Origin: Eledone cirrhosa
Lineage: Eukaryota
Assembly (NCBI GenBank): GCA_964016885.1
Contig: OZ024742.1
Location: 143,406,001-143,470,000, forward strand
Direction: 5' to 3'
Length of the DNA stretch: 64,000 nucleotides
In this document: positions 1-64,000 of the stretch, in pieces
Layout of the letters: the number at the start of each line of letters is the position of its first letter
Numbering within the stretch: position 1 is the stretch's first letter
The notes under the pieces: generated by a model
Seen by the model: only the letters and a program-made list of their open reading frames with translations
The model's database searches: none
What the model was told of the DNA's origin: nothing
Translations under genes and position numbers: made by a program

Positions 1-90
1 TTCTTCTTCTTCTTCTTCTTCTTCTTCTTCTTCTTCTTCTTCTTCTTCTTCTCCTCCTCCTCCTCCTCCTCCTCCTCCTCCTCCTCCTCT
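1..90. repeat. (TTC)n/(TCC)n microsatellite
   Basis: Direct reading. Confidence 0.95.
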
Positions 91-97
91 ACCAGCT

Positions 98-1000
98 TCA
101 GTGGAATTCCATTACATGTAGAGTGCACTGCGCAGGCTTCCTTGAGAGGACAAGTGTCTCAGTTTTCGCGGCATTGATTTTCATTCCAGCCATGCAACAT
201 TCGGCATCAAACCTATCAAGTGCAAGTCGGAGATCACCTTCTGTCGAGTTAAGTAATAACATGTCGTTTGCAAATTCCATTTGACTGATTTTACACCAGC
301 CAGTCGTGATATCACTTCCAACCCGGCTACATCCGTCAATCCTGTTCATGTAAATAATGAACAGGAGAGGTGACAGTACGCACACTTGGCGGATTCCGAC
401 TCCCACATTGAACGGTTTCGATTTGGCACAATTTATCCGAACACAAATACTCGAACATTCGTATAGAGTCATCAGGTCAGCAAGAAGCTGACTATCGATC
501 CCATACTCCTGCATAACCTTCCACAACAGGTCCTGAGGAACGCGGTCGTATGACTTTGAAGGTTTACAAAACAAGAATATACCTCTTGTCAATACTCCAA
601 CGATTTCTCGAACATCAGCCTCAGTGTGAATATTTAGTTGGCTGTGATGCATCCGAGTGAAAACCGCACTGTTCATCAATTAGCTTGGACTCGACAATCT
701 CCCTATATCTCTTTGCCAGACACTTAGCATAGACCTTTACAAGGAGATCCTTTTTGAAAATTGTGATTATCATTCCCGATTGCCATTGCTTAGGTGCCTT
801 TCCAGAGATCCAAACCACCCGGCACACACGTGTCAGCTAGAGAATACCTTCTCTATTTAAAACTTTTAACATCTCGGACCTGATTTCCAGCAGCCTTGCC
901 ACATTTGAGCTCCTTAACTGCTCTTGTGACCTCAGCCTCTGAGAGATTAGTCACCGTTCCCAGATGCACCTCGTGTACATCAGAAGATCCACTTCTGGTC
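98..1000 (-). mobile_element. Degenerate RTE-like LINE reverse transcriptase fragment
   Basis: ORFs 621-827 and 98-679 give RT motifs (PKQWQSGMIITIFKK, EQCGF, SYDRVP, GIRQVCVLSPLLFIIYM, FANDM, GMKINAAKTE) with frameshifts. Confidence 0.85.
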
Positions 1001-1909
1001 GGGTTTCCGAGAATAAATTAGAGTTATTCTTGTTGTTGTAATCGTATCGTTATTGGTTAGATCTAAATGAGCTCTGAATGAGATGAATTATGAGAAAAGG
1101 CATTCCACCCGTGATCGTTCCGTTTTTGTTTCAAACTTTGTATTTAGGACTGTGTTTGCCAATATGTCCTGATTATTTTAAATGGTAGAGTATGATTTAA
1201 AGGAGGTTTGGATTAGTTGCTATTTCTAACAGTTAGCGTAACCTACCAGAGGCGACCCGTTTCGTAGCTTTGCGTTGGAAAAAATGAATAAATTACTCCA
1301 TACTTCTGAAGGTGGTGTGCATGGTCCCCAAAAGGGGTGGAGTATTTTTTTCTAAATTGTACATTGTATCTTTTTAGTACCAAACATTACTTTAATATTA
1401 AATGAATGGACATAAAATTGTTTGAAATGTTTAATGGCTCGCGGTGAAAAATGTTTTAAGAATTCCTGCTTTATAATCTACCTCAATACGTTTTAATGCT
1501 GCAGTAGACTATTTCTCTCCCTCTTTCCATCTCTCTCCTTCTCCCTCTCTCTTTCCTCTTTTACTCAGAATAATTTTCTTTTAGAAAATGATCAATCATG
1601 TTCGTGGTGGAGTCTCGGATTTATTTATTTTAAATATATTAACATTATTTTAACTAATCTCTTTTTGTTCGTTCGTCATGAATATTTTGTCTCAAACTAG
1701 ACTGAAATTCTCCTATTCTTGTCTATATCTTCTCATCACAATGTATGTATATTTATATGTATGGACTCCTAGTTAGATTGTAAAGGTGCCGTCATGAAAT
1801 ACAGCGTGTCTTGTGTATTTTAACCCGATTTCCTCCAGAGAAGGAGAGAGAGAGAGAGAGACCTTGAGAGAGATTAGGTGAGGGGAAGCAAGAAAGAGAT
1901 ATACCGAAA

Positions 1910-2065
1910 GAATCGACCCAGTACTGGATTGATACATTTTTATCGACCTCGAAAAGTTGAGAGACTGTTGACCTTGGCGGGATTTGAACTCAAGGCGTAG
2001 ATAGCTGAAACGAATATTGCAAAGTATCCTATCCAACCTTTTATCGACTTTGCAAATGCACCGTC
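1910..2065 (-). mobile_element. tRNA-derived SINE, family A, diverged
   Basis: Reverse complement of the GAGTTCAAATCCCGCC B-box head and GTCGATAAAA segment shared with 12002-12182. Confidence 0.7.
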
Positions 2066-2333
2066 TTCTTATCAAAATATTCATTTTAATTCAATCCCAA
2101 TCGTATACATATAATAAATTCAACTCGAAAACATTAGCTTTACTTAACCACCATAAACATAAACAACCTAACACTTCTTCAGCACAGGAAGACTCCTATG
2201 GGATCCACGTGCTTCGCTGTTCTATATAGAAAGAACAAACGAAAAAAAGAAAAATAGGTAAGACAGACTTTCCGTTTTCCTTTTTTCTCTTTTTCTCTCA
2301 ATCTTCCCCTTCCTTTGCTATCTGTCTGTCGCT

Positions 2334-2424
<91 letters not shown>

Positions 2425-2624
2425 ATACGCAGCCATACACCCAAGTGTGTGTGTGAGGCAGAGTGTGTGTATCTAGAATGTTTCCAGTAAAAAATATCTC
2501 AGTATTTTATCAGCATGAACTAGACAAGAATAGAAACTAACAGAAATAAAAAATAAAAAAATGGAAGTATGAATGGACGTTTATTGGTTAGGATTCTAGC
2601 TGAGTGGGATGAATTATAGCGATG

Positions 2625-2800
2625 GGTAGAGTTCATGAGAAGGCATGGAATTGGCATAGTTGTTAGAACGTAAGATAGAATGTTTTGTGGTATTGGTTCC
2701 GGCTCTCTGCACCGTAAGTTCTAATCCCACTGAGGCCATTCGTTTAAGGTCGACAAACAAATTCCTGATTCAATACTACGTCGATGGTCTCTCCTCCAGA
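2625..2800 (+). mobile_element. SINE family A, highly diverged
   Basis: AGTTCTAATCCCACTGAGG ... GGTCGAC resembles the family A consensus. Confidence 0.5.
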
Positions 2801-3105
2801 CAACCAACAGGAGCGCTAATTACATGCAAATTATTACGTCCATTTCGGAAAAAATACTCAGAGTGAATGGGTATATAAGTCCACTAAATACATGTTTTTT
2901 TGTAGTTGTTTAATTATATACACGCTTTCTGGTGAGGGCTCAGTTATGTCCGAAAAATCGATTATATGTGTTTATCATTTTTTCTCTTTACAGGAAAATT
3001 TCTATTTTCTGACTTGGTTATATGCCTGCATATTAGATATGTGTATATTTATTATATTTATATACACATTGGTGCAGTTTCAGTCACCCACTCTGTATCT
3101 ATGCA

Positions 3106-3960
<855 letters not shown>

Positions 3961-4044
3961 ATATATACGTGGTCCTTTTATTAATATATATACGTTCCTT
4001 TTATTAATATATATACGCATATATTTATTAAAATAACAGATTAA

Positions 4045-4095
4045 AGTTTAAGCAAAGAATATCTGCTTTCACCCTTAACGGGATCTTCTGAAACT
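4045..4095 (-). ncRNA. Hammerhead-like fold, U4A variant, in pLTR
   Basis: AGTTT-CAGAAGA-T-CCC-GTTAA-GGG-T-GAA-AGCAGA-TATTC-TTTGCT-T-AAACT. Confidence 0.65.
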
Positions 4096-4223
4096 AACAA
4101 AGTCAATCTGTAAACGCAGAAGTGGATATTTCAAAAAACGTTGCAACCGGAGGAAGACAGGAAGACGATACTTTGGTTCGTGGAAACGTTCCCTGGCAAA
4201 GAACGGGAAAAAACGAATATAAT

Positions 4224-4293
4224 TGTTTCTACTTTAGGCACAAGGCCAGCAATTACCCAGTGCATTACTGGTACTTTATTTTATCGACCCCGT
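4224..4293 (-). mobile_element. 5'-truncated SINE family A with 14-bp TSD
   Basis: AAAACGAATATAAT at 4210-4223 and 4294-4307; the insert is absent from the mirror arm near 6895. Confidence 0.85.
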
Positions 4294-5114
4294 AAAACGA
4301 ATATAATACGTCATTAATTGGAGCGGTGAAAAACAATTACGCGCAAAGACAGAACCACGTTTATGTTATAAAAGAAGTCGTAGACTAATGTTCTCTTAGG
4401 GGGTTCATAGAGACGTTCTCTGACAATGAACGGAAAAAACGAAGATAATACGTCATATGTGGAGCGTGGAGAACAATTGCACGCAAAGACAAAACCACGT
4501 AAATGGTATAGCAGAAGTCGTAGACTAAATTCTAACTAGGAAACCGAATGAATCTCCGCTTCAGAGTTAAGAAAAAAGTAAATAAATACAATACAGGGGT
4601 AATAGAAATTAAATAAATGCATACACACATTCAAATACGTACATACACAAGCATACGCAAAACACTTGCCATAGGTATACAAAACCACGCACATATAAAT
4701 ATGTGTGTGTGTGTGTGCGTGTATACAAATAAATAATTAAATAAACGTATATAAATAAATAAATACGTATATAACAAGCGCACCCACATACCTACATGTA
4801 AATACACAAATGTTCGAAGACGTAAGTCAGCCAAAACATGAAGTACACATATACACACACCCTACATACGTACGAACCTGCATACACACGCAGACGGAAA
4901 ACTCCCGTATACACATAACCAACCATATGTACCAGAAAATATAAAAAATGTATACGCCACAACATAATCAATCAAATATACGTATGAGGAAGTATACGCA
5001 CCTTCACAAAACATACAGGTAATATATACTTACCTATGCAAATAAATAATGGTATAAACAAAACATATACTTAGCTACCACATCAAGACGTAAAATATCA
5101 ACGTATAGATCGTA

Positions 5115-6247
5115 CTATCCGTTAGGGTATAATGTGGGGCTGTAATACAGGAAAGTTTTGTGCAATTTATGTTTACAGGCCGAAATTGCCTCAGATTTTT
5201 TGTTTAAGATGTGGTCTGTGGCATAGAGTATTTCCAGGGTCTCAGCGACGCAGAGGTCACATGGTCTTTTATTTCCGTTATACGATCTATCCCTAGCTAG
5301 GATCTCCCAGTGTAACTTAAATTGGGTGCGGTTGTCTTTTATACTCCAGATATAAGCTGAAAGTGATGTCATATTCCTTCTAAGAGGGTAACGAAAAGAA
5401 TGGGTATGCATGTAAAGACGCTGCTTGAATCTATTGGCGGTTAACCCTATGTAGGCCCTACGGGACGTGGGTGTTTCAACCTTACATTTGTAGACAATGT
5501 TACTAGAGAGGCATTTCCCGGATAGGGGGCAATCGACCCGATTCCTACAATTACAGTTAGTACTAACTACAGGGTTGCACGTGTTCCTACGGTTACGTAG
5601 TTTAGCTAAATTTGAAGCTGTGATGTTATGTGCAAGGTTAGGAGTCGCAGAGTAAGAAATTTTAATAGTATTTCTATTAAAAATTTTACTATATTTATGT
5701 GTAGGGGGAAAATGCTTCGTAATAAGGGAAAGAAAGATCTTAGCTAATGGTGTGGCTACCCCCATATTATATGGTGGGTTATACCAACAAATGCGACGGG
5801 ATCTATTACTTCTAGGTCTATTTTCGTACTCTGTATATGCTACCTTATCGACAAATCCACTCCGAGCAAGAGCTTCATTGTAATAAGCGGAATGGTCGTT
5901 GAAAATATGCTCGTTAGTAGATAGACGGGAAAGCCTCAACGAAACGTTTCTTACCAGGTTCTTGGTTATGCTGGCAGGATGGTTGGAATGCTTACTTATG
6001 TAATTAAGCGCATCATTCGGCTTTCTATACGGGTAATACAACCCATTCGATAAATTGAGGGTAACGTCGAGGTAATTAACGACCGAGAGATTGGCCTCAA
6101 CCTGTATAGAGAGGTTGAAGCCTTTAAAGAAGGCTGTGAGTTCTTTTCTGAACCTGTCGCAAGCACGAGGTCCGCACTTAGTCATGGTCAAAAGACCATC
6201 ATCACGGTACAAACCGCCGCCCGCGTTGGGGAATTCGTCCTTGATAG
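5115..6247 (-). CDS. PLE RT C-terminus plus GIY-YIG endonuclease, 5'-truncated
   Basis: GLYRDDGL, VNYLDVTL, PYRKPN, SNHP, WYNPPY, CNCR..CPLSGKC, IVYKC, YIGLT, FKQR, CDLC. The listed ORF N-terminus (6248-6392) is read-through from the inverted pLTR. Confidence 0.9.
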
Positions 6248-7022
6248 ATACATTTTTTATATTTTCTGGTACATATGGTTTGGTTATGTGTATACGGGAG
6301 TTTTGCGTCTGCGTGTGTATGCAGATTCGTACGTATGTAGGGTGTGTGTATATGTGTACTTCATGTTTTGGCTGACTTACGTCTTCGAACATTTGTGTAT
6401 TTACATGTAGGTATGTGGGTGCGCTTGTTATATACGTATTTATTTATTTATATACGTTTATTTAATTATTTATTTATATACACGCACACACACACACACA
6501 TATTTATATGTGCGTGGTTTTGTATACCTATGGCAAGTGTTTTGCGTATGCTTGTGTATGCACGTATTTGAATGTGTGTACGCATTTATTTAATTTCTAT
6601 TACCCCTGTATTGTATTTATTTACTTTTTTCTTAACTCTGAAGCGGAGATTCATTCGGTTTCCTAGTTAGAATTTAGTCTACGACTTCTGCTATACCATT
6701 TACGTGGTTTTGTCTTTGCGTGCAATTGTTCTCCACGCTCCACATATGACGTATTATCTTCGTTTTTTCCGTTCATTGCCAGAGAACGTCTCTATGAACC
6801 ACCTAAGAGAACATCAGTCTACGACTTCTTTTATACCATAAACGTGGTTCTGTCTTTGCGCGTAATTGTTTTTCACCGCTCCTATTAATGACGTATTATA
6901 TTCGTTTTTTCCCGTTCTTTCCCAGGGAACGTTTCCACGAACCAAAGTATCGTCTTCCTGTCTTCCTCCGGTTGCAACGTTTTTTGAAATATCCACTTCT
7001 GCGTTTACAGATTGATTTTGTT

Positions 7023-7073
7023 AGTTTCAGAAGATCGCGTTAAGGGTGAAAGCAGATATTCTTTGCTTAAACT
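7023..7073 (+). ncRNA. Hammerhead-like fold, U4A variant, mirror copy
   Basis: Same as 4045-4095 except stem II reads CGC/GGG. Confidence 0.55.
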
Positions 7074-7183
7074 TTAATCTGTTATTTTAATAAATATTTG
7101 CTCTACGGTTCTTATATATTTGATATATATTTATCCTTATCGAACCCTCTTTGGATTTTAGTCTTCAAATTTATTATTATTAC

Positions 7184-7270
<87 letters not shown>

Positions 7271-7547
7271 CTGTGTGTGTCTGTGTGTTTTAAGATTATA
7301 AATAAAACGGGGTGCAAAACACATTCAGCAATGATCGATGCAATAACCTGATTTACGACATTAAATAGACATATTGGGTAATCCAGTGAGTATTCATATG
7401 TATTCCATTAGCACTGTAAACCCAGGAAGAAAATTTAATCGGTGTATTGGAACATGCAATCGTAGAATATAAAAGAAAACAATAAAGACTTCAGTCCAAC
7501 ATCTGTTTATTGCGTAATGACTGTTTCAGTAACAACCCTGCTCGTAG

Positions 7548-7583
<36 letters not shown>

Positions 7584-7617
7584 CACAGACACACACATAC
7601 ATACACACACACGCATA

Positions 7618-7688
<71 letters not shown>

Positions 7689-7849
7689 GAGATTGTACGG
7701 AAAAGGAAAAACAATGGTACGAATATTCATGTGCAGAAGAAGTCACTTCCCAAAAGGGAGGTGACCCACATTAGATCGGAGGTGTGAATCGACTGTGGAA
7801 ATTCAGAATAATAATAGATTATTCATGTTAGTCAGTCCGGATCTTTGTA

Positions 7850-8390
7850 ATAACGTAATAAGTGTTTCCAAACGTGTGGACAACGCGAGAAAAGCTCATT
7901 CCTTGAATTCAGACGATTACGCTATTACGCAACCTCCCCAGGGTATTGATTCTTTCTTAAATGTACAGCCCACAAGTCAGGTTCCCATTTCCGTATGGCT
8001 TAGGCTCAGTAATAACTTTCCATGAATGGAGTAATCCATGCTTGCGTCCTTGAGGGACCATATGTGGCTCGCGAGCTTCGTGGACGATCGTTTGTCCGGG
8101 GGTATCTGAATGTCGACAGATGATTCACGAAGCGTTCTTTAAACCGGCCCTCCGTCATACCTATATAGGATTTGACCTCTTGTTGTTGATTTGGTCGGTT
8201 AGAAGTGTCCACAGCTTCATAAATTACAGCGGATGTGTTACATTGTTGTTGAAGGGGACAAGCTTCAGACCTTCGGTAAGAGTATCTTTTGTGGGGTTCT
8301 GCTCTTAGGGTTGTTGGTGATGTGGACCTTCATATTCTTAGCACATGAGTATCCTAGTTTCACCCTGTGTCTGTTAAAGATGGCGCGGTA
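7850..8390 (-). mobile_element. Degenerate PLE GIY-YIG fragment
   Basis: SYIGMTEGRFKERFVNHLSTFRYP; homologous to the 5115 ORF, with frameshifts. Confidence 0.8.
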
Positions 8391-8397
8391 TATATAT

Positions 8398-8516
8398 ATA
8401 TTTAATATAGAAATGGCTTCTACAGGACTAGAACTGTTTCATTCGGGAGAATTCTTGATGATTTCCCCCGAATGAAACAGTTCTAGTCTTGTAGAAGCCA
8501 TTTTTATATTAAATAT
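8398..8516. repeat. 50-bp-arm hairpin with a partial HHR-like core
   Basis: 8398-8447 pairs with 8467-8516 (two G-T pairs); TTGATGA-T-TTC-CCCC-GAA-T-GAAAC spans the loop and right arm. Confidence 0.85.
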
Positions 8517-8581
8517 TTATACTCTGCTATGTATTGAGTACCCTACTTACTATGGTTACCCCCGATTGAACCCGGGATAAA

Positions 8582-8623
<42 letters not shown>

Positions 8624-9491
8624 CAGAGCTGAGTAATTGTAACAAAGAAATCATTGAGATTAATGTCCCAGAGACACCACCTGCGTGGTTGTAATATGCT
8701 GCTAATTTCTTTTTCATATTTATGTAATTATCAATGGTTTTTTAAGCCAACTTTGTGTATATTTGTAATGTTATTTATACAACTGTGAATGATAAAAACA
8801 TTTTTACCTAAAAAAGAAAAATCCCACATCTACACGTGTTTAATATTGTGCATGGAATTAATGGTTCTATCAGCACTACCTCGGCAAGTTAGGTGAAGTC
8901 TGTGTATAGAAGAGGAGACTTGATAAGACCGAAACATATCTAGTGTTGCTTCCTCTACTTGCCGAAATGATTAAAATAATATTATTCAGTAAGATAATGT
9001 TGTCTTTTCCTCCCCACATAAATACTTTTAATTAGGTTAATGTTCACTACATTAATTATATTAACACTAATTTAGCTATTGAGTAATTGTAAGTTTGGAT
9101 GCGAGTGAGCGTTTCTTTAAATGGAAATGATTGTTGTTACTGTTTTAATGCCGAGTCAGCCCTGATCAAGTAGATCTATACATGATCAAAGCCGTTCCAG
9201 TCATTACTATTTTATTGATCCAGCCTGTCCTTTTTTTAAAGACGGTAGGGTGAGATTTAAGGGAAATTTGGTGGCTATAGCAAACTCGATAGAGGCTCCC
9301 TCGTTGGTTCTTCCTGGAGATATAAACAAATGAATGCTGTATATTTAAGTATTGTCAGGGGAGTAGTCCTACTAAAAATCCACTTCTGATACTTTTCTCA
9401 ACATTCGTCTCTATTTCGTTGTTCAACCAGCCTAAAGGACAGCCGCATGACTTGTGTTTAGCCACTGATCTCCTTTGCTCTTTGTCCACGC

Positions 9492-9540
<49 letters not shown>

Positions 9541-9547
<7 letters not shown>

Positions 9548-9757
9548 GTGATTTTTTTTTTACAAAATAAAAAATAACCGAGGTGTCCTACACGAGTGAA
9601 AGTATAAAGAAAAAAAGATGAAATCGAAAATGCAACTGGAGTCTTATTTTAAAAAAATATATATATTTATTTGGTTCCTTTACCGGTTTCGCAGTTGTTC
9701 TGCTTTTCAAAAGTAGAGTTGAGATGGAGGGTCTGTGGTTTTTCTCACAGAAAAAAA

Positions 9758-9791
<34 letters not shown>

Positions 9792-9934
9792 TATAAGGAA
9801 CCAAATAAATATATATATTTTTTTAAAAATAAGACTCCAGTTGCATTTTCGATTTCATCTTTTTTCTTTATACTTTCACTCGTGTAGGACACCTGGGTTA
9901 TTTTTCATTTTGTAAAAATACCCTCACATTCTAA
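9541..9934. mobile_element. Fold-back pLTR-like element in (TA)n
   Basis: 9541-9680 is inverted at 9795-9934; a related copy starts at about 26522; HHR-like motif on the minus strand at 9678-9713. Confidence 0.8.
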
Positions 9935-10088
9935 TATATATATATATATATATAGTTAGAGAAGCAAAAAATTGCTTATTGTGATCCAGTTTTTGGTTAA
10001 GAAAGCCAGTTTCATGGAGGGTTTCAACGTGCAGTTAGGGGTAACTCCACAAGTTTGTAAGAATTCCGTTCAATCTTGGAGTATAAAG

Positions 10089-10207
10089 TATAAAAGAGAA
10101 AACACAGGTAAGCATTAAGAGAAGGATTTTATCCAGGTATTTACGACCGTATTTAATACCTGGATAAAATCCTTCTCTTAATGCTTACCTGTGTTTTCTC
10201 TTTTATA
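10089..10207. repeat. Perfect 53-bp-arm hairpin
   Basis: 10089-10141 pairs with 10155-10207, 13-nt loop. Confidence 0.9.
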
Positions 10208-10216
10208 TATATATAT

Positions 10217-11401
10217 ATGAGAGAGGTAAAATAAGAAAATTATAAAAATTAACTTACTTACTAAAATTTCACTCCAACTAATTAGTTTCTGAAAGGGAAT
10301 AAACATAGTTTCCGAAGAAACGTACGGAGAAGCCTTTCGTCATCAGGGAAGTCTATTCTCAGCTAAGTTTCCAGGCAATACGTGGACACAGGGAACTTAT
10401 ACAAAAATAATTCAGTGGATGGAAAAAAGCAAAGCGTGGACTAAGTTCCAAGCCATTTAAAAAATCACTGCCTACTGCGTCGGTGGCAAATTCAAAAGAA
10501 TCAATCACGTGACATCGAGGTCAATCAGTGAAGAGTGGTTTGTTAAGAAGACAGCAGCCGGACCGTTACTATGAACTATAGTAGCAGTTTTGGCCAATTT
10601 TGGCTCGACAAAATAATTTGGAGATAATTATAAAGAATTAGTATATCTACTAACATATATATACAGATGCATACCTATGCCAGCAAATATATAGGTTTTG
10701 TCTTAGTAACTTTGTGGTTCAATGCATGGGGATGCAGAACAATAATATGAGAGACGTAAAATAAGAAAATTATAAAAATTAACTTACTTACTAAAATTTC
10801 ACTCCAACTAATTAGTTTCTGAAAGGGAATAAACATATTTTCCGAAGAAATGTACGGAGAAGCCTTTCGTCATCAGGGAAGTCTATTCTCAGCTAAGTTT
10901 CCAGGCAATACGTTGACACAGGGAACTTATACAAAAATAATTCAGTGGATGGAAAAAAACAAAGCGTGGACTAAGTTCCAAGCCATTGAAAAAATCACTG
11001 CCTACTACTTTTGAATTTGCCACCGACGCAGTAGGCAGTGATTTTTTAAATGGCTTGGAACTTAGTCCACGCTTTGCTTTTTTCCATCCACTGAATTATT
11101 TTTGTATAAGTTCCCTGTGTCCACGTATTGCCTGGAAACTTAGCTGAGAATAGACTTCCCTGATGACGAAAGGCTTCTCCGTACGTTTCTTCGGAAACTA
11201 TGTTTATTCCCTTTCAGAAACTAATTAGTTGGAGTGAAATTTTAGTAAGTAAGTTAATTTTTATAATTTTCTTAGTTTACGTCTCTCATATTATTGTTCT
11301 GCATCCCCATGCATTGAACCACAAAGTTACTAAGACAAAAACCTATATATTTGCTGGCATAGGTATGCATCTGTATATATATGTTAGTAGATATTCTAAT
11401 T

Positions 11402-11406
<5 letters not shown>
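10217..11406. mobile_element. Non-coding 530-bp tandem unit plus inverted arm, with three HHRs
   Basis: ACTCCAACTA at 10271 and 10801 gives period 530; inverted arm 11008-11406; flanked by (TA)n. Confidence 0.85.
11154..11235 (+). ncRNA. Type I hammerhead ribozyme with extended domain II
   Basis: TTCC-CTGATGA-C-GAAAGG-[36 nt]-CCTTTC-A-GAA-ACTAATTAGT-T-GGAG; minus-strand copies at 10271-10352 and 10801-10882. Confidence 0.65.
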
Positions 11407-11483
<77 letters not shown>

Positions 11484-11540
11484 ATATATAAAATAAAGTT
11501 AAATAAAAAGTCAAATGTTTAGAATTTAGCTTCGTTTATT

Positions 11541-11595
11541 ACTGCTATATATATTTCAGTGACAGCCATCTTTGGCTGTGACCTCTTCAGGCAGT
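11541..11595 (-). ncRNA. Type I hammerhead ribozyme
   Basis: ACTGC-CTGAAGA-GGTCACAGCC..GGCTGTCACT-GAA-ATATATAT-A-GCAGT. Confidence 0.8.
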
Positions 11596-12001
11596 CCGAA
11601 TTAGTGTGGTATAGACAAGTATATATGTTGTTGAGGTGTATAATATTGTCAATACTCTGATATGCCCAGTTCCTGGTTGGGTTGTTAGGAACTGGAATCA
11701 TATGAATTCAAACAAACGAATTTCAGTGTCAAAGGGCCTCTTCTCCTCTCATTGGTCAGTTGTTAGAACATTCCTCATTCTAAGTGTTGTTATTGTTGGA
11801 GTTAGCTTAAAAAATTGATAAAGTGGTAGAAGGGACAAGGTGTTAAAGGAACAAAATAACAAAAAAAGTGTCAAACTTCCCATTGGTCAGTTCTGAGAGC
11901 ATTCCTCAGTCAGAAGTCTATAGAATTCTTTCTGGGGTGAGGCTCCCTGTAGTGTTTTTGATTGCTATTGTTAAGTACATTTGACCTCTACCATTATTTT
12001 G

Positions 12002-12182
12002 CGTGGATTGGCAGTATCGGAAGAGGGTCGGATGCCATGCTTTCCAGCATAGTTACGTCCCTTTACGATCTGAGTTCAAATCCCGCCGAGGTTGACTTTG
12101 TCTTTTTTCCTTACGGGGTCGATAAAATAAAGTACCAATAATGAACTGGGTATTTGCTGGCCTTGTGCTTAAAGTAGAAACA
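12002..12182 (+). mobile_element. Near full-length SINE family A with 9-bp TSD
   Basis: TGGCAGTATCGG A-box-like and GAGTTCAAATCC B-box; ATTATTTTG at 11993-12001 and 12183-12191; absent from the mirror arm. Confidence 0.9.
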
Positions 12183-13296
12183 ATTATTTTGGTAGTGTTG
12201 TTGGTGTTGTGGTCAGCTTATGTCTTGCTTCTGTTGACAATTTAGAAGTATCTGTGTGTGTTTTTTCTTCATCCCTCCTGCCACCATCTCTCATAGTGGT
12301 AGTGGTGGTGGTGGGGGGGGGGGGTTTCTTCCATGTATATGAAGAAATATAAGGCAATATATGAAAAAAACAGAAAATAAATAATATAATTTGTATAATT
12401 TGAAAATAAATAATAAATAGAGAATAAAGAATAAAGAATAAAGAATAAAGAATAAAGATTAAATGAAAAATTTGTGAAAAAGTAATGAAAATGAATATGG
12501 AGAAGTGAAAAATAAAGTAGGATAAAGTGTGTGTGTGCTATAACCAATCTCAAGGTCAGAAATATGTTGGATAGATTGGTATGAGGCACAAGATGTTAAA
12601 ATAAGATAATCAAACAAAATGTGTTTGTGTAATAATCAATCTCAACTTAAAAATATATATAAGGTGATACAGTGAAGAATTTATTTTCAAATTATACAAA
12701 TTATATTATTTATTTTCTGTTTTCTTCATATATTGCCTTATATTTCTTCATATACATGGAAGAACCCCCCCCCCTCACCACCACTATCAGAGATGGTGGC
12801 AGGAAGGATGAAGAAAAAACACACACAGATACTTCTAAATTGTCAACAGAAGCAAGACATAAGCTGACCACAACACCAACAACACTACCAAAATAATGGT
12901 AGAGGTCAAATGTACTTAACAATAGCAATCAAAAACACTACAGGGAGCCTCACCCCAGAAAGAATTCTATAGACTTCTGACTGAGGAATGCTCTCAGAAC
13001 TGACTAATGGGAAGTTTGACACCATTTTTGTTATTTTGTTCCTTTAACACCTTGTCCCTTCTACCACTTTATCAATTTTTTAAGCTAACTCCAACAATAA
13101 CAACACTTAGAATGAGGAATGTTCTAACAACTGACCAATGAGAGGAGAAGAGGACCTTTGACACTGAAATTCGTTTGTTTGAATTCTTATGATTCCAGTT
13201 CCTAAAACAACCCAACCAGGAACTGGGCATATCAGAGTATTGACAATATTATACACCTCAACAACATATATACTTGTCTATACCACACTAATTCGG

Positions 13297-13351
13297 ACTA
13301 CCTGAAGAGGTCACAGCCAAAGATAGCTGTCACTGAAATATATATAGCAGC
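13297..13351 (+). ncRNA. Hammerhead ribozyme copy with weakened stem I
   Basis: Core CTGAAGA/GAAA intact; stem I reads ACTAC/GCAGC. Confidence 0.6.
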
Positions 13352-13500
13352 AATAAACGAAGCTAAATTCTAAACATTTGACTTTTTATTTAACTTTATT
13401 TTACATTACTCCGGAGTAACCAAACCAACCTGCGCACTTCGTCGAGTGCTCCAGCCTGCATACTGAGGTGTTGGTATACAACCAACATATACTCAAAATC

Positions 13501-13689
<189 letters not shown>

Positions 13690-13729
13690 GTACATATATA
13701 TATATATATATATATACATATACATACAT

Positions 13730-13787
<58 letters not shown>

Positions 13788-13804
13788 CAAAGGGTATATA
13801 TATA

Positions 13805-13856
<52 letters not shown>

Positions 13857-13860
<4 letters not shown>

Positions 13861-13970
13861 AGGCGTGTGGCTGAGTGGTTAGAGAATTGGATTCACAATC
13901 TTGAGGTTGTGAGTTCGATTCCTGAACCGGGCGATGCGTTATGTCCTTGAGCAAGACACTTTATTTCACT
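13857..13970 (+). mobile_element. tRNA-derived SINE family B with CORE-like segment
   Basis: GTGGCTGAGTGGTTAG A-box, GAGTTCGATTCC B-box, GTCCTTGAGCAAGACACTT. Confidence 0.8.
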
Positions 13971-13974
13971 TCTG

Positions 13975-14460
13975 ACACCTTTCTCAACATTCGTCTCCAA
14001 CATTCAACTCCAACCATAATTTTCAGTAGCACCACTCCATATAAATTCCTCAATTTAAGAATGACCTGTAGTATCTATTTCATACTATTAACCTTAATTG
14101 AATATATATCTGACCAGGAATGCCTTTTGTGAAAATCAATCATATGAAACTATTGACATCTTGCCTGACGGTTTGAACTTTACAACACCACATGCCTCTT
14201 TGAGGTCAAATACCAACCCTACTAACATCTACAAACCGACCAATGAGAATCAAGACTATTCCTGCTGACAACATTAAATTATTCCTAACAAGTTCATATG
14301 TCCCAAGGCTCTGATACCATCAACACTATAAACACAGAGCTGGCATATCTAAGAACTGACTAACTGCCTGATGAGGTCATAGCCATTCAATGGCTATCAT
14401 CGAAATATATATAGCAGTAAATAAAGGATTATGAGTTCATGCAATTGACTTATGTTTCGT
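13975..14460 (+). mobile_element. pLTR-like fragment with HHR at 14363-14418
   Basis: ACTGC-CTGATGA-GGTCATAGCCAT-TCA-ATGGCTATCATC-GAA-ATATATAT-A-GCAGT, then AATAAA and (TA)n. Confidence 0.75.
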
Positions 14461-14463
14461 CAC

Positions 14464-14607
<144 letters not shown>

Positions 14608-14679
14608 AATGTGTGTGTGTGTGTGTGTGCGTAAACATATTATGATCAAGTTACCATTTATATCCACTGCGCTGCGCAA

Positions 14680-14990
14680 TATACCAACACTTCTATGTAA
14701 AAATGGACATGAGGTATGTTTATAACAAATATGGTACATGACAACAATCTTGCTATAATCATCTTGGATATATCCATCGAAACTGAGAAGGAGACCAAGC
14801 ATAGGCTCTATTAATTAAGCACTGCAATACAAATATATGCACACTGATAGACATGGTCATCCCTGACCAAATTATAGCCTGGAAATACGCTGAAAATCTA
14901 TCAAAATACAAGGGTCCTGAAATTGAAACCTACAAGATGTGAAACATGAAGGTAAAAACAAGGCCAATCATAATGCGAATACAAAATAGG
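14680..14990 (+). mobile_element. R4/Dong-like RLE endonuclease relic
   Basis: IDMVIPDQ..ENLSKYKGPEIETYKM*NMKVKTRPII parallels the RLE region at 56643-56800. Confidence 0.55.
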
Positions 14991-15134
14991 ATAATAAATA
15001 TGAACAAAACGTAAAAGCCACATCCGAATTCACAATCCTATCGCTTTGATCGATCAGATCCTAAACCCCATTCGCTTGCCGAGTGGGGTGGACCAAGGAA
15101 ACAATGTTTCCATTGTTCTTTCCATTGCTGATAC

Positions 15135-15280
15135 TATCTACCGGTTATAACTCCTGGCAGAAGGAGCAACGTGAAATAAAGTGTTTTGCTCAAGGACACA
15201 ACGCACCACCTGGTCAGAGAATTGAACTCGCTACCCCAAGATTGCGAATCCAACTCTCTAACAACTAAGCCACGCGCCTT
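15135..15280 (-). mobile_element. SINE family B
   Basis: Reverse-complement homology to 13857-13970. Confidence 0.75.
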
Positions 15281-15644
15281 ATACATTGTCAAAAAACGTC
15301 GCTCTGGTAGGACGAATTCACAACTTGTGCAAGACATTATCGATTCAATAGCACAACTCAAACTGCACACTGTCCACACATAACACGTACTATACAATAA
15401 ACAACACAACGCATACGACATATAATCTACAGGTTTAGCACACAATAAAATAATACAACATATACTCTTACATAATCGATATTCGAAACTGCAACACCAA
15501 TCCTCACCCAATGAAACTCTAGGCACCCACAACCCATTAATGCTATACAAGCCACACACCTCATACTCGACTCCGAGAAACATTACATCGATTACCCCGC
15601 ATGCGTGAATCCTATTCAACATCCAACGCAACTAACACATACTC

Positions 15645-15849
15645 TACGAGGGTCGGTTAAAAGGTTCATAGGATGACTATGAAGGATTAATGCTAGAGCT
15701 GCGAAATCTTGCATGCATTCATTGCAGATCTTATTGACAACTGCATTGTTTCTTTCCATGGATTATGTTGAAAAATAAACCTCATTTGGTCATTCTATGA
15801 GAATGAGAGTATCTTGAACAGCCTATGAACTTTCCAGCCGACGCTCGTA
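15645..15849. mobile_element. Mariner-type MITE
   Basis: TA-flanked imperfect TIRs, TACGAGGGTCGGTTAAAAGGTTCATAGG and CCTATGAACTTTCCAGCCGACGCTCGTA. Confidence 0.75.
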
Positions 15850-15894
15850 CAAAGCAGAACACTACAATAACCTCAGAAACATAAAGCTAAACTT

Positions 15895-16052
15895 AACAAA
15901 AAACAACAAAAAAACAAAAAACAAAAAACAAAAAACAAAAAACAAAAAACAAAAAACAAAAAACAAAAAACAAAAAAACAAAAAACAAAAAACAAAAAAC
16001 AAAAAACAAAAAACAAAAAACAAAAAAAAAACAAAAAACAAAAAATAAAAAA
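15895..16052. repeat. (AAAAAAC)n heptamer array
   Basis: Direct reading. Confidence 0.9.
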
Positions 16053-17396
16053 ATGATGTAGTGTATCTAATGGAGGCAACCCCCATAGACAAAATAAATA
16101 ACATAATGCTGCGCACACACCGAGAACACAGAGGGGCAGCTCATGATGCAGTAGAAACTCGCACGAAATTACCGAACACAATTCTTTCGTTTACCTGCCA
16201 CAAAGGTTCACACATAGAATACAATAAACGTTCTGGATTAATAGGGGTTACAATACATATGGGGTTGGATAAAAAAATGTTATATAAAGATAAGGGCATG
16301 CATCCATCTTGATCTATCAAAGTCCGAATCATGGCTTTGTATCTACGTCGCTCCTCTGCCACCCGAGCCCATCCTACAACTTTCATTTCCTCTTATCTCG
16401 GTGCATGGACCTTAGTTCTAATAATGCAGCTATCGTGTTTCGTGCCTGAAATGGTTGACGGACATTTTCGCTGCTACCACATCTGTCACGATGCCTCTCT
16501 TAATTGCCTCTTCTAACTTGTCCATTAGCTTCTCCGCTAATCTTTATTTTCCTTACCTCTCACTCTTTATTATAAGCTGTTGATTCTGCTCTAATCTCTC
16601 CAACAACAACAACAACAACAACAACAATAATAACAACAGCAACAGCAGCAATAACAACAGTAATTTACTGAATGGAGAGAGGATAGCACCTCCAGCCCTC
16701 CACCCTCCTTTCCAAATGGAACTTGAAGAGTTTGAATAACAACAGACATCTCTATTTTACTGCTGCCGAAAAAATATCCATTAACACCATTTAAATAACA
16801 ACGGAGAAAACCAAAACCATCTGACTAAAATATTGCAGGAAATGTGTCTGAGTAACGTGTTAGTTTATTTTAATGTGATTGCTCTTTGTCTTATATGTTG
16901 TCTATTGTTCACGTTTCTACTAATCACCGGTTGGTCAGCACGTGCAAAACACATTGGTAAGACCAACCAGCACAAGACAAATTCAATTCAATGCAAAATA
17001 TAACAAACAAGAAAATTCAGTCGAAACAAAGTATAACAAACAGTACAAATTAGGCCTACTGGTAAAATGAGAAAACAAACTATGAGTGGGATGCAAAAGA
17101 AACACAAAATGAAGCATGCAAAATTTGGCATTACCTGACGCGAAAAGCCTGTACTCGATAAAAATAATGGGATTTTACCCGTCAAATGCTGCAGACGAGA
17201 AAAGGCATATGTACATATTTACAATAACAGTCTACATCAAAAGCGAGACTATTACAGAATACGACTGTGGACATCCACAGATAAAATATTTTTGTTATAG
17301 AAGTATGGAAAAGTCCGAAGGAAAAACAACACAGGCGAACAATACACTACAATTATGATATTTATTAGTTTAACAGTTGGTATAGTAGGAAAAGAA

Positions 17397-17431
17397 TCTT
17401 AACGTTTCGGATGTTAGTTCTTCATCGGAAT
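17397..17431 (-). ncRNA. Minimal HHR-like motif, CCGATGA variant
   Basis: CCGATGA-AGAACTAACATCC-GAA-ACGT-T-AAG; weak stems; near (TA)n. Confidence 0.4.
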
Positions 17432-17599
17432 ATAGAATAAGAGGTAAAAGAAAAAATAGAAGAATAAACGAGAGTAAGAAAAGGAAGGATGGGATTTTTT
17501 CGGGAGGGAAGCAGGTGTGTGTTTAGTCAGCCATTTTGTTATAGAAGTATCTTTCAATCTTAGAAAAGTAGCTAATCTAAAAAAAATCATACTTAAAGG

Positions 17600-17669
<70 letters not shown>

Positions 17670-18269
17670 CAATTAAAAGAAATACAAGCAACGACCTCGC
17701 CCAACAATGCAAAAATATAAACAGTAAAAGTAAAAATAAAAAATGAAGAACATAAATGCCGAAGATAATAAGAGCGTAAGAAAAATATGCACAAGAGACA
17801 ACAAACACAACAAACCTTGCCATACACACAGGATATCAACCAACAAAAGCCGAACCAAAACTAAACCCCCCAAGGAAAACATGAACCCAGGTGAAATATG
17901 AGAAATATCTCAGTGCATAAAATTCTAAAGCTAGAAAATTTGAATATGGCAATAATCCAAATGCGGAAATAGCTAAAAAAGTAAAATCGACAAAGAACCT
18001 TCCTATAAACTAACTTTACTAACTAGACAAGACTTTACGATAGAATTGCAACATCAAAGACAGAACTTAACGATAAAATAATAGCATCCCTAAAACAAAA
18101 CAAAACAACGCAACTGTGGCTAGCGTAGACTTACTGGCAACATATATGAACATGAACTTCGTTAGTATAAATCATCTAGTCTATGTAGAATCCACAGTAG
18201 TCACAAAGGAATGTGAGTGTTCCTCAAAACATCTCATTATAGGAACATTTATCAAATCTTGCATGCCTT

Positions 18270-18480
18270 AAAGTTCGGTTTTCTCTAACAAATTCTTCTT
18301 TCTGTACACTAACGACCTACTTGTCATCCCGTTCAACAACGGCTACTCTTACGCAGATGATACCATCCTTCATTCTTTCTCAACTTTCCTCAACCTGCAC
18401 TGTTTCTATTAACAGAGATCTCGAAAGTATCCGCCAATGGGGTTGTGGCAAGTCTGTCTTTTTCAACAGCAAAAAAAAAT
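18270..18480 (+). mobile_element. CR1/Jockey-like RT relic
   Basis: FFLYTNDLL..YSYADDTILH..INRDLESIRQWG..VFFNSKK. Confidence 0.65.
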
Positions 18481-19149
18481 CAAAATATATTTTTAACTTA
18501 GCTAGGATCACTTCTCAAATGATGACAAATAAAATAAAACAAATGTTTTATTTAGTATATTTCAACATATTTCAGGGTTAACACCCTCTTTTCAAATGTG
18601 GAACTGAAACAGTTCAAAAACAAAATGAACGATCGAAATGTTCTTCCACCCACACAATCCACTTCAGCTACCCCGTCCAACTGTGAACTAAACGCTAAAC
18701 TAACTAGACTTAAGAACTCAATCTCCAATATTTTTCAGAAACACTCTTCCTATTTCCCTCAGTCTTTCTAGGCCCCAGCTCACTACTCTTAAGGAACTAC
18801 GTTAAAAAAAGATTATTAGACAAAGGAGTAAATTTCTACGTCATTGTGTTGAACATGTACACTGGCATTTATTGTTCACAATATGCGATATGAAATAAAA
18901 ATAAAAATAATGATAAAATTCCAAATAATTGGCTAAAATATCTGGAATCGATTTCCGGTTTGAATCAATTTTATCTTTTTTCCCTCAAGCGACAACAAAA
19001 TAAGTACAACTCATATATTCATCCATGTAACTCGTCCCCTTCATATCTGACGTGGAACTAATATTATTGTTATTATTTTCAATATCGCAGATCAATATCA
19101 TGTCATTTTTACAGTCGTAGGAACGAGTCATACCTAATGACCAAAGGTC

Positions 19150-20720
19150 CTTTGGAATTCTTTCATTAGCTCAATTTTCGAGTATCTTCGTTAGAATTAT
19201 TGCGCTTCCTTATAATGTGGTTTTCTGTATTAGGTTTGTTAGAATTTCGATTCCAATCTTCTCCAACCATGATTTTCTTTTCTTCGCGGTTGTATCAATA
19301 GCGTCCACTACGACTGACACAATCTCCAATTTGTTTTTACATATTCCACATTTTTGCAATTTCTCTTCCCAGATCTTGATTTTTTTCGATCGTTTCTTGT
19401 TCTTTCTCACACAATCTTTTGTCATACGGATATCTATTATTGCTCAGTGTATTTCCCTTCTTTACGATAACAATGTGTGATCTTCTAGCCTCAATCATTT
19501 GATCATTTGGATGTTGAAATCCCCAAACAATTTTATTTTCTAGTTTTCTTCCATTGCTTTAGGTTGATGATTATATCACTTATCAGTTCTGTCCAAATTA
19601 TATTGTCCTCACAGTTTGCAATGAACAATACCTGCTATGTTATCATCCCTCCTTTGATATTCTCTTTGTGCAAGTTTACTGCATTCGTTCAGTATGTGAC
19701 TAATGTTCTCATCCTTTTTTTCCTTTTTACCACAGTCAATATAATGAAGAGGCATTTCACATAATTCGTTCTAAGTACTTTTTCATGTGCTACACAGATT
19801 AACATCTCGGTTCCAGCCTTTAGATCTGATTTTCGCATCCTATGTCCTTTGTATATCCACACTGTGTTTCATATTTCTGGTAAACTGTCTATACATTGCC
19901 GCTTCATTTCAACATGTCACTTTTTCCTCTATTTTGGTTCTCTTATATGCATTTTCATTAATACTTCCCGTAGTCTCTATCACATCAGAGACTTTGACAC
20001 CAACCAACAGCTATATTAGCTATATACCATTCTAGGTTATTCTCTTCAATTCTTATACATTCCTCGCAACTTATCAATTCTCTTCTATTATTTTTTCAAC
20101 AGATAAAGATTATAGATGTCACATTTCGGGTGGAATGTCCTATGATTTGTCAATATATTCCATGTCTTTCTGTCTAGTGTTTGTAGTTCTTCCTTATTTC
20201 ATATGACTATCCAACCTCCGTAGCATATTACTGATACCTCAAATGTGTTTATTGCTAGTATCATGTTTCGCACATTTAACATAAAGTTTAATACTCATTG
20301 ATATTTCTTCCTACATAGTTTCGTAATTTCGATCTCTTTGATTTTACTAAGTTTGGTTTTACATATATTCCTTCTCTTCCCTGCTCTTCATTACTCCACA
20401 CCATTTAATACTACCCTGTAAGCTCTTCCCACCACACCATTTAACACTACCCTGTAAGCTCTTCCCTCCACACCATTTAACACTACCCTGTAAGCTGACA
20501 TCATCTTCCCTCATATAATTATAATATGTATACCACATTTCTTTATCCCAAATTCCCTTCTTGCGTCTTTGCTAAATAAGTGAAAAGATTCAACTAGATA
20601 ATCTGTATGGCTTCCATGTTTAGTCGAACAGTTTAAGATCATCTATATACAAAGGGTGGTTGATCTTAGATTGTTTTCTCCCCAATCCTACCCAATTCCT
20701 ATCTTTCGCAACATCATGGT
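19150..20720 (-). mobile_element. Degenerate R4/Dong-like LINE, RT C-terminus to RLE
   Basis: LYIDDLKL near 20640; IVSVVVDAI..WLEKIGIE..IQKTTL at 19210-19330; includes a short tandem repeat (three copies of ~36 bp) at 20396-20497. Confidence 0.75.
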
Positions 20721-20888
20721 CATCGATTCGATATCATACACAACGCAAACAGTAAAGGCGAAATACTATCATCTTCAAGATTCATCCTTTTATTTGAACT
20801 TCGCCAAGTACTTCTCTAGATGTTGTCAAGTCGATTTTCCATGTGTGCATAATATCGTATATTAAATTCGATACATATACATATATGT

Positions 20889-21036
<148 letters not shown>

Positions 21037-21271
21037 ATGTGTGATGTGTGAGTGTGTACGATTATATATATATATATATGGAATAGAATGAAACGAAATT
21101 TCATTTCTCACTCTTAGTTCGGCACTTACTTAAATGTAAGTATGTATGTATACGTACATACATATATGTATACAGACGTACAGTAGTATGTATATATATA
21201 TACATACATGCACACATATATATATGCACGTATCGGTTTACCGAACATTTATTATAATGCTCGGTTTGTTT

Positions 21272-21356
<85 letters not shown>

Positions 21357-21692
21357 CGTACACACTCACATACATAAAAACAATAGAAAGAAAGCCCTAT
21401 ACACACACACACGCAGACCAGTGTGCACACACCAAATTATAAGACTCTGCAACACCCACGTGTTCACATACACAGACTGAAGCAAAGGTGCACACCTACC
21501 AATTTCATTATTTTGGCACACACACAACCTTCATGTTCCAACCTGTTCTCTCCCTACCTCAACTTTCCTAATAAAGGACTGCCGTCCAAAACATAGAACC
21601 CTCCACTACTTCCTCTAAGCTTGAACCTAATAAGACTGTATTTTTGCATCCCTTTGTTTGTTTTGTTTTATCACACACACACACAAACACAC

Positions 21693-21861
<169 letters not shown>

Positions 21862-21872
21862 TGAGAGAGAGC

Positions 21873-21951
<79 letters not shown>

Positions 21952-22389
21952 ATTTTGATTATTTTGCAACATTGTTGATGTCCGCGATAAAGATCTGACA
22001 TATTTACGCGAGGAACACCGAGAGATATGAACAAGAAAGGAACATGGCATGCTGAATCAAAATAAACCACACCAATATTCAATAAATATACTGAAATATG
22101 TTTACAAGAAGATAGAAATGTTTTAAAGCAAGACAAAAAAAAAAAAAACGAAAATATCGAAACAAACATTTGAAGACATAGATAATAATAACCACAATCT
22201 TGTGTCTGAATGATACACATGCACACACACTTTGACACTTGCACAGAAACAATAAAGTAGAATCTCATATTGAATGATTTGACATGGCGAGAGTAAAGTC
22301 AGAACCACACCAGAATTTACACTATATTTAAAAGGATTGTATCTTCTTCCATGAAGAATATATCCAGAATCGGACACAGAGAATAACTG

Positions 22390-23130
22390 GTTTAACACAG
22401 GTAAATCAGTTTACTTTTCGCTATCTGACATTTGGACAAAGATTTGAAATATAGAATAGGGCAAAGCTTGTGGGACTGCCTGTCTGACATTCAGAAGCGA
22501 GAAGGAAGCGAAGAGACAAGCAAAAATAGCGTATGAAACCTTGTACCTCAGAACATAGGGAAGCATAACACAACGATAACAGTTAGAAGCATAGCAAATG
22601 ATATTGACCATGGGTCATTGTTTCCCTTGTTAAAACATTTGAGCAGATAATAAGTTCCATAGTGATGAGAAATGATATGTAGCCAGGAGGAGTCAGTATG
22701 GACTTGCAAGTACTTCAATCCTCAGCACTGCAAAGCTATTCTAGGACTTTGTCCCATTATAGTCGCAGAGTTAAAGGCTATAGGATTGACGGTGCAAGAC
22801 AGAAAGCCGTTGTTATACTTGTTACAGTAAAAACTGTTTGGAGCCTTTCTGTCCATAGTGGCTGAAAACAAGACCAAATAATGAGTAAGTCCATGGGGCT
22901 ACTGTTCTCGTAGCACTATCAGTCATACCGTCAGTTCCATTTCTGATGATGAGGAGAAATATATTTCCTCTTCGATTCCTGAGATAGTAGCGAAAGCTAC
23001 ATCAAACTCGGTCTCAAAGATGAACGATGCCAAAATTCTCTCTCCTAAGAGTACCACTCCATCTATTGGTGATGCTGACAAAATTGAGGGTAAGGAAGGC
23101 CGGAAAACGGTTGCAACAGGAATAGAAAAT
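22390..23130 (+). pseudogene. Decayed ORF1 of a Tx1-like LINE
   Basis: LSDIWTKI*NIE*GKACGTACLTFRSEKEAKRQ aligns by eye with LGSVWQRKTHITRGKKYATVDLLFATPQEAKAQ; CYTCYSKNCLEPFC aligns with CFRCGSKTHLRAFC. Confidence 0.6.
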
Positions 23131-23676
23131 AAAATAAAATAAAATAAAATAAAAACACACACACATACACACAGCTCTGTCAAAAAATTTTGAAAAAAGA
23201 TGTTAAATAACGTGATTCCCTGAAATATACGTTTCTTCAAAACCAACAGCGCTGGATTGCTAACAATATATATGAATTGAAGGAGGAAGCTCCACGTAAT
23301 ATGTGGATGGACTTGGAAATAAAAGATTGCTACTGGGAGTTCCTGTGTGATGGATTCTTACTTCTTAAAACAAGAGAAGTATACGAAGAGATAAAGTACT
23401 TCTGTTCAGAAGATGCTGATTCTTTTGTTGGTGAACAGAAATATAGGTTGTTCTGATCCGATTTAATTAGTGAGTTCCCAGCTGTTTGTGGGTGGGTAAC
23501 ACTAAATGTTTTTATTTTTTATATCAAATCTTGTGTTATTTATTGTTTTATAATAATTTTATATTTATTTCATGTTTCATTAAATTAATGTCTAATGTAT
23601 AACATCATTGCTCCTGTTCTCGTTTTTATATAACTTCGTCCAGCCAACATGTATTATAACCCCCCTTATGTATATA

Positions 23677-23862
23677 ATTGTTTCTACTTTAGGCACAAGG
23701 CCAGCAATTACCCAGTGCATTACTGGTACTTTATTTTATCGACCCCGTAAGGATGAAAGGCAAAGTCAACCTCGGCGGGATTTGAACTCAGATCGTAAAG
23801 GGACGTAACTATGCTGGAAAGCATGGCGTCCGACCTTCTACCGATACTGCCAATCCACCGCC
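23677..23862 (-). mobile_element. SINE family A
   Basis: Near-identical reverse complement of 12002-12182. Confidence 0.9.
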
Positions 23863-23984
23863 ATTGTATATAATTGTATATAATGTTTATGTATATAATG
23901 TTTACTGTATTGCATGTAATGTCCCACGAGGCTAATGAAAAATTCGTTAAACGCCGGACACCCTGCTTCACAGTATAGAATTAC

Positions 23985-24130
23985 GACCCTTTTCGTTCTG
24001 AGTTCAAATCCCGCCGAGGTTAGCTTTGCCTTTCATCCTTACAGGGACGATAAAATAAAGTACCAGTAATACACTGGGGTTGATTTAATCGACTTTCTCT
24101 TTCCCTTCAAATTGCTGGCCTTGTGCAATT
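23985..24130 (+). mobile_element. SINE family A
   Basis: GAGTTCAAATCCCGCCGAGG..GCTGGCCTTGTGC. Confidence 0.85.
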
Positions 24131-24149
24131 ATTATTATTATTATTATTA

Positions 24150-24990
24150 TTTGAAAGTTCTTTTGAATTCTGCTTCTTTCCCAAATCATGCCGAGTATTA
24201 ACCTGACACCTGAGGCAAAATCTGATAATTCACATTCTACAATCAATTGTCATACAAATGATGTCATAAGGACACAAACAACAGTAAATGTCTTTGCAAG
24301 GTTTTTAAATTGATAATTCCCTTCTCAGGACATGGACAGTGCTAGTCAACACTATTTTCTGTATCTCTTGCAGAGATGGCTTACCAGGTATCTGGTCCAA
24401 ATATTTTTCAGTTACTATTTTTTATCATTCCAAGTGTGCCGACTATAACTGGTATTGTACAGGCCTTAAGAAGCCAAACTTTTTCTCAATTTCAATTGAT
24501 AGATCTTTATACTTACTGAGCTTTCCAAACTCTTACAATCTGATGGAATACTGATGTCAATTAAGAAACATGTTTTCTTTCACAATTATATCAGGTCTGT
24601 TGGCCTTGATTGTTTGGCCAGTGTTCACAGGGAAATCCCACAGGATTGTTACGTTCTCGCCTCCTGTTACTGTATCTGGGTGGTGGTTGTACCATTTTCC
24701 TCTCCGTTTTCAGACCATAGAACCTCCACATTACCCAGTATAAGCATTGCCTCGTTCTATTACGCCTCGCTGAAATCAGGTGGCCAATGGTCGCAGCATG
24801 CTCATCAAAGAATCGACTTTTGGGTCAATTCTATTTCTGATCACATTTGCTTGAAAGGTGTGCTTTGAAAGACACTGGTCTTGTGCAGCTAAATTGAAAC
24901 CCTCACTCTCTGTCTTTAGCCCAGAACTCCCAGCTGCTGATGGTGAGAGTTTGATCTACATCAAATTTTTTTGCTACGGAGAACATACTG
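24150..24990 (-). mobile_element. R4/Dong-like LINE 3' fragment with (AAT)n tail
   Basis: EFGKLSKYKDLSIEIEK near 24480-24535; ATT repeat at 24128-24151 on the plus strand. Confidence 0.7.
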
Positions 24991-26433
24991 CCCATGCAGT
25001 AGTTTTTACTCCCATTTAGTGTACAGTCTCTTTTCATCTTCATGTTTTGCCAACATTTTGATGTTCTTTGTGACTGTAATTGCAGAATCGCTAATGAAGA
25101 CCAGTTAAATGAGTGGCTGACGAAAATGTTTGTATCTACAGGGATGGAATCATGTGCGTTCCTAAACGATGGCAGACAGTAATCATAAATGATGGCGATT
25201 ATTTTGACTTGTAGAATTTTTCTAATGTTAAAAAACGCCAAAGTCAATAAAAATTTGTTGGACGTGTTATTTACGAGCTAGTGTGTTTCTTGATACATAT
25301 CACATTACTTTCCAAATTGGATTCTTTTTATGTCGTATTTGTTTTGACATTGGGAAGTAAGGAGTTTTTTGTGTTTTCAATCCTTAGTTAGTGAGAGTTG
25401 ACTTTACATTAAAAAGTATCCATTTTCTTTTTATTTCGTTTTTCTTTTTGCCCGACAGATAATTAAAAATAGTTGTAAACATAACGTCCAGTGATGTGGC
25501 GGGAAAAGAAGATTCACTTAGAGCTAGTTACAAAATATCCGCCCACCTCAATATATTAACAAATTCAAATGGAAATAAACAAAAAGGGTGGGGAACAGTT
25601 GTTCTGACACATATTTCTAAAATAGATATTCACAACTTGATATACACAAGTGGTGATAACCACAACCTTAACACATTTGCCAGCATTGTGAACCAGAAAG
25701 AACCGATAGACATGAATCAGATGCAGAAAAATACATGGGTGAGGTATGTCTCACCAGACAATATCTTCTTGTTGAGGAACACAAAAAGTAAAAGTAAGGA
25801 GGAAAGTAACATACTTCTGCTTCTTGAAAAATGGAGAATGCTTCCGCCTGATCTTAAAGAACGGGTAGAAGAAACCCTAGCCGATGTGTAGATCGATGGC
25901 TGTTGCATCGACCTGGAAAAACATATAGGAGCGTGTACCTGATCTTCAAGAGAGAGCATGAGGTAAGCCTACTGGCCGAGTAAGTGCTGCCAGCAGTTTA
26001 GTGTAGCAAGATATGGGGAGAAGAAATACAAGGATTACGGCCAGGGATATTGGTTGTGACGGTGAACCTATTAAATTCAGTTTCATAATCACTAATTAAT
26101 TTTCTCTCATCTTTCAAGTGATGTTATTTCTTCATCATATTTTTCCTGCCAATGTATAATAGTGTTCTCATATGGGGGTCCATCGACAGTTTTTGAGAAA
26201 TTTCCATTTCCATTTGCTCATTATATATGTTTCTAGAATAACTTTAATACTACAGCTATACATTTAAAGCGGTTTTTAAGTAGTTGATATCGTATCATAT
26301 TTTCATATATATAATTTAAACTGCTTAGATGACTCAATTGATATTTGAGAACTTCCACATAAATTTATTTGTCTATATGAACAGTATATATATATCAGAT
26401 ATTGAGTTAGGAACTCAAAATGGTCTCTTACAA

Positions 26434-26512
<79 letters not shown>

Positions 26513-26521
26513 ATTATTATT

Positions 26522-26960
26522 ATTAGAAAGTGAGTTCTTTTACAAAATGAAACAGAACCGAGGTGTCCTACACGAGTGAAAGTATAAAGAAAAAAGATGA
26601 AATCGAAAATGCAACTGGAGTCTTTTTTTTTTTTTTTAAATCTATTTATTTGGTTCCTTTACCGGTTTCGCAGTTCTTGTGCTTTTCAAAAGTAGAATTG
26701 AGATGGAAGGTTTGTGGTTTTTCTCACATCTGGTTGGTGTCTGAATGTTACTTCTGTTTTATATGGAAAAAAGTGGCTCGAAATGCTAGGTTTTTAGAGA
26801 AGTAATTTGGTTGGTTGGTGAATAAGTATAATAAATTTCGCGCCAGTTCGCTTTACAAAGTTCTTATAGATATTCTGGTGGTAGGGGAAGGTGGTGATTG
26901 GGGTGGGTGGAGGTCATTGGCTGAGGGATTTAAAGAATGGGGATTCTTTGAAAAAACTAT
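26522..26960 (-). mobile_element. pLTR-like copy of the 9541 family
   Basis: High identity to 9541-9750; HHR-like motif at 26657-26692. Confidence 0.75.
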
Positions 26961-27100
26961 ACTTAGAGAAAAATACATAGTGATATAGTATGATACAAAT
27001 GCAGGCACTTAGGTTCATTTATTCTAAGCAAAGGGTTTTCATTACTTGGCTGTATTAACATGCTCTGTATGTATATATAAATATATACATATATACACAG

Positions 27101-27291
<191 letters not shown>

Positions 27292-27314
27292 GCACACATA
27301 CACACACACATGTA

Positions 27315-27580
27315 TAAAACCATAAACATAAAATGCCCTGACAAATACATATGGATTTAAACAAATGTATACACATATACATATACACATATGTATACAG
27401 ATACATATACACATATGTATATGTATATATATATATATATAAACCATAAACATAAAATGCCCTGACAAATACATATGGATGTAAACAAATGTATACACAT
27501 ACTTATACACATATGTATGTGTATACATTAGTTTACATCCATATGTATTTGTCAGGGCATTTTATGTTTATGGTTTTTAT
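27315..27580. repeat. ~60-bp unit, two direct copies and one inverted, in TA/CA tracts
   Basis: AAACCATAAACATAAAATGCCCTGACAAATACATATGGAT near 27318 and 27441, inverted at about 27520-27577; another copy near 29385. Confidence 0.8.
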
Positions 27581-27617
27581 ATATATATATATACATACAT
27601 ATATATATATATGTTTA

Positions 27618-27649
<32 letters not shown>

Positions 27650-27660
27650 CATATATATAC

Positions 27661-27729
<69 letters not shown>

Positions 27730-28003
27730 TACACATTCTTCTGTATTCTGTAGAATATGTATTAGGTATATATATACAAACAATATACCGTATATCTTGT
27801 ATGATATATGGCTCTTTCCCACACTATATAAACATATATATTTTTCTTTGATTATTATGGCTCTAGATAAAGTTTATTGAGCTTCCTTATTGAGAAACAC
27901 AAAATTCTAAACATATTTGATGTGTTTTGATTAATTATATATATATAAATCCCGCCGAGGTTAACTTTGCCTTTCATCCTTACGGGGTCGATAAAATACT
28001 CTC

Positions 28004-28035
<32 letters not shown>

Positions 28036-28039
<4 letters not shown>

Positions 28040-29243
28040 CTATCCACCAGTTAATTTTATTGCTCATTTTTTGTCGATTCTATTGAGTGATGAATAGCTT
28101 TTGTTTTATTTTAACATGTCTATTGAGCACTCTAATTCGATATGTGTATTTCCACATTCACTCGAATTGTTTTCGCGGATATAGGGGTCATCTCCCTTGT
28201 CTAATGCCATGTGCGTTTTTCACCGCTAGTTGACTCCTCTGCCGCCAGGAAAAAACTCGTTGATAACGTAAACCTCCGTTCCACTTGCTCTAGTAGGCTT
28301 TTATATTTATATGTGAGCTGATAGAGTACAGTCTAAGGATTTACAGAAACCCATGAAGCTAGATTTAACACCTTTCTAGCGGGTCCGGGTATGATTTTAC
28401 ATTCATTTAAATTATTGACGTATTGTTTTATTGATATTTTTTATCTGTTTGGCCCGAATCTTCCTTTATCGATTTTAAATCGTATGGTTGATTGTAGACT
28501 TGTTCTATATGTGACGGTATTTTAACGATAGTTATAGCTCTGATTCATCTGAATTATTGAGCCCTCTGCCGCTCATATCGAATTTCGTTTATCGTGAACT
28601 CGTGCGCCGATTTTTCGATACTCGATCTTTCTAATATATTTAGCTCTGGACATAGCTATCCACCAGTTAATTTTATTGCTCATTTTTTGTCGATTCTATT
28701 GAGTGATGAATAGCTTTTGTTTTATTTTAACATGTCTATTGAGCACTCTAATTCGATATGTGTATTTCCACATTCACTCGAATTGTTTTCGCGGATATAG
28801 GGGTCATCTCCCTTGTCTAATGCCATGTGCGTTTTTCACCGCTAGTTGACTCCTCTGCCGCCAGGAAAAAACTCGTTGATAACGTAAACCTCCGTTCCAC
28901 TTGCTCTAGTAGGCTTTTATATTTATATGTGAGCTGATAGAGTACAGTCTAAGGATTTACAGAAACCCATGAAGCTAGATTTAACACCTTTCTAGCGGGT
29001 CCGGGTATGATTTTACATTCATTTAAATTATTGACGTATTGTTTTATTGATATTTTTTATCTGTTTGGCCCGAATCTTCCTTTATCGATTTTAAATCGTA
29101 TGGTTGATTGTAGACTTGTTCTATATGTGACGGTATTTTAACGATAGTTATAGCTCTGATTCATCTGAATTATTGAGCCCTCTGCCGCTCATATCGAATT
29201 TCGTTTATCGTGAACTCGTGCGCCGATTTTTCGATACTCGATC

Positions 29244-29252
<9 letters not shown>
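28036..29252. repeat. Tandem duplication of a 616-bp non-coding unit in (TA)n
   Basis: AGCTATCCACCAG at 28038 and 28654; copies look identical by eye. Confidence 0.9.
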
Positions 29253-29332
<80 letters not shown>

Positions 29333-29506
29333 TATATATATATATATATATATATACATATGCACACATACACACACATATTTAAAACCATAAACATAGA
29401 ATTCCCTGACAAATACATATGGTTGTAAACAAATACATATACACATACACACACATACTAACACACACAAATACACACACATACACACACACACATACAC
29501 ACACAT

Positions 29507-29566
<60 letters not shown>

Positions 29567-29575
29567 ATATATATA

Positions 29576-29903
29576 TTAGGGTGGCCCTTATTTTTCAACT
29601 TTCTAAAAACCAATCTATGCAAAACATTAGCTCAAGCGGAAAACTGCAAGGCAACCTTCATCAATTTTCGCCCGGAAAGTCGTTTTTTTAGATAAATTTT
29701 TTTTTATCTCTTATAGAATTTTCTCTTAAGTTAAAACTTGTTCAGACCTATTCTTGGTATTAGAAGGATAAGTGACAATAAATAGAATAGGGGAGGCAAA
29801 GCTGGGGACAGAGCGCAGGTGTAGGGCAAACACCTATTTTTCGCTGTGGGAGCAGCAAAATTTTAACCTTCGGAATATCACCTATTGCTAAGGGCCACCT
29901 TAA
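29576..29903. mobile_element. MITE with 15-bp TIRs (hATm-like)
   Basis: TTAGGGTGGCCCTTA ... TAAGGGCCACCTTAA, in (TA)n. Confidence 0.7.
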
Positions 29904-29985
29904 TATATATATATATATCCGTATGTGGTTAACAGCTGAGAGAAATGAGTACTCGGTATCGTGTAATATATACATATATATTTAT

Positions 29986-30091
29986 ATAGGAACCAGTAAG
30001 ACCCCGACAGCTGAGCTCAAGCCGTTTCGACGGCTAATTCTGGACGTCGAAACGGCTTGAGCTCAGCTGTCGGGGTCTTACTGGTTCCTAT
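29986..30091. repeat. Perfect 47-bp-arm hairpin containing an HHR 3' half
   Basis: 29986-30032 pairs with 30045-30091; GAA-ACGGC-[9]-GCTGT-C-GGGG. Confidence 0.9.
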
Positions 30092-30289
30092 TACCCACTC
30101 TACTACCTCAAGTATTGAGTACTTTGGTGCGTTATGGTCCACCTGGTTCCTTACCACATTTCCTTCGTTATATATTTATATATATAGATAGATATATATA
30201 TGTGTATATATACCCTCCTTACTATCCTTGCTTTCATATTTCTCCTTGCTCCCCTTTTCTCATTGTATTTGTATATAAACAAGTACATG

Positions 30290-31485
30290 GATACAAGGAG
30301 AAAAGGAAAGCAAGGAGAGTAAGTAATGCAATGAGAAAAGTAGAGCAAGGAGAGCATTGAGAAAAGGAGAGCAAGGAGACCCGGGAGAAAAGGAGGGCAA
30401 GGAGAGCAATGAGACAAGGAGAGGAAGGAGAGGAAGGAGAGAAGGAGAGCACGGAGTGCAAGGAGAGCAAGGATAAAAGGAGAGCAAAGAGAACAATGAG
30501 AAAAGGAGAGCAAGGAGAGGTTAAGGCAAATATTGCTCAAATTATGCTGGAAGCAGACAAAGGTGAAGAAGAGGAGGAAGAAAAAAATTAACTGAAGAGG
30601 TACATTCTGCACCAAAATGACTTTTCTTCCTTTACAAACATCGAATTTTCGTCTTTTTGTAACTCCTGGTACAAAAACTTTCTTCACGAGATTTTCTATC
30701 AGCACTGATTTCCTCGACAAAAACCCTTCAACATGGAAAGATGATCCTGGTTACAAAAGTGGACTTGAAAAACATGAGAAGGCAGTTGTGAATGATGTTG
30801 CAGAAAGAGGTGTCAAACTCATTTAGGGCTACAATAACATTCTCACAAAAAACGAACTGAGAAACAATTTGTTTTACAGATTGTTACCGAAAACCGTAAA
30901 ACATACCCAACTGCCACTAAATCCTCTCTTATGCAAAAATAATTGTTTCTACTTTTGGCACAAGGCCAGTAATTATCCCAGTGTATTACTGGTACTTTCT
31001 GATGAAAGGCAAAGTTAACCTCGGCGGGATTTGTTCAGTATTCAGTGTTCAGTGTTCACGTTATGTTTTTAGTTCTATAGAAATTATTGTTGAAAGTAAA
31101 AATGATTTGCTCTTATAGAAGTTGTGTGCTTTATTAAGAAAACCTAATGTTTTATGTAATTTCAGGAATTTTTCAAATTAATTATTAGAAAATTTGATTC
31201 AGAACGTTTTTAAACATTTGCTGGGGTTACCTAAATGTGTCCACATAAATTTCATCTAGAAGAAAAAAGAAAATGGCCGATACAGGGAACAGTATACCGC
31301 TTTTGAACAGAATTAATAGTTGCGTATACTATGTTCCAACTTCAAGGCGTTTGAGGGTCGCCTAACAGTTGTCCGATTGAGCTGAAATTTTGCACACTAC
31401 GTGATTTTGTTGATTGAAACAGGATTAGGTGATGGGAACTGCAAAATAATTTTCGAAAATTACCTATTGCTAAGGGCCAGCCTAA
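30290..31485 (+). mobile_element. hATm-like transposon 3' part with transposase C-terminal relic
   Basis: FLDKNPSTWKDDPGY..VVNDVAERGVKLI*GYNNILTKNE; right end CCTATTGCTAAGGGCCAGCCTAA matches the 29576 MITE end; SINE fragment at about 30940-31032. Confidence 0.65.
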
Positions 31486-31515
31486 TATATATATATATAT
31501 ATACACTCACACACG

Positions 31516-31618
<103 letters not shown>

Positions 31619-31694
31619 TCACACACATATATACAAATATACACACATACACCGGGTAATTCAGCTAGAATATATATATATATATATATATATA

Positions 31695-32627
31695 CAAAAT
31701 TAAAATTAAAGGTGTCATGTCCGAGACATGCGCCATATCCACCGTAGAATAAGCTCAAAGATTCCAATGAATAGATCCGAGCATTTTATATCAACTAGAA
31801 ATTCATTGACATATATATCTATCTAAAATAAACACATGAAACATCATAGGGGATAATTTGTAAAGTGTGTAAGCACACATAGCTACGTAGGTAACTAATT
31901 AAAGTTTAACTAGAACTTCAAATATAGATACCTTTTAAAATGATTAATCTTCCTTGTATATATTTCATTAAAGAGATATATTTCACCATTAATCCGTAAA
32001 CTCACAGTAGTCAAATACGGATTTTCAACAAGGAAGAAGATTTAACTATCTGTGTTTACACAGCAAATACCAATCTGCGAATGACCCATCGCACGTGTTG
32101 CATTTTTAAAACTACACACATCGTACCAGCGTCATCCCAGTGGATATGGCGCATGTCTCGGAAATGACACCCTTAATTTTAATTTTGAGTATATATACGG
32201 CCCCTTAATTGTAGAGCTAACTCAGTTGGAAGGACTCAGCTGCTATTTCTAGCTGTCGATAATCCCATTCACGCCACTGGGATGACGCTGGTACGATGTG
32301 TGTAGTTTTAAAATGCAACACGTGCGACGGGTCATTCGCAGATTTGCATTTGCTGTGTAAACACAGATAGTTAAATCTTCTCCCTTGTTGAAAATCCGAG
32401 ATTTGACTACTGTGACTTTACGGATTAATGGTGAAATATATTTGTTTAATGAAATATATAAAAGGAAGATTAATCATTTTAAAAGGTATCTATCGTTGAA
32501 GTTCTAGTTAAACTTTAATTAGTTACCTACCTAGCTGTGTCTGCTTACACACTTTACAAATTATCCCCTGTGATTATATCATGTGTTTATTTTAGATATA
32601 TATATGTCAATCAATTTCTAGTTGATA
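31695..32627. repeat. Nested fold-back element
   Basis: 31789-32143 is inverted at 32274-32627; 31695-31742 is inverted at 32140-32187. Confidence 0.85.
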
Positions 32628-32643
32628 CACACACACACACACG

Positions 32644-32691
<48 letters not shown>

Positions 32692-32967
32692 AAAGTATGT
32701 CCATAGAATCATTTGATAAAATATATACACCATTTCCTCTCCCAATCAGCATAATCAACCACACAAAAAAACAAAAAAACAATTAAGCCAGGCTATAAGA
32801 TTAAAAGACACCTATGAAGAAACTATAGATAAATAAACGACAGCTATCTATTCGCGATCAACACCTATTGAATATTTATCCAGTATTTCTAATAGCACGT
32901 GGAAATATATATATATAGACTGGAATTGAACCATCAGCACATTTGATGTATGTCAGATATCAATTTA

Positions 32968-33032
32968 TTTTATCTGATGAGGACGTACTGATGAAACAGC
33001 TTAGTACCTCTGAAATAAAATATATTTGATCA
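32968..33032 (+). ncRNA. Hammerhead-like motif
   Basis: CTGATGA-GGA-C-GTACTGA-[9]-TTAGTAC-C-TCT-GAAATA..TATT; stem I poor. Confidence 0.5.
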
Positions 33033-33064
33033 CATGAATATCTATATTTATTAATATTTTGAAG

Positions 33065-33163
<99 letters not shown>

Positions 33164-33358
33164 TAAACGGAAAAGAAAATGCTGACAAATGTTCACAGTG
33201 AAAAATAGTTTAATTAGGAATAAGTGAGAATTAGTAATAGTATTGGTTAGTATTCAGTTTTGGTTTTAAGTTTTACTGGTTGCGCATTTCTAATGCTTTT
33301 CAAAAATAATTTTGAGATAGAGCGTCCGTGATGTTTGCTCTAATCTGTATATATATAT

Positions 33359-33907
33359 TCTAGCTGAATTACCTGGCGTTGCCCGGGTTACTGCTGTTCT
33401 TATTCATATTAGTAAACAATAAATATGAAGATATGTTGTTTTTTTTTCTCATAATTATTTCAAAATATCTATATTTTATAAAAACAATATCCAAATTTTA
33501 ATGATAATAGAATTTAGAAATGAAAATCTGTCAATCTTGAAGCACCTTAGGGTAAACAATATACACTGTGTAATTTTTTGTTGGTGTCCAAATGAATAAA
33601 TTGTTACTACACACACACATACACTCTCACATACATATACTAAGACAGACATACACAGACATAACGTACCTAATGAATGCGCACACACACTCACAGACAC
33701 ATACATAATCAAATGCAAAATGTGACGTCATTGTGTTGTTTTCTATTGCTTTAATCCAAATGAAAATAAAAAATCATCACACATACACTGACACACACAT
33801 ACACTCACACACACACATACACTCTCACATACATTACTAAGACAGACACACACAGACATACATTCACACACACCTGTCTGTCATCACGTATGTATCTGTA
33901 GGCATAG

Positions 33908-33941
<34 letters not shown>

Positions 33942-34296
33942 AATTGTCTGTGTGTGAAGATAATGTGTATGCAACTTACTAAGGCTATATATATGTGTAG
34001 ATGTGTGTGTGTTTAATTCTCTGAGGCCTAACGTACGTAACGAACTCTCAAGCACACACACACAGACACATACGCACTCATATACAATGTGAGGTCGTCG
34101 TCGTCGTGGTTTATTATAGTTCACTATAGAAAGGTTATTTTCGATAAAATATATTGTTTTAATCCAAATGAAAATAAAAATTACATGTTGATACTCCCGG
34201 GGTCTAATACTATTACCATTGTAAAATTTGATTTGATTTGGTCCAGCCGTTTGATAATGCATAGGAACAGACAGACATACAGACAGAGAATCAAAG

Positions 34297-34300
<4 letters not shown>
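33359..34300 (+). mobile_element. Non-autonomous Helitron-like element (Lep1/HINE style)
   Basis: 5' TCTAGCTGAATTACCTGGCGTTGCCCGGG; 3' AAATTTGAT..GGTCCAGCCGTTT..(CAGA)n..TTATATA; a reversed 5' end occurs at about 31652-31670. Confidence 0.6.
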
Positions 34301-34345
<45 letters not shown>

Positions 34346-34433
34346 GGAGGCGAGTTTTATTGTAGTACAATAAAGCAATGCAGATATCGGATAAGTAGCA
34401 CTCTACAGTTTGTAGGACTGGATTATAAATAAT

Positions 34434-34771
34434 ATATAAGATCAAAAGATGGTTAAAAGAGTTCCATGTATTTTATTATGCGCATTTCAAAAACAAATAT
34501 CATCATTCGATAACATTTGCGTTTTCGTCAGATAAAATAGGGAGACATGATATGAAGGTTAAAAAACACTTGTGAATAGTGCAGTTTTAAATCAACATAT
34601 GTTGATATGTTGATTTAACACTGCACTATTCACAAGTGTTTTTTAACCTTCATATCATGTCTCCCTATTTTATCTGACGAAAACGCAAATGTTATCGAAT
34701 GATGATATTTGTTTTTGAAATGCGCATAATAAAATACATGGAACTCTTTTAACCATCTTTTGATCTTATAT
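34434..34771. mobile_element. Near-perfect 338-bp palindrome with an HHR on each strand
   Basis: Centre near 34602; HHR at 34667-34735 (+) and 34470-34538 (-). Confidence 0.9.
34667..34735 (+). ncRNA. Canonical type I hammerhead ribozyme
   Basis: ATTTTAT-CTGACGA-AAA-C-GCAAATGTTATC-GAAT-GATGATATTTGT-T-TTT-GAA-ATGCGCAT-A-ATAAAAT; predicted cleavage after 34728. Confidence 0.85.
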
Positions 34772-35049
34772 TATATATATATATATATATATTTATATAC
34801 ACGCAAATACATACATACGTATACGTACATACAAATGTACACACACATTTTCATTCATACAAAGTACGCTTATACAAGTAGAAAAGGCAAGTAGGTAAAG
34901 AGTACTTATATACCCTCAGTACTGTAAGGCGGAACGAAAGAGGGTGTAGGTTGAGGCTAAGGGTGGGGTGTGATGGAGGGGGAGGTGATATGATGTCGAG
35001 TGAGGTTTTTTTAAAAACTATCGTTCTGGGCGCAGAACTGGCTTGTAGG

Positions 35050-35455
35050 ATTTATACGTTGCATAGTTTTTGTGCATGTTGTTCGGGCAGTGTTCAGAGA
35101 GGTTGTTCAGTGTCGGGCCCTTAGCAAATAGTATTTCATAGCTCTCCAAAATTCAAAGGTCGCAATACTTGTGTCCTCTTATGTGTGAACGCGCTCTCTG
35201 GAGTAATTTCCATTTGAGCGTGAAGCGGGTGGACTTCCTCTTGAGGTCCCAGACAGAGATGGCGAGTGTTGTTTGGTTGGATTTGTCCTGTCTTCTGAAC
35301 GAGTGGGTATGGGCAAACCACCAGGTCTTAAGTTTGTTGGATGTCATTCCGATATATGTTTTTTTGTTGTTGTCAATGCCTGAGACGACACCGCATTTAT
35401 ATACGATGTCATTAATCAGGCATTTATTTTCGAGTAGACGCTTCGTTATTGTAGC
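35050..35455 (-). mobile_element. Degenerate PLE GIY-YIG fragment
   Basis: KCLINDIVYKC..TYIGMTSNKLK..HTHSFR..VWDLK..LKWKLL..YCDL. Confidence 0.8.
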
Positions 35456-35631
35456 AGTTGCACAAGGCTCTCGTCCATTTCTATATTTCTATATTTCTAC
35501 TACGTATTGAGTACCTTACTTACTGTGGTTACTCCCAATTAAACCCGAGATACACACACACACACACACATACACATATATGTGTGTGTGTGTGTGTGTC
35601 TGTGTGTGTTTGTGTGTGTGTATGTAGCTCG

Positions 35632-35813
35632 GGTTATTGGCAGTATCGGTAGAGAGTCGGACGCCAGGCTTTCCAGCATAGTTACGTCCCTTTACGGTCT
35701 GAGTTCAAATCCCGCCGAGGTTCACTTTGCCTTTCATCCTTACGGGGTCGATAAAATAGAGTACCAGTAATGTACTGAGTAATTGCTGGCCTTGTGCCTA
35801 AAGTAGAAACAGT
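35632..35813 (+). mobile_element. SINE family A
   Basis: Matches 12002-12182. Confidence 0.9.
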
Positions 35814-35912
35814 TATATATATATATATATGTATGCCGCATGTATTTTAATTTTGATTTTAAATTTGAATTGCTGTATAGTATAGTATAATATATGTCAC
35901 TCCACTGTACAT

Positions 35913-36006
<94 letters not shown>

Positions 36007-36009
36007 CTG

Positions 36010-36160
36010 TATGTCTCTTGCGTTGGATAGGAGGTCAATTATATGTAGAACATAGCTTTGATCCTTGTGAATTCTATATTACTGCTCTGTAGAACAATTG
36101 ATGTTCTTACATTGAGCTATTTATCTTACTGGTAATAAGGTAGTAATAAATTACTGACCT
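36010..36160. repeat. Dispersed repeat, inverted copy at about 63770-63990
   Basis: TACATTGAGCTATTTATCTTACTGGTAATAAG shared; a 26-bp x3 tandem follows at about 36175-36250. Confidence 0.7.
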
Positions 36161-36610
36161 TCTCTGTTTATAGTTTAAAATATACATAACTATAAAAAGT
36201 TAAAAATATACATAACTATAAAAAGTTAAAAATATACATAACTATAAATAGTATCCTTAATATTATATATGTATGTATACATATATATATATATATATAT
36301 ATCTGACTCGCTCATATATTCACACAGCTTATGCTGAAAGAATAACTATGTTGCTTGTGTTTATTTCCATCTTCGGTTAGCTTCCCCCTGTGTTGTTTAC
36401 TTGTCTCACTCGCTTTACGCGTTTCTATTGTCCTAATAACTTATTTTAGTTATTATTGCTCCAACGTGAGGTATATGATTTTTAATGCGATGAAATACCC
36501 ATGATCGTTTGGTAAATCACCGATGAGGGACTCATTTTATAACATGTTATCCATGTGCAACCAGCAGTATTCTTCTCACCCATATTTTCATATATATATA
36601 TATATATATA

Positions 36611-37766
36611 TAATATTTAGAAACACACAGATACATGCGGACACACACATATACATGAATGCATCCACACCCAACCGTGAGTTAAGGGTGCCAACCTCAC
36701 CGATGTTGCTCAATGAATGACCGGGACAGACCAATCCGGTTGAACTAGACTGAACCAGTATCAGAGTTAAAAATACATTATGAAGAGAGAAGAAACATTT
36801 AGATATAATTAGTAATAAAATGTATCATACCTAAACTGCTCCTAGATTCCTCGACTACGTAGTTTCGTGGCATAAACAAAAACAATACATCATAAAGATA
36901 TAGAGTCCCTGCGAGGTCTGCCGACTTATCAAGAGGATACCTCATTTTACCAGTCTCAAGAACGCGTCTACACGACGTGAGAAAGAATCCCAAAAGGCGG
37001 AGGGGGAGATAGTCACGCGATATAACGGTCGAGAAACAGAGCTAAGCCTCTTATAACCTCGAAGAAAATACCACAGAGGCGGAGGGGGTGTTTATATCGA
37101 AGCCGTAGAAGAGGTAGTGAGGTATGATACATTTTATTACTAATTATATCTAAATGTTTCTTCTCTCTTCATAATGTAATTTTAACTCTGATACTGGTTC
37201 AGTCTAGTTCAACCGGATTGGTCTGTCCCGGTCATTCATTGAGCAACATCGGTGAGGTTGGCACCCTTAACTCACGGTTGGGTGTGGATGCATTCATGTA
37301 TATGTGTGTGTCCGCATGTATCTGTGTGTTTCTAAATATATTGTTAATAACTCCCTCTGGTTGAGTAATCTTTGAAGTGTGGTGACTGCTGGAAAGCTGC
37401 CATTACCCATACTTCTCGCCTCCTTCACCACCTCTTCTACGGCTTCGATATAAATACCCCCTCCGCCTCTGTGGTATTTTCTTCGAGGTTATAAGAGGCT
37501 TAGCTCTGTTTCTCGACCGTTATATCGCGTGACTATCTCCTCCTCCGCCTTTTGGGATTCTTTCTCACGTCGTGTAGACGCGTTCTTGAGACTAGTAAAA
37601 TGAGGTATCCTCTTGATAAGTCGGCAGACCTCGCAGGGACTCTATATCTTTATGATGTATTGTTTTTGTTTATGCCACGAAACTACGTAGTCGAGGAATC
37701 TAGGAGCAGTTTAGGTATGATACATTTTATTACTAATTATATCTAAATGTTTCTTCTCTCTTCATA

Positions 37767-37771
<5 letters not shown>
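36611..37771. mobile_element. Fold-back element with a 593-bp monomer in (TA)n
   Basis: Minus arm 36611-37116; plus arm 37120-37771 wraps around (AGGTATGATAC at 37120 and 37713); second insertion at 62353-62752. Confidence 0.85.
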
Positions 37772-37835
<64 letters not shown>

Positions 37836-38624
37836 TATATGGGCGTGAATGTGTGAGTGTGTAATGTAATAGATATTTCAGCTACTCTATACATGTTTTA
37901 GCTGAGCATTATATTACGATAAAATAAAGTACCAGTAATGCACTGGGTAATTGCTGGCCTTGTGTCAAAAGTAGAAACAATTATATTACGTTAAATGCCG
38001 TTATGCATGCCACGTTTCATTGATGTATATTCTACCAATGATCATTTTAATTTAGATTATTTCGCGGATACTTTTTAAAAATGTAATTTAATAAGATGTT
38101 TTAACGATCTAGTTTTAATCTCATTTAAGCTTCATAAAAATACTGTCAAAGAAGAAAGAAAACGAAGGAGAGATAGAAAGAAAGTGTGTTTGAAGAGAGA
38201 GGAAGAGAGAGAGAGAGAGAGAGAGAGAGCCTTGTTGTGTGTATGTGTGCGTGTGTGTGTGCGTGTGTGTGCGTGCGTGCTAGAAATAGATAGATAGATT
38301 GAAGAAGAGAGAGGAGGGATTTCGTAAAATATTAAAATGTGGTGTTTTATTCATGAATAAATTTTATGAATTATTTCTATTAGTTTAATTAATTTCTATT
38401 TAATAATTATGATGATGAACCTTCTGTTTAATTGGTGAGATTTAATAAGCTAAAACCATCTGGTGTTATTTAGTAAATCCTTAGAGCATTCTATGATATT
38501 CTTTGCTGTTCTTGTTCCTAAAATATCTTCCCTAGCTTCTAATAATGGTCATATCACATTTGGTGATGACTTCTGCAAATATCCATAGATAAATGGTTCC
38601 TAATCTCTGAGAGAAGTGGGGAAA

Positions 38625-39015
38625 TCGTTTATATCGACCCCAGTACTTGACTAGTACTTTATTTTATCGACCTCTGTAGGATGAAGAGCAAAGTGAACAT
38701 AGGTGGGATGTGAAGAACTTAGAGATGTAAGGAACCAGAAGAAATACTGCTAAGCAATTGTCCGACGATCTAAAGACTGTGTCACTCCACCGCTCTTAAG
38801 CCCATAGCTAAATAATTGTTTCTACTTTTGGCACAAGGCCAGCAATTTGAAGGGAAGGAGAAGGTCGTTTAAATCAACCCCAGTGGTAATTTATTTTTTC
38901 GACCCCGTAGGGATGAAGGTCAAAGATATCATGTAGGAGATTTGAACTAGAAACGGAAAGAGCCATAACTAAATGCCACAAAGTATATTGTCCGAAACTC
39001 TACCGATACTGCCAA
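38625..39015 (-). mobile_element. Two diverged SINE family A copies
   Basis: TTTATCGACC..GGATGAA..GATTTGAACT motifs, twice. Confidence 0.7.
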
Positions 39016-39379
39016 TAGCTAAAGAATAATATGGAGAAAGATAATAGTGGATCAACGAATCGGCGTATGACGGAACGCCCTTTGGTATTTATTCCGATTT
39101 CTTGAGTCTGGGTCAAGATCAACTTCCTGTTTTATCTTTGCACAATCGAGTCTAGGAAAGTGAGATGACGGAATCTTTACGGTGCATGACGTGTTACTTT
39201 GTCCTGTTTGTTTCAACTATTTACGTTATGAGTTCAGAACGGAGTCGGAACAAATACGAGGATGTATTTCGTCCGACGCTCTAATGCTTCTTACAATTCC
39301 CCGGCTCATCAAAAGAAGTTAATCTAGAAAAAGAACTGTTTGGTTTTGCAATTTATATTAGTCATTTTTAGTACGTTTT

Positions 39380-40014
39380 ATTTTACTTATTTTGCGGTTA
39401 GACATGATGCGCCAGCTTCAGCCTTCGGTACTCAGTAGGTGTAAAAGTCAAACTCGCTATCTTCAATTCGTTATTCGTGCCGACTCTTACCTATGGTCAT
39501 GAATCTTGAGTAATGATCGAAAGAATATGATCACGAATACAAGTGCCCCTAAATGGGATTCCCCCGAAGAGTCTTTGGAGTAACAATAGAGTTTCGATAG
39601 AGTATGTAGCTCACAGATCAGAGAGTCGCTCCGGGTAGAGCTGCTACTTCTCAGAAATTGAGAGGTCACAGCTCCGATGCTACGGGCATGTGGTTAGAAT
39701 GTCTCACGAAAGAATCACTGTACAGATTTTACGCAGAAAACCAACCGGCAAAAGACCCTAGGGTCGACGCTGGGAATGATTGATTAATTAGATCCATGAG
39801 GCTCGGCTTGTCTCACTTAGGGATTCAGCCGGATTAAATAGTGACGGTTACTTCTGACAGGACTCGCTGGAAAGAGTGTTTGAGCACTTTTCCTCTACGA
39901 CTCTCCCAGGAATAAGTGGAAGAAGAAGAAGAAGAAGGCGAAGAAGAAGAAGAAGAAGAAGAAGAAGAAGAAGAAGAAGAAGAAGAAGAAGAAGAAGAAG
40001 AAGAAGAAGAAGAA
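39380..40014 (+). mobile_element. RTE-like LINE 3' fragment with (GAA)n tail
   Basis: KVKLAIFNSLFVPTLTYGHES*VM..IERSQLRCYGHVVRM..PTGKRP*GR; GAA tail at about 39919-40014. Confidence 0.8.
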
Positions 40015-40394
40015 ACATGGTAGTAGAAGCGTTAGTGCGTCTGATGAAATGTATTGCAATGTTTTATTATGACCCTCTAGCTTCTGGTTTCAAGCTCCAC
40101 CAAGATCAACTTTGCTTTTCCTCCTTTCGGTGTCGACAAAATAAAATACTAATAAAGTACCGGAGTCGATATTATTGACTTTCTCCCCCGACCCACCATC
40201 GAAATTGTTGCTCTTCTGTCTAAATTAGAAATCATTATTATTAGTAGTTTTTTGTTTTTTAATTGGGAGAGACAGACATTTTAGGTTGTCGATAATTTTA
40301 TATTGAAAACAAAATATGTTCTTTGATTTCTTGCTAGATTATTACTAGTCTTATATATTTCTATTAATGGACTCAATAAATGCATCCCCAATCA

Positions 40395-43261
40395 GCTGCT
40401 GCTGCTGCTGCTGCTTCTTCTTCTTCTTCTTCTTCTTCTTCTTCTTCTTCTTCTTCTTCTTCTTCTTCTTCTTCTTCTTCTTCTTCTTCTTCTTCTTCTT
40501 CTTCTTCTTCTTCTTCTTCTCCTTCTTCTTCTACCCTACATCATTACCATCATCTTCATTGTCATCATCACCACCACCACTACCGTCACCACCACCACCA
40601 TCATCATTCTTCTCAAAACCACTACCTACTCCGCCACCGCTGCCGCCACGACGTCGACGACGACGACCACCACCACCACCACCGCACCACCACCACCATC
40701 ACCACCACCACCACCACCGCACCACCACCACCACCACCACCACCACCGCCACCACCACCACCGCCACCACCACCGCCACCACCACCATCACCGCCACCAC
40801 CACCAACACCACCAACTCCACCACCACCGCCACCACCACCACCACCACCACCATCACCACCACCACCACCGCACCACCACCACCACCACCACCGCCACCA
40901 CCACCACCGCCACCACCACCGCCACCACCACCGCCACCACCACCACCACCACCACCATCACCACCACCACCACCACCGCACCACCACCACCACCGCCACC
41001 ACCACCGCCACCACCACCACCACCACCACCACCGCAACCATCACCACCACCACCACCGCCACCATCACCACCACCACCACCGCACCACCAACACCACCAA
41101 CTCCACCACCACCACCACCACCACCACCACCGCCACCACCACCACCACCACCACCACCACCACCAACTCCACCACCACCGCCACCACCACCACCACCACC
41201 ACCATCACCACCACCACCACCGCACCACCACCACCACCACCACCACCACCACCGCCACCACCGCCACCACCACCGCCACCACCACCGCCACCACCACCAA
41301 CACCACCAACTCCACCACCACCACCACCACCACCACCACCGCCACCACCACCACCACCACCACCACCACCACCACCACCTCCACCACCACCACCGCCACC
41401 ACCACCGCCACCACCACCACCACCGCCACCACCACCACCGCCACCATCACCACCACCACCACCGCACCACCACCACCACCACCACCACCACCACCGCCAC
41501 CACCACCACCGCCACCACCACCAACACCACCAACTCCACCACCACCACCACCACCACCACCACCACCACCGCCACCACCACCACCACCACCGCCACCACC
41601 ACCACCACCGCCACCGCCACCGCCACCACCACCGCCACCACCACCAACACCACCAACTCCACCACCACCACCACCACCACCACCACCACCGCCACCACCA
41701 CCACCACCACCGCCACCACCACCACCACCACCACCACCGCCACCACCACCACCACCACCACCACCACCGCCACCACCACCACCACCGCCACCACCACCAC
41801 CACCACCACCACCACCACCACCACCGCCACCACCACCGCCACCACCACCACCACCGCCACCACCACCACCGCCACCATCACCACCACCACCACCGCACCA
41901 CCACCACCACCACCACCGCCACCACCACCACCGCCACCACCACCGCCACCACCGCCACCACCACCGCAACCACCACCACCACCGCAACCATCACCACCAC
42001 CACCACCACCACCACCACCACCACCACCACCGCACCACCACCACCACCACCACCACCACCACCACCACCACCACCACCACCACCACCACACCATCACCAC
42101 CACCACCACCACCACCATCACCACCACCACCACCACCACCACCACCACCACACCACCACCACCACCACCACCACCACCACCACTACCACTACCACCACCA
42201 CCACCACCACCACCACCACCACCACCGCACCACCACCGCACCACCACCACCACCACCACCACCACCACCATCACCACCACCACCACCACCACCACCACCA
42301 CCACCACCACCACCACTACCACTACCACCACCACCGCACCACCACCGCACCACCACCACACCACCACCACCACCACCACCACCACCACCACCACCACCAC
42401 CACCACCACCACCACCACCACCACCACCACCACTACCACTACCACCACCACCGCACCACCACCACACCACCACCACCACCACCACCACCACCACCGCCAC
42501 CCCCATCATTACGCTAACCATCAACAGCAGTATTATATCTTTCAAGACATGCCGTAGCAATAACAATCACAGCAGCAGCTGCTGTTGTCTAAACGCCATT
42601 ACCGTCATCACCAGCTGCCTCGGTGACGTCGGCACTATAATCATCTTGATGACGATGACGGTCACGACGAGGACGGCAGTAACGATGATGATGATGATGA
42701 TGATAATGATGATGATGATGATGACGATCACGACGATAGCGACAGCAGCGATGATGACCAACACCACCACCACCACCACCACCACCACCACCACCATCAT
42801 CGCCATCATCACTATCACCACCACCACCACCACCACCACCATCATCACTATCACCATCATCACCACCAACACCACCACCAACACCACCACCAACACCACC
42901 ACCACCACCATCATCGCCATCATCACTATCACCACCAAATTCACCACCACCACCACCACCACCACCACCATCGCCATCATCACTATCACCACCAACACCA
43001 CCAGCACCACTACCGCCATCGCCATCGTCAACACCACCACCACCACCACCACCACCACCACCACCATGTAGATGTCTACTAAGATACCAACAGCTGCCAC
43101 AACAACAACAACGGTAATGATAGAATTAAAAACAATATCTAGATTAGTATTAATTTCCTGTCAATTTCCGTTAATTTTCGATACGAAGAAAACAGAATAA
43201 TTTTTTATTTTTTATTTTTATGTTTATAAAAGAAAGAACGCGGCAGCGGCAACAACAACAG

Positions 43262-43326
<65 letters not shown>

Positions 43327-43463
43327 ACAACAACAAACAACAGCAACAGCAACAGCAACAGCAACAACAGCAACAACAACAGCACCAGCAACAGCAGCAA
43401 CAGCAACAACAACAACAGTAACAACAACAGCAGCAGCAACAGCAGCAGCAGCAACAACAGCAC

Positions 43464-43498
<35 letters not shown>

Positions 43499-43538
43499 AC
43501 AGCACCAGCAACAGCAACAGCAACAGCAACAACACCAA

Positions 43539-43573
<35 letters not shown>

Positions 43574-43578
43574 ACAGT

Positions 43579-43609
<31 letters not shown>

Positions 43610-45453
43610 ACAACAACAGCACCAACAACAGCACCATCAACAGCAACAACAACAGCACCAGCACCAGCAACAGCAACAGCAACAACAGCAGCACCAGCAA
43701 CAGCAACAGCAACAACAACAACAGCAGCACCAGCAACAACAACAACAGCAGCACCAGCAACAGCAACAGCAACAACAACAGTAACAACAAGAACAGCAAC
43801 AACAACAACAAGAACAGCAACAACAACAACAGCAACAATAGCAACAGCAACAACAGCCACAACAGCAACAACAACAATAACAACAACAGCAACAACAGCA
43901 ACAGCAACAACAGCAACAACAGCAACAACAACAATAACAACAACAGCAACAACAGCAATAGCAACAACATCAAATGCAGCAACATTAAGAAGAACAATAA
44001 CAGTAATAAGGAAGAGAACAAAAACAACGGCAACATCAAACGTAACAGGGTGGGGTCTATGTGGTCATTGAACTTGCTAGATACAGTAGCTAAATATACC
44101 TTAACTCTAACTGTATGTAATGATTTAGCAGAAACATGTAAAGGGGAATTTATTAAGTTAAAAGTTTATAGTATCTATGAGGGCCGACTAAAAATTTCAT
44201 AGGCTGCAAAGTTTATAGGCTGCGAAGTTCATAGGCTAAAACGTTCATAGGCTGCAAAGTTCATAGGCTGCAAAGTTAATAGGCTGCAAAGTTCATAGGC
44301 TAAAACGTTCATAGGCTAAAAAGTTCATAGGCTGCAAAGTTCATAGGCTGCAAATTCCATAGGCTGAAAAGTTCATAGGCTAAAAAGAGCATAGGCTAAA
44401 AAGTTCATAGGCTGCAAATTTCATAGGCTGCAAAGTTCATAGGCTAAAACGTTCATAGGCTAAAAGGTTCATAGGCTGCAAAGTTCATAGACTGCAAATT
44501 TCAGAGGCTGCAAATTTCATAGGCTGCAAAGTTTATAGGCTGCAGAGTTCATAGGCTAAAAAGTTCATAGGCTGACAAAGATACTCAAATGAAATGACCA
44601 AATGAGGTTTACTTTTCAATATTGTCCCTGAAAAGAAACAAAGCTATTAATAAGAAGAGCTGGAATTAATGTATGCAAGATTTCACAGCTCTAGCATCAA
44701 TCGTTCATAATCAGTGTAATAACTTTTCAGCCGACACTCGTATCTATGCTAGTGAAAATTTGCAGTAAGGACTTAAATTTCTAATGTATGGCGGTCATAT
44801 TGGTGGTTTGTACTTTACAAGAATGTTTTGCTTATGCGGTTTCATGTTGATACGGACATTAAGAGTTAAATTACACCCAATCGTAAAATGGCATAAGACA
44901 CATTGGTGCACATTGATCGTCTGCTCAATTAGGGTAGACTTTGAAGCTAAACGACAACAACATCAGGGATTAAACAGCAGCAACAACAACAACCGCAACA
45001 ATAAAATGCAGTAATAACAGCAATAGCAACGGCAACAATGACATCCACAGCAATAATAGCAATAACAACAGCATGAACAAGTTTATTTGCAGCAGACAAC
45101 AACAACAAAAACGTCAAAAGAGCTACAACAGCAACAATATAAATTGGAAGATCTGAAGAAGAAGAAGAAGAAGAAGAAGAAGAAGAAGAAGAAGAAGAAG
45201 AAGAAGAAGAAGAAGAAGAAGAAGAAGAAGAAGAAGAAGAAGAAGAAGAAGAAGAAGAAGAAGAAGAAGAAGAAGAAGAAGAAGAAGAAGAAGAAGAAGA
45301 AGAAGAAGAAGAAGAAGAAGAAGAAGAAGAAGAAGAATGAGAATAATCTTAAGAGGAAAAAGAAAAGGAGGAAAAAGAACAATACAAGAACATTAACAAA
45401 CAACAATAATAACAATTTTATCAAGAGTAACAACATTATCTAAATCGGCAAGA

Positions 45454-45536
<83 letters not shown>

Positions 45537-45625
45537 ATAGTAGTGATGGTGGTGGTGGCAGTGGTGATGGTTGTTGTTGTGGTGGTAGCATTAGTGATGT
45601 GATTGTAGTATTAGTGGTGGTCGTG

Positions 45626-45697
<72 letters not shown>

Positions 45698-45799
45698 TTA
45701 GTGGTGGCAGTAGTGATGGTGGTGGCAGTGGTGGTGGTGGTGGTATTAGTGATGTTAGTATTAGTAATAGTGGTGATTGTAGTATTGATGGTGGTCGTG

Positions 45800-45871
<72 letters not shown>

Positions 45872-45959
45872 ATATTAGTGATAGTAGTATTAGTGGTGGC
45901 AGTAATCGTAGTGGTAGTAGTAAAAGTGGTGGTGGTAGTAGTAGTTGTGGTATTAGAGA

Positions 45960-46039
<80 letters not shown>

Positions 46040-46093
46040 TTAGTGATGGTAGTAGTAGCAGTAACAACATTAATAGGAAGTGAATTAAAAAAC

Positions 46094-46124
<31 letters not shown>

Positions 46125-46240
46125 GAATACGAGAAATGAAAGGAAAAATAGAAGGAAAGCCAATAAAACGATGAATAATAGCAACAATGACAAATATTAA
46201 AAACAACATTAACAATAACATCTACTACAACCACTTCAGT

Positions 46241-46274
<34 letters not shown>

Positions 46275-47372
46275 GAACAACGACAACTGCAACAACAAAA
46301 ACAACAACAATAAAAACAAAAACAACAACAGCAACTACAACAACAACAACAGCGACAGAACAACAACTGCAATAACAACAACAACAACAACAGCGACAGA
46401 ACAACAACTGCAATAACAACAACAACAACAGCGACAGAACAACAACTGCAATAACAACAACAACAACTGCAATAACAACAACAACAGCGACAGAACAACA
46501 ACTGCAATAACAACAACAACAACAACAACAGCGACAGAACAACAACTGCAATAACAATAACAACAACAACAACAACAACAACTATAAGAACAACAACAAC
46601 TATAAGAACAACAACAACAACAACAACAGAACAAGAACAACTGGAACACTAACAACAAATACCTCAACAACTGTAACGACAACAACAACAAGAACAAGAA
46701 CGGTAACTGCAGCAACGGTAATTACAACTGAACAAGTGCAGCAACAAGTGCAGCAACAAATGCAGCAACAACTGCAGCAAAAACAAAAAAAAAAGAACAA
46801 CCAATACAACAACAACAACAGCAACAACATCAACTGTAATGACAACAATATATAATGGTAACTACTAACTATATAAATACATAAATCAAATAACAGGAAT
46901 TGAATAAGTGGAACAGCAAGAAAACTTCATCATCATCATCACCAACATCTTCATCATCATCATCATCATTATCATCAACATCATCATTATCATCATCAAA
47001 ACCATCATTATCACCATTAACATCATCATCATCATCATCAACATCATCATTATCATCATCAAAACCATCATTATCACCATTAACATCATCATCATCATCA
47101 ACATCATCATTATCATCATAAAAACCATCATTATCACCATTAACATCATCATCATCATCAACATCATCATTATCACCATTAACATCATCATCATCATCAA
47201 CATCATCATTATCATCATAAAAACCATCATTATCACCCATTATCATCGTCGTTTTCATCGTTATCATCGTTAACATCATCATCATCATCATCATCATCGT
47301 CCTCCTCCTCCTCCTCCCCCCCTCCTCCTCCTCCTCCTCATTATCATCATCATCATCATCATCATCATCAAC
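40395..47372. repeat. ~7-kb mosaic of trinucleotide arrays: CTG, TTC, CCA, GAT, CAG/CAA, GAA, GTA, CAA, CAT
   Basis: Direct reading; overlapping homopolymeric ORFs in many frames. Confidence 0.95.
44176..44742. mobile_element. Mariner MITE (15645 family) with a 16-bp tandem expansion
   Basis: TATGAGGGCCGACTAAAA..CAGCCGACACTCGTA; about 24 copies of AAGTTCATAGGCTGCA at 44190-44575. Confidence 0.8.
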
Positions 47373-47699
47373 AACTCGAGGATTTCTTCTTTTCAGACAT
47401 ATACATCTGATGAAGTAAAAGAAGAAACAGCAATCAAATACAAAGGATAAAAGAAATAGATTATCTCCCCTTCTCCGCCCACGCCACCACGACGTTATTT
47501 AAATATTAGGAAGGCTTTAGAAAAACTAAACAACTATAACTGTTCTCTATAGATTTAATGGACGAATTTGGAATTGACAAAATGGTGAATTTTGAATTGA
47601 AAAAAAAAAAAAAAAAAAAAAAAAAATGAATACAAAACAGTTTGGTGTAATGATGATAATAGAGATAATAATAATGATGATGATGATGATGATGATGAT

Positions 47700-48092
47700 T
47701 TCTACTATAGGCACAAGGCCAGCAATTTTAGGAGAGGGGGGGAAAGTTGATTAAATCGACCCAGTGCATTACTGGTGCTTTATTTCATCGACCCCGTAAG
47801 AATGAAAGGCAAAGCTAACCTCAACGGGATTTGAACTCAGAACGTAAAGGGACATAACCCTATGTCATAAATCATGCTGTCCGACGCTCTACCGATACTG
47901 CCAAATAATAATAATAATAATTGTTTCTACTTTAGGCACAAGGCCAGCAATTTCAATGGGAGGAGGAAAGTCGATTAAATCGATCCGAGTAAATTACTTG
48001 TGCTTTATTTTATCGTTCCCGTAAGGATAAAAGGCAAAGCTAACCTCGGCGGGATTTAAACACTCAGAACGTAAAGGGTCATAACTCTATGC
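47700..48092 (-). mobile_element. Two tandem SINE family A copies
   Basis: Homology to 23677-23862. Confidence 0.85.
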
Positions 48093-48199
48093 TGTGGCTG
48101 TTCAACATAGCCCCATAAGTCACCAATGCTCGGACACTGAACGAGTGCGTGCAAGTTTGTTTATTGGCCATCCGGGCCGAAAACATTGAGAACAATACG

Positions 48200-49280
48200 A
48201 AAAACAGGAACAGTGGGGGTTTATATATAAACGTATAAAGACATACAGAAAACAGATAACAAATAACAAATTAATAACTACAGAATTTTCCAATAGTGGT
48301 CGAGCATCACCCAGACGTAATTAAGGAAACCCAGCATTAGAGGCAAGTCTCCCCTGCCGTTTGTTCTCTGAGGCCCTTCTCGTTATATTCACCCACCTTT
48401 CCTTTCCATGTGAAACTTAAAAAATTCAATGAGAGCTTGGTCAAAGAGGAATGTGTCTGTCTTCAGTCCTCTACGCCTCGTCTATCACACAAACTATTTT
48501 GCCGTTGTCGCAAGATGGATGAAAACTGCCTGCCCGTTGCAGCAGGTGTCGATAGTGAGTGGGATCCGTCCTTTATACAACAACTCCTGTTCGGCAAAAC
48601 TCTACAAGTCAGCAATTGGATGAGTGGTGTAGAACGATTTCATCGCTCTCCGCGCATCTTGAACAGGCCCGTATGGCAGCACTTCCCTGCCTGTAGAGTT
48701 TATTTCCAACCGGCAGTGACCCATTTCCCCGGTAGCATTGGTAGGTCAGAGATTTCTAGAAACTCTCCATAGTTCCTGGATCAAAAGTTCTCTGAAACAG
48801 ACTAGTCAGTTCATTCTGGTCAACGCCTCGAGTTTTCCCCCAAAATGTCAACGCTCTTGCCCGCCACTAGTGCTTTAGAGAACGGTAAAATGGAATTTCT
48901 ACTGATTGCAGTGCCCAACTGGTAGAGGGCTGTGAGCACTTGACAACATTCCTGACGTAAAACGTCCAGTCTCGGTCTTCGCTTGACTCAAAAGAGGAAC
49001 TGGGTAAAGATGCGTCTAACAAAGAGCGTCCACATCTGTTCACCGTCCAGCCTCAACGCATGTTTGAGAATCAATGGACGTGTACATAGAGGTGAAAGTA
49101 CGCCCTTGACGGGCCGAACGCGTGATCTGAAACGGGCCTGAGAGGTGGCTATTTAGTGTGTCCACCAAGAATTGAATCTGGTCCTTCCCTATCGACTTCT
49201 GTCGTTTGCAGTGTCCAATTGCATTGCCTCTGATCATTCCCTATTGTCTTCCTTCTGTTAATAATGCCCTGCTAGTTGCA
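48200..49280 (-). mobile_element. Degenerate Tx1-like LINE 3' fragment
   Basis: DNA homology to 51230-52080 (GCCTGTAGAGTTTAT); RT remnant LNSHLSGPFQITRSARQG. Confidence 0.75.
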
Positions 49281-49694
49281 GTGTCTTGTCTATAGGTCAT
49301 CCTAAACCGTAGCCGTTTGTTCACCGTTTCTCTCTTTCTTTGTACATTTCTTTCCCTTTAACAGAGACATACTTCACAGCAATTGTTTTAGAATTTTGAT
49401 CGGGGTGTATGTCGATATGTTTATTAACAGATCTAAAGTATGACTGATGGACCGGCGAACTAAAGGCGAGTGGTATTGATCAGGTCAAACACGACTGGCT
49501 AATATTTTGGAGTGCCCTGCGATGGGAAATGTAAGAGAAAAGAGAAAAGCGGATTGACCATGTCCAACAACAATGGCCGTTAAGAGTTTTAAGGGTTTAC
49601 TTCGTTTTCAAAATTCTAGCAATTCAGTCATTTCGATGTTAGGAGCTGCAGGATGTGCATTGAAAGCAAAATTATAAGTAATCGTTTTTAGCTA

Positions 49695-50870
49695 ATGAGA
49701 ATGAGTTACCACAACCCAAAAATAATAAAACAGTGTCGTGAATACTCCAATGAATACTTGAAATATGGTGTTATTACATCTGTAAATAATGAACAGTTAC
49801 TAATGTGTTTAATACGTGAGAAAACCTTATCAAATGAAAGAACGAAACCTTCAAGAATGATTGATCACTTAAAAATAAAGCAGCCGGATAAAGCAAAGAG
49901 GGATATAAACAATTTCCTTGATTTAAAAGGCAAATTTAAAAATCGATCTACACTTAAATGTCTGTTTATAAATAAACACACTGAAGCCAACTTGAGAAGG
50001 AGCTAAGAACATCATACAAAAGTTCAAAACTAATTACTATATAGAGAAAGCCTCATACTATTGGACAAACTCTTATTCTACTAGCTGTGAAAGAAATTGT
50101 TAATATTATGATGAATACACTTGATATTTCTCCGATAAGTCCCTTCAGCTAGAATTGATAAAATGGCAAATGATACTAAAACTAAACTGAATGATGACTT
50201 GAAAACAACTGAATCTTGTTTACAACCCAATGAGATGACATTGCGTAACAACGAAGTTTTATTATTGGCTGATGTTCGCTACTTAAATAGTGATCAGGAT
50301 ATTATTGAGGAATTCTTGTTTGCTGAACAACTACAAATTGAAGCCAAAGGTTCAATAATTTTCAAGACAGGTGAACATTTTTTAAACGATAGAAGTACTC
50401 CCCAAACAAATGCCATTGCATGTGAAACTGGTGATTGGGATGTCATCGTAGAATTTTAGTACATTAAAAAAGAACAATTTCGATTATTTTTAAGATCCAC
50501 TGCATTAAACAATGTCAGCATTTGGTTGTAAAGCACCTCCGTGGTAGATTGCTTGAAACGTTGCAAGTTGTAATCAAAATAGTAAATAAAATAAAGGTCC
50601 TTCTTTGAATACCCGTATATTTCGACAGATTTGAGTGGCTTTTATTACATACCGAAGTTCTGTGGTATACTAAAGAAAATTGTCTGCGACGTTTTAACGA
50701 CCTTTTCCGATTTATTCGACGTTTTTAAAAATCAGTTGAGGAAATAATCTACATTGATCTGGAAAGCATGAGAACTGATTTTGCTGATATTTTTAACATA
50801 TAAAACTAGGTAAACATGAAACTGCATGGAAGTAAGATGTTCTTTATTAAAGCAAAGGCACAACGCGAAT
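49695..50870 (+). pseudogene. hAT (Buster/Charlie-like) transposase pseudogene
   Basis: CREYSNEYLKYG..CLIREKTLSNERTKPSRMIDHL; EKPHTIG..LIL.AVKEIV; IIEEFLFA; many stops and frameshifts. Confidence 0.8.
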
Positions 50871-50873
50871 AAC

Positions 50874-50942
<69 letters not shown>

Positions 50943-51227
50943 GAGAGGGAAGTGCTCTCTTCCCAGCATTTATAATGATTTCTTTATTAACCACAAGGGT
51001 TTACATAAAGTAGACATTAAGGACAGTGTAGGACAATACAGGACTGTACAAATGGGCATTTCTGCGTGTAAAAAACAAAAACAGAGGATGTAACAAAAAA
51101 TAACAATGAAAAATTCCCCAATAGGGGGGAGACTTCGGAGGGACATTTGTGGAGAAAGCCCAGTAAAAAGGCCACAATGACCCTGACCACCAAGGCAAGT
51201 GCCCTCTCCCAGTTTTCCACCTATAAT

Positions 51228-52178
51228 TTACAGATATATACTCAGAGTAAGCACATTCACTCGGGCCATTCTTGCTTCTCTCACCCATCTTTCAACAAAA
51301 TGCTGGGAAGAGAGCACTTCCCTCTCTACCCTGATTTTCCTTTTCAAATGAAATTTGAAAAAGTCAATCAGAGCATCACCGAAGAGGTAAGTGCTCGTCT
51401 TCAGCCCTTTCAAACGTGTCCACCATACTATCTCTTTCGTCATGGCCACCAGACAGATAAAAACTGCCTGCCCTTCCCGGCTAAAGGAGGAGGGCGAGGC
51501 AATCCTCACGATGGACTCAGATGATAGCCGGATCCGTCCTAAACGCGACAGCAGGTGTTCGACATAAACCCACAAGTCAGCAATTTTCGGACACTGGACG
51601 AGTGCGTGCAGGACGGTTTCGTCGCCCTGCGCGCATCTCGGACATGCCCGGCTGACGGCACCTCCATGCCTGTAGAGTTTATCCCGAACTGGCAAGGCTC
51701 CTCGGTAGCACTGCCAGGCCAGAGATTTCTGGAAGTTGTCCATAGGCCCTGGCCCGAAAGTTCTTCCGAAGAGATTGGCTAGTTGATTTTCGTCGACGCC
51801 TAGAGTTTCCCCAAGTACGTTGTCGCTCTTCACCTCCACTAATCCTCTATAGAACGCCGAGGTGGAGTTTCCACCGATCACATTGCCCGATTGGTCGAGG
51901 GCTGTGAGCGCCTGAAGACATTCCAGTCTCCAGGCGCTCCCTCTCGGTCTTCGCTTGACCCAGGACTGCAGCTCCGTCAAGGAAACGAGCTGGGGAAATA
52001 CGTGTCTAGCAAACGGCGACCACACCTGATCACCGTCGAGGAAGAGGTGGAGATGTCGTAGCCTGAGCGCGTGCCTGCGCATCATCAGTCACGGCATGCC
52101 CAGCCCTCCACGTAGCGGGTGTTGACAACAGATGGACCGCCTGACCATCGGAGCGCGTCCCTTCCACAAAAAGCGAAA
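51228..52178 (-). pseudogene. Tx1 ORF2 C-terminal region (zf-RVT-like)
   Basis: FLWKG..HPLRGGLGMP; AWQCYRGALPV; CPRC..ETVLHALVQC. Confidence 0.85.
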
Positions 52179-53130
52179 GCGCCTCGTCTAATTTTCTAAC
52201 TAGTTCTCCTTCTGCTCTATTTTTCTCTATTGCTAAAGCCTTACTAAACCTAATGAATTCTATTCTAATCGCTCTTTTCAGAGCAAACCACCACTTGTTG
52301 TTGACGAAGGCCCCCGTCAACGCCCGCTTAACTAGTTCGCTATTCCGGTCTCTGTAGGCCTTGCGCGCTGGTAAGGACGCGTTTAGCTTCCAGTAGCCGG
52401 GTCCTCGTCTATGAATCCTATCTAAGTCAAGCACACAGATCACGAATTTGTGGTCCGTGTAGCTGACTATCTTGAATTGTGGACAGCCTATGCTAGACCT
52501 ATCTATTTCCCTACAAAATACTCTATCTGGATATGATCTGGATGACCCTATGCGATTTGTCCAAGTCCACATTGGCACATTCGGGAAATCCAATCGGTAC
52601 CTGTCAGACAGTTCAAAACGCCTGAGCAGGTAGGTGAGGCTCTTGCACCCTCCACCCCTATCCGCTAATCCCACACAGTCCCAGCGTGCATATAAGATCC
52701 CGTTCCAGTCGCCCACTAACACTAAAGAGCGGGACGTTCCAAGAAAGGTCTCCAGACGCCGGAAGAAATCAGGCCGCCCTGCTCCTGTCGGGGCATAGAC
52801 GACCACTAGCCTGAAAGCTTGCCCGTCTCCGCTGGTCACATCCAACACCACCAACTTACCCTCTGGGTCCAGGAAGATGGCCTGTATGGCGAGATCCAAA
52901 CCTCTTCGAAAAAGCACAGCAACTCCTCCCCCCGATCCAGGACGGCTGGGAGATGCGTACACATCGTAGCCGCCGAAGATCGGTGCGAAGGCCCGTGCTT
53001 CGGAGATTCTGGTCTCGCTGATGGCCACTACATCTATGTTTAGTGACCTGAGGTCGTTGAGCAGGTGACCCTGCTTCCATGACGACCCCAAGCCACGCGC
53101 ATTTATGCTGCCTATTCTGAGTGAGGTCAT
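52179..53130 (-). CDS. Tx1 ORF2 APE endonuclease domain, truncated
   Basis: IGSINARGL, ISETR, GGVAVLF, VYAP, VGDWN, DHK, GPGYWKLN. Confidence 0.9.
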
Positions 53131-53165
53131 GTTTAAAATAGAGTGGAAAAGATGGGAAAGACCAC

Positions 53166-55290
53166 TTACCGTACTTTTGGTAGAGGAGGGATGGTTTTTA
53201 CATCCCTTTTCACTTGATCGTCTGGTGAAGGGACCGTTGAATCGTCCCTTCGGCTAGTCGTCGGCTCTTCTATGAGTATGTCTGAATATACTCTTCGATT
53301 GATAGTTCCTCCTAGGTCCCTGAAATGACCAACTGCGTTGGGGAATTTTGTTTTAATGTTTGTGTATTGTTTCTGTGCTATTTTTAGCAGTCTTATGTTA
53401 GTTGACGTTTTGATTGGTGCTGGTATTATGCAGTCGTGTTGTGAAATGTCTGTGTGTTCAATTATGTAAGTCATTAGTTTCTTGTTGTGTGTATTTATTG
53501 CCGTGCATTTGTTTTTCTGGGGGTGGGGTGTGGTTCTGCTATTTTCTTGTCGTTGTTGCTGGGTGTGTGTGTTTTGTTGTTGTGTTTGCGATGTTGGTGC
53601 TTGTGGTGGTGGTGTTGAAGGTGTTGTTGGCGGTGGGGTTTTCGCCGGTGGTGATGGTGGTGCTAGTGTGGGTGGTGATGGTGTTGGTGGTGTTGCTGCT
53701 GTGAGTCTCTTTGCAGTAGACTTTACCCTTTTCTCATTTCTTTCCTCCCTTTTCAAAGGCGACGATGCGCTGCTTCTGCGTTTGTGCCTTCTTACGACCT
53801 TTTGCCATCCCTCTCCCACCTCACACTCCATGTCTGATTCTGTGAGGTCGGGGAGGGGTACCAGCTCCACTCTTTCACTTGTTGTTTTTGGTGATGTTTG
53901 CACTGGAGTCTCTGTTGCAGCTGCATTTGGTATTGCTGTTGTTGTTGTTAATACTTCCACTGCTGCTGCTGTTTTTGATTTCCGTGGCGTGGGTATGGGT
54001 GCCACGGACCTATCGTTCCTGGTTGCCGCTTGTCCTGTTGCTGGTAGCCGTGGAGCCGGTTTCGGAAGGAGGGGGGTTTTCTCCTTTCTCAGGGTCTTCT
54101 CGTTGCAGAAGGCCCTGAGGTGAGTCTTCGATCCACAGCGAAAGCATTTCGGGCGTTTGCCCTCAACACTTATGGGCAGTTGAGTGCCGTTATCGAAGTC
54201 TATCACATCCGGGATAGCTTCGATGCACTCCTGGTTGGTTTGGATTAACATCTCAATGGAGGTGCCGACTCAATCTTCTCTTACTTTTTTCTGTACTTGC
54301 AGTACAGTTGTTTTGTCCTCGATTCCGACGAGGACAGACGCGGCCAGCCAAGAAGGGGCCATCACGGGGGGGGGGGGAGTGGGTCAGTTTGACCATCACA
54401 ATTTTTTGCCCGCAGTAGGAGGGCACCAACACCATTTCCTCGCTCCTTAGGGTCACTAAGGATTGAGCCTTTGCCTCCTGGGGTGTGGCAAAAAGCAAGT
54501 CTACGGTGGCATATTTCTTGCCTCGGGTGATATGCGTTTTCCGCTGCCACACAGACCCTAAGGCTTTTTGTATTTGAGCCTCTGTGGCTCTTTCAACCCT
54601 ACGGGATTTTGTGCTTACTGTACGGTACGTGACCGTACAGTGCTGTTGGGTTTCGAAAAAATTTTCGGCTGCCTTGCAGATTGCTCGGTGTCCGGTTTTT
54701 GCCACCATCTTCTTCGCTTCCTGTAATTCCTCATTTGTTATGAGGATGGTTTCCAGGTTCTTTGCGATACCTGCAAAGGAGATTGGTTTTTCTTTGCTGC
54801 TGTTGTTGTTGTTGTCGTCAGAGCTGCTGTTACTTTTGTTGTTGCTGCAGGTACTACAACTACTGCCGCCGCCGCTGTTGCTGTGGTTGTTGTTGTTGTT
54901 GCTGCTACTGTTGTTGTTGCTGCTAATGCTGTTGTTGTTTATGTTGCTGCTGATGCTGTTGCGGCTGCTACTGTTCTTTTCCTTGTCACTGTTACTGCTG
55001 TTATTACGGCTGCTACTGCTATTATTCCTGACGTCAGACGAATGAAATGGGTTTTCGTATTTCCCGCACACCTTTTTCGTCGTTGTCGTCGTCGTCGTCG
55101 TGGAGAAATCTTGCACGCTTTGCACGTGATATTTCTTTTCTGGCGTCGCTTGCGAAAGAGAAGGGAGGGAGAGAGACACATTTAGAGAAGGGAGGGAGAG
55201 AGACAATCTTCTCTCTGCTGTAGTGACGATTGAGGAAGAAGAAGACGGAATGAGTGGGAGTGACCTATGAAAATTCTTTTTCGTAGCCAT
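53166..55290 (-). pseudogene. Tx1 ORF1 with CCHC zinc knuckle, frameshifted
   Basis: Start MATKKNF at 55290; CFRCGSKTHLRAFC; probable frameshift at the G-run near 54366-54377. Confidence 0.8.
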
Positions 55291-55509
55291 GTTTTTTTTT
55301 TTTTGGTTTAAAATAAATATTGGGCACAAAACCCCAATAAGCGGTTATTTTACCCCGAAGGGCCAAATAACGGGCAGAAAGACCCCTCTCACGAGGAGGA
55401 GGGTGTTTTTGTCTACAATTTGGTTAAAGTTTTAAACAATTTACAATTGTTATAGCGGTCAAAATTTACAATACCTTACAGAGCCGAGCCTCCGTCAACC
55501 ATGGCATTC

Positions 55510-55566
<57 letters not shown>

Positions 55567-56990
55567 TTGGTATTAGTAAGTGTGGAGTCCTTGTGATGAG
55601 GAGGTGTTATATTGAGCAGATGCAACGGAATCCAGGTACCAACAGGTGAGATGATAAAGGAAATTGACACCACTGAAGAAGGATACAAGTATTTGGGTGT
55701 TCTGGAGGCTGATGACACCAAGAACAAAAAAATGAAGGAATTGATAAGATCTGAATACATTCGGAGAGTAAGGAGCGTATTAAAGTCACACCTGAACAGT
55801 AGGAATGCCATAAGTGCAGTAAATTCCCGAGCTGTGTCTATTATTAAGTACAGTGCGGGAATTCTGAGATGGAATGTTGCTGAACAAAAAGAAATGGATA
55901 GGAAGACTAGGAAGCTATTGACTATCTACAACATGTTCCACAAGAGGAGTGATGTTGATAGACTCTACTTAAGGAGATCTGAAGGTGGAAAAGGTCTTAT
56001 CAGCATAGAGGACTGTGTTCAGATGGAGAAAAACAACCTACACAAATACATGACTGATAGTAAGGAGCCAATGCTCAGAATTGTACGGAAGGAGAGGACA
56101 ATAGACCAGGGGATGTCCAAGGAGGAAATAACAACAAGGAGAAAGAGCAGCCTTCATGAAAAATCCCTGCATAGTACCTTCTTTGAGAAAACTGAATTCA
56201 GAGATCCACAGACATGGAACTGGTTGAAAAGAGGAGACCTTAAAAAGACTACAGAAGGAATGCTAATGGCTGCGCAAGAGCAGGTCCTCAAAACGAAGTG
56301 GTTGAAACACCATATTTACAAGGACGAGGCTAGCCCACTGTGCAGGATCTGTGGAGAGAGAGAGGAGACCGTGGCTCACATTGTATCCGAGTGTAAACAC
56401 CTAGCCCAGACTCACTATAAGGGCTGGAGACATGATGTGATGGGCAGGGTGATCCACTGGCACCTATGCAAAGTAAACAATTTACCACATTCTGAGAAGT
56501 GGTATGAGCATAAACCAGAGTCGGTGATAGAAAACGATCAGGTGAAGGTGCTGTGGGATTTTAGGATACAGACGGACAAGAAACTGGAACACAATAGACC
56601 TGACATGGTGGTTTTGGACAAGGAAAAAGATCGTGCCTGATTGTGGATGTGGCCTGCCCATTCGACACGAGAGTGCAAGAGAAGGAGAGGGAGAAAATTA
56701 ACCGATACCAGGACTTAAAGTGGGAGGTAAAAAGGATTTGGAACTGCCATGAAGTCAAAGTGGTCCCGATTGTGATAGGCGCACTAGGTCCTATCTTAAA
56801 AAAGTTTCCAGGGATGGTTAAAGAAAATTGGCCCCGCCACGCTTTTTTGGAACGCTTCAAAAGGCATGCTTGCTGGGAACAGCAAGAACCCTCCGATACG
56901 TCCTGAATATCTGAGGCTGCAGGTAGCGGCTTGATATTCATTTCAACAAACTTTCCAGTTAACTAACATCAATGACTGAGACTTAAAGAA
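55567..56990 (+). mobile_element. 5'-truncated R4/Dong-like LINE (RT end, CCHC, RLE) in (AAT)n
   Basis: YKYLG, DVDRLYL..GGKGL, AAQEQ, CRIC..ETVAHIVSEC, RHD, HNRPD, DVACP, EKINRYQDL; one stop at 56638-56640; tail at 56992-57080. Confidence 0.9.
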
Positions 56991-56991
56991 C

Positions 56992-57081
<90 letters not shown>

Positions 57082-59283
57082 CGATCACTATAAACAATAG
57101 TTGAAACATCGTGTAAATACCCCTGAGGCGCATACGACGAATCAAACAATAATCTAAATGCATTTACATACTACTTCTTTTTTTCATTCGAACGAAAATG
57201 TCAAGTTGAGAGCATAATATAATATGTGTGGTCTTCTGTGTTATGTCAGTGAAATATGACTTGGTGAAACAATTACCAAAAGTTAATTACAGACGCCTGG
57301 GATGCATAAATTCAAGAAATAAAGGATATTCTGCAAATAAAGGTTGTACTTCATTAAGAAGCATGCACTTTGAGTCAAATTATAAATTAGCATTGCCTTC
57401 CAAGAACAAGAATAATTACTGCTGTGTAGAAAGCTAGACACTTCATCCTAACTTCATTTCGGTGCACTAGTAGGGGACGCTTGGACAAGAAGATTAATTA
57501 TTTAAATATTTTTTGTCTTTTTCTGAAATATTAAACATTATTTTTTCGTTTTTAATTTTGCGAATTTTTAGGGATGTTTAGGAACAGGATATATTTTATC
57601 GGAAAAGTTCTTGAAAATTTAGTCGATCATTTTACGTTACTTTTAACTTGGCGAATATTTATTGAATTTATTTTTCTTTTTGTTGGGAAAGTATTGTTGA
57701 ACACTGTTCTATTTTTAATTTTGCGAATAATATTCGAAACGCTATTTTTTGTCAGAAAAATAACGCTACTGACATGTGTCGATAAAGCACCTAAAACCTG
57801 AAAATCTATTAATTTTAGAGTAATAAAGGTCATCGTTGCAAACACGCGGTTTCCGACCTAAACGATCACTCGATATTAAAAATGGCAAACAAATGAAAGG
57901 GAATAAGAAATTCCTGAACGTACATAAATTACGTTAGTTTCTATTGTTTTTAATAAATTACTATAAAGTGTTAAATCATTTTTATTTGTTTATAGTTTTC
58001 AACATCGTGTGAACGGATCGGAAGCTGTGTGTTTGCAAGGCTGACTGCAATAAAACTTTGGATTATTAATAGAAGGATTGAAGAATGTTATCAACTAAAA
58101 TCATTTCTGTGGATATAACAGATTCGAAAACAATTATGCTTAAAAATTTCCAAGCTTTTAAGAAAATCTTATTTTTCATTTTCTCCCACCATAAAAGATC
58201 GATAATGAAAACCTTGAAAAGACAACTAAAAGTATCCGACTAAATGAACTAATTTGATCTCTGCTAGAGAAGCCATCATTTTCTATTTATTCGCCTACAA
58301 TATAATATCGAATTAAATTTAACACCCACTTAAAAATATTGATAGATAATTGAATAAGACCTAATAGGTTGCGCAATATGTCCCAAATAGTGAACACAAA
58401 TCACTTAATTAAGTATAGTGGAGTGGGGCGAAGTGTACAGATACCTTTACCTTCTTATAAGTATTTTAGTTGCTTTATATTTTCTTGACCAGCCTGAATA
58501 AAAGATTGTATAATGAAACAAGGAAAAATTAAGATGAAATGTCTTCGTTGAAAGATTTATTTTTTCCTGGTCGTACATTTATATACTTATTCTTCCTTTT
58601 ATATATTTGGCTATATTTTCTTCCTTTCCCTGTTTAAAGCTTTCAAAATCTACTTAAAGGCAGTGTTTTTATACACGAAACAAGAATGAACACAACATTT
58701 CTATTTATCTATAGAAAAAGTATTTGAAGCTCTGCTGACAAAATATAACACAATGTATTAAGAAATGTCATCTAAATTTTTCACTTGCTTTTTTTTGATA
58801 TATTTTATCCAGGCTTGTAAAATGAATGTAAAAAGTAGTAATAAAAATAAATAGAAATTATTTATGATACTTCATCATATAAAAATAAATGAAACAGATT
58901 ATTTGACGAACAAGTTATGTCCCTTAGGACTGAAGGTCATATAAAACTGTTCTTTACTGATGTACACAATGGTTTGTTTTCTCTTATCTTAGTAGAGATT
59001 TTCAACTTCGACATCAACTTTAACAATTAACTTGTTAGCTTAACAAATTTGGCATCAACTTTAACATGTTAGCTTAAAATTTGAATAATCTGTAAAACTA
59101 AAAAAAATATAACAAAACATGCTTTTCATAAGAGAAGGTAAAATAAGGTTTTATATTTTAAAATGAATATTTACAACTTCGTCGCACGATTAGTCTAACA
59201 CGTATATCCTTTCACCGGTGCAATTTTAACACAGAGGGCCGTGGCCCATGAAAACATCTGGAAGAGAGAGAGAGAGAGTGAGT

Positions 59284-59335
<52 letters not shown>

Positions 59336-59689
59336 TGGGGGAAAAGCTAAGAACCAGTGGTCTAAATTGTACACTTCTCTGTGACTCACGTTGTTTCATG
59401 TGTTAATTTTGGACTGCTCTCGTTCCCTTCCTACCTCCTCTTCCTTCCTTCTAGTCAACTTACATCTAGCCGCTGATCTCTGTCTTTCGAGATAATATTT
59501 TACCCAACGCCGTATCGACGGTATTTTGCTGTTCTAACAGCTTCCATACGCCGAGTTTTCCCATTTTCCTCAGAATCCTAATACACTCGCGTTTCAAAAC
59601 TCTATTTCCAAGTTAATTTGTTTATATATAGACAGTCGATCGACGTTCGTCAAATCGGACCGAGGAAACTATGTTTCCAGTGGTCTTTC

Positions 59690-59850
59690 CAATTGCTATT
59701 ACTATCTATCGGTCGCAACTCCAGGTAGAAGGAGCAATGTGAAATAAAGTGTCTTGCCCAAGGACATAACGCATCACCCGGTCCAGGGACCGAACTCACA
59801 CCCTCACAATTGCGAATCCAATCCTTAACAACTCACCCACACGCCTTCAC
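59690..59850 (-). mobile_element. SINE family B
   Basis: Reverse-complement homology to 13857-13970. Confidence 0.8.
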
Positions 59851-59851
59851 G

Positions 59852-59897
<46 letters not shown>

Positions 59898-59920
59898 CGT
59901 GTTTATATATATTTATATAT

Positions 59921-60029
<109 letters not shown>

Positions 60030-60049
60030 TGTGTGTGAGCATTTAATCT

Positions 60050-60440
60050 CACATCTAATGTTAAGGTCGACCAAGAAGACCGGTGAATTGGATCCGAAGC
60101 AGAGTACAAGAGATGGGTGGTAAGTAATGTAGTCTTCTGCAAGCTCCTGGAAATAATTGAACTCATCTTTGCAACCTATCAAGACACTGCATTAATTATA
60201 CAATTCTTCTGATCTTTATCATGATGAGTTGTGCTTATCCATTTATCGATTAACAGATGCGTAGAGTGATCCAGTGAGAACTAAATGTTTTGGTCATGAT
60301 AATAGCGTAGCTTTGATAACTTGCTGCAAATGTCGACCCTTTGCTTGGTAGATTGACACACTATTGATTCGGTCAACCTGCAAATTAAAATCGATCACTC
60401 ACAAAGTAAAATGGTTCTCTTGTTTGACTTTATTCAATAC
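60050..60440 (-). mobile_element. Highly decayed PLE-type RT relic
   Basis: ENHFTL..LQVD..GSTFAASY..YHPSL..FLVDLNI loosely follows PLE RT motifs. Confidence 0.4.
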
Positions 60441-60638
60441 GAGTTATTCGTAGGCTAGACAACTAATCTCCACAACAGTGTGTCATTATAATTACATTTA
60501 TACGTATCTAGGCATAAATGTACGCGTGCATAACTATTATTCTTAATATCTATCAACTTAAGGCTATCATACATTTAGATTAGCCTAAGAGTGTGGTTGA
60601 ATTCGCTCCACAACTATGGAGTTTCGGGGTTACACACA

Positions 60639-60753
<115 letters not shown>

Positions 60754-60889
60754 TCACAAACACATACAGGCACAAACCCAAACCCAACCACACACATATA
60801 TATGCATATATATATGTACTAATAATTTATATATATATATATATATATACACATACGCACACACACACACAGTCACATACACACACACC

Positions 60890-60920
<31 letters not shown>

Positions 60921-61000
60921 ATGTGTGTGTGTGTGTGTGTGTGCGTATGTGTATATATATATATATAAATTATTAGTACAGATTTTGGTCTTTGTAATAT

Positions 61001-61070
<70 letters not shown>

Positions 61071-61076
<6 letters not shown>

Positions 61077-61688
61077 AAGGTATATATTGAGTCAGAAACT
61101 CAAAATAGTCTCTTACAATAAAATAGCTCTAGGAAAGAGATTTTTCCGAGCCGTATATTATAATTGATTATAAAAGAAAAACGAACACAGATATATACAT
61201 ATATGTGTTCAAATCGTAAGGGACCAGATTCGCTTAGGTGAAAAGAATACTAACTATAGACAATAGGGCTTGCCTGACATAATTTAAGAATAAACCAAGA
61301 AAATAAATACAAACCGGAATTGTGGTAACTACCAATCACCCAGGCAGCTTTTGGTACTGCTGTTTCGCAAAATTAATTGTGAATAGGAATGCCAATTCTT
61401 GCTCATTAGTGGGTGAAGAATTAGTATCCTAGACACTTCTAAGTATATTAAGACACTGAATAGCGTGCGTATATATAACAACGCACATGGTATCTGAACT
61501 TAGCGCATCTCACAAACTTACACCACTAAAAATAGCAGCCAGGTTTATTCGACATTTGAATTAGCTCAACAAATTAACGGAGCCGAATATATCAAAGGTA
61601 TATATTGAGTTAGAAACTCAAAATAGTCTCTTACAAAAACACATAACACATATATGTATATATTTGTGTTCGTCTTTCTTTTATATTC

Positions 61689-61695
<7 letters not shown>
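61071..61695. mobile_element. 518-bp monomer with terminal redundancy, short inverted arm and mutated HHR
   Basis: ATATCAAAGGTATATATTGAGT at 61071 and 61589; about 61160-61209 inverted at 61646-61695; HHR-like fold at 61337-61415 (-). Confidence 0.75.
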
Positions 61696-62752
<1,057 letters not shown>

Positions 62753-62994
62753 TATATATATATATATATGGTGCCGATTACATGCTGTTCCATTATATTT
62801 TCTATATTTTCTCTTGGTGTCCAATCTTTATTAAAAGCTGAAATGAATGCATCAGGAGTGTTCAAAATGTCTCTGTATACAATCATGTCACTTATACCGT
62901 AACGCCATCTGGTGGATTTGTATCCATAAAATAGTGTATATTGTTAATCTCAACGTGCTTGTATATATATATATATGGAGACCTGATTTCAATT

Positions 62995-63031
<37 letters not shown>

Positions 63032-63099
63032 GACACGCGCGCGCACGCACACGCGCACACACACACAAACACATAAACACACACACAAACACACACATA

Positions 63100-63159
<60 letters not shown>

Positions 63160-63578
63160 GAAGAGCTGGGACCCCGACGGCTGAGTTCTCGCCGTTTCAA
63201 CACCTAGTTTCAGACTGAATCGCAGGTATTTTGGCGGTGGAAATAAAAACTGTAATGGTCAGGAGATTCTGATGTGCAAATATATATATAACGTATATTA
63301 CTTCGCTTTCCACGTTAATGACGTCAATTGCCAATATAGTATTTCGTGAAATCAAAACTAAGATTACCAGGTAACTTTTACTTTTCGTTACCTCATCTTA
63401 CAGTCCATTTAGCATTGTTTAGCATTGTTTAGCCTTCTATCTCTTTCAACCTTATATATTATATACAATGATGAGAATAAGTAAGTGGCATAGTCACTAC
63501 TTGAAAACTCATATCAAATGGTCTTCTAAATGTTGTTAATTAAACATACAGTATAATGCTGAACATATTATACATACA

Positions 63579-63615
<37 letters not shown>

Positions 63616-64000
63616 ATGTATCTGTGTATGTGTGCGCGCGCGCGTGTGTCTGTGTGTGTATATATATATATATATATATAGTATTAAGGATACTATTTAT
63701 GGTTATGTATGTAATAAAACCTTTTATGGTTATATATTTTTTATACAAACCCCAAATAGTGAAAGATAGTCATTAATTACTATCTTATTACCAGTAAGAT
63801 AAATAGCTCAATGTAATAACATCGGTTGTTTTACAGAGCAGTTATATAGAGATTACAATAATCAAAGTTCAGTTTAAATAATTTATTTGCTTACAATTGT
63901 TTCCTCCAAACCGAGGTTTGGATTCTTCGGAGCAACTATTTAGTGATCTATAACATACTTGACCTCCTTTTCAACACAAGAGACATATAAAAACATATCC

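What the first reader, a model, noticed from the sequence alone, without database searches (positions are those of the whole stretch)
10217..11406. 530-bp HHR-delimited monomer: candidate retrozyme or circular RNA
About 1.5 tandem monomers carry HHRs exactly 530 bp apart with no ORF. The inverted arm also reads across the monomer junction, so the template was multimeric or circular. Double cleavage would release a unit-length RNA.
Basis: partly seen in the sequence, partly recalled or inferred. Interest (0 to 1): 0.75.

Follow-up and report, generated by a model that had tools for sequence, protein, structure and literature searches.

The report
Hammerhead retrozyme with Penelope insertion scars
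This is one copy of an abundant, protein-free 530-base jumping repeat that carries a predicted self-cutting RNA and lands back-to-back in TA repeats just as Penelope-type transposons do, so it likely borrows their enzyme; it belongs to a known class, and whether it travels as an RNA circle is untested.

Summary
Observation confirmed: 530+260 bp on one arm, a 400-bp inverted arm, three hammerhead motifs, no ORF, TA tracts on both sides. The ribozyme is a type I hammerhead with a long, covarying helix II and palindromic helix III; 9,143 such motifs lie in the genome, in subfamilies 67-99% alike with units of mostly 518-545 bp. It is not the pLTR of a coding element in the sample: none of 178 loci has an ORF running into the unit. 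Insertions follow Penelope rules: head-to-head, in (TA)n, with two fixed outer ends 118 nt apart, one of each in 77 of 79 scorable two-armed copies; coding Penelope-like families here do the same, and several hybrids join the two. Best reading: a non-autonomous Penelope-like element, i.e. a non-LTR retrozyme. A circular template fits (arms cross uncut sites; both arms share variants) but so does a poorly cleaved linear multimer; no RNA data. The parent enzyme was not found. The scan reported the same kind of element in other families of this genome.

The parts
10205..10218 (.). (TA)n tract, left target flank
10217..11006 (-). Arm A: 790 nt (one unit plus 260 nt); RNA sense is the minus strand; outer end at fixed site A
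10271..10352 (-). Type I hammerhead 1 (helix I 4 bp, long helix II, palindromic helix III); predicted cut between 10276 and 10275
10276..10805 (-). Predicted 530-nt cut-to-cut monomer (not shown to exist as RNA)
10629..10746 (-). 118-nt segment between fixed ends A and B (tail), with a long hairpin kept in the sister subfamily
10801..10882 (-). Type I hammerhead 2; core intact, two changes in the distal helix II hairpin; predicted cut between 10806 and 10805
11006..11008 (.). Head-to-head (5'-to-5') junction of the two arms
11008..11408 (+). Arm B: about 400 nt (282 + 118); outer end at fixed site B (11404-11408, blurred by TA)
11154..11235 (+). Type I hammerhead 3 in arm B; predicted cut after 11230
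11405..11473 (.). (TA)n tract, right target flank

Best explanation
It is a two-armed insertion of a non-coding 530-bp hammerhead-bearing repeat that is likely copied in trans by the reverse transcriptase-endonuclease of a Penelope-like element, i.e. a non-LTR retrozyme. Shown in DNA: non-coding tandem unit, covarying hammerhead fold, (TA)n targets, head-to-head arms, two fixed outer ends used one per side, arms that run through uncut ribozyme sites into the next unit. Inferred: the enzyme nicks both strands of a TA tract and primes each strand inside the RNA, one at site A and one at site B; the two cDNAs stop at random places and are joined 5'-to-5'. The template must be longer than one unit or endless: I put about 45% on a ligated monomer circle as the main template and 55% on linear multimers that are only partly cleaved. 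The likely helper is a Hydra-like (TA-targeting) PLE; the family is not identified.
For: Fixed ends and pairing: 77 A+B, 2 B+B, 0 A+A among 79 scorable of 105 two-armed insertions in 178 loci (P=1e-20 against 50%); TA on both sides in 64 of 77. Two coding PLE families show the same one-of-each rule in the 4+4 two-armed copies visible in 60 loci, a third has two fixed ends. No ORF runs into the unit: 27 of 178 loci have a coding PLE hit nearby, one of them upstream in the same sense, 1.6 kb away across a TA run. Contiguous head-to-head hybrids with coding PLE arms at L078/L151, L115/L152 and L234. Helix II: 165-180 of 181 distinct motifs pair at each of six positions, with changes on both sides at two positions. 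76 distinct full units, longest ATG ORF under 100 aa in all. Literature: internal priming at two sites defines the tail (PMC11167929); tail often at one end only, non-autonomous PLEs with tandem copies exist (PMC8557442); retrozymes derive from pLTRs (10.64898/2026.07.22.740005).
Against: No coding element sharing sequence with the unit was found in 90 loci of three coding families, so descent from a pLTR and the helper's identity are not shown. Hybrids are few and involve three different coding families; one (L023) pairs B with B and one (L274) cannot be scored. 26 of 105 two-armed copies had an end that the script could not class. The coding proteins gave no Pfam or PDB match; their PLE/Hydra label rests on motifs compared with PMC8557442. 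The monomer hammerhead fold lies 4.2 kcal/mol above an alternative fold. No cleavage or RNA evidence.
Confidence: 0.85

Rival explanations
1. The unit is only the pLTR / 3' end of a coding Penelope-like element, and these are 5'-truncated copies.
For: Geometry, tail and hammerhead type are those of pLTRs (PMC4209133, PMC3846280). Only about 180 of thousands of loci were read, so a rare coding parent could be missed.
Against: Arms longer than one unit continue into another unit, up to 2,103 nt in single arms and at least 15 units in one array; none of 178 loci has a contiguous upstream ORF; share of laid contigs that runs on into unlike sequence was 0 in three runs of one sample; the non-coding unit has diversified to 67% identity while keeping its length.
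Confidence: 0.07
2. Within the best explanation: the main template is a covalently closed 530-nt circle copied round and round.
For: 154 of 174 arms cross at least one predicted cut site and 51 cross two or more. Passes within one insertion agree at subfamily-diagnostic sites (3.6% discordant in one arm, 5.0% between arms, 32% between insertions) and share private variants in 14 (same arm) and 13 (opposite arms) insertions against about 1.3 by chance each. No register signal of a heterogeneous linear source: 58 vs 79 and 67 differences in 32 triads. Circular fold z -2.75 and -3.81 on 30 shuffles.
Against: All of this also fits a young homogeneous array or gene conversion. Arm 5' ends are in about two-fold excess just inside the second cut site (20 vs 9.5 expected), as a cleaved linear 5' end would give, though not significant after a scan correction (0.12). 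Only 60% of bases pair; the fold is branched.
Confidence: 0.4
3. A satellite-like tandem repeat amplified at the DNA level, with the hammerhead a passenger.
For: One array of at least 15 units shows patchy shared variants, as local unequal exchange gives.
Against: Most copies are dispersed, short, two-armed, with fixed outer ends and random inner ends; compensatory changes in the ribozyme point to selection on RNA.
Confidence: 0.04

Closest known systems
Animal non-LTR retrozymes (Cervera and de la Pena 2020, PMC7229834; Li, Clavereau and Pollet 2026, 10.64898/2026.07.22.740005)
   Same: Non-coding tandem unit, one type I hammerhead per unit, low GC, no LTR/PBS/PPT, co-occurs with PLEs; 530 bp lies inside the 51-972 bp range of the 2026 preprint.
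   Different: Longer than the 170-400 nt circles tested in 2020; hammerhead is of the PLE minimal style (short helix I, no evident loop 1) with an unusually long helix II; copies are mostly head-to-head two-armed insertions with two fixed ends, which the parts of those papers that I read do not describe; RNA not shown.
pLTR and tail of EN+ Penelope-like elements, Hydra clade in particular (PMC8557442, PMC3846280, PMC11167929)
   Same: Inverted 5'-truncated arm, tail at one end, (TA)n targets, hammerhead just upstream of the ends.
   Different: No ORF; tail of 118 nt rather than 30-40; unit repeats itself instead of flanking an ORF.
Non-autonomous Chlamys PLEs such as MRC1 (PMC8557442)
   Same: Non-coding, pLTR-forming, multicopy head-to-tail insertions.
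   Different: Those resemble their autonomous families at the 3' end and mostly lack hammerheads; no such partner was found here.
PLE minimal hammerheads (PMC4209133)
   Same: Helix I of 4-5 bp, extra base after A9, G-C first pair of helix II, palindromic helix III suited to dimers.
   Different: Helix II domain of about 50 nt with an inner hairpin; an extra A before the GAAA box; U at the cleavage position.

Membership tests
Non-LTR retrozyme | Tandem non-coding units of a few hundred bp | tested here: met
   76 distinct units of 478-623 nt, longest ATG ORF under 100 aa; arrays
Non-LTR retrozyme | A complete type I hammerhead in each of two consecutive units | tested here: met
   Motifs at 10333 and 10863, covariation over 181 motifs
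Non-LTR retrozyme | Canonical loop 1-loop 2 tertiary contacts | tested here: not met
   Helix I stops at 4-5 bp; mussel retrozymes also lack them (PMC7229834), so not strictly defining
Non-LTR retrozyme | Self-cleavage and linear/circular monomer RNA in vivo | not testable with these tools
   Needs bench work or raw RNA reads
Non-autonomous Penelope-like element | PLE insertion geometry: inverted 5'-truncated arm, tail at one end, microsatellite target | tested here: met
Non-autonomous Penelope-like element | Sequence similarity to the ends of an autonomous family | tested here: inconclusive
   None in 90 loci of three coding families; the genome holds far more (18,107 first-look candidates for one EN fragment)
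Autonomous EN+ PLE (pLTR of one) | RT and GIY-YIG ORF between or upstream of the repeats | tested here: not met
   0 of 178 loci with a contiguous same-sense ORF
Plant-type LTR retrozyme | Type III hammerhead in two LTRs with 4-bp TSD | tested here: not met
   Type I topology, tandem units, TA targets

The most novel reading that the evidence does not exclude
A ribozyme-made 530-nt RNA circle is the true transposition intermediate: a dimeric Penelope-like enzyme holds one circle, primes the two target strands at two fixed sites 118 nt apart and rolls round it, which would tie retrozyme circles to PLE proteins mechanistically and explain the tail-at-one-end rule of all EN+ PLEs.
Probability: 0.33. 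Interest if true: 0.65.

Novelty: new member of a known kind. Interest (0 to 1): 0.42.

Why it matters
Which enzyme moves animal retrozymes, and how Penelope elements build their inverted, one-tailed insertions, are both open. Published support for the retrozyme-PLE link, in the papers I read, is co-occurrence and sequence similarity. This family adds insertion footprints (77 of 79 one-of-each ends, hybrids with coding arms) and offers a short, young, high-copy RNA with mapped priming sites for an in vitro priming assay. It does not by itself show a circle.

Tried and rejected
RNA search: no RNA holder listed; three contig runs of one sample were laid only to look for sequence continuing from the unit. 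Short-helix reading of the core (CUGAUGA-C-GAAA) and a type III reading were rejected once the sister subfamily showed covariation of the long helix II. Rfam 0 hits. Looking for short-helix relatives that might mark a coding parent returned 34 matches, by eye nearly all deletion variants of the same family. Two coding families found through hybrids share no sequence with the unit. 'Nearest other insertion' distance test is biased by its averaging and was dropped. Register test for a heterogeneous linear source: negative. Pile-up of arm ends exactly at the cut site: not seen (1 arm at position 59 of 174; 2 at 57-61 against 0.44 expected in motif-selected loci). Dimer energy comparison left out the distal hairpin and is uninformative. 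A possible splice donor after the ribozyme and a short spliced frame were noticed by eye and not tested. Sequence look-up of earlier findings: none.

Full report
Observation. Between TA tracts at 10205-10218 and 11405-11473 lie a 530-bp unit (10217-10746), 260 bp of a second copy (98%), and an inverted arm (11008-11408) that covers unit positions 413-530 and 1-282. No stop-to-stop frame within the unit exceeds 68 aa. Rfam finds nothing at gathering threshold. The window lies in a 3.0-Gb genome of 1,796 contigs; I take it for an animal, perhaps a cephalopod, from recall and from wording in earlier findings, not from a test.

The ribozyme. The core box at 10346-10340 (minus) recurs at 10876-10870 and on the plus strand at 11160. 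The GAAA right after it is part of helix II, not the second box. A sister subfamily, first seen as loose ends and fetched (697 exact 21-mers), is 72-80% alike to the unit and swaps both sides of that helix. Over 181 distinct motifs in the fetched loci (these include overlapping loci; identical motifs counted once) six helix II positions pair in 165-180, four helix I positions in 168-180, helix III is the palindrome in 164 and the cleavage dinucleotide is UU in 172. Related sequences were not corrected for, but at least five helix II types occur. A pattern for both boxes gives 9,143 matches, control 0. The features fit the PLE minimal hammerheads of PMC4209133 (parts 1-2 of 4 read): short helix I, extra base after A9, G-C first pair, palindromic helix III, low activity in vitro. 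The monomer fold is 4.2 kcal/mol above an alternative pairing, which is compatible with cleavage mainly as a dimer (inference).

The family. 76 distinct cut-to-cut units run 478-623 nt, mostly 518-545, in 13 single-linkage clusters at 92%, lowest identity 67%; none has an ATG ORF of 100 aa. One array has at least 15 units. Of the loci fetched I analysed 178, after dropping 28 overlapping, duplicate or unrelated ids; L279 later proved a look-alike of L027 and was dropped and the second half of 66 but not from 49-50. The loci were chosen by best score or as the first motif hits, mostly on contig 1, so they are not a random sample. 105 are two-armed, 67 one-armed, 6 complex. Outer ends fall at two sites, A (position 1) and B (position 413), 118 nt apart on the RNA. 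Among 79 two-armed copies with both ends classed, 77 are A+B, 2 B+B, none A+A; 26 had an unclassed end, about ten of which look by eye like mutated A or B ends that fit the rule. Inner ends are spread over the unit and the junctions show short overlaps or gaps.

Not a pLTR. Long arms continue into another unit. Six PLE protein fragments from fetched loci hit 27 of the 178 loci; only one hit lies upstream in the same sense, 1.6 kb off and across a TA run. Ninety loci from three coding families share no sequence with the unit apart from the hybrid used as query, one separate B-end fragment and two TA-rich 37-mers. A rare coding parent remains possible.

Link to Penelope-like enzymes. An endonuclease fragment at 8006-8329 retrieved a coding family with 18,107 first-look candidates. 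It and two others carry a YRDD reverse-transcriptase motif or a C-terminal GIY-YIG-like region with a CxCX5C-type linker, as described for the TA-targeting Hydra clade (PMC8557442, section 11 and passages read); no tree was built and Pfam and PDB were blank. These families also end at two fixed sites in TA, with one of each in the 8 two-armed copies visible. Three insertions join an arm of our family head-to-head and without TA to a coding arm: L151 (B + partner A), L152 (A + partner B), L234 (A + probable partner B, from four comparisons). L023 joins B to a partner B end, L274 cannot be scored, and L021 and L089 are rearranged chimeras. The partners come from three families, so they show shared machinery or promiscuous template switching, not a specific helper.

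Mechanism. PMC11167929 (parts 1-2 of 4 read) shows in vitro that a PLE protein nicks and extends both strands of AT-rich DNA, is predicted to be a dimer, primes inside the RNA at two sites that define the tail, and does not need hammerhead cleavage. PMC8557442 and PMC3846280 (passages) note the tail at one end only. Our A and B ends match that scheme, with a conserved hairpin between them. Since A and B lie 59 and 177 nt downstream of the predicted cut, a doubly cut linear monomer could give only arms of that length. 154 of 174 mapped arms are longer and 51 cross two or more sites. So the template is an uncut or partly cut multimer, or a circle.

Circle or multimer. For a circle: passes in one insertion agree at 37 diagnostic sites (61 of 1,706 discordant within an arm, 76 of 1,531 between arms, 35,297 of 109,230 between insertions), private variants are shared well above chance, and there is no register signal in 32 triads. 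The cut-to-cut monomer folds better than shuffles (z -3.0 linear on a one-base-shifted version; -2.75 circular) but is branched. The DNA record cannot settle this.

Comparison and novelty. The element meets the DNA-level definition of a non-LTR retrozyme (PMC7229834, parts 2-4 of 6 read; 10.64898/2026.07.22.740005, parts 1-3 of 5 read) and the insertion geometry of a non-autonomous PLE. The preprint already argues that animal retrozymes are non-autonomous PLE derivatives. Six paper searches listed no paper on this family or on the one-of-each end rule in retrozymes; subscription journals and bioRxiv supplements were not visible, and supplements of PMC7229834 and PMC8557442 were not read. PMC6155905 and PMC6962438 were seen as passages only. 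Earlier notes of this scan describe the same kind of element in other families of this genome; none matched this sequence. Verdict: real, a new member of a known kind, useful as a test case; interest 0.42.

Noticed in passing
window 11486-13406: A second two-armed insertion of another family, sharing the TA tract, with a type I hammerhead motif on each arm (11590 minus, 13302 plus); related motifs at 14368 and 61860.
   Followed up: no
window 8006-8329 (-): Fragment of a Hydra-like PLE endonuclease; the family is very abundant.
   Followed up: partly
window 10082-10205 and about 9541-9940: Short inverted-arm insertions between TA tracts next to the element.
   Followed up: no
L158-L176, near the 3' end: A young coding PLE family whose hammerhead-like motif has the U3-A8 core variant, a long helix II and a long helix III.
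   Followed up: partly
L154 1916-10000: Array of at least 15 units of the family with patchy shared variants, as from local amplification.
   Followed up: partly
L297 (reverse strand, 771-1850): A roughly 570-bp tandem non-coding unit that shares its ribozyme end and tail with the coding family of L152: a candidate retrozyme with an evident parent.
   Followed up: no
window 10253-10263 (-): Two overlapping splice-donor-like sites just downstream of the predicted cut; several arm 5' ends map near them.
   Followed up: partly
window 34531 (-) and 34674 (+): Another head-to-head pair of hammerhead-like motifs.
   Followed up: no
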